Source: Macrostomum lignano
Taxonomy: Eukaryota
Direction: 5' to 3'
Length of the DNA: 64,000 nucleotides
Assembly: GCA_002269645.1 (NCBI GenBank)
Contig: NIVC01002447.1
Span: 1 to 64,000, forward strand
Shown: positions 1-64,000 of the stretch, one piece after another
Layout: the number at the start of each line of letters is the position of its first letter
Numbering within the stretch: position 1 is the first letter of the stretch
Translations under genes and position numbers: made by a program
Notes under the pieces: model-generated
The model's database searches: none
Seen by the model: the letters and a program-made list of their open reading frames with translations, nothing else
What the model was told of the DNA's origin: nothing

Positions 1-641
1 GCTCCAGCTTCGATCAGGCGTTCAACAACGGACAAATAGCCACTCCATGCCGCCGTGTACAGCGGCGTCTGGTTGTGATAGTCAGCCAGTTCCGTGTTTG
101 CTCCCGCCGTGATCAGCAGCTCCACAATGTCCAGGTTGTTGTTCTCAGCTGCGATGAACAGCGGTGTCGACTGGGTCTCGAGGCGGCGCGGATCCAGCTC
201 GCAGCCGGCCTGCACAAGTCGCTCGACCGCTTCGAAGTGTCCGTTCTGAGCCGCGACCCACAGAGGCGCGGTGCCGTCGGTTTCTGGCTGATCGGGCGCG
301 GCGCCAGCGTCCAAAAGCCGCTGGATGAGGCCTGCGTTTCCGTACTGAGAGGCAATGTACAGCGGCGTTGTGCATTGACGTTACCGCAATTTACGTCGGC
401 TTTGGCCTGAATGAGTCGCCGGACCATGCCGCCGTGGCCCTGCTGAGTTGCGATGAGCAGTGGGGTGCCGCCGTTTTGCTGCGGCAGGTTCACGTCCGCC
501 TGGGCCACCAGGAGCCGCTCGGCAGCTGCGCAGTGGTCATTCTGAGCGGCCATGTAAAGCGGACTGAAGCCGTCCACCTCCGTGTGATCGATGTCAGCTC
601 CAAAACGGGCCAGCAAGTCGACGACTCTTGCGTGTCCTTCT
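1..641 (-). CDS. Ankyrin-repeat protein, large internal exon running off the left edge; 1-bp frameshift at ~372
   Basis: CAG acceptor at 642-644. Translation gives EGHARVVDLLARFGADID..GFSPLYMAAQNDH..GGTPLLIATQQGH. After a shift at ~372 (aat gc aca acg ccg; one G short of N-G-T-T-P) it continues TPLYIASQYGN..GTAPLWVAAQNGH..STPLFIAAENNN..QTPLYTAAWSGY. At least 6 ankyrin repeats. Confidence 0.88.
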
Positions 642-1289
642 CTGCATCGATGTTTTAAAATCGTTTTCAACGAATTTTTTGCCAATTTTATTTATCTTAA
701 CTACTCGTACCCTGATACCGCTAACTACTTATGAAAATTAAAGACAGTTAAAAAATCGATTCGACCTCGAAACGCTTTCGCGGGTCGCCGCGAGTTCTCT
801 ATTTTAAAGGCTACGTTGGCAATTTTGTTATCTTCTTCTAGAATCCAAAGACCCTGGCTACAAAAATTATCAGAGTAACGGCAGAGCAACAACGCAACAC
901 GCGATGTCACGCGATCGCTGCGCGTGATATCGTGGTACTCTCTGCAGACGATGCAGGAGGTTCTGCTGCAGACGTTGTTTTTAGAAGATCTGATTGCGTA
1001 TTTTGTTGTGTTGTTGGAAATAAGCAAACCGCTGGTTTCCCAGCCCTATAGTATTTAGCCAGCCTTGCAGGACACCAGTAAAGCCCAGAGCCGACTGCAA
1101 TCTTAATCTTATCACAGAACAGCAGATTAGAAACCAGCTGGGAGCGAAACCAAAAAAAATCTATATGGGAATATAGCCCAGCTTCTAGACTTGAAATTTG
1201 ACATTCAAGCTATCTGAAGCTCTCGAAGGCTTTTTTCTAAGGAAAAAGATGGTTAAAAGGATTATTGTTAAAGCATAACAACAACAACA

Positions 1290-1715
1290 GAATACGCTGT
1301 CAGCGTCTCAGGCGCGCGCTTCAAGGCCAGGCCGCGAATGAACGCCACGCCGCCAGCCGAATCCGGGGCGCCGGCGTCAGCTAGCAGGCAGTTGATGAAA
1401 AGCTGAGTGCGCGCCTGTCCCCGCCGGTAGGGGGCCTGCAGCGTTAGCAATAGCACCTCCTGCATCGGCTGTGGGCAGTACGACTCGGCGCGGATGATGA
1501 GCAAATCTCCGATTCAGTTTTTGCTCCTCTGTTTAGCCCAGAAATGCATAAGAATGGGATGTTCTCACCTGGCAGCTACGTAGACGGGAGTCTCTCTGGT
1601 GTCGGCCTCGCAGCATTCGGGCGAAACCCCGCCAGCAGTAGCCGACGTGCCTCTTGACGTCTCCCATTTCGCAGGCCGACAGCAGCCGTAGATGCTCTAG
1701 GCTGATGCTCATCGT
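1290..1715 (-). other. Possible upstream exons (or decayed exons) of the ankyrin gene
   Basis: Two GC-rich coding-like blocks: MSISLEHLRLLSACEMGDV..RSCQ ending at a GTGAGA donor at 1568, and LIIRAESY..ETLTAY. I could not join them in frame with canonical splice sites. Confidence 0.3.
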
Positions 1716-2789
1716 AAGCAGCAGTCGTGAGTACCTTGCTATTCTAGCGAGCAAGTAGCAGTGATTAACGCATTACCTTACTTATCAGCAAATTTCATGC
1801 TTAATTATAACCGCTCGCCAGTTAAGTTGGCTTTAGTACCTTGTAGAAAGCGAGAGACATAATCGCTTGGCTATTATGTGCGCGCCCGCTGCCACCTACT
1901 GTACAGCCACAGCCCAACGCGTGCACTTTGAATCTACAGTGAGCGTTTCTATTTTAATCCTCTTGCCTCAGTACAGCTGGTAAATGTACTGAGTTACATA
2001 CTGTGGTATTTTATAAGCAGAAGAAATTTGTCATTCCGACTCCAATTGCAATTTAATGCTAGCCTTAGGATCTCTCAGTAGTATAGGTAGTAACGTAGAT
2101 GAGGCACTTGAAAACACGTCCTATGGGTATAGCACATTGATAAAAACGAACACTGTTTTTGAAATGTTTCAATTTGGACTCATCCTCTGAGTTTCTTAAT
2201 CAGTACCGACAGCAGAGCTAGTTCAGCGCTTGAAGTGATAAAGTAGTATCGCGTATTACAAATATCAGTATCAGCTGCAGCTTAGTAAAATATCTATATA
2301 ACAAATTGATTTTCACTTCCACTTGAATCTAGAAAAAACTTGAATTGCAGCCGTGCCTTCTCCTCTAATTATCTGTCATGGATCTGACAGCTTCCTTATT
2401 TAGGAAATGTCAAGACAAGTTCGAAGCCGGTGACATTTGCCACGGGAGTTGAGGATGCGAGAATAATAGGGTTACAGCGCGGTGTTTTGACGTCATCACC
2501 CCGTGTGAAACCCTTCCCTTCAGAACCGATCTTTCTACATGTACCTGGGGTAACTCCACGAGAGTCTACATGTACGTCAGGGGTCGGCAAACTCCGACCC
2601 GCAAAGCTTAAGCCTCTGTATCCGACCCTCGGGCCCTTTGAGTTGTAGCGCAGGCTTACTGCCCATTCCGCCGACTCCCCTGAGCAGGCACACAAGCGCG
2701 CGGATACGTACGCAGGCACACACTCACACAGGGAGTGTACAGCGGCCTTAACTTTATATTATCGTTTAGGCATGTAAACTTCACTGCGC

Positions 2790-2938
2790 CTTGGGGGTTG
2801 GCTCTCAAGGCCGTTTATTGCACGAGCAGAGCCAAGCAGAGATTCCAATTCAGCCCCAAATTAATGTGACTGCACTTGGAATCGAGCCTGGGTCGCTGGC
2901 ACACCAGAGCAGCTGCGCTACCGCTGGGCTACGGCCCC
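2790..2938 (-). mobile_element. tRNA-derived SINE fragment (a different family from the CORE-type copies)
   Basis: Minus strand 2935-2878 reads GCCGTAGCCCAGCGGTAGCG...CCAGGCTCGATTCC, with A-box-like and B-box-like motifs at tRNA spacing, but no complete cloverleaf. Confidence 0.55.
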
Positions 2939-4392
2939 CTTCTCTCCCTCTCTATTCTCTCTCCTCTCTCTCCTCATCTCTTCTCTCTATTCTCTCTCCT
3001 CTCTCCTTCTTAATTCCCTCCCCTCTATTTATTTCTCCCCTCTTCACATCCTGTGTCCCATACACTGCATGAAAGAGAATCGTGTCGGTCTTAAACTTTT
3101 GTCCCTGTCTTTCGTTTCCTTTGTTTTTTCCTTTTTATTTTGGCAAATGAAAATTTTAATTATTTATTGGATCGGATGGATTAAAGTGGTGTATTATAAT
3201 CTTTTAGTTGCATTGAATTCGGGTTCCGCTTTTCTACAAGTGTACCCATTAAGGTCAAAATACAATCGCATTTTACTACGACAAACTAACTGATTACAAA
3301 ACATTTTTATGTTACTGGTACATGTATTGCTATCCCTCCTCTTCGTACTTTGTTTTTTGCTCTCTTCGCTTTTCCTTTTATATACCGTAAATATTTAAAA
3401 TCTTGCAAATTCAAAATCAACAATTTCATAGAAACCATTCGTGGTTAGTTAGTCACACTCAAAGATCAAAGCCAGTTAACAAAATATACGGTCGTTTACC
3501 TTTTATTGGCCGAACAGGCTGTCTCGCCTGACCCACTTTGTTACTAACCTACTACTGCAATCACCAAACCAACTATGCAGTCTATGCTTATCCTTTGCTT
3601 CCTCATATGCTTATCGATTCAATATAGGTACTTGAACAAGTTGACCCTTTCTGTCCTCTCCTGCAGACTGCAGTCACTGAGAATTTCACACATGAGTCAT
3701 ACCCGTTGGATTCAACACTGTCACTCAACCTAATGTAGAGGCCTTTTATATAACTCATTTTAGAACTGCTCTCTCAGATATTTGCTAGGCCTAGATTTTA
3801 AAAATTTTGAAGTTCATTTCGATTTATAACTCAATTAATTACTTGTTTTTTTATTAGGCTCAATAAAATATTATAGTCTAAAGACATAGAAATAAAATCA
3901 AAATGCACTATAGATAGAGATAAATTTCATCAAGATTAGTAAATTAAAAACCAGAAATTGTTAACAATAATTTAATTAGTTTTATAAAAAATTAATTTAG
4001 GCCTAATATTTCATGACATAAGCAATGACTTAAGTCAAATAGAGTAATTAAATGCAAAGCAACAAGCAACAAAGCAAAGCAATCAAGATATACCTTAGTA
4101 GCTATAATTGGCCATAGAGGAAGTGTCAAAATGTATGCCTTTAAGCTATGCTTTAAAAGCCAATTTCCCTGGCCTTATTAGAGTCAAAAAGGGGATTTGC
4201 ATTTGCAACTTTGCATATCCTTGGGATAGAAGTAGCTAAGGGTAATGCATTTTAGTCCTTGGCTTTATCTTTGTGGGCTCTGATATTGTTCTATTTAAGC
4301 AAACTATATAGTAGTTCATAGTATAGACTCTGGGCTTTGGCCTAATATGGTAGCTAGCTAGGCCCTAGCCTAAATAATCTTTTATAGTAGCT

Positions 4393-6654
4393 ACTAGCTA
4401 GCAGGTCAAAATTTCATTTTAGTATGAAGACGCACACGTCTTTTTGCCACCAGTGAACGGGCTTCTTTTTAGACGTGGGTCTTCATACTACTTGATAAAC
4501 CTAGTTTTGTACCGATGAAAAAGAACTTTGAGAAGCTCAATAAAAATGTAAATCTCTACTTCTCCCATTTTCTCTCTTTGTTCTGTTTCTCTCCACTCTA
4601 ATCTCTCTCTAGTCTCCCCTCTCCTCTCGCTTCTAGCTCTCGTTTTATTTCTTATCTTCTCTTTAGTTTTATCTCTTCTCTATTCTCTTTCTCTCTCATC
4701 TGACCCGCAGCCATGAGCTGGAATCGAGTCTTCTATAATAGGCTTTAGAAGGCCTCAATATAAAAAAATTTCTAATGACTCCAGAGCGTAGCAGGGTTAT
4801 ATTTTGCAAAGAAAGCTATAAATAAAGTCTTTCCAAAACACTGTACATACCTACTTCAGAAGCCATATCGCCTGACTTTTTAGTCGGGGGGGGAGGATTG
4901 TACACGTAGTGACTTGGATCTTGCGCCCGACAAACTTTGTACTGGGCTTGCAATTCAAATGTGCAGTTAAAGAGCTAAATTTAATATGAAATTCTAATCA
5001 CGTGACGCCCGTTTATCGATCTAATTTCCCTTGGTTTGTGTGCGAGTCAAATGAAGCTCTATTACACGCCCTCCAAACCAAGCCGCCAAGCCCTCTCGCG
5101 TTGCCACAACCCCACTTGGAAGGGACGGGTGTGTATATTGTATGTACGATTATTCCTTCCTTTCCTTTCCTTTCCTTCCTTTCTAACCAGCTTAACTCAG
5201 CCCAATGCCAAAGCCATGCAAGCAATCACATGCAAATGCAGATTATGCAAAGCGGTATGCAGCTTAATGTGATGAATTTCGATGCAAAAAAGGCATTTTT
5301 TACATGAAAAAAACATTGAATGGTTATGAAATTCACGAAATTTGTTAAATTAACTATATGGAACACTGTGCATTGGTTTCAATGCGAAATTCCTACCATT
5401 TCCAGTTTAAATAGCCCCGGAACTAACATAAAAGTAAAAAGTCAAGTTTTCAGTTTTTTATCAATAATTTTTACCCAATGAACCGAATCTCTAGAAATTG
5501 CACACAAATGTGCCTCGTTTTTTGGGAAATCAGCCGTCATAAAAATAATGCCGTCTTATTGCGTTTTTTTGCCTGATTTCAAGCAAAATATTAAAAAATC
5601 ACTACTCTGATCGATTTCCAATCACTTTTGACACATGAGCACTTGTTGCAGACACTCAAAAACTTGGTAAATTTTAGCCAGACATTAGTACAACTCGTTG
5701 CAGTATCCGCATTTGATCTAGAAATCTTTTAAAATTTTAATCACCCATTTTTCTGGTACCCAATCAGCCAAAAATCACAAATTATCGATTTCTGATCGAT
5801 TTTTCAATCCGAAAGCAGCGAAAGCAGACGGCAGCAATTTACACCAATATAGTACAGCAACTATGCTATAGAAATTCAATATTGGCTTATTCGCACCATG
5901 TTCTCAAAATTATAATGAGCAATAATGCGAAAGTCATGTGATTTTTTGAAAAATCGATTTTTGTCAATTTTCTCAGCACTGCAGAAGCGTAGGAAAACTA
6001 AACTTTAGACACTTGTAGATATTTGCATTGCGCATCCAAATGCACTGCTTTGAAGCCAAAACTCAAAAAGCTTCGTAGGAAAAAGTGGGGAAATAATAAA
6101 ATGAGGGTCATTTTTTTACCCAAAAAACCCACCAAAACTACATAAAGATACCAAAATAAATCAAAGCGCCATATACCATTTTGTAGGAAATTTAGTTTTA
6201 CAACTTTGATCCTCAGATGTCGAAGCTGTATCTCGTAAGGTGTACCAGAATTTTGAGATCTCCTAGAAGCACTTTTGAAAAAATCGTCTTTCCAGTTAAT
6301 TTACGGCTCATTTAAAAAATCTCTGCATTTAAAAGTACATTCATTCGATAGATCTAAAAGTTTTCTATCGATCGACACCTCACTCAACTCAATTGGTGCA
6401 GTGGTTGCAAAACAGGAGCATTTTTTAGCAAAAAAACGTGAAATTTCAAAATGCATAAGAGTCTAACTTATTTACTCGTAAATACTTTCTAGCCCATGTC
6501 GGCCTTCGGCCGCCATGGGTAGAAATTATTCACTCGCCCTCGGCCCCTGGTGGGGCCTCGGGTTCTCTGGCTCTCGCCCGACGCCGCCTTTAGCGGCGCC
6601 GGGCTCGGCTCATTCACTGGTGGAACTAGCTAGCAGGTCAAAATTTCATTTTAG
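4393..6654. mobile_element. ~2.2-kb composite insertion bounded by a perfect 30-bp direct repeat
   Basis: actagctagcaggtcaaaatttcattttag occurs at 4393-4422 and 6625-6654. There are hairpins at both inner ends (4420-4490; 6486-6525 and 6576-6604). The interior is AT-rich and non-coding. Confidence 0.5.
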
Positions 6655-8137
6655 GCAGGCTCCACACTCAAGATGCTATTATTTTTCCTAGAGAATTCTG
6701 GCATGCAGAAGCTTTTTTAGTTTAATATATTACATTGGCACATATAGCATAAGTGGCATAGTTGTAGTGCATGAAAAATGAAAAAAATGAAAAAATGTTC
6801 TAGCGCATAGTTGACATGATCTTGCCTATAGGACAGGCCTAGGCTATAGTGCATACCAAATTCTGGGTATGATATTTTAGTGTGCAACATCTAGCTATTT
6901 TTAGGTATTAGGCCCAACCCAAACTGCCAGTCTTAAAATAATGTACTAAAGTAGAACAGTCGCAGTGGCTGCCTTGGTCCTATCATTAAGAGCCTTATAT
7001 CACAAAAAATCATAATAGGCCCCCTAGCAAGTGCACTAAGTATAAGACAGCCTAGCTAGCCCATGCTATAGAAAATTTCTAGCATAAATCTATAAAAGTA
7101 TATAGAAATGCATAAGTTTAGAATGCAATTGTAGAAAAAAGGGTCTTATTCTTAATAGCATCTTGGTACATGATCTAATCAAGACGTTAGTCTTCTACAT
7201 ATTTTCAGCATGAGGTTGGCTCTTTTTGACACTTTTGTCAAGCTATCTAGCTATCATTGAGCATTTTAACTTTAAAATAAAAATAGAGGTTATCTTGAGG
7301 CTAAGCACAGAGATATTTCTTTGGACATTGCCAACTCATGCAGGGTTTAAGTGAGATGCCATTGCTAGCATCCACATGTAAATCAGATAGGCTAGTCTTA
7401 AGCACCTAGTCTAATGCTATTATAAATAGAAAATAGACCAAACTTGTCTGACAAACTATCTAGTATGACTTCCATAGCACTAGGATCTGGGTTTTTTTAA
7501 GATTGGAAATCCAGTTGCCAACTAGCCCTTTTGGCTTAAAATTCAATTGCCAATGGCTATTTTTGGTTGCCATTGGCAACTAGCCAAATTCTCAAGGATG
7601 GATATTTCCAATGCTACATTTGAAGAGCAGAAATTGGTTCTCTCAACTATAAAATTGCTATCTATACTGCAAACAATAACAAACTAACAATTCCATTATA
7701 CCAATTTTTATGGCACTTTTATTACACCTACAAAATCCTTTTTTTTAAAAAGGCAACTGGATTGGGGGAAATAAAGTTGCCAGATTGGTCTCGAATACCA
7801 AAAATCCAGTTGCCAATGAAATTTTCAAGGGACCGAAAACCCCTGTATGGCCCAAAAAACCTAGACTAGGATTTTGTTATATCCATAAGGAATAAAATGA
7901 TTAAACAGCACTATTAATTTAAATAGCATTAAAATACATAATTTATTGATTCTAAATGATTTAATATATATTTCAATAAAATTCATTTTTATCAACTGAT
8001 AAGGTTTCAATGAACATTGATACATTTTTACTTCCTAAAGCAAGGGAAAGTCCTGTTTTATAAGTGCTTTTATTTATAAATTGTTCATTTTACACATCTA
8101 TTACAGTTTGCATAAATAGCCTTTAGAGCTTATAATC

Positions 8138-9356
8138 ATGTATGGTGGCTATCAGTCAACTAAGCAAAATTTAGATCCAGTCTACAGTCAGATAATTGAC
8201 TATGTGACCAAAGGTGACGGCTCTGGCAAGGCTTATAAAAACCTGGCCACTTTTGTTGACCGCTTTGGCTCTAGAAAAGTGGGCACCCAACGGTTAGAAG
8301 ATGCCATCAGCCATCTTGTGTCAGAACTGGAGTCTCTTGGGAGCTTGAAGGTTTGTCGATTTGTTAACTGGGGTTTTTAATGCCTTTTGGCATAATGTGA
8401 TGATAATTACAGAAAATATGGAACTTGACTTAAACAGCATCCAGGGTCAAGATTCGTGTCTCGGGATGCCATAATAATAATTAATTACACCTGCCCTAAT
8501 GGGCAAATGTGCAACTGACAGCTCAGCTGCAGCTGAAGGCTACATACGGCTGTTCAGTCCAAGGACTGGGGGGTCGCCACACACACACCCTCGATTATCC
8601 CAGCTAATGCTGGCACCCATTTTACAGCTGGGTGAACTGAAGCATGAATGCAGAGAGTTAAGTGTCTTGCCCAAGGACACAGAATGTTCCGAGTAGTGAG
8701 TCGAGAATCGAACCCCCGACCTTTAAGTCAGAAGTCCGACGCTTTGACCACTAGGCCACAACCCCCAACATACCAACATCAATGTCAACATAGACCCTAG
8801 CTCGAAGTCTCAAATCTCAGATAAAACTGAGACTTGCCCCGCTCTCCCCAGGTGCACACCGAGTCATTCAGCTTCGAAGGCTGGCAGCGAGGTGCCGAAT
8901 CTGCCGAGCTCGTGGCTCCGCTGAGCAAGCGGCTGCCCATGCTCAGCCTCGGCTCCTCGGTTGGCACCGCCGCGGCTTCTGACAGCGCCGATGGCAGCAT
9001 CGAGGCCGACTGCGTTGTCGTGGAGAGCTTCAACGAGCTGGACAGGCTGGGCAAAGCTGGCATATCCGGCAAGATAGTCGTGTACAACCAGCTGTACAAG
9101 GGTTACGGCGTGTCTGTCCAGTACAGAACAGACGGCGCCAGTCGCGCTTCCAAGTACGGCGCCGTAGCCGCCCTCATTCGCTCCGTGACGCCGTTTTCCA
9201 TTGGCTCGCCGCACACCGGCATGCAGGAGTACGAGCCCGGCCTGCCTGTCCAGATTCCCGCCTGCTGCATCACCGTTGAAGACGCCGAGCTGATGCACCG
9301 CATCTACAAGTGAGTGGCAGTGCCACCTTTGCTTCCCGACAGACTGTCTGTCTGGC

Positions 9357-9389
<33 letters not shown>

Positions 9390-12300
9390 GAGTCTGTCTG
9401 ATTCTGTCGTCTGTCTGAGTCCGTCTGAGCCTTTCTGAGTCGGTCTGTCTATCTGGGTCTATCTGAGTCTGTCTGAGTCTGTCTGAGTCTGTCTGAGTGT
9501 GTCTGAGCCTGTCTGAGTCTGTCTGAGTCTGTCTGAGTCTGTCTGAGTCTGTCTGAGTCTGTCTGAGCCTGTCTGTGTCTGTCTGAGTCTGCCTGAGTCT
9601 GTTTGAGCCTGTCTGAGTGTGTCTGAGTCTGTCTGGGTCTATCTGAGTCTGTCTGAGTCTGTCTGAGTCTGTCTGAGTGTGTCTGAGTCTGTCTGATTCT
9701 GTCTGAGTCTGTCTGATTCTGTCTGAGTCTGTCTGAGTCTGTCTGAGTCTGTCTGAGTGTTTCTGAGTGTGTCTGAGCCTGTCTGAGCCTGTCTGAGTCT
9801 GTCTGAGTCTGTCTGAGTCTGTCTGAGTCTGTCTGGGTCTGTCTGAGTCTGTCTGAGTCTGTCTGAGTCTGTCTGAGTCCGTCTGAGCCTTTCTGAGTCT
9901 GTCTGAGTCTGTCTGTCTGGGTCTATCTGAGTCTGTCTGAGTCTGTCTGAGTCTGTCTGAGTCTGTCTGAGTCTGTCTGAGTCTGTCTGGGTCTATCTGA
10001 GTCTGTCTGAGTCTGTCTGAGTCTGTCTGAGTCTGTCTGAGTCTGTCTGAGTCCGTCTGAGCCTTTCTGAGTCTGTCTGAGTCTGTCTGTCTGGGTCTAT
10101 CTGAGTCTGTCTGAGTCTGTCTGAGTCTGTCTGAGTCTGTCTGAGTCTGTCTGAGTCTGTCTGGGTCTATCTGAGTCTGTCTGAGTCTGTCTGAGTCTGT
10201 CTGAGTCTGTCTGAGTCTGTCTGGGTCTATCTGGGTCTGTCTGAGTCTGTCTGAGTCTGTCTGAGTCTGTCTGAGTCTGTCTGAGTCTGTCTGGGTCTAT
10301 CTGAGTCTGTCTGAGTCTGTCTGAGTCTGTCTGGGTCTATCTGAGTCTGTCTGAGTCTGTCTGAGTCTGTCTGAGTCTGTCTGAGTCTGTCTGAGTCTGT
10401 CTGGGTCTATCTGAGTCTGTCTGAGTCTGTCTGAGTCTGTCTGAGTCTGTCTGAGTCCGTCTGAGCCTTTCTGAGTCTGTCTGAGTCTGTCTGTCTGGGT
10501 CTATCTGAGTCTGTCTGAGTCTGTCTGAGTCTGTCTGAGTCTGTCTGAGTCTGTCTGAGTCTGTCTGAGTCTGTCTGGGTCTATCTGAGTCTGTCTGAGT
10601 CTGTCTGAGTCGGTCTGTCTGTCTGGGTCTGTCTGAGTCTGTCTGAGTCTGTCTGAGTCTATCTGAGTCTGTCTGAGTCTGTCTGAGTCCGTCTGAGCCT
10701 TTCTGAGTCTGTCTGAGCCTGTCTGAGTCTGTCTGAGTCTGTCTGAGTCTGTCTGAGTCTGTCTGAGTCTGTCTGAGTCTGTCTGAGTCTGTCTGAGTCT
10801 GTCTGAGTCTGTCTGAGTCTGTCTGAGTCTGTCTGAGTCTGTCTGAGTCTGTCTGAGTATGTCTGAGCCTTTCTGAGTCTGTCTGAGTCTGTCTGTCTGG
10901 GTCTATCTGAGTCTGTCTGAGTCTGTCTGAGTCTGTCTGAGTCTATCTGAGTCTGTCTGAGTCTGTCTGAGTCTGTCTGAGTCTGTCTGAGTCTGTCTGG
11001 GTCTGTCTGAGTCTGTCTGAGTCTGTCGTAGTCTGTCTGAGTCTGTCTGAGTCTGTCTGAGTCTGTCTGGGTCTATCTGAGTCTGTCTGAGTCTGTCTGA
11101 GTCTGTCTGGGTCTATCTGAGTCTGTCTGAGTCTTTCTGAGTCTGTCTGAGTCTGTCTGAGTCTGTCTGAGTCTGTCTGAGTCTGTCTGGGTCTATCTGA
11201 GTCTGTCTGAGTCTGTCTGAGTCTGTCTGGGTCTATCTGAGTCTGTCTGAGTCTTTCTGAGTCTGTCTGAGTCTGTCTGAGTCTGTCTGAGTCTGTCTGG
11301 GTCTATCTGAGTCTGTCTGAGTCTGTCTGAGTCTGTCTGAGTCTGTCTGAGTCCGTCTGAGCCTTTCTGAGTCTGTCTGAGTCTGTCTGTCTGGGTCTAT
11401 CTGAGTCTGTCTGAGTCTGTCTGAGTCTGTCTGAGTCTGTCTGAGTCTGTATGAGTCTGTCTGAGTCTGTCTGGGTCTATCTGAGTCTGTCTGAGTCTGT
11501 CTGAGTCTGTCTGAGTCTGTCTGAGTCTGTCTGAGTCTGTCTGGGTCTGTCTGAGTCTGTCTGAGTCTGTCTGAGTCTGTCTGAGTCTGTCTGAGTCTGT
11601 CTGAGTCTGCCTAAGTCTCTGAGTCTGTCTGAGTCTGCCTGAGTCTGTCTGAGTCTGTCTGAGTCTGTCTGAGTCTGCCTGAGTCTCTGAGTCTGTCTGA
11701 GTCTGCCTGAGTCTGTCTGAGTCTGTCTGAGTCTATCTGAGTCTGTCTGAGTCTGTCTGAGTCTGTCTGAGTCTGTCTGAGTCTGTCTGGGTCTATCTGA
11801 GTCTGTCTGAGTCTGTCTGAGTCTGTCTGAGTCTGTCTGAGTCTGTCTGGGTCTATCTGAGTCTGTCTGAGTCTGTCTGAGTCTGTCTGAGTCTGTCTGA
11901 GTGTGTCTGAGCCTGTCTGAGTCTGTCTGAGTCTGTCTGAGTCGGTCTGAGTCTGTCTGAGTGTGTCTGAGCCTGTCTGAGTCTGTCTGAGCCTGTCTGT
12001 GTCTGTCTGAGTCTGCCTGAGTCTGTTTGAGCCTGTCTGAGTGTGTCTGAGTCTGTCTGGGTCTATCTGAGTCTGTCTGAGTCTGTCTGAGTCTGTCTGA
12101 GTGTGTCTGAGTCTGTCTGATTCTGTCTGAGTCTGTCTGATTCTGTCTGAGTCTGTCTGAGTCTGTCTGAGTCTGTCTGAGTGTTTCTGAGTGTGTCTGA
12201 GCCTGTCTGAGCCTGTCTGAGTCTGTCTGAGTCTGTCTGAGTCTGTCTGAGTCTGTCTGAGTCTGTCTGAGTCTGTCTGAGTGTGTCTGAGCCCGTCTGA

Positions 12301-14951
12301 GTCTGTCTGAGTGTGTCTGAGCCCGTCTGAGTCTGTCTGAGCCTGTCTGAGTCTGTCTGAGTCTGCCTGAGTCTGTCTGAGTCTGTCTGAGTCTGTCTGA
12401 GTCTGTCTGAGTCTGTCTGAGTCTGTCTGAGTCTGTCTGGGTCTATCTGAGTCTGTCTGAGTGTGTCTGAGTCTGTCTGAGTCTGTCTGTCAGATGGCAG
12501 AGCAGCTTAGCGGTAAACGCGTCTGACTCTCGCGCTACGAGCCCTGGTTCATTCTGTGGGCGGCCACATTAGCTTGGAGCTCGTGTGCCCCTGTGCGTGG
12601 ACCAATGTACGAGTACATCCTGGGTGAGCGTGTGCATGAGTGCCGTGCCTGCGTACAGTACTGTGTGCACAGGAGTCTGCGGAATGGCCAGATTTTCTAT
12701 CTACTATTTTCCAGACGGGGCGACAAAGTTCGCGTCCGGCTGCGCATGTCCTGCGGCTCCGCAGGCGTTCAGGAGTCGCGCAATATCGTTGCCGACTTGG
12801 AAGGTAGCGAGAAGCCGCAGGAGCTGGTTGTGGTCTGCGGCCACATCGACTCTTGGGATGTCGGACAGGTACGGTTGGTTTTGTACACAATTTTTATTGT
12901 TTTGAGTTCCTTTGAGCCTTTCTTATTATTTCTTATTATTATTTCTTTCTTATAATGTTCTGCCTTTCTTATTGCTCTATCGATATTCATAAAGCTTTTT
13001 GTTTAGAAAATTAGAATTCTATGTTAATTCTTTATTCTATGTAATGTACATTCGTTCCTGTAGCGAGAAATCATCTCTGTTACATAGTCAGCTAAGAATG
13101 ATGAAATGGATTCATAAAACCAGTTAGTTAGGTTGTGCCATGCATTTTTATGATTTTAAGGTGCAGAAAATAAAATTAACATAGAATCCCAATTTTCTGA
13201 ACAAAAAGCTTCTTGAATGTCGATAGAGCTGTAAGAAAGGCACAGCAAATCAAAAGATGAACACTGGTTCTGCCTTACCAAAAGAAATGGCATTTTTCCT
13301 GTAAAAATCAAGATTTCCCAAGAACCATAGTAGAGTCCCGATCTTCTTGAGCAGTCCCAGAGTAAGCCCAGGTTGAGTTTGCTGTTATCCTGGTCTGTTT
13401 GGTCTGAGTACAAAAAATGCCTTCGGCGAAGTTGACCCTGAGCACTGCATTGTAATAATAATTGATAATTATAGATTACACCTGCCCTAATGGCTATTGT
13501 GTGGCGGCATCTGAAGGCTGCGTACGGCTGTTCAGGCCAAGGACTGGGGGTGGGGGGTCGCCACACACAGCCTCAATTACCCCAGCTAATGCTGGCACCC
13601 ATTTTTACAGCTGGGTGAACTGAAGCATGAATGCAGAGAGTTAAGCGTCTTGCCTAAAGGACACAAATCGAACCCCCGACCTTTCAGTCCGACGCTCAAA
13701 CCACTGACTCACACAGGGTGCACAGCGTTAGACATGTACATTCTCTAGGTCTTGGGGTTTGGCCGTCAGGGCACGACAATCTAAGAGCCAATTTTCATGC
13801 ACACAAGCCCCAAATGAATTTGAATGAATCCTAATCAGCCACAAAGTTGTGCTGCTTTGCTAATTGATTATTAATTTGTTTTTCAATTCGCAGGGCGCCA
13901 TGGACGATGGCGGCGGCGCCTTCTGCGCCATGCAGTCGGTGCGCACCCTGCTGGAGATGGGGCTGCGGCCCAGGCGCACCATCCGGTTGGTGCTGTTCTC
14001 CGGTGAGGAATTCGGCATTCTGGGCGGCAATGCCTACTATGAGCGGCACAAGGCCGAACTGGCTGATAAAATCTCCTTTATGCTGGAATCGGACAGCGGC
14101 ACTTTTGGGTGCGTGTGCGGCTATTTGGACTGCAGTTGCTTCTTGATCTGAGTTTTATTTTTATTGCACACCTTTTATGCACTTTTTGCGGCCCGCATAT
14201 CTTTAGCTAATGTCGCCCTTAAAACCCTCAATTAAGGCAATTGAAAAAATAATTGATTACACCTGCCCTAATGGGCCAGATGTGCAACCGACAGCTCAGC
14301 CGCAGCTATTTGTTCGGTGCATCTGGAGGCTGCGTAACGGCTGTTCAGTCCAAGGACTGTGGGGGGGGTCGCCACACACCCTCAATTACCCCAGCTAATG
14401 CTGGCACCCATTTGCAGAGAGTTAAGTGTCTTGCTCAAAGGACACAAATTGTTCTAGTTTAGATTGGGAATCGAACCCGCGACCTTCAAGTCATGAGTCC
14501 GACGCTCTGACCACTGGGCTTACTTTAAACTTTACTAAACATGCTTAAAATTTTTAATTCCACATTCAGGCCCATCGGCACCACCTGCTCGGGATCCGAG
14601 GCCACCCGATCGGCCTATCAGCAGGTGCTGAACCTCCTTGAACCCATCGGCGCCACCACCCTGGTGCCTTCGACAGACGGACCCGACATCACGGTGTGGG
14701 CAAAGTCCGGCGTCCCAGTTGGCGACCTGCTGACGAAACGGGCCGGCCAGCCGGATGATTTTTATTTTTACTTTCACCATAGCGAAGGCGACATGATGAC
14801 CGTGCAGGACCCGGCCGAGATGGACCGCTGTGTGGCCGCCTTTGCGGTGGTCTCGCTGGCCCTGGCCGATGCGGCCGAGCTGCTGCCGCGCGGCATCAGC
14901 GGAGCCAGCGCTGGTGAGGACGGCCTGCTGTCTGACTGGGTGCTGGTGTGA
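8138..14951 (+). CDS. CPQ: Carboxypeptidase Q (plasma glutamate carboxypeptidase, peptidase M28 with PA domain); join(8138..8350,8852..9309,12715..12868,13894..14108,14570..14951), 473 aa
   Basis: All junctions are GT-AG with compatible phases (1422 nt). Family motifs and Zn ligands are intact: GKIVVYNQ, IRSVTPFSIGSPHTG, CITVEDAE, GHIDSWDVGQGAMDDGGG, GEEFG, ESDSG, FHHSEGDMMTV. An extra 5' signal-peptide exon cannot be excluded. Confidence 0.95.
8480..8762 (-). mobile_element. tRNA-headed CORE-type (MIR-like core) SINE, copy 1, CPQ intron 1
   Basis: Reverse complement: GTGGCCTAGTGG (A box)..GGTTCGATTC (B box), then tgtgtccttgggcaagacacttaactctct..cagctgtaaaatggg, resembling the MIR/CORE core; (ATT)n-like tail. 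Confidence 0.85.
9340..12490. repeat. 10-bp satellite (GTCTGAGTCT)n, ~310 units, derived from (GTCT)n, filling CPQ intron 2
   Basis: Directly visible. Variant units (gtctgggtct atctgagtct, gcctttct) recur. The block containing gtttgagcct at 9601 reappears at 12025. Confidence 0.98.
13476..13713 (-). mobile_element. CORE-type SINE copy 2, CPQ intron 3
   Basis: Alignable to copy 1 (ttacacctgccctaatgg..cccagctaatgctggcacccat..acagctgggtgaactgaagca..aatcgaacccccgacc). Confidence 0.85.
14257..14520 (-). mobile_element. CORE-type SINE copy 3, CPQ intron 4
   Basis: Same body and tRNA head (gggaatcgaacccgcgaccttcaagtc..ctctgaccact), with a small internal deletion. Confidence 0.85.
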
Positions 14952-15102
14952 CTGGAGCTTGCTTGTTCTGCAACTTGGAATTCGGAGATGATTTATATTG
15001 CGGAATTTATAAATATTGATTATTTCATTGCTCACTCGGCTTCTTGTTCTGATAATTATTGCCAAAGCTTTCAAGTAGCCTTTTGATCTAGAAAAGTACT
15101 AC

Positions 15103-15346
15103 TAGCCTAGTGGTCAGAGCGTCAGCCTCACGACTTGAAGGTCGCGGGTTCGATTCCCGATTCCACTCTGCATTGCTTCAGTTCACCCAGCTGTAAAATG
15201 GGTGCCAGCATTAGCTGGGGTAATTGAGGCTGTGTGTGGCGACCCCCAGTCCTTGGACTGAACAGCCGTACGCAGCCTTCAGATGCGCCGCGGATAGCTG
15301 CGGCTGAGCTGTCGGTTGCACAATTTCCTATTAGGGCAGGTGTTAT
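15103..15346 (+). mobile_element. CORE-type SINE copy 4, just 3' of CPQ
   Basis: tagcctagtggtcagagcg..gggttcgattccc head, followed by cttcagttcacccagctgtaaaatggg core and the same 3' body. Confidence 0.85.
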
Positions 15347-15809
15347 CAACTATTATTACTTTCAGTAGCTTATAATACGATTTAGCTCGTAGTGACATGT
15401 CCATATGCCAGCCGTTTTGTCTGATAAAGTGATTAGAGAAAGTGTAAATTCCTGCATGATTTTACATTTTTGTATTATATAAATCTTCACTGTTTTATAT
15501 TGTTATAATCTTTTATTCAAATTCCAGGCTCACACCCAGCCAGCTAATCGATGTCATGCTGAATAATTTATAACTCCAGGGTCTTCGGTTACTCAACTAT
15601 TTTCGGTTTTAATAATTGATTTTTGGCTAATCTTTTATCGGCTCTGAGGTTGCACAATGCACTGTTTAGTTCTGTTTTGGTGCTCAAGTTTTTTAGAAGG
15701 CTAAAGGCTCATTCACACGGCTGTCAAAGAAAGCATCGGCCAATTTGAATAATGCACGAAGGAATAAATGCTTATTAAACAAAATCGTTTTTGTACATGA
15801 GAAAAAGAT

Positions 15810-16075
15810 GACAGGAGAGAGGAGAGGAGAAGAAGATGAGAGAGGAGAGGAGAAGAAGATGAGAGAGGAGAGGAGAAGAAGATGAGAGAGGAGAGGAGAA
15901 GAAGATGAGAGAGGAGAGGAGAAGAAGATGAGAGAGGAGAGGAGAAGAAGATGAGAGAGGAGAGGAGAAGAAGATGAGAGAGGAGAGGAGAAGATGAGTG
16001 AGGAGAGAGGAGAGAAAGAGGAGAGAGGAGAGGAAAGATAAGAGAAGATGAGAGGAGAGGAGAGAGGGGACTAGA
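15810..16075. repeat. Polypurine 23-bp tandem repeat (gagaggagaggagaagaagatga)
   Basis: About 8 near-perfect units, then degenerate GA-rich sequence. Confidence 0.9.
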
Positions 16076-16637
16076 TGTGAGAGCGCTGAGAACATTGAGC
16101 AGGCCTAATATTTTAATTATTCAAGTTTTTTAAGCTTGACATGTAGTGCCAAATTATTTTTAAATATTTTGTGCTTTCATAAATTGAGAACTTTAATTGT
16201 AAATGGGTGGACTTTATGGCTCCTGATCTAATGTAGCAGTGTTGCTGTGATAAATTTTGTGCTAGTGTTTCAGATTTAAATGACACAGGAAGCATTAATT
16301 GATAATTTATGCTGTCAATTTGTACACCTTTGAAAATATACCCTTCATTTTCAATAATTCATCTGATCTGTGACAATTCAATAAAGCAAGTTAAATTGCT
16401 AAAATTTATTTCTGAAATTCTATTAATACTTATACAATACGTACATGTTGTAGTTTCCCTAATTAGGCAGCTTTTAATTTTACTCGTAGATTGAAAACTA
16501 ACTTTTCTACATGCAGCTACCATCGTACGGTATTCTATCTGACCCCGGCTTTAAGAAACTAAAACATTTCGAGGAAAGTTATGTGCTGCAGTCACAGGGG
16601 TTTTATTTAGAGCTTTCAATAGTCAACAGCGATGGTA

Positions 16638-17322
16638 TAGTTTGGTCACAAGTTATTCAGTTAGTAGGCTATAGTTTGGTCACAAGTTATTCAGTTAGTA
16701 GGCTATAGTTTGGTCACAAGTTATTCAGTTAGTAGGCTATAGTTTGGTCACAAGTTATTCAGTTAGTAGGCTATAGTTTGGTCACAAATTATTCAGTTAG
16801 TAGGCTATAGTTTGGTCACAAATTATTCAGTTAGTAGGCTATAGTTTGGTCACAAATTATTCAGTTAGTAGGCTATAGTTTGGTCACAAATTATTCAGTT
16901 AGTAGGCTATAGTTTGGTCACAAGTTATTCAGTTAGTAGGCTATAGTTTGGTCACAAATTATTCAGTTAGTAGGCTATAGGTTGGTCACAAATTATTCAG
17001 TTAGTAGGCTATAGTTTGGTCACAAATTATTCAGTTAGTAGGCTATAGGTTGGTCACAAATTATTCAGTTAGTAGGCTATAGTTTGGTCACAAATTATTC
17101 AGTTAGTAGGCTATAGTTTGGTCACAAATTATTCAGTTAGTAGGCTATAGTTTGGTCACAAATTATTCAGTTAGTAGGCTATTGTTTGGTCACAAATTAT
17201 TCAGTTAGTAGGCTATAGTTTGGTCACAAATTATTCAGTTAGTAGGCTATAGTTTGGTCACAAATTATTCAGTTAGTAGGCTATAGTTTGGTCACAAATT
17301 ATTCAGTTAGTAGGCTATTGTT
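16638..17322. repeat. 34-bp minisatellite (tagtttggtcacaaattattcagttagtaggcta), ~20 units
   Basis: Period 34 (16638, 16672, ...). Ends about 13 bp from the stop codon of the fibrinogen-domain gene. Confidence 0.97.
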
Positions 17323-17334
17323 TGCTTCACTCTT

Positions 17335-18909
17335 TCAGGCGCAGATAAATGACAGACGCGTCGCCCTCCAGCAGACCCGTTTATCCTGCTTAGTCCAGCT
17401 CGAGCAGTAGTTGTAGCATGCGTCTTTATTTGGGAAGTCTTTTTCGGCTATGATGCCGTTTGGGTTGTGGTTATGGCACCCATCGTGGTACCACCAGCCA
17501 GTTTTCCCGTGATAGCCTGAGCAGTCCGCGCTCCACTTGTCATTGTCTCTATCGAAGGTGCTGAACTGTGCGTTGTCGTGATTTTTCATCATGTACATCG
17601 GATTGCCCGGCTCAGCATCGCCCACGCGCAGCTTGAAGTTCTCGTCCTCTCCGCGAACCTGAAAATCCCTGAAGATTCCTCTCTGAGCTGTGCCGTCGAA
17701 CTTCATTGCTTCAAAAATGAGCTTGCAGCTCCGGTCCTTTGTGAGACTGGACAGCCGCTTGAGACCTGCGGAATCGGTTGAGTGAGCTGCATCTGTTGCT
17801 CTTGCAGATTTATGCAAGCTTGAGGACACGCTTTGCAATGCTGTTGCCCAGTGGTCAGAGCGTCTCACTTACGACTTGAAGGCCGGGGGTTCGATACCCG
17901 CGATCCCACTGCTTTGAGCAAGACACTTAGCTCTGCATTGCTTCAGTTCACCCAGCTGTGAAATGGGAGCCAGCATTAGCTGGGATAATTGAGGTTTGTG
18001 TGGCGACCTTCCCCCCAGTCCTTAGACTGAACAGCCGTACGCAGCCTTAAGATGTGCCGCGCTATAGCTGCTACGGAGCTGTCGGTTGCACATCATCAGG
18101 CCAACAGGGGCAGGTGTAATAAAAAAACATTTTATTTGCAATGCTTTTGCAAATTAAACATCTTTGCTTCAATTCACACACGTTTACTAATGCCCAAGAT
18201 CTGCTTCTATTTTTTAAGCTCAACGATCTACAGTCCACTTACATGAGCACTAATAAACGCTAGCTATATGCTTCAATAATTTCTATTCTGTGACCTTTGG
18301 TCGTAAAACACGTTTCAATCCTGCAACTGCATTCCCAACCGACTCACCCATCCAGTAGTTTCCTAATCTGATATCCGAATTCCCAAAGCCCTTCACGTAG
18401 GTGTCCCAGTTCTGGGCAAACGAGATGATGCGGTCGAAGTTTCGCTGGAATTCGACCGCGTATTGTGCCGGCGCCGACTCCGGTGCTCGAACATGCAAGT
18501 TGAAAAATCCGGTGTCAGAGTGGCCGGTTAGAGTGAACTCGATAGCTCTCTGTACCTTGGCGGGGTTCAAGTTAATTTGTTCCCGGACTTGCAAGCACTT
18601 GCGCCAACTGCGGCACTCGAATACCAGCTGGGCAACGGTTCCGTCTGTGCTTAGCCGAGCCGTCACTGGGACCCCGAAATCCCTGCCGCTGTCCAGCTTC
18701 ACAGCCAGTCTTTCCACCTTCAGGTGGGACTGGGGCTCTCCTCGCACATATTCGCCAATTTTTGCCATCATCGTGACCTCAAAGGTACCGCTTAAATAGT
18801 TGTAGATGATGTCAGCAGGCTGGTTCAAAAAGTTCACTTTGATCTTTGCAGAGACTCCGATGCCTAAGCAAAGCCAGATGGTCAGGTGCAGTGCGGTTTG
18901 GAGCTGCAT
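17335..18909 (-). CDS. Secreted fibrinogen-related domain (FReD) protein; complement(join(17335..17765,18348..18909))
   Basis: Signal peptide MQLQTALHLTIWLCLGIGVSA, then ~130 aa unassigned, then FQRNFDRIISFAQNWDTYVKGFG..NYWMG|LKRLSSLT..FSTFDRDND..C....GWWYHDGC...NPNG. GTGAGT donor at 18347 and CAG acceptor at 17766-68, phase 1. Confidence 0.9.
17842..18120 (+). mobile_element. CORE-type SINE copy 5, in the intron of the FReD gene
   Basis: gttgcccagtggtcagagcg..ggttcgatacc head, gagcaagacacttagct..cacccagctgtgaaatggg core, A-rich tail. Confidence 0.85.
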
Positions 18910-19267
18910 CACTCACGACTGTTTCGTCTTTTAAAATTAAATTAAAACTTCTCTTTGACTGCTCTCGCTTGCATTTAATACGAGTATAGTTGAAATGCAA
19001 TTGGAATTTAGGGATCGATATTTTAAATGAATTTCGTTCGATCGAGAGCTGGAATGCTGCATCGAAGTCACAGAAACCCAGTTTTTTAGCAATGCATAGC
19101 GTTGTATACTTTAGAACGGTGGTCTACCCGAAGCTACAGGCTCAGCTCCATGCTTGTTTGGAATTCGGCGAATTTCATTTTTAAGAGGCATCACTGCTTC
19201 GAAAAGATTGTGGATCAGTTGGAATTATGGAAATCTCCTCTTGCTTATTCATGATCGATTGGAATTC

Positions 19268-20121
19268 TTAACCATTTGGAAGCCAAAGGCCTGCACTGCA
19301 GGCCATACCGAAACGGCCCAGAAACCCAGAGATTGAAAAATGTCTATGGCATCAAAAACCATCTCCCAATCACTAAAGCAAGTGCCCAGTATGGCCTGCT
19401 GTGCAGGCCATGACTGATTTAAAGACGTCCATTGTGCATTTCTATTGTGTTTTCACTCAAATGGGAAATGTTAAAGGGGAAATAAAGCGTGGATGAATTA
19501 GCAAGGATCTGGACAGAGACCAGGATTTCCGGGACATTGGCTGCAGCAAAATACTGTCTTCTTAGCTGGAACGTCAGGTTTCAAATTCGGAATCGTTTGC
19601 TTGGGCGAGTCTGGGCTTCCGTTGCAGGGAGTCGTCCGTGTATTTGTGGTATCCTTCGCCCAGCACTTCGCCGCTAAGCTCAACAACAACTCTCGCTCTC
19701 TTCCTCGCCATTTCTGCACTCTCCTGCTGGAACTCCCTGACAGCCAACCACATTCGCTCATTGGTCCATGTGACAAGACGGTGGTGAGAAACTCTTCAGT
19801 CAGGAAGATTGATAAAAATTATTTCATACTTTCGTCTGGATTTTCTGGTAGACCAGTGCTTAGATTGATGGTCAAAAACTCTCGGAATTCCGGCACCCCG
19901 TCGTGGTCAAACGAGTTGTCATTTCCAGGGGTTACTTCAACCCATTCCGCGGTCGCCTCGTCTTGGCTCTGATCAATTTCTGGATCCATGCCTTCCGACT
20001 CCGTTTCTGACTCAAAAACCGTCGAGTCATTGCGTGATAAAGCGTCTTCCGAATCGGAATCGAGTCCCAGTCTACGCAAGGCGTCACTTTTAGCTGTCCT
20101 ATTCGGCCGCGTAAAATCCAT
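19268..20121 (-). mobile_element. Internally deleted piggyBac-like transposon relic
   Basis: Minus strand, across stops and frameshifts: acidic N-terminus (DSDSED..), then P..FLSIFLTEEFL..TWTNE, then VVVELSGEVLGEGYHKYTD (second catalytic Asp region), then the Cys-rich tail KKTVFCCSQCPGNPGLCPDPC. TTAA at 19268-71; 21-bp inverted repeats at 19288-19308 and 19389-19409. The far terminus was not located. Confidence 0.75.
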
Positions 20122-22390
20122 TTGTGGGTAGGAAGGTTTGAACAGGAGCTAGCTGAAAAACTATGTGATATACGAGCGTACTTTACTTCTGGGCTTCTAG
20201 CCCGGGTAGCATTTTGACGTCAATTTGCGGTTGCGTTGACGTCGCAAAAATTACCTTCGCAAATCTATTCACCCCAGCCCGTCTTCGTTGATATTGTAGT
20301 TTATTTTTGCATAATTAGATGCCAGAGTCAATATGCATTTATAGTCATCATTTTGCTAGCTCAATATACCTGTAAAATAGCAAAGAAGTAACGTAAAATA
20401 TTCGACGAAAAATCAACGTCAAACTTTAGTCATTATGGAACCCAAAATTTGACGTTTCTATGCTGCATTACTATATAATAACGTAGATTGAATGATTTTT
20501 ATAACACTGAAAAAAGTAAGGGAAAAAGTAAGGCTCGTTTTTTACAGTTTTATTTTGTTAATACGTATTTTTAAACTCGTACATATTTGAATATTTTGCT
20601 GCATGATAAAAGTTCGCTTTATAGATCATATAAGTGGCGTTGCTTTTTTATTTAGTTAGTGTTACCTGCTATATGAAACTTCACTTTCACGATGATATCA
20701 AACGTCATCTTTCTCCTGGTTGAATATTATTCGAAATATTTTCAGCTGCCATAAAACATACCAATAGATTTTTTGGTATAGAATGACTTATTAAAGCAAT
20801 ACCAAATCATGGCTGATTTAGCTACTAATACAAACTGCTAAATTGGCTGGCTAATAAGATAGTTGCTCATTTTAATTCTACTACTTTCTCTCTCCCCATT
20901 TCCTATCTGTACTGCTGTTTATATTGGAAATATACAGTAATAATAGTCTTGCCTACCACAAGTATTGTATTGATTATAACTACTAGAGTTAAACATAATT
21001 CCTATCAAAATAATAATTGTCTGGAAATCAAATTCCTACATACATGCAGTTTGCAAAGAACTGCTTGATTTTCGAATCAGTCTTACTCTCAGCCTAATCA
21101 TATATAATCATTGGACCTTAGATATCATATCCAAGATCCAATTTCAAATTTTTATTTGGAAGGTGCAGTTGTTCTAGCATTTTTATCATACAAAAAATCT
21201 TGGCATATTTGATTTGAAATTAATATTTCTTGTTTCTTAGTTTTACTAATCAGCCATTTAATGACATTATATTTATTATGCATGCTAAGTTCATGTTAGG
21301 CCTAGCATTTAAAATATACTTTCGTTTCCTAGTTAGCTTATTAAAATCTTTAGTAGGCCCTAATTTCTCATTGTAGCACTCTTAGAGTTACAATTTCCTT
21401 AACAAACTTATGCTTAGCTATATTCTATATTAAAACATATATTTATTAATGTTTTGCCCCATTAAGTAGCCTATAGTTTGTTAATCATATTTAGACATTT
21501 ATACATTATTGTAGCATTGCTAGGGCACTATTGTTTAATTTGTGGTTGAGCAGATTTTTTAGTTGAATAGAAAGTCTGAACAAAAGTAAAAAGATTTATA
21601 GGATTATGTATAGAAATCCTAAGACTAAGAGTAAGGCTAAAGACTTCTGTATAATATAGTTTTGTATATTGCAATTTATAGATGTATAAAATATAACTTT
21701 ACCAATGCATAAGTCAAAATCTTTTTATAACCAAATATACTTTTTTCTGCCTATTTCAGATGGCCACCTGTGTGAAGAGGACAGGAGAGATTGCTACTAT
21801 ATGCCATCAATGATACTAATTCCAACTCCTAGATGAGGAGGAGAAAATTCATTCCTATGATGACATCATCCCTGCTTATTGGAACAGGTTGTCATGAAGG
21901 GATGTCTCAGCTAGTCAATTTGAGGAAGAGGATAACAATTCACCATTTGATTCAGTCTCCTCCAATTCAGAGACTGAGGACTATCAAGAATTTGATGTTG
22001 ATCTTCTGAGTGAAAGACTGGGCAATATGCAGCAATATGCAACTACTCTCTATTTATTTATTCTACAGTTCTGTTGTTTGCTGCTTTCATCCTTATATTT
22101 GTTTATGTCATTTCTGTCTATTCTGTTTTGTCAGTACTGTCGTTTTTGGCACTATTGTAAATTTTTCAACTTTAAAAATTGAATTTATTACCATCCTTTT
22201 CATAAATTTTCATATGCAAGCATCAACTTAATTTGTGTTAAAATATCAATTTACGAAGAAAAGTAACATCCTATATATAACTTCTAAATCCAATGTCTAC
22301 AATATGTATGTATACAAGAGAAGATGAATATAAGGCTTTGTCCGCATGTATTCTTGTTTAATATTTTCTGGTAAAAATGTAACTATTAGC

Positions 22391-22562
22391 CTGGGGCGTA
22401 GCCAAGTGGGGTCATTGGGGTCATGAACCCCCCCCCCCAGCCGGCTGATCCAGGCCAAATACAGGCAGCAGCCCCCCTCCCCCGTCGCAGAGGCCTAGCA
22501 CCCCGCCCCCGGTTGCCGCTGTGACTGTGACCCCCGGAAGGAAATTCCTAGCTACGCCACTG
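22391..22562. mobile_element. hAT-type MITE
   Basis: TIRs ctggggcgtagc..gctacgccactg; 8-bp TSD ctattagc / caattagc (1 mismatch). Confidence 0.75.
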
Positions 22563-23079
22563 CAATTAGCTTCTAGAAATAAGATGGGTACATGTACTGC
22601 CTACACACATTCAAAGAAAGTTGACTTCAGAATGCAAAGACCTGCACAGTCGCAGATGGGAATCCGTCTGCGGGGCAACGGATCCAAACTGAGGACAAAG
22701 GAAATTCCGGCGATGGGCCCTCTAGATGACGAAAATTGACGTCATTGCGGTCCTTCCGGTGGTTACAATGTCCCGCAAAAGGATTACGCATAAATTTGTA
22801 CGAGTATACGGGCTACGTCATGCAAGAAAATTACAAAATAAAAAAATGTCAAAAGTGGTTGTCGCAGTACCACAATACATGGCTCGTACAATAAAATCAG
22901 GATCTTAAGCCATCTAGAGTAGAACAAATAAAACAAATACATACGCTCCTACGCATAGTTTATATTACACTCGTACGAGCGTATATCAAGTCTTTGTATA
23001 AAATAAAGAGTTTGATTCTTTTATTAACAAGCACAAAAGCTGAGCTTTGCGGGTACGTCGTAGGTCAATTTCTATAGTT

Positions 23080-23535
23080 TTAGTTAGCAGCCTTCCTTAG
23101 AATCGCAGCCTTTCTTCGAACCGCATTTAGTATTTTAGTCTTTAGTGCCGACAGTTCTATTCCACGAGATAACTCTCTAGAAGTTTTTTCCAGGATTAAC
23201 AATATTACTTGTAGAGACAACCCTGCCAATGCCCCTTTCAACCCGCCACGATATGCGGCAAGAAGCACCAGCGGATGGAATACGAGTAGCCGACCAACCA
23301 ATTTCAACTGCCACGGATTCTCTGCCTTTTCCGTGACGTACATCTTCATAGCCTCGACAGGATTCCAGCAGTTATTTAGAAGAAAACTGTACTTGTCTTT
23401 GCTACAGGCTTCTATTAGCCCTTTCAGCGTCTTCGGTTCGTTTGACCGTGCGGCATTCACAGATTCAGTGGTCGTGAAATCCTTTTTCTCATCCTCGCTG
23501 TTTATCTTGACAAGGTTGACAACCTTTGTCGCCAC
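23080..23535 (-). CDS. Orphan ORF or terminal exon (~151 aa) with a hydrophobic segment and a basic C-terminus
   Basis: Long stop-free frame in AT-rich DNA. AG immediately before the GTG at 23535; AATAAA ~55 bp after the stop. No ATG at the 5' end, and no family recognised. Confidence 0.5.
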   Translation of the reverse strand: MATKVVNLVKINSEDEKKDFTTTESVNAARSNEPKTLKGLIEACSKDKYSFLLNNCWNPVEAMKMYVTEKAENPWQLKLVGRLLVFHPLVLLAAYRGGLKGALAGLSLQVILLILEKTSRELSRGIELSALKTKILNAVRRKAAILRKAAN

Positions 23536-24004
23536 CTTTTCGATAGAGTTATATAACTTTATACATCATATAAGACAATAATGTTATGCAAAAAGCTTCT
23601 TAAATCATTCTTTTGGTACAAATATCTCACAGAATGCTATGTTGCATTCACAGGTTTTATAAATAAATTAAAAAATTAAGCGGTGCACATTTTAGCAGAA
23701 TAAAATGAAAAGAAGATGCAGTGTGAAGAAAAATAATTAAGAGTGTACTAGCTGTATTTTACAGTTACAGACCAAAAAGGGACTAGAGTGTACAATAAAG
23801 CGCTTTTTGAGTACAGCGAATTTTCTAGAATTTTCTATAGAATTACTAAGATGGATTTTCCGGGGAATTTCCTCGCTTGAAATATATAAGCATGATGCGC
23901 GTATGTGGAAACGGGCGGCATGTGGATAGCTTTTCAGAAAATTCTCTGCTTGTGTTCAATTCCATGTACATGAAAGTGAGACTTCAAAGCTGAAATCATT
24001 GATC

Positions 24005-25184
24005 ATGTAAGCTGCACACGCTCATAAGTCTAATGTGTTTTTATCCATTTCATCCAATGTATAAAATGAACTGAATGCTTCAAGTACTATAATTTAATGC
24101 ATGTAACAAACTTTCAGGCGCGTTACTCTGGTGGCCGCCATTTTCTTTGTTTTCACACTTTGCTTCGTGAAAGAGGCGCATGGGGGGCCTTCCGTTATCC
24201 CATTTGCGTAAGAGCGCTTGTGTTTGTTTCTCAGACCGTTTGTGTATCATTTTAATTTATTTACTTCATTTTAAAACCGACTAGGTGGGTCCGGCAATAC
24301 GGGAGACTGGCCTGGGCAGTGAGCAAGTGCTTGGGCAAGTCAGTTTTGCCAGTGAATGCAAACAAACTGAGGCACATATTTGGCTTTGGGAAACATCTTT
24401 TCGACGACAAAATGACGCTGTTTATGGATATATTTTTTTATAATCTGACTTAAAGAAGATGATTTATATTTAGAAACATTTAAAAAGTACCCAAAATACG
24501 ATTTAAAAATCAACGCGTGCAGCATAAGCCATCAAAACACCCAATTAGCTTTTATATATTAGTGTTTTATACTAAAAATGAAAAATGTATGTTTGTATGC
24601 AATTAGTGTTACTAAAAAGAGTAATTTAGGCACAATTTTCGGAGACAGCAAAGTGCTGCTCAATCAATGAGATAAGGACTAAACAGATGCATAGAAGGAG
24701 ATCACGTGATTCGTGAATTCGTGAGACCTCTTTGCTTCGTGAAAGAGGCGCATGGGGGGCCTTCCGTTATCCCATTTGCGTAAGAGCGCTTGTGTTTGTT
24801 TCTCAGACCGTTTGTGTATCATTTTAATTTATTTACTTCATTTTAAAACCGACTAGGTGGGTCCGGCAATACGGGAGACTGGCCTGGGCAGTGAGCAAGT
24901 GCTTGGGCAAGTCAGTTTTGCCAGTGAATGCAAACAAACTGAGGCACATATTTGGCTTTGGGAAACATCTTTTCGACGACAAAATGACGCTGGCTGCAAC
25001 AGCTGTTGATCTCGTCACTGACTTGAACCCTGGCACAAAATATGCCAAGACTTTTGTCAGAATGACCCTGACAACAGGCGAACTCGTTTACATTGCCTAC
25101 ATAGTGCTGAACGGAGGGTATGCAGCAATTGGAACGGCCTATATTTCAGAAAAGCTTGCGGATGTTCTAGAGAAGCGTTGCTAA
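24005..25184 (+). CDS. Small secreted protein, 139 aa, if spliced join(24005..24006,24118..24207,24857..25184); toxin-like C-terminal domain
   Basis: AT|GTAAGC..TTTCAG|G rebuilds the ATG. Exon 2 encodes the signal peptide MRVTLVAAIFFVFTLCFVKEAHG and ends at a GTAAGA donor (24208). The distal exon 3 (CTAG acceptor, 24856) is in frame to TAA (420 nt total). The proximal exon-3 copy (24285) is truncated: ..DDKMTLFMDIFFYNLT*. TATATAAG at 23883. Confidence 0.7.
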
Positions 25185-26200
25185 AGATCGAGGGATAAAA
25201 ATTGATTCAGCAGGTGCACCGACAGTCTAAATAGACATTCGCTTTGAAACAAAGTACCCGAGCAGATATTCGAACAAGTCACTCGATATCCATGCACTTC
25301 CTCTCTCAATACTACTCTGCTAGCTGTTAATTATACATAAACCTGCTTATTTAACATAAGCTTCGGTTGTGCGATTATGTCGCTTTAAAGTGCGCCTCGA
25401 TCCTGACTCTAACGATCGATATTCGCTTTGAAGAATGTATCCGTTTTGTTATTACGGTTCAAGTTTATAATTGTTAATATTTCGTTAACTGTTTATGCAG
25501 CCCCAAAAATCATTTACCAGAATATACTCGCACTGTTGATTTCCAGATATAATTTTCTCCCTCAATACTACTCGGCTAGGTATTTACTATACATTACTAT
25601 ACATTACTATTACTATAGTAATGTGTATTTACTATACACATTACTATACACAATTTCGCTTAATAATAACTAAAAAAAATATGAGCCTAAAAACTAAAGG
25701 AACTTCAACACTGACCGACTCGCTACTGCATACGTTATTTACTCAGTATACTTGGTTAAATGTTTTATTTAAGCAAGCACAGTAACAGTAAGCCATGGGC
25801 ACAAGACTACTGGGCTACACCCCGTCCCACCCAATTAATGCCCTACAGAAGACTGACATGCAAAAAAGTCAATCATAAGTCTTGCTACATGATGTTATGG
25901 AACTCTGCGAACAGTTTATGGATATATTTTTTTATAATCTGACTTAAAGAAGATGATTTATATTTAGAAACATTTAAAAAGTACCCAAAATACGATTTAA
26001 AAATCAACGCGTGCAGCATAAGCCATCAAAACACCCAATTAGCTTTTATATATTAGTGTTTTATACTAAAAATGAAAAATGTATGTTTGTATGCAATTAG
26101 TGTTACTAAAAAGAGTAATTTAGGCACAATTTTCGGAGACAGCAAAGTGCTGCTCAATCAATGAGATAAGGACTAAACAGATGCATAGAAGGAGATCACG
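24158..26200. repeat. Local tandem duplication with deletion: A(24158-24420) B(24420-24706) filler A'(24730-24992) C B'(25914-26200)
   Basis: A/A' and B/B' appear identical by eye. The 23-nt filler tgattcgtgaattcgtgagacct repeats the nearby ttcgtga motif. Confidence 0.92.
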
Positions 26201-26854
26201 AAGTGCGATTTATAACAGAAGAATCTCGAAAATAATTTACAAGAAAAGTTTATGAAAAAACTGGGATATTCAGTGTCCATAATTGTGTACGAACCTCAAC
26301 CCCTGTAAACTGCCTTTCAATAATCGAATGGATGGATGGATTTATGGATTTTAAAAAAAGCAACTTGCACTGCATGATAGATATATACATCAAAAAGTCG
26401 CCATCACAGAAGATACTTTTTTGAGTTCAGGTCTCATAATCTTTGCGAGTGACACAACTCAGCTGCATATACAGTTGGACGGATTAAAGCTACCCCGATC
26501 AGTTTTCTCGTATCTCTTTTATTTCAGAATAGTCCAAGAGAAATTGATCACTGGCGCATAGAGTGGCGACTTTTCAATGTTGCTGAGTATGTATGTAGCT
26601 GTTGCTTGTTTAAATAATTGTCCATTGTTCCCTTAATAGCACTTCAGTCTCACTACTGCTTGCAATAGAACACAGATGAGGCTATTTGTCCAAAGCTGAG
26701 GTTGCGTATCGATATTAAACAGGGGTTGAGGTACAAACTTTAGAGCAAAAATACACGTAGCCCCATACGCACAACAATCAGCGACAGTTGACTGTCGACA
26801 ATTCATCTAGCTTAACTCATTGCTCATCGCTCTTCTCAGATCTGCCGGCCCGTC

Positions 26855-28225
26855 TCAGGCCACAGCGTCGGCTCCGTCAGCCGCATGGGCCTGGCCGGCG
26901 CCGAAGATCTTGCCGAGCCCAGCCTGGCCGTGGTCATAGTTTCTCTGGCGCTCAAACTCCACCATGGCCAGCGGCCGGAAGTTCATCACGTAGCCACGGC
27001 GCCAGCAGTCGGAGGTGTTGCCCCGGCTGTAGTGCAGGGTCTGGCCCGAGTGCAGGGTGCAGTCGCCCGGCTGCAGCTCGCACGGCACCCCGTCAGCCTC
27101 GGAGCCGTCGCAGGTGAGCACGTGGGTGCCCGCAGCGGCGGAGCGGTGCGGCAGCAGAGGTCGGCGGTGAGAGCCGGGGCCGAACCACATGCAGCCGTTG
27201 TCAAGCCAGGTGGCGTCCACAGCCAGCCAGCAGGACACGGCCCTCTTATCCGGCATGTCCAACCAGTAGGCGGCGTCAGCGTGCCAGGGCGTTGGCGTGT
27301 TTGACTGCGGCGGCTTGGCCAGCATCATGTCGAAGTCAAAGTCCATGTCGGGGCCGAGCAGCGCCCGGGCCAGCAGGCGGAGGCGCTGGCGAGCCGGACA
27401 GGTGTCTGCGAGGCCCTACGCCAGAGAGAGAGGGATTTGAGTGCGTTTACAATGCGACTCGTGAATGCTCATAAAATCTGCTTGATGGATGAGAAACCTG
27501 TGCGTGCGATGCGAAGGCATGTCCGAGATTGCCTACTGAACAGTAGCAAGACATAATACCTCAGACTTAAATACCCCAGACTAAAATACCCAGACTTAAA
27601 TACCCCAGACTAAAATACCTCAGGCTTAAATACCCCAGACTAAAATACCTCAGAGTAAAATATTCCAGACTAAAATATCCTTGGATTAAAATATCCACAT
27701 ACCTAAATATCCCCATACTAAAATGTCCCAAAATTAAAATATACCAAACTAAAATATTGAAGACTAAAATATCCCAGACTAAAATATCCCAAACTAAAAT
27801 ATCCCAGATTAAAATATCCCAGACTAAAATACCCCAGACTAAAATATCCCAAAACCCGAATTCGAAACCCTTTGCCGCACCTGCACGAACAGACTGGGCC
27901 ACATGATCTGGCAGATGTTCTCCTTGAACTTGGCATTCTGCACAGCCTGCGTGTTCCCCAAGTCGTGCCGGTGGCTGCTGGCGTCGATGCTGCCGCTGAG
28001 CAGCCGGTCGTACAGCTCACCGAGCAGCGCCACCTCCGAGGGCGTCAGAACGCCGCGGACAACCGCGTAGCCATCGTTGTCGAACTGGGCCTTGAGCTCG
28101 TCGACTGGCTGGGCAGCCAGCCAGGCCTCGGGGCTCGCGCTGTCCGCAGGCCACAGCACCGTGGCCTGGTGGCAGCTTCCCAGGCGCTGCTCATCCGATA
28201 GCGTGGGTCGGTGCGACTGCGACAT
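26855..28225 (-). CDS. PhyH-family (phytanoyl-CoA dioxygenase-like) 2OG-Fe(II) oxygenase; complement(join(26855..27415,27881..28225)), ~301 aa
   Basis: FDNDGYAVVRGVL; DFDMMLAKPP..TPWHAD (HxD); DNGCMWFGPGSH; LHYSRGN..RR (distal His and 2OG-binding Arg). Phase-0 GT-AG intron. The start codon is uncertain. Confidence 0.92.
27555..27855. repeat. Degenerate 15-19-bp repeat (aaaatatcccagact) in the PhyH intron
   Basis: Visible tandem units; they explain the spurious WDILV/YFSLG ORFs. Confidence 0.9.
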
Positions 28226-28427
28226 TCCCGATCGGGGCTGCAGGATGGAGTTGTGGGCGCTGCCCACGCTCAGTCCAGGTGTTTTGCGGGGCCGGGTTTA
28301 TCAGTTATCAGGGGGAGTATTTAGAGTGCTCACAGAGAGGATCAAATGGTGTTCCAGGGCGAATCAATTGGTTTTTAATGACATTTTCTATTGGTGTTTC
28401 AGTTCAAACCAACGGGTACAGGGAGGA

Positions 28428-29030
28428 TATCGATGATACAATGGCGGATTTCAGGGTACAGGGGCGGATCTCGATGATACAATGGCGGATTTCAGGGTAC
28501 AGGGGGGATCTCGATGATACAATGGCAGATCTAGGGGTACAGGGGCGGATCTAGATGATACAATGGCGGATCTAGGGGTACAGGGGCGGATCTAGATGAT
28601 ACAATGGCGGATTTCAGGGTACAGGGGCGGATCTCGATGATACAATGGCGGATCTAGGGGTACAGGGGCGGATCTAGATGATACAATGGCGGATCTTAGG
28701 GTACAGGGGCGGATCTCGATGATACAATGGCGGATTTCAGGGTACAGGGGCGGATCTCGATGATACAATGGCGGATCTAGGGGTACAGGGGCGGATCTCG
28801 ATGATACAATAGCGGATTTCATGGTACAGGGGCGGATCTCGATGATACAATAGCGGATTTCAGGGTACAGGGGCGGATCTCGATGATACAATGGCGGATC
28901 TTAGGGTACATGGGCGGATCTCGATGATACAATGGCGGAATTCATGGTACAGGGGCGGATCTCGATGATACAATGGCGGATTTCATGGTACAGGGGTTGA
29001 TCTCGATGATACAATGGCGGATTTCAGGGT
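28428..29030. repeat. 41-bp minisatellite (gggtacaggggcggatctcgatgatacaatggcggatttca)
   Basis: Period 41 (28454, 28495); about 14 units. Confidence 0.95.
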
Positions 29031-30005
29031 ACAGGGGCGGATCTAGGGGAACAGGGGCGGATCTAGCGGTACAGGGGCGGATCAAGGGGAACAGAGGCGG
29101 ATCTAGCGGTACAGGAGCGGATCTAGCGGTACAGGGGCGGATCTAGGGGAACAGGGGCGGATCTAGCGGTACAGGGGCGGATCTAGGGGAACAGGGGCGG
29201 ATCTAGCGGTACAGGGGCGGATCTAGGGGAACAGGGGCGGATCTAGGGGAACAGGGGCGGATCTAGCGGTACAGGGGCGGATCTAGGGGAACAGGGGCGG
29301 ATCTAGCGGTACAGGGGCGGATCTAGGGGAACAGGGGCGGATCTAGGGAAACAGGGGGGATCTAGGGGAACAGGGGCTGATCTAGCGGTACAGGGGCGGA
29401 TCTAGGGGAACAGGGGCGGATCTAGCGGTACAGGGGCGGATCTAGGGGAACAGGGGCGGATCTAGCGGTACAGGGGCGGATCTAGGGGAACAGGGGCGGA
29501 TCTAGCGGTACAGGGGCGGATCTAGGGGAACAGGGGCGGATCTAGGGAAACAGGGGGGATCTAGGGGAACAGGGGCGGATCTAGGGAAACAGGGGGGATC
29601 TAGGGGAACAGGGGCGGATCTAGGGAAACAGGGGGGATCTAGGGGAACAGGGGCTGATCTAGCGGTACAGGGGCGGATCTAGGGGAACAGGGGCGGATCT
29701 AGCGGTACAGGGGCGGATCTAGGGGAACAGGGGCGGATCTAGCGGTACAGGGGCGGATCTAGGGGAACAGGGGCGGATCTAGCGGTACAGGGGCGGATCT
29801 AGGGGAACAGGGGCGGATCTAGCGGTACAGGGGCGGATCTAGGGGAACAGGGGCGGATCTAGCGGTACAGGGGCGGATCTAGGGGAACAGGGGCGGATCT
29901 AGCGGTACAGGGGCGGATCTAGGGGAACAGGGGCGGATCTAGGGAAACAGGGGGGATCTAGGGGAACAGGGGCTGATCTAGCGGTACAGGAGGGATCTAG
30001 ATGAT
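29030..30005. repeat. 20-bp G-rich minisatellite with alternating variants (acaggggcggatctagggga / acaggggcggatctagcggt)
   Basis: About 48 units, mostly A/B alternating; shares acaggggcggatct with the adjacent 41-mer. Confidence 0.95.
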
Positions 30006-30389
30006 ACAAGGGCGGATCCAACAGTGTTAAAGATTTAAGTATCAATGGTACCAGAAATGAAACTAAAGCAACAGTGACACAAACTAAGCATTTCTCAATG
30101 TAGCGGCTGAGTGTACAGGTAAAATTTGCAAGAAATTGAATTAAGTCAGTAAAATTGGGTCAATCAATAACAGGCTCTTATTTAAACTAGATATATTTGC
30201 TGAAATATTTGCTAACCACGACAGTAAAAACTTTATTAAATAATTGAAAGCACAAAACCGGCTGTTTAGTGATCTGTGAGACTACAGAGGTTAAATTTTC
30301 ATTTGATTAATTTATGATTTTGAACTGAAGAACAACTGCTAATTTATATGCAGATTAGAATACAGTATGGAAACTGAGATGGGGGACTT

Positions 30390-30690
30390 CATTAGATAAG
30401 GATGAGAGTAGATCAGATAGGGATGAGAGTTGATCAGATAGGGATAAGAGTAGAATAGATAGGGATGAGAGTAGATCAGATAGGGATGAGAGTAGATCAG
30501 ATAGGGGTGAGAGTAGATCAGATAGGGATGAGAGAAGATCAGATAGGGATGAGAGTAGATCAGATAGGGATGAGAGTAGATCAGATAGGGATGAGAGTAG
30601 ATCAGATAGGGATAAGAGTAGATCAGCTGGGGATGAGAGTAGATCAGATAGGGGTAGGAGTAGATTACATAAGGATGAGAGTAGATCAAA
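30390..30690. repeat. 21-bp minisatellite (gatagggatgagagtagatca), ~14 units
   Basis: Explains the YLIYSHP/RVDQIGM repeat ORFs; lies ~70 bp past the stop codon of the left PRDM10-like copy. Confidence 0.95.
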
Positions 30691-30758
30691 AAGAGACGAG
30701 AGATAAGATTGGAGCCTGAAGCGATTTGAGGTGCATCTAAAAAATGGAAGCCGGCAGC

Positions 30759-33700
30759 TCAGCACCGTGGGCCGGCAGTGGCAGGTTGGTCGCTGCCGGC
30801 CTCCCGTATGGCGCCCTCGAGCCAGTCGGTTTCATCGGTGGCGGGCTGGTGGCAACCGGCCGACTCGCCAGCGGCTGCCCTGGCCGTCAGCTCGTCCACG
30901 ATGGCGGACGCGTCATCCTCCAGAGAGGCCGTGGAGGCGCCGGCGGTGACGGCGGAGTTGAACAGCACAGGCACGCTGGCAGAGCAGAGTAGGAACTGGA
31001 CATTGGGAGCCTCCTGCTGCTGCTGCTGCTCAGCTGGCAGGTCAACCCCGGCTCCGTTTCCAGTGAGCTCTCGCAATGCCTGGGTGAGCAGATCCTCTGA
31101 GTCCTCGCTGAACTGGCAGATCTGCTGCTGCTGCTGCGGCTGCTGAAGCTGCGGGTGCGGCAGGCCGCTGGCGATGGCGGCGCGGATTTGGGCGCGGGTT
31201 GGCGGCGCCAGAGCGGGATGGGCCTGGCGCATGTGCCAGGTGAGCTTCTCCTTCTTGGCGTACTGGCGCGGACAGTGCGGGCAGCAGTGCGCCATGCTGA
31301 TCACGGATGGCGCCGTTGAGACCACCATGATGGGCGCGGATGAGGATGCTGAGGAGCCAGATGCGGATTCGAGTCCGGGACCAGCGAGGCAGCAACCATT
31401 GAGGCGACGCTGCGTGGCGGCGGCAGGTGCAGGTCGGGCGGGCTGGCGACCCCGTGCACCCGCTGCAGGTGCGCCTGGCGCTGCTGGTCGGAGCGGAAGA
31501 GGCTGCCGCACAGCGGGCAGGGCAGGTTGTTGGGCCGGCTGCGCACCTGCTGCAGCAGCGGCAGGTTCAGCTCGCTCACGCTGCTCAGCGGGATTTCCGG
31601 GTGCACGCGGACCTGATAGGGATCAAGTGATCAAGGTGCCGAGGTCAAGGGTCAAGGTGTTGATGTCAAGGTGTAGGGGTCAAGGTGTAGGGGTCAAGGT
31701 GTAGGGGTCAAGGTGTAGGGGTCAAGGTGTAGGGGTCAAGGTGTAGGGGTCAAGGTGTAGGGGTCAAGGTGTAGGGGTCAAGGTGTAGGGGTCAAGGTGT
31801 AGGGATCAAGGTGTAGGGATCAAGGTGTAGGGGTCAAGGTGTAGGGGTCAAGGTGTAGGGGTCAAGGTGTAGGGGTCAAGGTGTAGGGGTCAAGGTGTAG
31901 GGATCAAGGTGTAGGGGTCAAGGTGTAGGGGTCAAGGTGTTGATGTCAAGGTGTAGGGGTCAAGGTGTAGGGGTCAAGGTGTAGGGGTCAAGGTGTAGGG
32001 GTCAAGGTGTAGGGGTCAAGGTGTAGGGGTCAAGGTGTTGATGTCAAGGTGTAGGGGTCAAGGTGTAGGGGTCAAGGTGTAGGGATCAAGGTGTAGGGAT
32101 CAAGGTGTAGGGGTCAAGGTGTAGGGGTCAAGGTGTAGGGGTCAAGGTGTAGGGGTCAAGGTGTAGGGGTCAAGGTGTAGGGATCAAGGTGTAGGGGTCA
32201 AGGTGTAGGGGTCAAGGTGTAGGGGTCAAGGTGTTGATGTCAAGGTGTAGGGGTCAAGGTGTAGGGGTCAAGGTGTAGGGATCAAGGTGTAGGGGTCAAG
32301 GTGTAGGGGTCAAGGTGTAGGGGTCAAGGTGTAGGGTCAAGGTGTAGGGGTCAAGGTGTTGATGTCAAGGTGTAGGGGTCAAGGTGTAGGGGTCTAGGTG
32401 TAGGGGTCAAGGTGTAGGGGTCAAGGTGTAGGGTACGTCAAGGTGTAGGGTACGTCAAGGTGTAGGGTACGTCAAGGTTTTGATGCCAATGTGCTGCGGT
32501 CAAAGTGCTGAGTGAGTTTGTGGCGCTAAGATCCAGACGTACAGCACTAGACTCAAAGAGAATACCAATACAAACAGGAACATCATATATTGAACTACAA
32601 ACCATATGATTGACCAGCACCCCACGCCGCTTGAAGCCCAGACTGCAGTCGCGGCATTTGTAAATAAACCGTTCAAAATCGGTGGAGGGCACCTGCGGCA
32701 CGCATCTCGGCTTCTTGGGCCGTCCGGGGAGGTCGCCGACGCCTTTGCTGCCCTTGCAACGGCCCAGCCTGAGGTGAGCGGCGAGTTTGTCTCTGCGCGA
32801 GAACCTGCGGCCGCAGCCCTGGCAGACTGGCTGCTGGCTGACCGGCAGGTTGCCGGCTGAGCTGCCAACGCCGCTGCGGCAAACGCTGGAGGCGGCCAGA
32901 TGGTCGCGCAGGCGAGACCGCTTGGCGAACCTCCGACCGCAGTGGTCGCAGGCAAACTGCTGGGGCGGCTTCAGCTGCTGACTGATGCCGGAGCTGTCGG
33001 TGCCGCCGCCGCTGTGGCAGTTGCGCTGGTGCCGCTTGGCCTGGGCGAGGGTGGCGGCCCGGCGGTGGCAGACGCGGCAGGGAAAGTCGCCGAGCGCAGG
33101 GTCCCGGTGGGCGGCCTCGTAGTGCCGGGCCAGCTGTCGGCGGCTGCGACTGCAGTGGCCGCAGAGCTGGCAGACCGGCTGTCCGAGGCCCTGGCAGTGC
33201 GACTTCAGATGGTTGCGGAGGCAGCCGGCACTGGGGCTGCGGGTTAAATACATACTTTCGATACATATCGGCTACCTGAAATAAATTACTTTCGATACAT
33301 ATCGGCTACCAGAAAACAACTTACTTTTGATACATATCAAATACCTGAAATAAATTTCTGTCGATACATATCGGCTACTTGAAAACAACTTACTTTTGAT
33401 ACATATCAAATACCTGAAATAAATTTCTGTCGATACATATCGGCTACTTGAAAATAACTTAATTTTGATACATATCAAATACCTGAAAAGCATGCTTTCA
33501 ATACATATCGGCTACCTTAAAAACTACACTTTCGATACATATCGGCTACGTCCTGAAGAAAACTATATCGGCTACATCGGCTACATGAAGCTCACGCAGC
33601 ATTTTTTATCCAGTAGACTGATTCAACTCTCCCTCACCTGTCGCCAAAGCTGCACAGCGGGCAGGAGTCGAACACGGGCCCTGCCGGGTCCATGCGGACG

Positions 33701-36680
33701 CCGTGCGCCTCGGCCGCGTGGCGCAGCAGCTCGGGCTGTCCGGGGAAGGCCAAGCCGCAGGCTGAGCAGCCGAAGTCGCAGGCGGCTGACAGGCCGGCGA
33801 TGCGAGGCTCCGGCAGCGAGTGGGCCGCGTCCACGTGCTGGGCCAGCTGGCGGGCGCCGCCCTGTAGCAAAGCGCATAATGTACTTTTTGCATGTAAATG
33901 TCGCTTTTTGTATACTTTTCTACGCCTAGAGTACTGCTCCCATCATGCAGGTGTTAATCCCTAATCAGAGATCCCATCATGCAGGTGTTAATCCCTAATC
34001 AGAAAATCCCATCATACAGGTGTTAATCCCTAATCAGAGATCCCATCATGCAGGTGTTAATCCCTAATCGGAGATCCCATCATGCAGGTGTTAATCCCTA
34101 ATCAGAGATCCCATCATGCAGGTGTTAATCCCTAATCAGAAAATCCCATCATACAGGTGTTAATCCCTAATCAGAGATCCCATCATGCAGGTGTTAATCC
34201 CTAATCAGAGATCCCATCATGCAGGTGCTAATCAGACATCAAGCAGGATTCAGCGGCAGCTCACCTGGAGCACGGCGCAGCAGACCGGACAGTCAACTCG
34301 GCCGCCATGTCTCAGGGAGTCGGCAAAGCCGGCAGCTGCATCAACCTGGACGCTGGCCACGTCATCCAGCTGCACATCGACTTTGACGCAGCCGCGCGAG
34401 TGCAAGCCGGCCAGAGCGGGATGCGGCATCACCAGGCCGCAGCGGCGACAGCCGAACTCCAAGCCGGCTGAGGCCAGCGCTGCCTGCAGCCTCCTGCAGA
34501 ACTCCGCCGGCTGAAGGCGAGTCCGGCGGCGCTGCAGCCGGCGACGAATTGAGCTGATGCTGGCGCTGCCGCGGCCGCCCTTACCGGTGCCACTGATGTC
34601 GGAGCTGACGAGCTCGCTTTGACCGGATTGAGCGGCGCCTTCACCTGCCTGCAGCTGCCGCGGCTCCGAATCTGAGGCGGTGGCGGCCGCGGCGTCCTGC
34701 ACAGCGGCGGGTCGGCGCTGGCACAGCCGGACCTTCAGCTGGTCGAGAGTGGCGGTGGACACCCGGCCGATGGCTGCAGCAGTGCTCTGGCGCTGATGGT
34801 GAGCGAGAGTGAGTGAGTGAGTGAGTAAGTGAGTGAGTGAGTGAGTAAGTGAGTGAGTAAATGAGTGAGCGAGTAAGCAAGTGAGTGAGTGAGTGAGTGA
34901 GTGAATGAATGAGTGAGTGAGTGAGTGAGTTAGTGAGTGAGTGAGTGAGTGAGTGAGTGAGTGAGAGAGAGAATGAGTGAGTGAGTGAGTGAGGAAGTAA
35001 GTGAGTGAATGAGTGAGTGAGTAAATAAGTGGGCCGCTTTCACAAGACCGAAATTCTTCTCAAAACAATTGGGAAATGCGGTGCGTAATGTTATTCTTGT
35101 GAAGCTCTGGAATGTGTGAATGACAAAAGGAAAGTTTTACGACTAAGAATGAGAATTTGTATGAATCACACACCATGTGTGAATGACAATAGGTGTGTGA
35201 ATAAAATGATTAGAGTTTTTGAAATGAGTAAATTTGAGCTCACTCTGAATGTGCTTGATCAACATTTACAGCCTCACTTGTGAAAGCCACCGCCCCACAG
35301 TGAGCAGGCATCAACTGCCGTCTCACTCACCATTTCACCGCTACAAGCTGCAGACCGAGCCAGCTGCTCTCCGAGAGCCACCTCAGACAGCCGACTCCGA
35401 GCCATCGCCAGCAGCCTCTGCGCCCTGACAGCTGTCAGAGCAGCCACCGATGCCTGCCGCCCAGCCTCTGCCCTGGCAACGCATCTACCAGCCACTCCAC
35501 TCCGGCAGAAGCCACTCCGCGCCAGCCGGGCCATCCAGCGGTTCAACGCGAAGCGCAGCTCCTCGCCAGCCGGCACAGACTGGGTGCAGCGAAAGTACAG
35601 CTGGGAGCCGCGCTGATGCGCCAGTAGGTTGTGCCTGCGCTGCGAGCTGCAGGTCTGCAGCAGGTGAAGGGGTGGCGCCTTTTGATTGATAGATTTTACA
35701 GCTTATGCAGTTAAGGTGATTCTCATTGAGCGGTTTTAGCCACCGACTTAGTGTGACACTGCTATGCTGATCCATGTGACACTGCTATGCTGATCTGTGT
35801 GACACTGCTATGCTGATCCATGTGACACTGCTATGCTGATCCCTGTGACACTGCTATGCTGATCCATGTGACACTGCTATGCTGATCTGTGTGACACTGC
35901 TATGCTGATCCATGTGACACTGCTATGCTGATCCATGTGACACTGTTATGCTGATCCATGTGACACTGCTATGCTGATCCATGTGACACTGCTATGCTGA
36001 TCCATGTGACACTGCTATGCTGATCTGTGTGACACTGCTATGCTGATCCATGTGACACTGCTATGCTGATCCATGTGACACTGTTATGCTGATCCATGTG
36101 ACACTGCTATGCTGATCCATGTGACACTGCTATGCTGATCCATGTGACACTGTTATGCTGATCCATGTGACACTGTTATGCTGATCCATGTGACACTGCT
36201 ATGCTGATCCATGTGACACTGCTATGCTGATCCATGTGACACTGCTATGCTGATCCATGTGACACTGCTATGCTGATCCATGTGACACTGCTATGCTGAT
36301 CCATGTGACACTGTTATGTTGATCCATGTGACACTGCTATGCTGATCCATGTGACACTGCTATGCTGATCTGTGTGACACTGTTATGCTCACCTTCTGAG
36401 GCTGCAAGAACACAAGCCAGTTGCACTTATTTACATCAGTCAGATCAAAATATTGCAATCCCCGAGCTGTCAGTAGTGGCACAGGAAACTGTCCTGTGCA
36501 ATGTTGGTCAACCAGAGGAGCCTCCAGTGGGCCAAGCACTGCACCACGGGGCACAGGCTTGCGGGCAAACAGCCCAAGACAGCGAGGGTGAATGTGCGAC
36601 TGGGCCACAATGAACTGCTCTCTGGGAAGGCTTTTCATTGCCTGAGATGATCCAGTCCCTTTCAGACAGGCTGGTGGCAT
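30759..36680 (-). CDS. PRDM10: PRDM10-like PR/SET + C2H2 zinc-finger protein, left copy; exons 36680-36393, 35678-35331, 34792-34265, 33861-33638, 33236-32603, 31612-30759; 1-bp frameshift at ~31365
   Basis: PR domain: SLP..GLFARKPVPRGAVLGP..CNWLVFLQP|..HNLLAHQRGSQLYFRCTQSVPAGEELRF. Multiple C2H2 fingers. YKCRDCSLGFKRRGVLVNHM|VRVHPEIPLSSVSELNLP matches my recollection of PRDM10 [25 protein letters not shown]..ELTLP. All introns are GT-AG and phase-compatible. This copy has aatccgca where the right copy has aatcccgca. Confidence 0.85.
31625..32478. repeat. 14-bp minisatellite (ggggtcaaggtgta), ~60 units, PRDM10 left copy intron 5
   Basis: Direct; marked by gtgttgatgtcaag variants. Confidence 0.97.
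33250..33585. repeat. Degenerate ~34-bp repeat (gatacatatcggctac...) in intron 4; counterpart at 40200-40440
   Basis: Direct. Confidence 0.85.
33940..34232. repeat. 34-bp minisatellite (gcaggtgttaatccctaatcagagatcccatcat), ~9 units, intron 3
   Basis: Direct; one CCCTAA/TTAGGG per unit. Confidence 0.97.
34800..35025. repeat. (TGAG)n microsatellite, intron 2; counterpart at 42133-42497
   Basis: Direct. Confidence 0.95.
35752..36388. repeat. 23-bp minisatellite (gatccatgtgacactgctatgct), ~27 units, intron 1
   Basis: Direct; begins a few bases after the GTGAGC donor. Confidence 0.98.
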
Positions 36681-37406
36681 GGCCAAAGCTGCAGACTGCA
36701 AATTCTGTATGCAAGCAGCATATAAAAAGTAACAAAAGATTAATTATGTTCAAATAAAATGTAATAAATGTTTTTTTATTAAATCTAATCTTTTACCTAT
36801 ATTTTTATTAGCCTTGGCATATATGGCCTGGCATCAAAACCACTAGAAAAAAATGATTCAGTATAAATGGTCTAGCACAAAAAGAATCACTTATATTTTA
36901 GGCATAATTGTATTTCATTTGAAAAGTAGAAAATTTGAATAGCAACATGTCTATCATTGTATTTATCATTAAAAAGTAGAATGTAACTTCCAAAAATCCT
37001 GCCATAACCTGACAAATTGTACATTATTTTCTTTTTATTCTGGTAGAGTAACTCACTTAATAAATAGGAATAAAACGAATAAGAGAACAAACATTAAGTT
37101 GTTTTTATTTACTTTAATTTAATTGCCAATGCATTTTTACCCTTGTAGGTCATCGTCAGGGCAGTAATGAAATTGAAAAGTTTAATAAACAGTTGAATAA
37201 ATGTGCCTATAATATAGTGAATACACAATATAAATTCGTGTACGTAGTTTTCAATTGAAACAAGTTCTAACACACAGTGCAGTAATGTATACTCCAAGCT
37301 AAAACATGCTGAGTACGCGGCTGGCACCCCCCCCCATAGCTAGCTGGCAGTTTAGGCTTAGGTTCTGATCTTTGATGTACATAGCCTCTAAGATTGTTCA
37401 AAGTGC

Positions 37407-40400
37407 TCAGCACTGCGGGCCGGCAGCGGCAGGCCGGTCGCTGCCGGCCTCCCGTATGGCGCCCTCGAGCCAGTCGGTTTCATCGGCGGCGGGCTGGTGG
37501 CAACCGGCCGACTCGCCAGCGGCTGCCCTGGCCGTCAGCTCGTCCACGATGGCGGACGCGTCATCCTCCAGATAGGCCGTGGAGGCGCCGGCGGTGACGG
37601 CGGAGTTGAAAAGCACTGGGACGCTGGCAGAGTTGACCAGCAGGAACTGGACATTGGGAGCCTCCTGCTGCTGCTGCTGCTCAGCTGGCAGGTCAACACC
37701 GGCTCCGCTTCCAGTGAGCTCTCGCAATGCCTGGGTGAGCAGATCCTCTGAGTCCTCGCTGAACTGGCAGATCTGCTGCTGCTGCTGCTGCTGTGGCTGC
37801 TGAAGCTGCGGGTGCGGCAGGCCGCTGGCGATGGCGGCGCGGATTTGGGCGCGGGTTGGCGGCGCCAGAGCGGGATGGGCCTGGCGCATGTGCCAGGTGA
37901 GCTTCTCTTTCTTGGCGTACTGGCGCGGACAGTGCGGGCAGCAGTGCGCCATGCTGATCACGGATGGCGCCGTTGAGACCACCATGATTGGCGCGGATGA
38001 GGAGGCTGAGGATCCCGATGCGGGATTCGAGTCCGGGACCAGCGAGGCAGCAACCATTGAGGCGACGCTGCGTGGCGGCGGCAGGTGCAGGTCGGGCGGG
38101 CTGGCGACCCCGTGCACCCGCTGCAGGTGCGCCTGGCGCTGCTGGTCGGAGCGGAAGAGGCTGCCGCACAGCGGGCAGGGCAGGTTGTTGGGCCGGCTGC
38201 GCACCTGCTGCAGCAGCGGCAGGTTCAGCTCGCTCACGCTGCTCAGCGGGATTTCCGGGTGCACGCGGACCTGATAGGGATCAAGTGATCAAGGTGCCGA
38301 GGTCAAGGGTCAAGGTATCAGGGGTCAAGGTGAAGGGGTCAAGGTGTAGGGGTCAAGGTGTAGGGGTCAAAGTTTAGGGGTCAAGGTGTAGGGATCAAGG
38401 TGTAGGGGTCAAGGTGTAGGGGTCAAGATGTAGGGGTCAAGGTGTAGGGGTCAAGGTGTAGGGGTCAAGGTGTAGGGGTCAAGGTGTAGGGGTCAAGTTG
38501 TAGGGGTCAAGGTGTAGGGTACGTCAAGGTGTAGGGTACGTCAAGGTGTAGGGGTCAAGATGTTGGGGTCAAGGTGTAGGGGTCAAGGTGTAGGGGTCAA
38601 GGTGTAGGGGTCAAGGTGTAGGGGTCAAGGTGTAGGGGTCAAGGTGTAGGGGTCAAGGTGTTGGGGTCAAGGTGTAGGGGTCAAGGTGTAGGGGTCAAGG
38701 TGTAGGGGTCAAGATGTAGGGGTCAAGGTGTAGGGGTCAAGGTGTAGGGGTCAAGGTGTAGGGGTCAAGGTGTAGGGGTCAAGGTGTAGGGTACGTCAAG
38801 GTGTAAAGGTCAAGGTGTAGGGGTCAAGGTGTAGGGATCAAGGTGTAAAGGTCAAGGTGTAGGGTACGTCAAGGTGTAGGGTACGTCAAGGTGTAGGGGT
38901 CAAGGTGTAGGGGTCAAGGTGTAGGGGTCAAGGTGTAGGGGTCAAGATGTTGGGGTCAAGGTGTAGGGGTCAAGGTGTAGGGGTCAAGGTGTAGGGGTCA
39001 AGGTGTTGCGGTCAAGGTGTAGGGGTCAAGGTGTAGGGGTCAAGGTGTAAAGGTCAAGGTGTAGGGATCAAGGTGTAGGGGTCAAGGTGTAGGGGTCAAG
39101 GTGTAGGGGTCAAGATGTAGGGGTCAAGGTGTAGGGGTCAAGGTGTAGGGGTCAAGGTGTAGGGGTCAAGGTGTAGGGGTCAAGTTGTAGGGGTCAAGGT
39201 GTAGGGTACGTCAAGGTGTAGGGTACGTCAAGGTGTAGGGGTCAAGGTGTAGGGGTCAAGATGTTGGGGTCAAGGTGTAGGGGTCAAGGTGTAGGGGTCA
39301 AGGTGTAGGGGTCTAGGTGTAGGGGTCAAGGTGTAGGGGTCAAGGTGTAGGGGTCAAGGTGTAGGGGTCAAGGTGTAGGGTACGTCAAGGTGTAGGGTAC
39401 GTCAAGGTGTAGGGTACGTCAAGGTTTTGATGCCAATGTGCTGCGGTCAAAGTGCTGACTGAGTTTGTGGCGCTAAGATCCAGACGTACAGCACTAGACT
39501 CAAAGAGAATACCAATACAAACAGGAACATCATATATTGAACTACAAACCATATGATTGACCAGCACCCCACGCCGCTTGAAGCCCAGACTGCAGTCGCG
39601 GCATTTGTAGATAAACCGTTCAAAATCGGTGGAGGGCACCTGCGGCACGCATTTCGGCTTCTTGGGCCGCCCGGGGAGGTCGCCGACGCCTCTGCTGCCC
39701 TTGCAGCGGCCCAGCCTGAGGTGAGCGGCGAGTTTGTCTCTGCGCGAGAACCTGCGGCCGCAGCCCTGGCAGGCTGGCTGCTGGCTGACCGGCAGGTTGC
39801 CGGCTGAGCTGCCAACGCCGCTGCGGCAAACGTTGGAGGCGGCCAGATGGTCGCGCAGGCGAGACCGCTTGGCGAACCTACGACCGCAGTGGTCGCAGGC
39901 AAACTGCTGGGGCGGCTGGTGCTGCTGACTGATGCCGGAGCTGTCGGTGCCGCCGCCGCTGTGGCAGTTGCGCTGGTGCCGCTTGGCCTGGGCGAGGGTG
40001 GCGGCCCGGCGGTGGCAGACGCGGCAGGGAAAGTCGCCGAGCGCGGGGTCCCGGTGGGCGGCCTCGTAGTGCCGGGCCAGCTGTCGGCGGCTGCGACTGC
40101 AGTGGCCGCAGAGCTGGCAGACCGGCTGTCCGAGGCCCTGGCAGTGCGACTTCAGATGGTTGCGGAGGCAGCCGGCACTGGGGCTGCGGGTTAAATACAT
40201 ACTTTCGATACATATCGGCTACCTGAAATAAATTACTTTCGATACATATCGGCTACCTGAAATAAATTACTTTCGATACATATCGGCTACTTGAAAATAA
40301 CTTAATTTTGATACATATCAAATGCCTGAAAAGCATGCTTTCAATACATATCGGCTACCTTAAAAACTACACTTTCGATACATATCGGCTACGTCCTGAA

Positions 40401-43400
40401 GATAACTTAATTTCGATACATATCGGCTACATCGGCTACATGAAGCTCACGCAGCATTGTTTATCCAGTAGACTGATTCAACTCTCCCTCACCTGTCGCC
40501 AAAGCTGCACAGCGGGCAGGAGTCGAACACGGGCCCTGCCGGGTCCATGCGGACGCCGTGCGCCTCGGCCGCGTGGCGCAGCAGCTCGGGCTGTCCGGGG
40601 AAGGCCAAGCCGCAGGCTGAGCAGCCGAAGTCGCAGGCGGCTGACAGGCCGGCGATGCGCGGCTCCGGCAGCGAGTGGGCCGCGTCCACGTGCTGGGCCA
40701 GCTGGCGGGCGCCGCCCTGTAGCAAAGCGCATAATGTACTTTTTGCATGTACATGTCGCTTTTTGTATACTTTTCTACGCCTAGAGTACTGCTCCCATCA
40801 TGCAGGTGTTAATCCCTAATCAGAGATCCCATCATGCAGGTGTTAATCCCTAATCAGAAAATCCCATCATACAGGTGTTAATCCCTAATCAGAGATCCCA
40901 TCATGCAGGTGTTAATCCCTAATCAGAGATCCCATCATGCAGGTGTTAATCCCTAATCAGAGATCCCATCATGCAGGTGTTAATCCTTAATCACAGATCC
41001 CATCATGCAGGTGTTAATCCCTAATCGGAGATCCCATCATGCAGGTGTTAATCCCTAATCAGAGATCCCATCATGCAGGTGTTAATCCCTAATCAGAGAT
41101 CCCATCATGCAGGTGTTAATCCCTAATCGGAGATCCCATCATGCAGGTGTTAATCCCTAATCAGAGATCCCATCATGCAGGTGTTAATCCCTAATCAGAA
41201 AATCCCATCATACAGGTGTTAATCCCTAATCAGAGATCCCATCATGCAGGTGTTAATCCCTAATCGGAGATCCCATCATGCAGGTGTTAATCCCTAATCA
41301 GAGATCCCATCATGCAGGTGTTAATCCCTAATCAGAAAATCCCATCATACAGGTGTTAATCCCTAATCAGAGATCCCATCATGCAGGTGTTAATCCCTAA
41401 TCGGAGATCCCATCATGCAGGTGTTAATCCCTAATCAGAGATCCCATCATGCAGGTGTTAATCCCTAATCAGAAAATCCCATCATACAGGTGTTAATCCC
41501 TAATCAGAGATCCCATCATGCAGGTGTTAATCCCTAATCAGAGATCCCATCATGCAGGTGCTAATCAGACATCAAGCAGGATTCAGCGGCAGCTCACCTG
41601 GAGCACGGCGCAGCAGACCGGACAGTCAACTCGGCCGCCATGTCTCAGGGAGTCGGCAAAGCCGGCAGCTGCATCAACCTGGACGCTGGCCACGTCATCC
41701 AGCTGCACATCGACTTTGACGCAGCCGCGCGAGTGCAAGCCGGCCAGAGCGGGATGCGGCATCACCAGGCCGCAGCGGCGACAGCCGAACTCCAAGCCGG
41801 CTGAGGCCAGCGCTGCCTGCAGCCTCCTGCAGAACTCCGCCGGCTGAAGGCGAGTCCGGCGGCGCTGCAGCCGGCGACGAATTGAGCTGATGCTGGCGCT
41901 GCCGCGGCCGCCCTTACCGGTGCCACTGATGTCGGAGCTGACGAGCTCGCTTTGACCGGATTGAGCGGCGCCTTCACCTGCCTGCAGCTGCCGCGGCTCC
42001 GAATCTGAGGCGGTGGCGGCCGCGGCGTCCTGCACAGCGGCGGGTCGGCGCTGGCACAGCCGGACCTTCAGCTGGTCGAGAGTGGCGGTGGACACCCGGC
42101 CGATGGCTGCAGCAGTGCTCTGGCGCTGATGGTGAGCGAGAGTGAGTGAGTGAGTGAGTGAGCGAGAGTGAGTGAGTGAGTGAGTAAGTGAGTGAGTGAG
42201 TGAGTAAGTGAGTGAGTGAGTAAATGAGTGAGCGAGTAAGCAAGTGAGTGAGTGAGTGAGTGAGTGAGTGAATGAATGAGTGAGTGAGTAAGTGAGTGAG
42301 TGAGTAAATGAGTGAGCGAGTAAGCAAGTGAGTGAGTGAGTGAGTGAGTGAGTGAGTGAATGAATGAGTGAGTGAGTGAGTGAATGAATGAGTGAGTGAG
42401 TAAGTGAGTGAGTGAGTGAGTGAGTGAGTGAGTGAGAGAGAGAATGAGTGAGTGAGTGAGTGAGGAAGTAAGTGAGTGAATGAGTGAGTGAGTAAATAAG
42501 TGGGCCGCTTTCACAAGACCGAAATTCTTCTCAAAACAATTGGGAAATGCGGTGCGTAATGTTATTCTTGTGAAGCTCTGGAATGTGTGAATGACAAAAG
42601 GAAAGTTTTACGACTAAGAATGAGAATTTGTATGAATCACACACCATGTGTGAATTACAATAGGTGTGTGAATAAAATGATTAGAATTTTTGAAATGAGT
42701 AAATTTGAGCTCACTCTGAATGTGCTTGATCAACATTTACAGCCTCACTTGTGAAAGCCACCGCCCCACAGTGAGCAGGCATCAACTGCCGTCTCACTCA
42801 CCATTTCACCGCTACAAGCTGCAGACCGAGCCAGCTGCTCTCCGAAAGCCACCTCAGACAGCCGACTCCGAGCCATCGCCAGCAGCCTCTGCGCCCTGAC
42901 AGCTGTCAGAGCAGCCACCGATGCCTGCCGCCCAGCCTCTGCCCTGGCAACGCATCCACCAGCCACTCCACTCCGGCAGAAGCCACTCCGCGCCAGCCGG
43001 GCCATCCAGCGGTTCAACGCGAAGCGCAGCTCCTCGCCAGCCGGCACAGACTGGGTGCAGCGAAAGTACAGCTGGGAGCCGCGCTGATGCGCCAGTAGGT
43101 TGTGCCTGCGCTGCGAGCTGCAGGTCTGCAGCAGGTGAAGGGGTGGCGCCTTTTGATTGATAGATTTTACAGCTTATGCAGTTAAGGTGATTCTCATTGA
43201 GCGGTTTTAGCCACCGACTTAGTGTGACACTGCTATGCTGATCCATGTGACACTGCTATGCTGATCCATGTGACACTGCTATGCTGATCCATGTGACACT
43301 GCTATGCTGATCCCTGTGACACTGCTATGCTGATCCATGTGACACTGCTATGCTGATCTGTGTGACACTGCTATGCTGATCCATGTGACACTGCTATGCT

Positions 43401-46400
43401 GATCTGTGTGACACTGCTATGCTGATCCATGTGACACTGCTATGCTGATCCCTGTGACACTGCTATGCTGATCCATGTGACACTGCTATGCTGATCTGTG
43501 TGACACTGCTATGCTGATCCATGTGACACTGCTATGCTGAACCATGTGACACTGCTATGCTGATCCATGTGACACTGCTATGCTGATCCATGTGACACTG
43601 CTATGCTGATCCATGTGACACTGCTATGCTGATCTGTGTGACACTGCTATGCTGATCCATGTGACACTGCTATGCTGATCTGTGTGACACTGCTATGCTG
43701 ATCCATGTGACACCGCTATGCTGATCTGTGTGACACTGCTATGCTGATCTGTGTGACACTGCTATGCTGATCCATGTGACACTGCTATGCTGATCTGTGT
43801 GACACTGCTATGCTGATCCATGTGACACTGCTATGCTGATCCATGTGACACTGCTATGCTGATCTGTGTGACACTGCTATGCTGATCCATGTGACACTGC
43901 TATGCTGATCCATGTGACACTGCTATGCTGATCCATGTGACACTGCTATGCTGATCCATGTGACACTGCTATGCTGATCTGTGTGACACTGCTATGCTGA
44001 TCTGTGTGACACTGCTATGCTGATCTGTGTGACACTGCTATGCTGATCTGTGTGACACTGTTATTCTGATCTGTATGACACTGCTATGCTGATCCATGTG
44101 ACACTGCTATGCTGATCTGTGTGACACAGTTATTCTGATCTGTATGACACTGCTATGCTGATCTGTGTGACACTGTTATGCTGATCCATATGACACTGCT
44201 ATGCTGATCCATGTGACACAGCTATGCTGATCTGTGTGACACAGTTATGCTGATCTGTGTGACACTGCTATGCTGATCCATGTGACACTGCTATGCTGAT
44301 CCCTGTGACACTGCTATGCTGATCCCTGTGACACTGCTATGCTGATCCATGTGACACTGCTATGCTGATCCATGTGACACTGCTATGCTGATCCATGTGA
44401 CACTGCTATGCTGATCCCTGTGACACTGCTATGCTGATCCATATGACACTGCTATGCTGATCCATGTGACACTGCTATGCTGATCCATATGACACTGCTA
44501 TGCTGATCCATGTGACACTGCTATGCTGATCTATGTGACACTGCTATGCTGATCCATGTGACACTGCTATGCTGATCCATGTGACACTGCTATGCTGATC
44601 CATGTGACACTGCTATGCTGATCCATGTGACACTGCTATGCTGATCCATGTGACACTGCTATGCTGATCTGTGTGACACTGCTATGCTGATCCATGTGAC
44701 ACTGTTATGCGGATCCCTGTGACACTGCTATGCTGATCCATGTGACACTGCTATGCTGATCCATGTGACACTGCTATGCTGATCCATGTGACACTGCTAT
44801 GCTGATCCATGTGACACTGCTATGCTGATCCATATGACACTGCTATGCTGATCCATGTGACACTGCTATGCTGATCCATGTGACACTGCTATGCTGATCC
44901 ATGTGACACTGCTATGCTGATCTGTGTGACACTGCTATGCTGATCCATGTGACACTGCTATGCTGAACCATGTGACACTGCTATGCTGATCCATGTGACA
45001 CTGCTATGCTGATCCATGTGACACTGCTATGCTGATCCATGTGACACTGCTATGCTGATCTGTGTGACACTGCTATGCTGATCCATGTGACACTGCTATG
45101 CTGATCTGTGTGACACTGCTATGCTGATCCATGTGACACCGCTATGCTGATCTGTGTGACACTGCTATGCTGATCTGTGTGACACTGCTATGCTGATCCA
45201 TGTGACACTGCTATGCTGATCTGTGTGACACTGCTATGCTGATCCATGTGACACTGCTATGCTGATCCATGTGACACTGCTATGCTGATCTGTGTGACAC
45301 TGCTATGCTGATCCATGTGACACTGCTATGCTGATCCATGTGACACTGCTATGCTGATCCATGTGACACTGCTATGCTGATCCATGTGACACTGCTATGC
45401 TGATCTGTGTGACACTGCTATGCTGATCTGTGTGACACTGCTATGCTGATCTGTGTGACACTGCTATGCTGATCTGTGTGACACTGTTATTCTGATCTGT
45501 ATGACACTGCTATGCTGATCCATGTGACACTGCTATGCTGATCTGTGTGACACAGTTATTCTGATCTGTATGACACTGCTATGCTGATCTGTGTGACACT
45601 GTTATGCTGATCCATATGACACTGCTATGCTGATCCATGTGACACAGCTATGCTGATCTGTGTGACACAGTTATGCTGATCTGTGTGACACTGCTATGCT
45701 GATCCATGTGACACTGCTATGCTGATCCCTGTGACACTGCTATGCTGATCCCTGTGACACTGCTATGCTGATCCATGTGACACTGCTATGCTGATCCATG
45801 TGACACTGCTATGCTGATCCATGTGACACTGCTATGCTGATCCCTGTGACACTGCTATGCTGATCCATATGACACTGCTATGCTGATCCATGTGACACTG
45901 CTATGCTGATCCATATGACACTGCTATGCTGATCCATGTGACACTGCTATGCTGATCTATGTGACACTGCTATGCTGATCCATGTGACACTGCTATGCTG
46001 ATCCATGTGACACTGCTATGCTGATCCATGTGACACTGCTATGCTGATCCATGTGACACTGCTATGCTGATCCATGTGACACTGCTATGCTGATCTGTGT
46101 GACACTGCTATGCTGATCCATGTGACACTGTTATGCGGATCCCTGTGACACTGCTATGCTGATCCATGTGACACTGCTATGCTGATCCATGTGACACTGC
46201 TATGCTGATCCATGTGACACTGCTATGCTGATCCATGTGACACTGCTATGCTGATCCATATGACACTGCTATGCTGATCCATGTGACACTGCTATGCTGA
46301 TCCATGTGACACTGCTATGCTGATCCATGTGACACTGCTATGCTGATCCATGTGACACTGCTATGCTGATCTATGTGACACTGCTATGCTGATCCATGTG

Positions 46401-49280
46401 ACACTGCTATGCTGATCCATGTGACACTGCTATGCTGATCCCTGTGACACTGCTATGCTGATCCATGTGACACTGCTATGCTGATCCCTGTGACACTGCT
46501 ATGCTGATCCATATGACACTGCTATGCTGATCTGTGTGACACTGCTATGCTGATCTGTGTGACACTGCTATGCTGATCTGTGTGACACTGCTATGCTGAT
46601 CCATGTGACACTGCTATGCTGATCTATGTGACACTGCTATGCTGATCCATGTGACACTGCTATGCTGATCCACGTGACACTGCTATGCTGATCCCTGTGA
46701 CACTGCTATGCTGATCCATGTGACACTGCTATGCTGATCTGTGTGACACTGCTATGCTGATCCATGTGACACTGCTATGCTGATCCATGTGACACTGCTA
46801 TGCTGATCTGTGTGACACTGCTATGCTGATCCATGTGACACTGCTATGCTGATCCATGTGACACTGCTATGCTGATCTGTGTGACACTGCTATGCTGATC
46901 CATGTGACACTGCTATGCTGATCCATGTGACACTGCTATGCTGATCCATGTGACACTGCTATGCTGATCCATGTGACACTGCTATGCTGATCTGTGTGAC
47001 ACTGCTATGCTGATCCATGTGACACTGTTATACTGATCCATGTGACACTGCTATGCTGATCTGTGTGACACTGCTATGCTGATCCATGTGACACTGCTAT
47101 GCTGATCCATGTGACACTGCTATGCTGATCCATGTGACACTGCTATGCTGATCCATGTGACACTGCTATGCTGATCTGTGTGACACTGCTATGCTGATCC
47201 ATGTGACACTGTTATACTGATCCATGTGACACTGCTATGCTGATCCCTGTGACACTGCTATGCTGATCCATGTGACACTGCTATGCTGATCCCTGTGACA
47301 CTGCTATGCTGATCCATGTGACACTGCTATGCTGATCCCTGTGACACTGCTATGCTGATCTGTGTGACACTGCTATGCTGATCCATGTGACACTGCTATG
47401 CTGATCCATATGACACTGCTATGCTGATCCATGTGACACTGCTATGCTGATCTATGTGACACTGCTATGCTGATCCATGTGACACTGCTATGCTGATCCA
47501 TGTGACACTGCTATGCTGATCTGTGTGACACTGCTATGCTGATCCATGTGACACTGTTATGCGGATCCCTGTGACACTGCTATGCTGATCCATGTGACAC
47601 TGCTATGCTGATCCATGTGACACTGCTATGCTGATCCATGTGACACTGCTATGCTGATCCATGTGACACTGCTATGCTGATCCATATGACACTGCTATGC
47701 TGATCCATGTGACACTGCTATGCTGATCCATGTGACACTGCTATGCTGATCCATGTGACACTGCTATGCTGATCCATGTGACACTGCTATGCTGATCCCT
47801 GTGACACTGCTATGCTGATCCATGTGACACTGCTATGCTGATCCATGTGACACTGCTATGCTGATCTATGTGACACTGCTATGCTGATCCATGTGACACT
47901 GCTATGCTGATCCACGTGACACTGCTATGCTGATCCCTGTGACACTGCTATGCTGATCCATGTGACACTGCTATGCTGATCTGTGTGACACTGCTATGCT
48001 GATCCATGTGACACTGCTATGCTGATCCATGTGACACTGCTATGCTGATCTATGTGACACTGCTATGCTGATCCATGTGACACTGCTATGCTGATCCATG
48101 TGACACTGCTATGCTGATCTGTGTGACACTGCTATGCTGATCCATGTGACACCGCTATGCTGATCTGTGTGACACTGCTATGCTGATCTGTGTGACACTG
48201 CTATGCTGATCCATGTGACACTGCTATGCTGATCTGTGTGACACTGCTATGCTGATCCATGTGACACTGCTATGCTGATCCATGTGACACTGCTATGCTG
48301 ATCTGTGTGACACTGCTATGCTGATCCATGTGACACTGCTATGCTGATCCATGTGACACTGCTATGCTGATCCATGTGACACTGCTATGCTGATCCATGT
48401 GACACTGCTATGCTGATCTGTGTGACACTGCTATGCTGATCCATGTGACACTGTTATACTGATCCATGTGACACTGCTATGCTGATCCCTGTGACACTGC
48501 TATGCTGATCCCTGTGACACTGCTATGCTGATCCCTGTGACACTGCTATGCTGATCCATGTGACACTGCTATGCTGATCCCTGTGACACTGCTATGCTGA
48601 TCTGTGTGACACTGCTATGCTGATCCATGTGACACTGCTATGCTGATCCCTGTGACACTGTTATGCTGATCTGTGTGACACTGCTATGCTGATCTGTGTG
48701 ACACTGCTATGCTGATCCATGTGACACTGCTATGCTGATCCATGTGACACTGCTATGCTGATCCATGTGACACTGCTATGCTGATCTGTGTGACACTGCT
48801 ATGCTGATCTGTGTGACACTGCTATGCTGATCTGTGTGACACTGTTATGCTGATCTGTGTGACACTGCTATGCTGATCCATGTGACACTGCTATGCTGAT
48901 CCATGTGACACTGCTATGCTGATCTGTATGACACTGCTATGCTGATCTGTGTGACACTGCTATGCTGATCTGTGTGACACTGTTATGCTCACCTTCTGAG
49001 GCTGCAAGAACACGAGCCAGTTGCACTTATTTACATCAGTCAGATCAAAATATTGCAATCCCCGAGCTGTCAGCAGTGGCACAAGAAACTGTCCTGTGCA
49101 ATGTTGGTCAACCAGAGGAGCCTCCAGTGGGCCAAGCACTGCACCACGGGGCACAGGCTTGCGGGCAAACAGCCCAAGACAGCGAGGGTGAATGTGCGAC
49201 TGGGCCACAATGAACTGCTCTCTGGGAAGGCTTTTCATTGCCTGAGATGATCCAGTCCCTTTCAGACAGGCTGGTGGCAT
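37407..49280 (-). CDS. PRDM10: PRDM10-like protein, right copy, intact ORF; exons 49280-48993, 43149-42802, 42125-41598, 40716-40493, 40183-39550, 38270-37407
   Basis: Same exon structure as the left copy. The last exon is uninterrupted (..DSNPASGSS..CPHCPRQYAKKEKLTWHMRQAH..GPQC*). Additional 5' exons cannot be excluded. Confidence 0.88.
38285..39425. repeat. 14-bp minisatellite, ~80 units, right copy intron 5
   Basis: Direct; marked by internal tagggtacgtcaag and gatgttgggg variants, unlike the left copy. Confidence 0.97.
40795..41565. repeat. 34-bp minisatellite, ~23 units, right copy intron 3
   Basis: Direct. Confidence 0.97.
43223..48988. repeat. 23-bp minisatellite, ~250 units, with a 62-unit (1426-bp) higher-order period, right copy intron 1
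   Basis: Rare variants recur 1426 bp apart: gaacc 43539/44965, cacc 43711/45137, ttattctg 44061/45487, gcggatccc 44709/46135/47561. Confidence 0.97.
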
Positions 49281-49723
49281 GGCCAAAGCTGCAGACTGCA
49301 AATTCTGTATGCAAGCAGCATATAAAAAGTAACAAAAGATTAATTATGTTCAAATAAAATGTGATAAATGTTTTTTTATTAAATCTAATCTTTTACCTAT
49401 ATTTTTATTAGCCTTGGCATATATGGCCTGGCATCAAAACCACTAGAAAAAAATGATTCAGTATAAATGGTCTAGCACAAAAAGAATCACTTATATTTTA
49501 GGCATAATTGTATTTCATTTGAAAAGTAGAAAATTTGAATAGCAACATGTCTATCATTGTATTTATCATTAAAAAGTAGAATGTAACTTCCAAAAATCCT
49601 GCCATAACCTGACAAATTGTACATTATTTTCTTTTTATTCTGGTAGAGTAACTCACTTAATAAATAGGAATAAAACGAATAAGAGAACAAACATTAAGTT
49701 GTTTTTATTTACTTTAATTTAAT

Positions 49724-49763
49724 TGCCAATGCATTTTTACCCTTGTAGGTCATCGTCAGGGCA
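49724..49763 (-). ncRNA. Decayed minimal type-I hammerhead ribozyme (duplicated at 37124-37163)
   Basis: tgcc CTGACGA tgacc-tacaag-ggta AAAA TGCA TT ggca: stem I tgcc/ggca, core CUGANGA, stem II, palindromic stem III. The catalytic GAAA reads AAAA. Confidence 0.65.
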
Positions 49764-50700
49764 GTAATGAAATTGAAAAGTTTAATAAACAGTTGAATAA
49801 ATGTGCCTATAATATAGTGAATACACAATATAAATTCGTGTACGTAGTTTTCAATTGAAACAAGTTCTAACACACAGTGCAGTAATGTATACTCCAAGCT
49901 AAAACATGCTGAGTACGCGGCTGGCACCCCCCCCCCCCCCATAGCTAGCTGGCAGTTTAGGCTTAGGTTCTGATCTTTGATGTACATAGCCTCTAAGATT
50001 GTTCAAAGTGTGCTCATGGTGGCAAAAATAGATAATCTTAAATAAATCAATTGGTTTGCTATTACAGCATGAGTTGCATGTGAGAAGGTGCTCCTGTACA
50101 GCAGATCTTTTGGTCCAGTGCTCCTTGACCCTAGTGTACAAGTGTTGCTTAATTTTTCTAATGTACAAAATACTCTAGTCACTAGAGCAGTGAAATTTAT
50201 AAACAACACCTACATTGAGAGGCCAAGGCACATGGGACTTCAAGTTGCAGACATACTGGGACACTGTGCTCGATTGAGTTTGTAGAGAAAATACTAAGAC
50301 TAAACTATGAGATATTTAAATTAGAGTTAAATTGAATCTAAGATAAGCTAGTAAGTAGGCGCAGGGCCCAAACAAGTATATTTATATGACTAATTTAGAC
50401 TCCAGATAATAAGGAGAGGGGTGAAGTGCGCGACTGAAGAGATAGGCAAGAATGGAGAGCCAATCAGAAGGCAGCAAGGGAGAAAGAGATAAGAATAACA
50501 AGATTAAGCTAGACAGAGAGAGAGAAAACAGAGTAAACAGAGAAAATGAAGGTGAACTAAGAAATGACTAGGAAAGTTGCAATAGAGTTCAAGAAAAAAA
50601 GTGAAAAAAAACTGTTCAAAAAAGCCTCAACATGCAGCTTAGGACCACATTCCGCATGGAAGTGTCCCAGGAAATTGGTGGTAATTTTCAATTTCATTAC

Positions 50701-50740
50701 TGCCCTGACAATGACTTACAAGGGTCAAAATGCATTGGTA
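50701..50740 (+). ncRNA. Second decayed minimal hammerhead ribozyme, inverted copy
   Basis: tgcc CTGACAA tgact-tacaag-ggtc AAAA TGCA TT ggta; both core changes are CG->CA type. Confidence 0.55.
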
Positions 50741-52032
50741 ATTAAATATAAGTAAATGAAAACAAGTTAATACTTGTTCTCTCATTCATTTCTTTTTTAT
50801 ATATTTAATCATTTTATTTTTTACATAGAAATGAAAGAATTCAACTTCATTAACAGAAAAAACTCCTATATAAAGCTATATTATCATTGTCAGTTTTTCT
50901 GTAACATTCAAATATAGCTGCTACCCTCTAGGCCTATCCCTGTTCATTATGTTAGGTATATAATATAAGTGATAAGCCTCATATAAGACTGGCACAAAAT
51001 GATAGTAGTTTATCAATTTTCTTGCAGCAAAAGCTTAAAAATAAAACCAACTATGGATTTATTAATGTAGATACTTAGTATACAAGTTGCATCTCATTTT
51101 ATAAGACTTATAAGATAAAAATAGAAAGTTGACAATCTAACTACCAAATAGTTACTTTGACAACTACTAATAATCCTGGATAAAAGTCTTGCTTAGGGGA
51201 AAGAAAATGCACATGCATATTCTTGGATGGCATACAAATATGTATTATATTAGCTAAAAATAACCATGTTGTATACAAGTAAAAGTCAAAGCCTATGATT
51301 TGGCAACAAAAAGCTTTTTGCCTAAGAATGCACAAATATAATATGCTTAGGCATATAGCTTTAAAGTGCCTGCAAGTAGGCCTTTTTAGCATGCACAAAT
51401 ATGTAACTACTTTTGTCTAAGAATTCTATCCTGGCTGACAAGTGACTAATGTCTAATTAGTATCAAGGTGAAAATATTAAAGACTAAAATATTTATATTC
51501 AATATTATTAGGGCCTAATATTCATAATAATATTCAATATCTGGTATTTGAATCAGTTCTGTTCAATATTTGAATCAAGTCAACTAAAATATTCATTTTA
51601 TTTAATCTTTATAGCAGATACAATTTTTATGCTATAAAATTCAAAGAAAAATGCCACCTTGCTGACTATGGCATGATATGCATTCATTGCATATGCACTG
51701 TACACAGTAAAATAATAGGCCAATGTCATATTATATAATATATATTATAAAATAGAATATAAATCATGACTAGGCTGAGGGCCTAGGCCAAAAATTGCAT
51801 GTTGATATAGATAATCATATTCAATATTGGACCTTGAAAAATCTTGGAATGATCAGGTAAGAGATAAATAGAATAAATTCGTCACAAGTAGAATGACAAA
51901 AAATAAAAACTTTTGCCAGAATGGGCCCAGCCAGGAACTGGAGCTGGGGGACAAGATTCTCGACATCGACATCTCTGATCTCTCAGTAGTCTAATATCTA
52001 AATCGGGTAGTCTTATAACAGTCCAGAACATG

Positions 52033-52209
52033 CTTGGGCGCAACCTAGGGATTCACCCGGCCGTTTCTATTGGCAACACACACATGTAAGTCGCTATTGG
52101 ATGGAATAGTAGTCACGTCACTGCTCTCAGCCAATAGCGACTTACATGTGTGTGTTGCAGTGTTGCCAATAGAAACGGCCGACGCCGAGTGATTCCAAGG
52201 TTGCGCAAG
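52033..52209. other. ~175-bp nested palindrome (fold-back element) with four CCAAT/ATTGG boxes
   Basis: Arms cggccgtttctattggcaacacacacatgtaagtcgctattgg (52058-52100) and ccaatagcgacttacatgtgtgtgttgc..gttgccaatagaaacggccg (52131-52181). Outer arms gcgcaacc..attcac and gtgatt..ggttgcgc. Confidence 0.85.
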
Positions 52210-52781
52210 CAAGCGGGTCATTGAAATGGAGCTTAAATATTTATTTTCTTAACAGAACTAGGCCCTAGGACTTCTATGACAGATAACAAGAAAATGAAAG
52301 CAAAAAACTTCGGAGGGATTAAAAGCAAAGAACTTGATTCCTTATGCATTAGCATTACACTCTTCGAAGAAGGTGTGTTCGAAGAAAATTGCTAGTTTAA
52401 AATATTTAAATGACTATAACGAATTTTTTGTGTTGATAAAAGCTAAAAAAAATGTTATCGCCGCATACCACTAGTATAAAATGAACAAAAAGCTCCTCTT
52501 ATTGCTCTAAGTAAGTTATGTATGTTGATACAGACTAAATAAACGTTTATGAAGTTGAACTCATACTCAATAATTGGTCAATTAAGTTTTATTCTATCCT
52601 GCTGCACTCTGACTCTGGCAAGCAACTAAAAGACTGGAAATAGAAATCAGAAATTTTGTGTTTTAATAATCCTATTATTTACTTGCATTTCATTTCTGCG
52701 ATAGCTATATAAGTCTGAGTCGTAAATTCGTAGGCCTAATTAAAATTTTTATTATTTTAGACTTTAGTTTAGTTGTAACAA

Positions 52782-55700
52782 ATGACTCAACAATCGCTGG
52801 ATGCTCTTTATAATGACTTTGATAAACTTTACAAAGATTTTTCTAGCTACAAGTCTAACTTCGATTCTGATCTAAATCAGCTACTTGAAGAGTGTCAAGC
52901 ATTTCTGTCAAAATCTGCTGCAATTGATGGTAAGTAAATTGAGAATCAAGTTAATCTTAATTAATTGTTATAGGCCCCTACTTTTATAATAATATAGTAG
53001 GCCTAGTTTGCCTTAGTTCTAATAGCAAGTATCTAGGCCCAGGCCCAAATTTTTGGTCCTTAGATAGTTTATGTAAACCTAGCAGAACTAAATAATTTGA
53101 ATGAACTTGTATAAAGAATATAGGATATTAGTTAGGCCCTATTTATTAATTTAATTTTATCTTCTAGCATTTAGTTTTTATGAGTGGAACTCCTCTAGAG
53201 AAGAAAGGGGAAGAACTCCCATCACTGGAATTCTATTCCTTGGAATCCATCAGCTGAAATTCTATGATTTGAATCCCATTGTCCATATCCTTTATAAAGC
53301 CTTTTAAATACCTGTGCTAGGGGTTGCAAAATCCCCTCTTTTTAATCCCAGGATCCCAATATTTAAAAACAAAAAATCCTAGGATCCCAGGATTGACTTT
53401 GGGATTAGAGATTTCCTCCTAGTTTACCTTGATTATGTCATAAATTCTGATTTTGGTACAAAACAAGCATCCTATTTGTGCATTTTCACACGTTTTTAAC
53501 ACCATTTAGCTTGCTCGTTGCTCATAATTGTTATTATTAACATAAATATGTTAGCGACTTTAGCTTTCATTGCATAGCAATAGCACTATATTGCTACCAC
53601 ATCATATATTTAGTGTTCTGAGTTGAGTTCAGAGTCTTCATAGGAGTTGCATCATACAATTAGGCCTAAATCATATCTATTAAGCATCAAGTAACTTATT
53701 GATCTTCTAAGTTCCACTTTGATCTAAATGACAAGAGAAACAAGAACTTGGGGTAAACAAAACACAACTAGGAAAGAGGCCTTCAGTGGCCCAGCCTTAT
53801 CTTGCAGCCATCCACCTTCCAGGTCTCCCTGCACCTACCACCTCATACAAAGGCAGAGCAGATTGTTAAAGTCAATAAAGTGTATATACACTATGGTATA
53901 CATATATACACAAAGCTCTCATTCCTCTCTAGCCTATCTAGCCAAACCCAATCATATACCCAGAGCCCAGACCCCACCCCAACCTATCTTAGCAAGTTTC
54001 ATTTCTCTCCCTATCCCAAGAGCCAGGGTCTGCCTACTAGTGCTGCCTCTAAGTCTGACCAATGATTGCAATTGGAGTTTGTTTTATCCATACTGTCTTT
54101 CTTGACTGACTATACAATACACAGTGCACAGCACAGTGCACATGCATATGTACTATACCATCATAAATTAATCATAATATCTTAATTTTTACTATTTCAG
54201 TAACTCAGTTTCTACTTTTCACATTTCAATATTTAAATCCCAAATCCAAACATAATCCCGACTTTTAATCCTAGGATCCCATAATCAAAAAATGTCTAAA
54301 TCCCAGGATTTTGGGATCCCGGAATCCTGGGTTTGTGACCTCTACCTGTGCCCTGCACTCTCATTTTTATCCTCTTTTTTCTCCTTACTAATTTCTCCTC
54401 TCCACTCTTTCATCTCTCATCTCTGATCTTTCATCACTCTATTCTCTCCTCTCTCCCTTCTCTTGCTTCTCTCTCCTCTATTCCTTCTCTTCTCATTTCT
54501 CTCTCTTCTCTACTCCCTTATTTATCTTTTCTCCTTCGTAAACACATGCAGGTACAAATGTGTTTTGTTGTTCTTTCTTTAAAGTTTGTTCGCACATTCT
54601 TTTGGAGCATATCAATCAATACATATTATATTATTCTCACTTGTTACTGAAGTGGCTGTTACCAAAGTGGTCATTTTTTGTTACCAAAGTGGCTGTTACC
54701 AAAATGGCTGTTATCCAAGTGGATTGTTAGCCAATATATTACTAACTGATTTTCTAATCAGTTAAATAGCTATAATTGAGAATTGATTAAGATGCAATAG
54801 CTTATCACTTTTTTATCAATCTGTTACAAATTGGTAATGACCAACTAGAAGTCAATCCTAATGTTAGGCTCTTATCAATTGTAACTGCTATATAGGAGCT
54901 CAAAGCTTAAGTTTACTTTTTGCATAGATTTTTTGACATTGAATATTAGAAAGCTACAAGAATGATGCAAGTATGAATTTTGATTTAAGAATGCATGCAA
55001 AATAGTTCTGGGGATTAAAATTCAGCAGAAGCAAAATCCATAAGTTTCAGCAACTTTTAACTATAATATAAATAACTTTAATTGCTAATTATAATCTAGA
55101 AGTTCTTTGTTAGATGCTAGTCTATCTTCTCAATGTTAATCATAGTCTGGCATTAGAAAACTGTGGGCTTGTGGGGTTGTCATGCAATTCATAGCCATGC
55201 AATTAGAAATTTGGAGCCAATGAGAACCTTGTGACTCGTGAGTGTGTATGGGTGCTTGCCTGTATATAGTTTGTTATTTTTTAGGGATGTTAGTAGTTAG
55301 TGCATATCACTCCTTTAAAGAGAACTCCATGTCATATCTGGCAAGTTGAAAAGCTCACAAGTTGCAATATGTTGGCAAGCAGGTGCAAATTGCTTACAGA
55401 TCAAAATAGCAACTTCAACCCAACCTTGTGCATTCTAAATGCATGTTTTTGGACTCGCAATCTTGCAGAGTCTGGCGGTGATGGCAGTGTGGAGCCCAGC
55501 ACCCGCCTGCGCCTGCAGCAGCTGCACCAGCGGCTCAAGAAGCGACTCTCTGAGGCCAGCAAGCGCCACAGGGAGCTGCACGCCCCGCTGTCTAAGATGG
55601 GCAAATTAATTGACAAGTCCTTTGTCACCGAGCTGCCCGAATCGCTTTCGTCAGCTCAGCTGGAGTCCGATGCTGAGAAGCTGCAGGTAACTAAGGCGGA

Positions 55701-58700
55701 TTAGGTGTCAGCTGTTTGATGGATTATCTCTGAGCTGAGTATGACGGATTATGGCTGAGTGAGATGGATTATCTCTGAGTTAAGCATGACGGATTATCTC
55801 TGAGTTAGCATGGCGGATTATCTCTGAGTTAAGCATGGCGGATTATCTGAGTTAAGCAAGACGGATTATCTAAAAAGTTGTGAATGACTAATCCCCGCCA
55901 GGTGCTCAACACTGCCATCTGCGAGCACCTGATCCGGGAGGGCTCCATGGAGGTGGCGCAGGAGCTGATCAGGGAGGCTGGCCTGGCTTATGAGGAGTCG
56001 CACCTGCCCGCCTACGCCGAGCTTAACCACGTGGTGGAGGCCCTGGCCAAGCGGCAGCTGGAGCCGGCGCTGCAGTGGCTGCAGGACAACCAGAAGTCAC
56101 TCAGCAGCGAGGAGACTGGCCGCTACCTGGAGTTCCTCATCAGGCGCCTGCAGCTGGTGCAGCTCGTGTCCAGCGAGGACGCCAAGCCGGAGGCCATCCT
56201 GCAGCAGGCCCGCCTGCTGGCCGCCTTCTCGCCAGCCTGCGATGCCGACATTCGTCGCCTGATGGGCTCGCTGGCCTTCGTGCGGCGTAGCCTGCACAGC
56301 TCGCCGTACAAGGTTGGCGCTGGGGTCGGCTTAGGGGGGGGGCTTGATGGCTCCCGTCATTCATTGGTCCTGGATTCAACTATCTAGTCCCAGGAGTTGG
56401 AATCCTATGATTGAAAATTTCACGTATGCGATTTCGGATCCCAGGGGTAAGAGTTCAAATCCCAGGTGTACGATTTCGGATCCCAGGCAGATAAGCCTGA
56501 AACTTAAAAAATCTAAGATTTTAAATCCTAATTCTAAGAGCTCGATTCCCTAATACGAATTCGAATCCCCAAACCACAGTCCCAGAGTTCGAATCCCCAA
56601 AACCACAGTCCCAGAGTTCGAATCCCCAAACCACAGTCCCAGAGTTCGAATCCCCAAACCACAGTCCCAGAGTTCGAATCCCCAAACCACAGTCCCAGAG
56701 TTCGAATCCCCAAGCCACAGTCCCAGAGTTCGAATCCCCAAGCCACATTCCCAGAGTTCGAATCCCCAAACCACATTCCAGAGTTCGAATCCCCAAGCCA
56801 CAGTCCCAGAGTTCGAATCCCCAAACCACAGTCCCAGAGTTCGAATCCCCAAACCACAGTCCCAGAGCTCGAATCCCCAAACCGCAGGACCTGTTCGAGT
56901 CCCGCCTGTACCACGAGCTGTCCCAGCTGCTGGTGTCGAGGCCAACAAGATGCTGGGCTTCGCCAAGGACCTGCCACTCTCCGTGGCCATCAACGCCGGC
57001 TGCGCCGCCCTGCCGCCTCTGCTGAACATCCAGACGGTGATGAACCAGCGGAACCTCGGCGCCGCCATCACCGGCGAGCTGCCAATCGACATCGACTTGG
57101 GCGACGAGCTGCGCTTTCACAGCGTCTTCGCCTGCCCGATCCTGCGGGCCCAGACCTCCGATGCCAACCCGCCTGTGCGGCTGGTCTGCGGCCACGCCAT
57201 CTCCAGGGATGCCGTTGCCAAGCTGGCGAATGCGTCATCTAAGTGCGTGGGGTTTGGAGATTTTGCTGTGTGGGATTTGGGGAATTTTATTGTGTGGGAT
57301 TTGGGGATTGTGCTGTGTGGGATTTAGGGATTTTGGTATGTGGGATTTGGGGATTGTGCTGTGTGGGATTTGAGGATTTTGGTGTGTGGGATTTGGGGAT
57401 TTTTGTGTGTGGGATTTGGGGATTTGGGATTTTGGTGTGTGGGATTTGGAGATTTTTGTTGTGTGGGATTTGGGGATTGTGCTGTGTGGGATTTGGGGAT
57501 TTTGGTGTGTGGGATTTAGGGATTTTGGTGTGTGGGATTTGGGTATTTTGCTGTGTGGGATTTAGGGTTTTTTTGTTGTGTGGGATTTGGGGATTTAGTT
57601 GTGTGGGATTCGGGGATTTTTGTTGTGTGGGATTTGGGGATTGCGGTGTGTGGGATTTAGGGATTTTGTTGTGTGGGATTTTGGGATTTAGTTGTGTGGG
57701 ATTTGGGGATTTTGCTGTGTGGGATTTAGGGATTTAGTTGTGTTGGATTTGGGGATTTTGTTGTGTGGGATTTGGGGATTTAGTTGTGTGGGATTTTGGG
57801 ATTTAGTTGTGTGGGATTTGGGGATTGCGGTGTGTGGGATTTAGGGATTTTGTTGTGTGGGATTTTGGGATTTAGTTGTGTGGGATTTGGGATTTTGCTG
57901 TGTGGGATTTAGGGATTTAGTTGTGTTGGATTTGGGGATTTTGTTGTGTGGGATTTGGGGATTTAGTTGTGTGGGATTTTGGGATTTAGTTGTGTGGGAT
58001 TTGGGTATTTAGCTATGTGGGATTTGGGGATTGTGCTGTGTGAGTTAGGGATTTTTGTTGTGTGGGATTTGGGGATTGTGGTGTGTGGGATTTGGGGATT
58101 GTTGTGTGGGATTTAGGGATTTTTGTTGTGTGGGATTTTGGGATTTAGTTGTGTGGGATTTGGGGATTTTGCTGTGTGGGATTTAGGGATTTAGTTGTGT
58201 TGGATTTGGGGATTTTGTTGTGTGGGATTTGGGACTTAGTTGTGTGGGATTTTGGGATTTAGTTGTGTGGGATTTGGGTATTTAGCTATGTGGGATTTGG
58301 GGATTGTGCTGTGTGAGAGTTAGGGATTTTTGTTGTGTGGGATTTGAAGATTTGCTTGTGTGGGATTTAAGGATTTTTGTTGTGTGGGATTTGAAGATTT
58401 GGTTGTGTGGGATTAGGGTTTTGTTGTGTGGGTTGGGATTTTGCTGGTGTGGATTTGTGATTTTGTGGTGTGGGGATTTTGTTGAGTGGGATTTGGGGAT
58501 TTTGTTGTGTGGGATTTTGGAATCGTGTTGTGTGGGATTTTGGAATCGTGTTGTGTGGGATCTAGGGATTTTTGTTGTGTGGGATTTGAGAATTGTGTTG
58601 TGTGGGATTTTTAAAGCTACAACCCGCAGTCCGCCCCGCAGGTTCAAGTGCCCGTACTGCCCGATGGAGATGGAGACCTCGCAGTGCAGGACATTTACTT

Positions 58701-58704
58701 CTGA
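52782..58704 (+). CDS. RMND5: RMND5/GID2 CTLH-complex RING E3 ligase subunit; exons 52782-52929, 55469-55686, 55902-56312, 56888-57242, 58642-58704; two apparent 1-bp losses (~56938, ~58690)
   Basis: HRELHAPLSKMGKLIDKSF; LisH [92 protein letters not shown]; |FKCPYCPME. Adding one base at ~58690 gives the family-typical end IYF* (TGA 58702-04). As written, the frame ends at 58720. Confidence 0.93.
53318..54344. mobile_element. Non-autonomous hAT-like element in RMND5 intron 1
   Basis: Ends taggggttgcaaaatccc..gggtttgtgacctcta; flanking duplication (a)cctgtgc on both sides; subterminal aatccc/gggat repeats at both ends. Confidence 0.65.
55720..55872. repeat. ~25-bp degenerate repeat (ggattatctctgagttaagcatgac) in RMND5 intron 2
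   Basis: About 6 units. Confidence 0.85.
56545..56882. repeat. 28-bp minisatellite (agagttcgaatccccaaaccacagtccc), ~12 units, ending at the intron 3 acceptor
   Basis: Period 28 (56641, 56669); each unit carries GTTCGAATCC. Confidence 0.95.
57245..58610. repeat. G/T-rich degenerate ~20-24-bp repeat (gtgtgggatttgggga..) filling RMND5 intron 4
   Basis: Direct; starts at the donor and explains the CVGF/WDLG ORFs. Confidence 0.95.
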
Positions 58705-60098
58705 CAGCCCTGTGCGGTGACAATGAAGACGATGGTTGCCGCGTCTGTCAAATCTGATCGGCCCTCGGATCTGCCTGGGGTCCGCAGCCTCAACCTGCCT
58801 CCGGTCTGTCGTCAGCACCTGCAGTGGGTTTTTTGTGTGACCCTAAGTCGGTGTAGAATTTCATCTGGCGTTTGTTTTTGTTTTTATCAGTTTTTTATTA
58901 ATCAACAATTTAAATTGGTGCGCTTGCTATCCAGAAACATTTTTAATTTGTTTTACTTGTCAAATATATCTTAAATTTTTTTAGCTGAGAGTAAAATTGA
59001 TGATTGGAAAATTCACTAAAATCTCTTACTGATACTTAGCCCACTGTCAGTAGTGTGATTAGCGCACTCAATTATTATAATAGAAGCTATTGGTATAAAA
59101 GTACAAATGAATGATTAATTATTAAGCACGTATATTATATTTCCCAACCAGTCTGCATTGCCTCTGTCTGTCTGTCACCTGAGCTGCATTGAATAATAAA
59201 CTGGCACACCGTATGGACTTGATTTCCTTTGTACATACTCATTTTAATCATTGTTGTTGACAAAATATTCAATGAAAATTGTACTCGCTCCGTTCTTATC
59301 AGCTGATCCAGGGTTCGGCATACGCAGCCCGCTAAGCCTCTATCCAGCCCTCGGGTTCCTTTGAAACTTCACAATAGCAATCCGGCCCGCTCAGGGTTTG
59401 CCTTTTCTCAGCTCTCTGCTCTCCCCTTCTCATCGCTCCTCTCCCATCTTCTCTCTTCTCACCTCACCTCTTCTCTTTCCCCTTCTCACCTCTCCTTTTC
59501 TCTCTTTGCCCTACTCACCCCTCTCTCCTCTTCTTTCTCCTTCACACCCCTCTATTCTCCCTCCTTTCCTCTCCTCTCCTATCTCTCGGCTCTCCCCTCT
59601 CGATCCTCTCTCTCTCTCTCTCCTTTCTGTGGTGTCTCAACAGACTAACACAGGAAACACGAGTACGTGGCAGGTAAGACTTTTTGCCGGAAAAAAAGTG
59701 CGAGCTCCACTTAGGGCAACCCGCGCTTATATTTGTTATTTAGCAGTAAATTGTTACACGATCGATAAATTCAACCGCCATAATGTCACGTGATTAAAAA
59801 TACGTTTCACAATACAATATACGAATAATTTATTAACTGCACTACTTAAAGTAGAGTAGTAAGAAAAGGTTAGTTAGACGAACGGCCCTTTTACGGGCTC
59901 CTAGTCACGACACAACACTTTCTCCTCTCCTCTCGATCCTCTTTCCCATCTCTCGGCTGTCCTCTCTCATCAGTCATCTATTCTCAGGCCATTTCTTTCT
60001 CATTTGGCCGGCAGCAAAGGGCAAAAGTTGGCCAACCCCCAAGAAGTAGAGATAAGCTCACTGTATGGTAGCTGGGAAATTCCGAACTGAACCGTTTC

Positions 60099-63000
60099 TT
60101 AGTGTAATTCAATTTTCCACCGGAGCCAGGGCAAGAGGGGGGCTTTACGGTATTTGCACTTTGTGATGCTCGGTTGGTGGCAAATGGAAATTTTTTGGCG
60201 CCAGTTCAATTCGTTGAAAGAATTTGCTTCACTCCGTCTGCTACTGCTTGCGGGAGCTCTGCTGCTACCGTCTGCTTGCACTGGCTTTTTTGTTGCCTGT
60301 CTGATGCTGTAGGGCTGCCGGACCGCATCTGGGGTTTCTAAGAGAGCCGATTGCAACTCGCTTGCTGACTGCTTTGCCCTGTGTCTGTATGTGTCTGAAC
60401 ATGTCTGCCTGTGTCTGTCTGTCTGTACATGTCTGTCTGAACATGTCTGCCTGTGTCTGTCTGTCTGTACATGTCTGTCTGAACATGTCTGCCTGTGTCT
60501 GTCTGCCTGTACATGTCTGTCTGAACATGTCTGCCTGTGTCTGTCTGCCTGTACATGTCTGTCTGAACATGTCTGCCTGTGTCTGTCTGCCTGTACATGT
60601 CTGTCTGAACATGTCTGCCTGTACATGTCTGTCTGAACATGTCTGCCTGTGTCTGTCTGCCTGTACATGTCTGTCTGAACATGTCTACCTGTACATGTCT
60701 GTCTGAACATGTCTGCCTGTAAATGTCTGTCTGAACATGTCTGCCTGTACATGTCTGTCTGAACATGTCTACCTGTGTCTGTCTGAACATGTCTGCCTGT
60801 ACATGTCTGTCTGAACATGTCTACCTGTGTCTGTCTGCCTGTATATGTCTGTCTGAACATGTCTACCTGTGTCTGTCTGCCTGTACATGTCTGTCTGAAC
60901 ATGTCTGCCCGTGCCTGTCTGTCTGTCTACATGTCTGTCTGCCTGTACATGTCTGTCTGAACATGTCTACCTGTGTCTGTCTGAACATGTCTGCCTGTGT
61001 CTGTCTGTCTGTCTACATGTTTGTCTGCCTCTGTCTATCTCTCTGCCTATTCATCATACTTGTATTTTATGTCTATATCTCTATCTATCCAATCTTTACA
61101 CCAGTCTGCTCCGTGCCCCCACAGCCGAATCTCCATGGCGTGCACCGGCAGACCCCCTCCCTCTGAGATATCCGGTGTCGCCGCAGGCAATAATTATTAC
61201 TCTGGCACTTTTCCCTCCCCTGCCGTCCCAGGAGATCGGATTCCGAGCTGCTCACTCGGGATGTCTCAGCTCGCAGATTGAATCATGCAGCCCACAGGAT
61301 CGCCCAGCACCTTTGTGCGGATTCCCAGCGTGTACTCGAATAATAAATAACAGGCATGAATGCAAATATTTTATCCGAACAGAAAATCTCTGCAGACAAC
61401 AAGAGGCAAGCGCGCATGTCTCTATTCTGCAGCGGCTTCTTTTGATCGAGTGTGCCCACGAATAAATGCAGCCCAACATGCGCTGCAGGACAAATATTGG
61501 CTCACTGTTAAGGCTTAATGCTGTAGTGAAATTTTGAATTTTTGTTACAGTCAGGGCCTCAGCTAGTCGAGTGTCTTGAGAGGCAGCAGTGTAAATTAAA
61601 TACTTCCCAGCACCTAATTTTAGTCTGGCTTGAGTTGAATGGAGATTGGAATACTCGGTGCTTGGATGTTTACTGGGCGCCAATGTCTAATTCTAGATCA
61701 CTTTAGGTAGCGCCATGTCTAGTAAATTAATAAAGATGGCGCCAATGTCTAGTTGGTAACTAGATAGCGCCAATGTCTTCTAGATGACTATAGATAGCGC
61801 CAATGTCTTCTAGATAACTATAGATAGGGTCAATGTCTTCTAGATAACTATAGATAGGGTCAATGTCTTCTAGATGACTATAGATAGCGCCAATGTCTTC
61901 TAGATGACTATAGATAGCGCCAATGTCTTCTAGATAACTATAGATACCAATGTCTTCTAGTCTAGATGACTATAGATAGCGTAAATGTCTTCTAGATGAC
62001 TATAGATAGGGTCAATGTCTTCTAGATGACTATAGATACCAATGTCTTCTAGTCTAGATGACTATAGATAGCGTAAATGTCTTCTAGATGACTATAGATA
62101 GCGTCAATGTCTTCTAGATGACTACTATAGATAGCGCCAATGTCTTCTAGATGGCTATAGATAGCGCCAATGTCTTCTAGATGACTATAGATACCAATGT
62201 CTTCTAGTCTAGATGACTATAGATAGCGTAAATGTCTTCTAGATGACTATAGATAGCGTCAATGTCTTCTAGATGACTACTATAGATAGCGCCAATGTCT
62301 TCTAGATGGCTATAGATAGCGCCAATGTCTTCTAGATGACTATAGATACCAATGTCTTCTAGTCTAGATGACTATAGATAGCGTAAATGTCTTCTAGATG
62401 ACTATAGATAGCGTCAATGTCTTCTAGATGACTGTAGATACCAATGTCTTCTAGTCTAGATGACTATAGATAGCGTAAATGTCTTCTAGATGACTATAGA
62501 TAGCGTCAATGTCTTCTAGATGACTACTATAGATAGCGTCAATGTCTTCTAGATGACTATAGATAGCGTAAATGTCTTCTAGATGACTATAGATAGCGTC
62601 AATGTCTTCTAGATGACTACTATAGATAGCGCCAATGTCTTCTAGATGGCTATAGATAGCGTAAATGTCTTCTAGATGACTATAGATAGCGTCAATGTCT
62701 TCTAGATGACTATAGATAGCGTAAATGTCTTCTAGATGACTATAGATAGCGTAAATGTCTTCTAGATGACTATAGATAGCGTCAATGTCTTCTAGATGAC
62801 TACTATATATAGCGCCAATGTCTTCTAGATGGCTATAGATAGCGCCAATGTCTTCTAGATGACTACACTATAGGTGGCTCCAATGTCTATTAGATAGCTT
62901 TAGATGACGCTAATATCTAGGTGTGAAGTGGGCGCCATGCCAGTGTCTAATAGCGCTATTCTCTGGCCCCAAACGCAAGGCGGAGCTGTAAAAGCCGTCT

Positions 63001-63945
63001 ATTTGTAACGCTTTAGAATTTATTAGGCCAGTGAAAACTGCCAAAGCGAACATGCAAATGTATGCGAGCGCATGCAGGCTGACTGCAAGCATTGCGTAGA
63101 TCGATGAGATTTTTGTAATAATAATTAATAATATTATTATTGCAAATTACACAGACTGGCCATTGCACTCAGATGAAATCCGAAACTACAGTGTTGCTAT
63201 GCAATGTCACGACCAAATTCATGTCTGCTTCATCTGCATATCCAAAGTTTCATAACTTGACGAAATTCTGAAATCAAGGGCAAATTAGCAGTCATTCCAG
63301 TTCAGGCGCACCCGCAGCTCACCCAGGGTGTACAGCGGCCCCGACTTTCTCATAGTCAGGCGTTTACACTCTCTGTGACTTCGGGGTGACACAGGTTGCG
63401 TAGCATCTGACACAGATTGCATAGCATCTGACACAGATTGCATAGCATCTGACACAGATTGCATAGCATCTGACACAGATTGCATAGCATCTGACACAGA
63501 TTGCATAGCATCTGACACAGATTGCATAGCATCTGACACAGATTGCATAGCATCTGACACAGATTGCATAGCATCTGACACAGATTGCATAGCATCTGAC
63601 ACAGATTGCATAGCATCTGACACAGATCGCATAGCATCTGACACAGCATAAGACACAAATATAGCCAGAATCTGACGCAGAATCAAATGTGGCTGATGCA
63701 GCAGTTTCCCAAATCGATCTTCTGGCACCGTTTGACTCCCAAGCGTTCGCCCCTACCAACTGAGCAAAGCGAATTTCCCAAAAAGAAACTTTTATTTACA
63801 AACGGGGGAATTTTCTAATTAACCGCGGAGCTTCCGCATCCGTCTCCGCTCATCTCCGACTCATTAGCAGACTCAATGAAGCAGCGGGAGGCTGGGTCCG
63901 GGCACTTCTTCATCTCGCACAGCTCTGGGCCCAGGCCGGGTCTGA
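60099..63945 (-). CDS. Probable exons of an unidentified multi-exon gene entering from the right edge
   Basis: CAG acceptor at 60379-81, followed by an open frame AKQSASELQSALLETPDAVRQPYSIRQ..* (stop at 60099). There are GC3-rich coding-like blocks near 61080-61330, 63300-63390, 63660-63760 and 63830-63945 (PGLGPELCEMKKCPDPASRCFIES), separated by minisatellites. I could not assemble a consistent model. Confidence 0.35.
60382..61045. repeat. (GTCT)-derived composite minisatellite built from 14-bp and 10-bp modules (gtctgtctgaacat / gtctgcctgtacat / gtctgcctgt)
   Basis: Direct; explains the QTCTGRH/SEHVC ORFs. Confidence 0.95.
61730..62870. repeat. 30-bp minisatellite (ctagatgactatagatagcgccaatgtctt), ~37 units
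   Basis: Direct, with small indel variants. Confidence 0.96.
63400..63648. repeat. 21-bp minisatellite (gcatagcatctgacacagatt), ~12 units
   Basis: Direct; explains the SVSDAMQ/CQMLCNL ORFs. Confidence 0.97.
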
Positions 63946-64000
63946 GGAGACCCAGAGTTTAATGAATAAGTGAGGGAATTCAGTGAGCCGGGAGATGAGA

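Follow-up and report, generated by a model that had tools for sequence, protein, structure and literature searches.

The window analyzed here, a stretch of 64,000 nucleotides of DNA from the flatworm Macrostomum lignano, contains a gene of three exons encoding a precursor of 139 amino acids, made up of a putative 23-residue signal peptide and a basic mature protein of 116 residues, a length that agrees with the original prediction. Positions 24005-24006, 24118-24207 and 24857-25184, when joined, form an open reading frame of 420 nt (139 aa), with a start codon split AT/G at 24006/24118 and a TAA stop codon at 25182-25184. The donor of the first intron reads ...GATCAT/gtaagc (24005-24012) and its acceptor ...ctttcag/GCGCGTT (24117/24118). 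The features of the locus and their basis are as follows.

23883..23889, + strand: possible TATA box, TATATAA, seen in the sequence some 45 nt before 23930, where the annotated transcript begins; its promoter role is putative.
23930..24006, + strand: exon 1, with the 5' UTR and the AT of the start codon (24005-24006); the P0001 translation runs through it into the ORF, and it lies in the annotated gene range.
24007..24117, + strand: intron 1, 111 nt, GTAAG...CAG, splitting the ATG; seen in the sequence and also at the paralogous locus L001 (90% identity).
24118..24207, + strand: exon 2, with the G of the ATG, the remainder of the putative signal peptide (to 24184) and mature GPSVIPF(A); from translation and tblastn of the model against the window.
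24158..24420, + strand: first copy of a duplicated block, which runs from the end of exon 2 through a 77-nt intron into the 5' portion of exon 3; from a repeat search.
24208..24856, + strand: intron 2 as the full protein requires it; it contains a duplicated insert of 572 nt and would be 77 nt (24208-24284) without it.
24420..24706, + strand: copy of downstream positions 25914-26200, 100% identical; from the repeat search.
24857..25184, + strand: exon 3, from A31/W32 to C139, plus the TAA (25182-25184); from translation and tblastn.
24879..24920, + strand: cationic amphipathic helix RLAWAVSKCLGKSV before the toxin core, about residues 39-52; AF2 places a helix at mature residues 7-24.
24927..24968, + strand: NANKLRHIFGFGKH motif, residues 55-68, with K58, H61, I62 and H68 invariant in family alignments; it matches bacterial NKLxHIF..H.
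24927..25145, + strand: Ntox35-like core, N55 to I127; from the hhalign span and from Pfam Ntox35 positions 1-76 of 78 on a subgroup consensus.
25131..25142, + strand: GTAY, closing the last predicted strand, with T124 and Y126 invariant and G123 nearly so; from alignment, AF2 and hhalign.
25146..25181, + strand: C-terminal helix SEKLADVLEKRC, ending at the nearly invariant Cys139; from AF2 and alignment, and lacking in the bacterial domains.

The gene is real and is spliced as originally proposed, because a GenBank gene model derived from RNA-seq has the same junction and 100% identity. This entry, BOX15_Mlig001727g2 (P0001, 164 aa), is identical to our model over all 139 residues, has the same exon junctions, and crosses the boundary between exons 1 and 2 in the same way (...SKLKSLIM/RVTLV). 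The annotation of M. lignano is based solely on genome-guided RNA-seq assembly (PMC5730564), so that a transcript spliced from 24006 to 24118 is implied by the annotation itself. The gene had been described as hidden by an intron within the ATG; the ATG is indeed split and the gene is absent from the ORF list, but since GenBank already annotates it, as a "hypothetical protein", it is unnamed rather than hidden. A literature search found no publication on its locus tag. A trans-spliced leader was considered as the source of the ATG and rejected, as the frame is wrong and exon 1 is present in the annotated transcript.

The repeat search of the window showed that 24158-24420 is 100% identical to 24730-24992, and that the inserted copy at 24420-24706 is followed by 23 nt of filler (24707-24729). 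It is from these two duplicated blocks that the productive form of intron 2 is deduced to be 24208-24856. Use of the identical upstream acceptor at 24284 would lead, on translation, to a premature stop after ...DDKMTLFMDIFFYNLT, and many transcripts of the insert-carrying copy could be non-productive. The insert, which the original prediction overlooked, is either real or an assembly artefact.

A second copy of the gene occurs at a syntenic locus on another contig (L001), with 87% protein identity. A Fibrinogen_C gene and a PRDM-type zinc-finger gene adjoin both copies, and intron 2 of L001 is in the same position but is short (about 80 nt) and lacks the insert. This paralogue, which shows a G-run and an AT/C junction, has lost its secretory start; dN/dS between the two copies is 0.38. 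The contig that carries the window gene is 211 kb long, and the gene is flanked in both directions by animal genes (Fibrinogen_C, PRDM zinc finger, Peptidase_M28 and PhyH). Although the 100%-identical duplicated blocks are typical of assembly problems, and the nearest non-worm relative (P0004) sits on a metagenomic contig, the chance that the gene stems from contaminating bacteria or protists, or from faulty assembly, rather than being the flatworm's own is negligible, given its two GT-AG spliceosomal introns, one of them within the ATG, the flanking animal genes and synteny, the second locus, and the gene model derived from RNA-seq.

By inspection, the N-terminus resembles a signal peptide, MRVTLVAAIFFVFTLCFVKEAHG/GPS, in which MR is followed by a hydrophobic stretch of 16 residues and KEAHG/G, with A at -3 and G at -1; in the alignment, most homologues have hydrophobic leaders of a similar kind. 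The mature protein has a pI of about 9. Its N-terminal helix carries a charge of +4 and has a hydrophobic moment of 0.52, a value attained by 0.6% of shuffles; the codon for Cys46, at 24900-24902, lies within this helix. The sequence IGTAYI occupies residues 122-127. AF2 models were of low confidence (pLDDT 44.5 without an alignment; pLDDT 50.6 and pTM 0.46 with 18 sequences), and in the latter the order of elements, H33-40, E57-65, E70-78, E84-91 and E96-101, fits a helix followed by four strands. Foldseek searches of the PDB with these low-confidence models gave a best E of 0.49, with BECR toxins appearing only amid noise.

About 25 relatives of the protein were found, all of them small stand-alone proteins and most with a putative signal peptide. 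An exhaustive phmmer search gave 6 true matches, and a profile search gave 21 (E between 1e-48 and 1e-16). These relatives belong to Paramecium, Symbiodiniaceae (among them Fugacium), Amphidinium and the rotifer Rotaria (where the gene was found in three assemblies), or lie on environmental contigs. In the family alignments, K, H, I, H, G, T and Y are invariant, apart from G123, which is only nearly so; both motif histidines are invariant across 19 family members, and the cysteine pair is nearly conserved. The distribution is patchy, covering ciliates, dinoflagellates, one rotifer genus and M. lignano, and the broad vertical metazoan family that would have spoken against a bacterial origin was not found. 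Two scans of viral contigs revealed no relative, and thus lend no support to a giant virus as vector. Literature searches found no earlier description of this family in eukaryotes.

Database searches with the worm protein itself gave little. There was no match in Pfam, including Ntox35, even at E<=10, and none in NCBIfam or among PDB sequences except a chance match to a myosin light chain (E=1.6); the family profile found only CHMP1B noise in the PDB. The Pfam gathering threshold for Ntox35 (PF15534) is 23.6 bits, and no natural family member reaches it, the best relative scoring 14.5 bits. Sub-threshold Ntox35 matches were nevertheless present, in one register, in three relatives (P0018, P0029 and P0023). 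A subgroup consensus scored 21.0 bits (E=5.5e-4) over positions 1-76 of the 78 in the Ntox35 profile, a level near noise because the same consensus also gives a spurious-looking match to Cas_APE2256 (E=0.0024). Ntox35 is the only Pfam family matched repeatedly, and in the same register throughout, by members of different clades. When 185,579 bacterial and archaeal genomes were searched for worm-type motifs by pattern and tblastn, the 38 pattern matches were about as many as we estimate for chance, and none was confirmed. The best plasmid match in tblastn was a chance one, located inside an imidazolonepropionase gene.

A genome scan with the pattern NKLxHIFxxKH gave 75 matches, of which 72 were junk reading frames. 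The remaining three are C-terminal domains of Rhs proteins from metagenome-assembled genomes of Acidimicrobiales (L020), Bacteroidota (L057) and Burkholderiales (L060); RHS repeats were confirmed (E=1.8e-49 and 1.6e-11). With these three as seeds, which had thus been retrieved by a motif derived from the hypothesis under study, 37 bacterial homologues were found, one of them named 'filamentous hemagglutinin [Caballeronia sp.]'. Pfam Ntox35 was matched by 19 of 24 members of this bacterial family; of the three seed domains, two matched at 21-22 bits and the third did not match. The eukaryotic HMM gave scores of up to 27.4 bits on bacterial members. In hhalign, the eukaryotic and bacterial families aligned over 72 columns with a probability of 96.1% (E=3.1e-9), and at 93.8% (P=1.7e-7) after sequences that might bias the comparison had been removed. 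Column shuffling (30 shuffles, best P=0.042) and reversal were both negative.

The two families align collinearly along 70-72 columns that begin with the first motif and end with the terminal GTA[FY][IV]. Worm H61 and H68 align with H15 and H21, which are invariant in the bacterial family, and T124 of GTAY, where the fourth predicted strand ends, aligns with the T of bacterial GTAF; the second His and the Thr are separated by almost the same distance in the two families (56 and 60 residues). The toxin pattern named in the original prediction, NKLxHIF..H with a terminal GTA(Y/F)(I/V), consists of residues conserved in both families. Together, these comparisons show that the eukaryotic family shares homology with the bacterial toxin domain over its full length, at the level at which sequence profiles can be compared.

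Could the resemblance nonetheless be one of motif alone, arising by convergence or chance in a secreted protein born in eukaryotes, for example one like an antimicrobial peptide or a pheromone, with a structural His motif? The hhalign score is packed into 16 motif columns (N-terminal part, P=6.5e-9), the family has no database match above a curated threshold, the predicted fold is of low confidence (AF2 pLDDT 51), with no Foldseek match below E=0.49, and the unrelated Cas_APE2256 match to the consensus is similarly weak. However, the part of the alignment after the second His gives P=0.0034 by itself, which is below the best value from shuffles; collinearity and the His-Thr spacing extend beyond the motifs; the Ntox35 matches recur in a single register in different clades; and the residues by which Ntox35 is defined are precisely the conserved ones. 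We therefore consider convergence quite improbable.

BECR stands for Barnase-EndoU-ColicinE5/D-RelE. Ntox35 is a predicted RNase domain of this fold that forms the C-terminal end of polymorphic toxins in bacteria; its defining features are a pair of N-terminal histidines ('H, KH') and an S/T in the C-terminal strand, and it was listed in bacteria only (Zhang et al. 2012, PMC3482391). The Thr of worm GTAY corresponds to the conserved S/T of that C-terminal BECR strand (PMC3482391). The worm protein shares with Ntox35 a core of about 75 residues, two histidines 6-7 residues apart in an N-terminal helix (the second follows a K in the worm, GKH), a Thr that is conserved in the last strand, the predicted order of a helix and then four strands, and profile-profile homology to the Ntox35-like family of Rhs C-terminal domains. 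It differs in scoring below the gathering threshold, in being a free-standing eukaryotic protein, encoded by a gene with introns and preceded by a putative signal peptide, in its additional N- and C-terminal helices and cysteine pair, and in having neither an Rhs, filamentous-haemagglutinin or MafB carrier nor an adjacent immunity gene. The bacterial Rhs domains have NKLxHIF(G)xxxH...G..(I/V/L)GTA(F/Y)(I/V) across the full domain as well, but they follow the Rhs DPxG boundary in proteins of more than 1,200 residues, stop right after GTAFxP, and have just 21-25% identity to the eukaryotic family in aligned columns. Polymorphic toxin systems place the toxin at the C-terminus of a large carrier beside an immunity gene; here the neighbors are Fibrinogen_C, PhyH and PRDM zinc-finger genes, and the worm gene would derive from such a system without belonging to one.

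From this analysis, we conclude, with a probability of roughly 0.65, that the presumably secreted basic protein of 116 residues has a core, N55-I127, descended from an Ntox35-like toxin domain of bacterial Rhs/filamentous-haemagglutinin toxins. The interpretation originally offered is thus largely supported, and none of the three outcomes named there as refuting it was obtained. The expected similarity to toxin profiles is present, and the Ntox35-like assignment holds in profile comparison and through the bacterial members, though not by the Pfam threshold. Horizontal acquisition of a domain domesticated with introns and a signal peptide is upheld as to the bacterial toxin homology; the flatworm, however, was probably not the inventor of the architecture after a direct transfer from bacteria, because helices flanking the core behind a putative signal peptide are common to the protist and rotifer homologues. 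A single acquisition from a bacterium by a eukaryote is argued for because the architecture is shared across the eukaryotic family; thereafter the domain would either have spread from one eukaryote to another or have been lost on a massive scale.

The worm protein is most likely a secreted RNase of His-His-Thr type directed against microbes or prey. The signal peptide would be removed in the ER, and the protein exported or sent to a digestive or secretory compartment. In line with the mechanism proposed for Ntox35, RNA would be cleaved by His61 and His68 of the motif helix, which are the predicted catalytic histidines, together with Thr124 of the last beta-strand. The producer would require no immunity protein, because the enzyme would never meet its cytosol. 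A Cys46-Cys139 disulfide probably ties the cationic amphipathic N-terminal helix to the C-terminal helix, both of them specific to the eukaryotic proteins; these helices may stabilize the protein outside the cell and help it to bind or cross microbial membranes. The target would most likely be bacteria, or other prey or competitors; every known carrier is a eukaryote that is phagotrophic or feeds on microbes.

A diffusible toxin of Staphylococcus aureus, S8-BetaH-Ntox35, offers a parallel (Mwangi et al., bioRxiv 10.1101/2025.07.24.666436; mBio 2026). In this toxin the substitution H205A abolishes killing, and intoxication is assisted by a cationic amphipathic helix that is released (bioRxiv 10.1101/2025.07.24.666436). 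Both proteins have a Sec/ER-type signal peptide (a putative one in the worm, read by inspection) and would be diffusible rather than contact-dependent; both have two histidines in an N-terminal helix (H199 and H205 in S. aureus, H61 and H68 in the worm) and, preceding the RNase core, a cationic amphipathic helix, which in the worm is predicted only. The worm protein differs in lacking a BetaH domain, an S8 protease partner and an immunity protein; it gives no sign of proteolytic activation, and sequence similarity is detectable only in the core. We put forward tentatively, as a possibility that we think doubtful, that the family is a self-delivering antibacterial RNase, with the amphipathic helix clamped by the disulfide to the Ntox35 core and entering bacterial cells without a carrier, which passed horizontally among microbe-feeding eukaryotes unrelated to one another (ciliates, dinoflagellates, bdelloid rotifers and macrostomid flatworms) after one Rhs-type acquisition.

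The domain may instead have been repurposed, as a digestive or scavenging RNase of the gut or food vacuole or as a non-toxic RNA-binding or signaling protein, and so not be a weapon. The carriers are all phagotrophs or feed on microbes, a translocation domain such as the Rhs shell is absent, and recruitment of toxin domains to non-conflict roles in eukaryotes has been described (Zhang et al., PMC3482391). We judge this unlikely: the invariant His-His-Thr set argues that catalysis has been retained, and the cationic amphipathic helix, together with the basic pI, is reminiscent of the antimicrobial delivery seen in S. aureus. Digestive and antimicrobial roles are, moreover, compatible with each other.

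The Dae amidases of ticks are one case of a bacterial toxin enzyme domesticated by eukaryotes. Others are Tox-GHH in teneurins, Tox-ParBL1 and Het-C, among several domains (PMC3482391). The worm family resembles these in being a bacterial conflict enzyme found patchily in eukaryotes, with acquired introns and a putative signal peptide, but differs from them in fold and chemistry. It is most likely a previously unnamed eukaryotic variant of a known bacterial toxin type, with an architecture of its own consisting of a putative signal peptide, flanking helices and cysteine pair. If so, an RNase of the BECR class would join the short list of interbacterial toxins adopted by animals and protists, and its very patchy distribution would make a clean case for the spread of a gene from eukaryote to eukaryote. 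If bactericidal, a small RNase without a carrier would be relevant to the field of toxin delivery. About 25 "hypothetical" proteins in five eukaryotic lineages would gain a testable function, and since M. lignano is amenable to transgenesis and RNAi, a role in gut or epidermal defense or in the killing of prey would be directly testable in the worm.

Re-reading and translation of the gene bore out the coordinates, the quoted peptides and the mature length given in the original prediction. The start codon is split by an intron, with AT at 24005-24006 followed by gtaagc and the ATG restored by cag/G at 24117/24118. Joining 24005-24006, 24118-24207 and 24857-25184 yields a 420-nt ORF encoding 139 aa, with leader MRVTLVAAIFFVFTLCFVKEAHG followed directly by GPSVIPFAWVRQYGRLAWAVSKCLGKSVLPVNANKLRHIFGFGKHLFDDKMTLAATAVDLVTDLNPGTKYAKTFVRMTLTTGELVYIAYIVLNGGYAAIGTAYISEKLADVLEKRC. 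By inspection, residues 1-23 resemble a classical signal peptide, with MR ahead of a hydrophobic core of 16 residues and A-H-G at its end, and the mature protein is 116 aa. The gene had also been described as invisible to the ORF track, which holds for a prokaryote-style ORF list but not for the public annotation: a protein search found a 100% identical GenBank entry, P0001 (BOX15_Mlig001727g2, "hypothetical protein"), on the 211-kb contig NIVC01002447.1 at coordinates matching the window. P0001 contains ...SKLKSLIM/RVTLV, so that its translation passes through exon 1 and over the AT/G junction. Because the GenBank annotation of the M. lignano assembly was made solely from a genome-guided RNA-seq transcriptome (StringTie, TACO and TBONE; PMC5730564), the exon junctions rest on transcript data.

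The gene contains a duplicated block. The segment 24158-24420, which spans the last part of exon 2, a 77-nt intron and the first part of exon 3, is repeated with 100% identity at 24730-24992; thus, the productive intron 2 is 24208-24856. In translation, use of the first, identical acceptor gave a protein truncated just past the His motif. Positions 24420-24706 are a 100% copy of 25914-26200, a 287-nt intergenic stretch downstream of the gene, and are followed up to 24729 by a 23-nt filler, tgattcgtgaattcgtgagacct, which has ttcgtga in common with the adjacent exon sequence. The insert looks like a recent template-switch duplication or an assembly artefact.

A second locus, L001 (contig NIVC01003073.1), lacks the insert and is simply built, with a short intron of about 80 nt; it encodes P0002, a paralogue 87% identical to the window protein. 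At L001:7990-8640 the split start codon reads AT/C and the G-run is one G shorter than in the window copy; therefore the signal peptide lacks a start and is not in frame. P0002 as annotated begins at an internal ATG and is leaderless, with the predicted catalytic residues all intact. Possible explanations are a pseudogene, an assembly error in the homopolymer or a cytosolic form of the protein. In exon 3, the two copies are separated by a dS of 0.19 and a dN of 0.07 (dN/dS 0.38). Both loci are flanked by a Fibrinogen_C gene and a PRDM-type zinc-finger gene, and contamination was ruled out by the introns, the synteny and the presence of two copies. Other features of the window are as follows.

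23080-23535, minus strand: unannotated 151-aa ORF, ending about 400 nt upstream of the window gene's transcript start
26855-28267, minus strand: PhyH (phytanoyl-CoA dioxygenase) gene of at least 2 exons, from ORFs and Pfam
28443-30018, 30394-30702 and 31649-32000+: large minisatellite arrays
31100-36500 versus 37800-43400: tandem segmental duplication, about 6.7-7.3 kb, 98-100% identity

The 151-aa ORF had no Pfam match; it contains ...YSFLLNNCWNP... and its C-terminal half is hydrophobic. The PhyH gene is missing from the contig's called-gene list. Its ORF 26855-27346 matches PF05721 (E=2e-24) and is separated by a 15-nt minisatellite (27555-27851) from ORF 27839-28267, which resembles the N-terminal part. 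The arrays at 28-32 kb (units of 20/40 nt x 39-78, 21 nt x about 15 and 14 nt x >25) account for a strong GC skew there. The segmental duplication, inside or adjoining the PRDM-type zinc-finger gene region, includes pairs of 271-aa and 170-aa ORFs and internal satellite arrays.

When 1.84 billion representative proteins were searched exhaustively with phmmer, only six true relatives emerged (E 5e-57 to 7e-6); P0003 and P0009, also in the list, appear spurious, their alignments being confined to brief segments of long, repetitive proteins. Searching 5.8 billion proteins with a profile gave 21 relatives (E 7e-48 to 9e-16). All relatives are 70-164 aa long, and all family members are listed as either hypothetical or unnamed. 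Those with a named source come from Paramecium tetraurelia, P. pentaurelia, P. octaurelia, Fugacium kawagutii (Symbiodiniaceae), Amphidinium carterae and the bdelloid rotifer Rotaria magnacalcarata; among the matches there were no animals other than M. lignano and Rotaria, and none was attributed to bacteria. The Rotaria gene is without introns and was found in three assemblies, and on an environmental contig a close relative adjoins a Helitron. Most members have a hydrophobic N-terminal leader. In the numbering of the window precursor, K58, H61, I62, H68, G118, T124 and Y126 are invariant; the near-conservation of C46 and the terminal C139 suggests a disulfide. P0010, a P. octaurelia protein of 256 aa in a 90% cluster with P0005, is double the usual length; gene calling may have joined two tandem family genes. 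The closest non-Macrostomum relatives (40% identity) are P0008 and L003:1535-1873, on JGI metagenome contig Ga0310129_0015769; these carry INANKLKHIFGKAEH, the most bacterial-looking motif, and have no signal peptide. The L003 contig (53% GC) has dense short genes without Pfam matches; it could come from a protist, a large virus or another source, and may lie near the path by which the gene was transferred.

Ntox35 (PF15534) was the sole Pfam model matched repeatedly by the family, in each case with NMNK aligned to profile position 2. No eukaryotic member passed any Pfam threshold, and the family falls outside formal Ntox35 membership; the sub-threshold matches were P0018 (E=0.06), P0029 (E=0.11) and P0023 (E=0.22, positions 2-64 of 78). 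For the worm-like subgroup, a consensus sequence reached 21.0 bits (E=5.5e-4, positions 1-76 of 78), a level that is not proof, since the same consensus also matched the unrelated Cas_APE2256 at E=0.0024. Zhang et al. describe Ntox35 as a predicted BECR RNase, "H, KH", with two N-terminal histidines and a conserved S/T in the C-terminal strand, and list it only in bacteria (PMC3482391). Bacterial sequences were sought with a DNA pattern for NKLxHIFxxKH, run against 185,579 representative genomes. Of 75 matches, 72 were meaningless reading frames; the remaining three each form the C-terminal ~75 residues of a large protein, namely L020 (at least 1,235 aa), L057 (1,272 aa) and L060, the first two being RHS-repeat proteins (PF05593, E=1.8e-49 and 1.6e-11). 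A profile built from these three found 37 bacterial homologues, including a Caballeronia "filamentous hemagglutinin" and Mycobacterium and Clostridiales proteins. Ntox35 was matched by 19 of the 24 aligned bacterial members (best E 3.5e-5).

When the eukaryotic (A4) and bacterial (A8) alignments were compared with hhalign, they matched with a probability of 96.1% (E=3.1e-9) over 72 columns, from GvNmNKxxHI..H / NKLxHIF..H through gGxxxiGTaYv / dGxxkiGTAfi. The best of 30 column shuffles gave P=0.042 and the reversed alignment P=0.21; the motif part alone gave P=6.5e-9 and the part after the second His P=0.0034. Since pattern-based retrieval could bias the motif part, the comparison was rerun with protist and rotifer sequences only, against bacterial members that the pattern could not match (HIFGxxxH, no KH at +6); the result was 93.8% (P=1.7e-7, 70 columns). 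Under the eukaryotic HMM, members with this type of motif score at most 27.4 bits, which explains why the whole-database searches missed them. Homology of the eukaryotic family to the Ntox35-like Rhs/FHA toxin domain is thus well supported at the profile level, and the likeness to a bacterial toxin domain proposed in the original prediction is upheld.

AlphaFold2 models were of low confidence (pLDDT 44.5 without an alignment, 50.6 with 18 sequences). In mature numbering they place helices at 7-24, 33-40 (carrying K35 and H38) and 105-115, and strands at 57-65, 70-78, 84-91 and 96-101, with T101 closing the fourth strand. This order fits a "helix plus four-stranded sheet" to which flanking helices are added. 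In the PDB, Foldseek found no significant match to the model, so we can only infer the fold.

We propose that the precursor would enter the ER and lose its leader, and that the mature protein, which is basic with a pI of about 9, would then leave the cell or pass into a digestive or secretory compartment. RNA would be cleaved by H61 and H68 with help from T124 and perhaps K58, all predicted; in the S. aureus Ntox35 toxin, killing is abolished by H205A (bioRxiv 10.1101/2025.07.24.666436). Owing to co-translational export, no immunity protein would be needed. The eukaryote-specific N-terminal segment AWVRQYGRLAWAVSKCLGKS carries a charge of +4; its helical hydrophobic moment is 0.52, a value that 0.6% of shuffles attain, and homologues have similar segments, e.g. 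AILGKLIPAVVKCFGKR. To get at its target, the S. aureus toxin depends on a cationic amphipathic helix that is released (same preprint), and by analogy a membrane-homing role for the predicted helix of the window protein is plausible. The targets are probably bacteria or prey, as all carriers eat microbes. The leader, the two predicted flanking helices and the cysteine pair are shared among the eukaryotic proteins and absent from the bacterial domains, which suggests that the eukaryotic form arose once and then spread between eukaryotes or was extensively lost. No family copy was found in the viral contigs scanned.

Transfer of polymorphic-toxin domains to eukaryotes is already known (PMC3482391), and no new principle is at work in this family; neither that paper nor the other papers naming Ntox35 mention a eukaryotic RNase of the Ntox35 type. 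Its interest lies in toxin evolution and gene transfer between eukaryotes, in a tractable flatworm where these ideas are testable.
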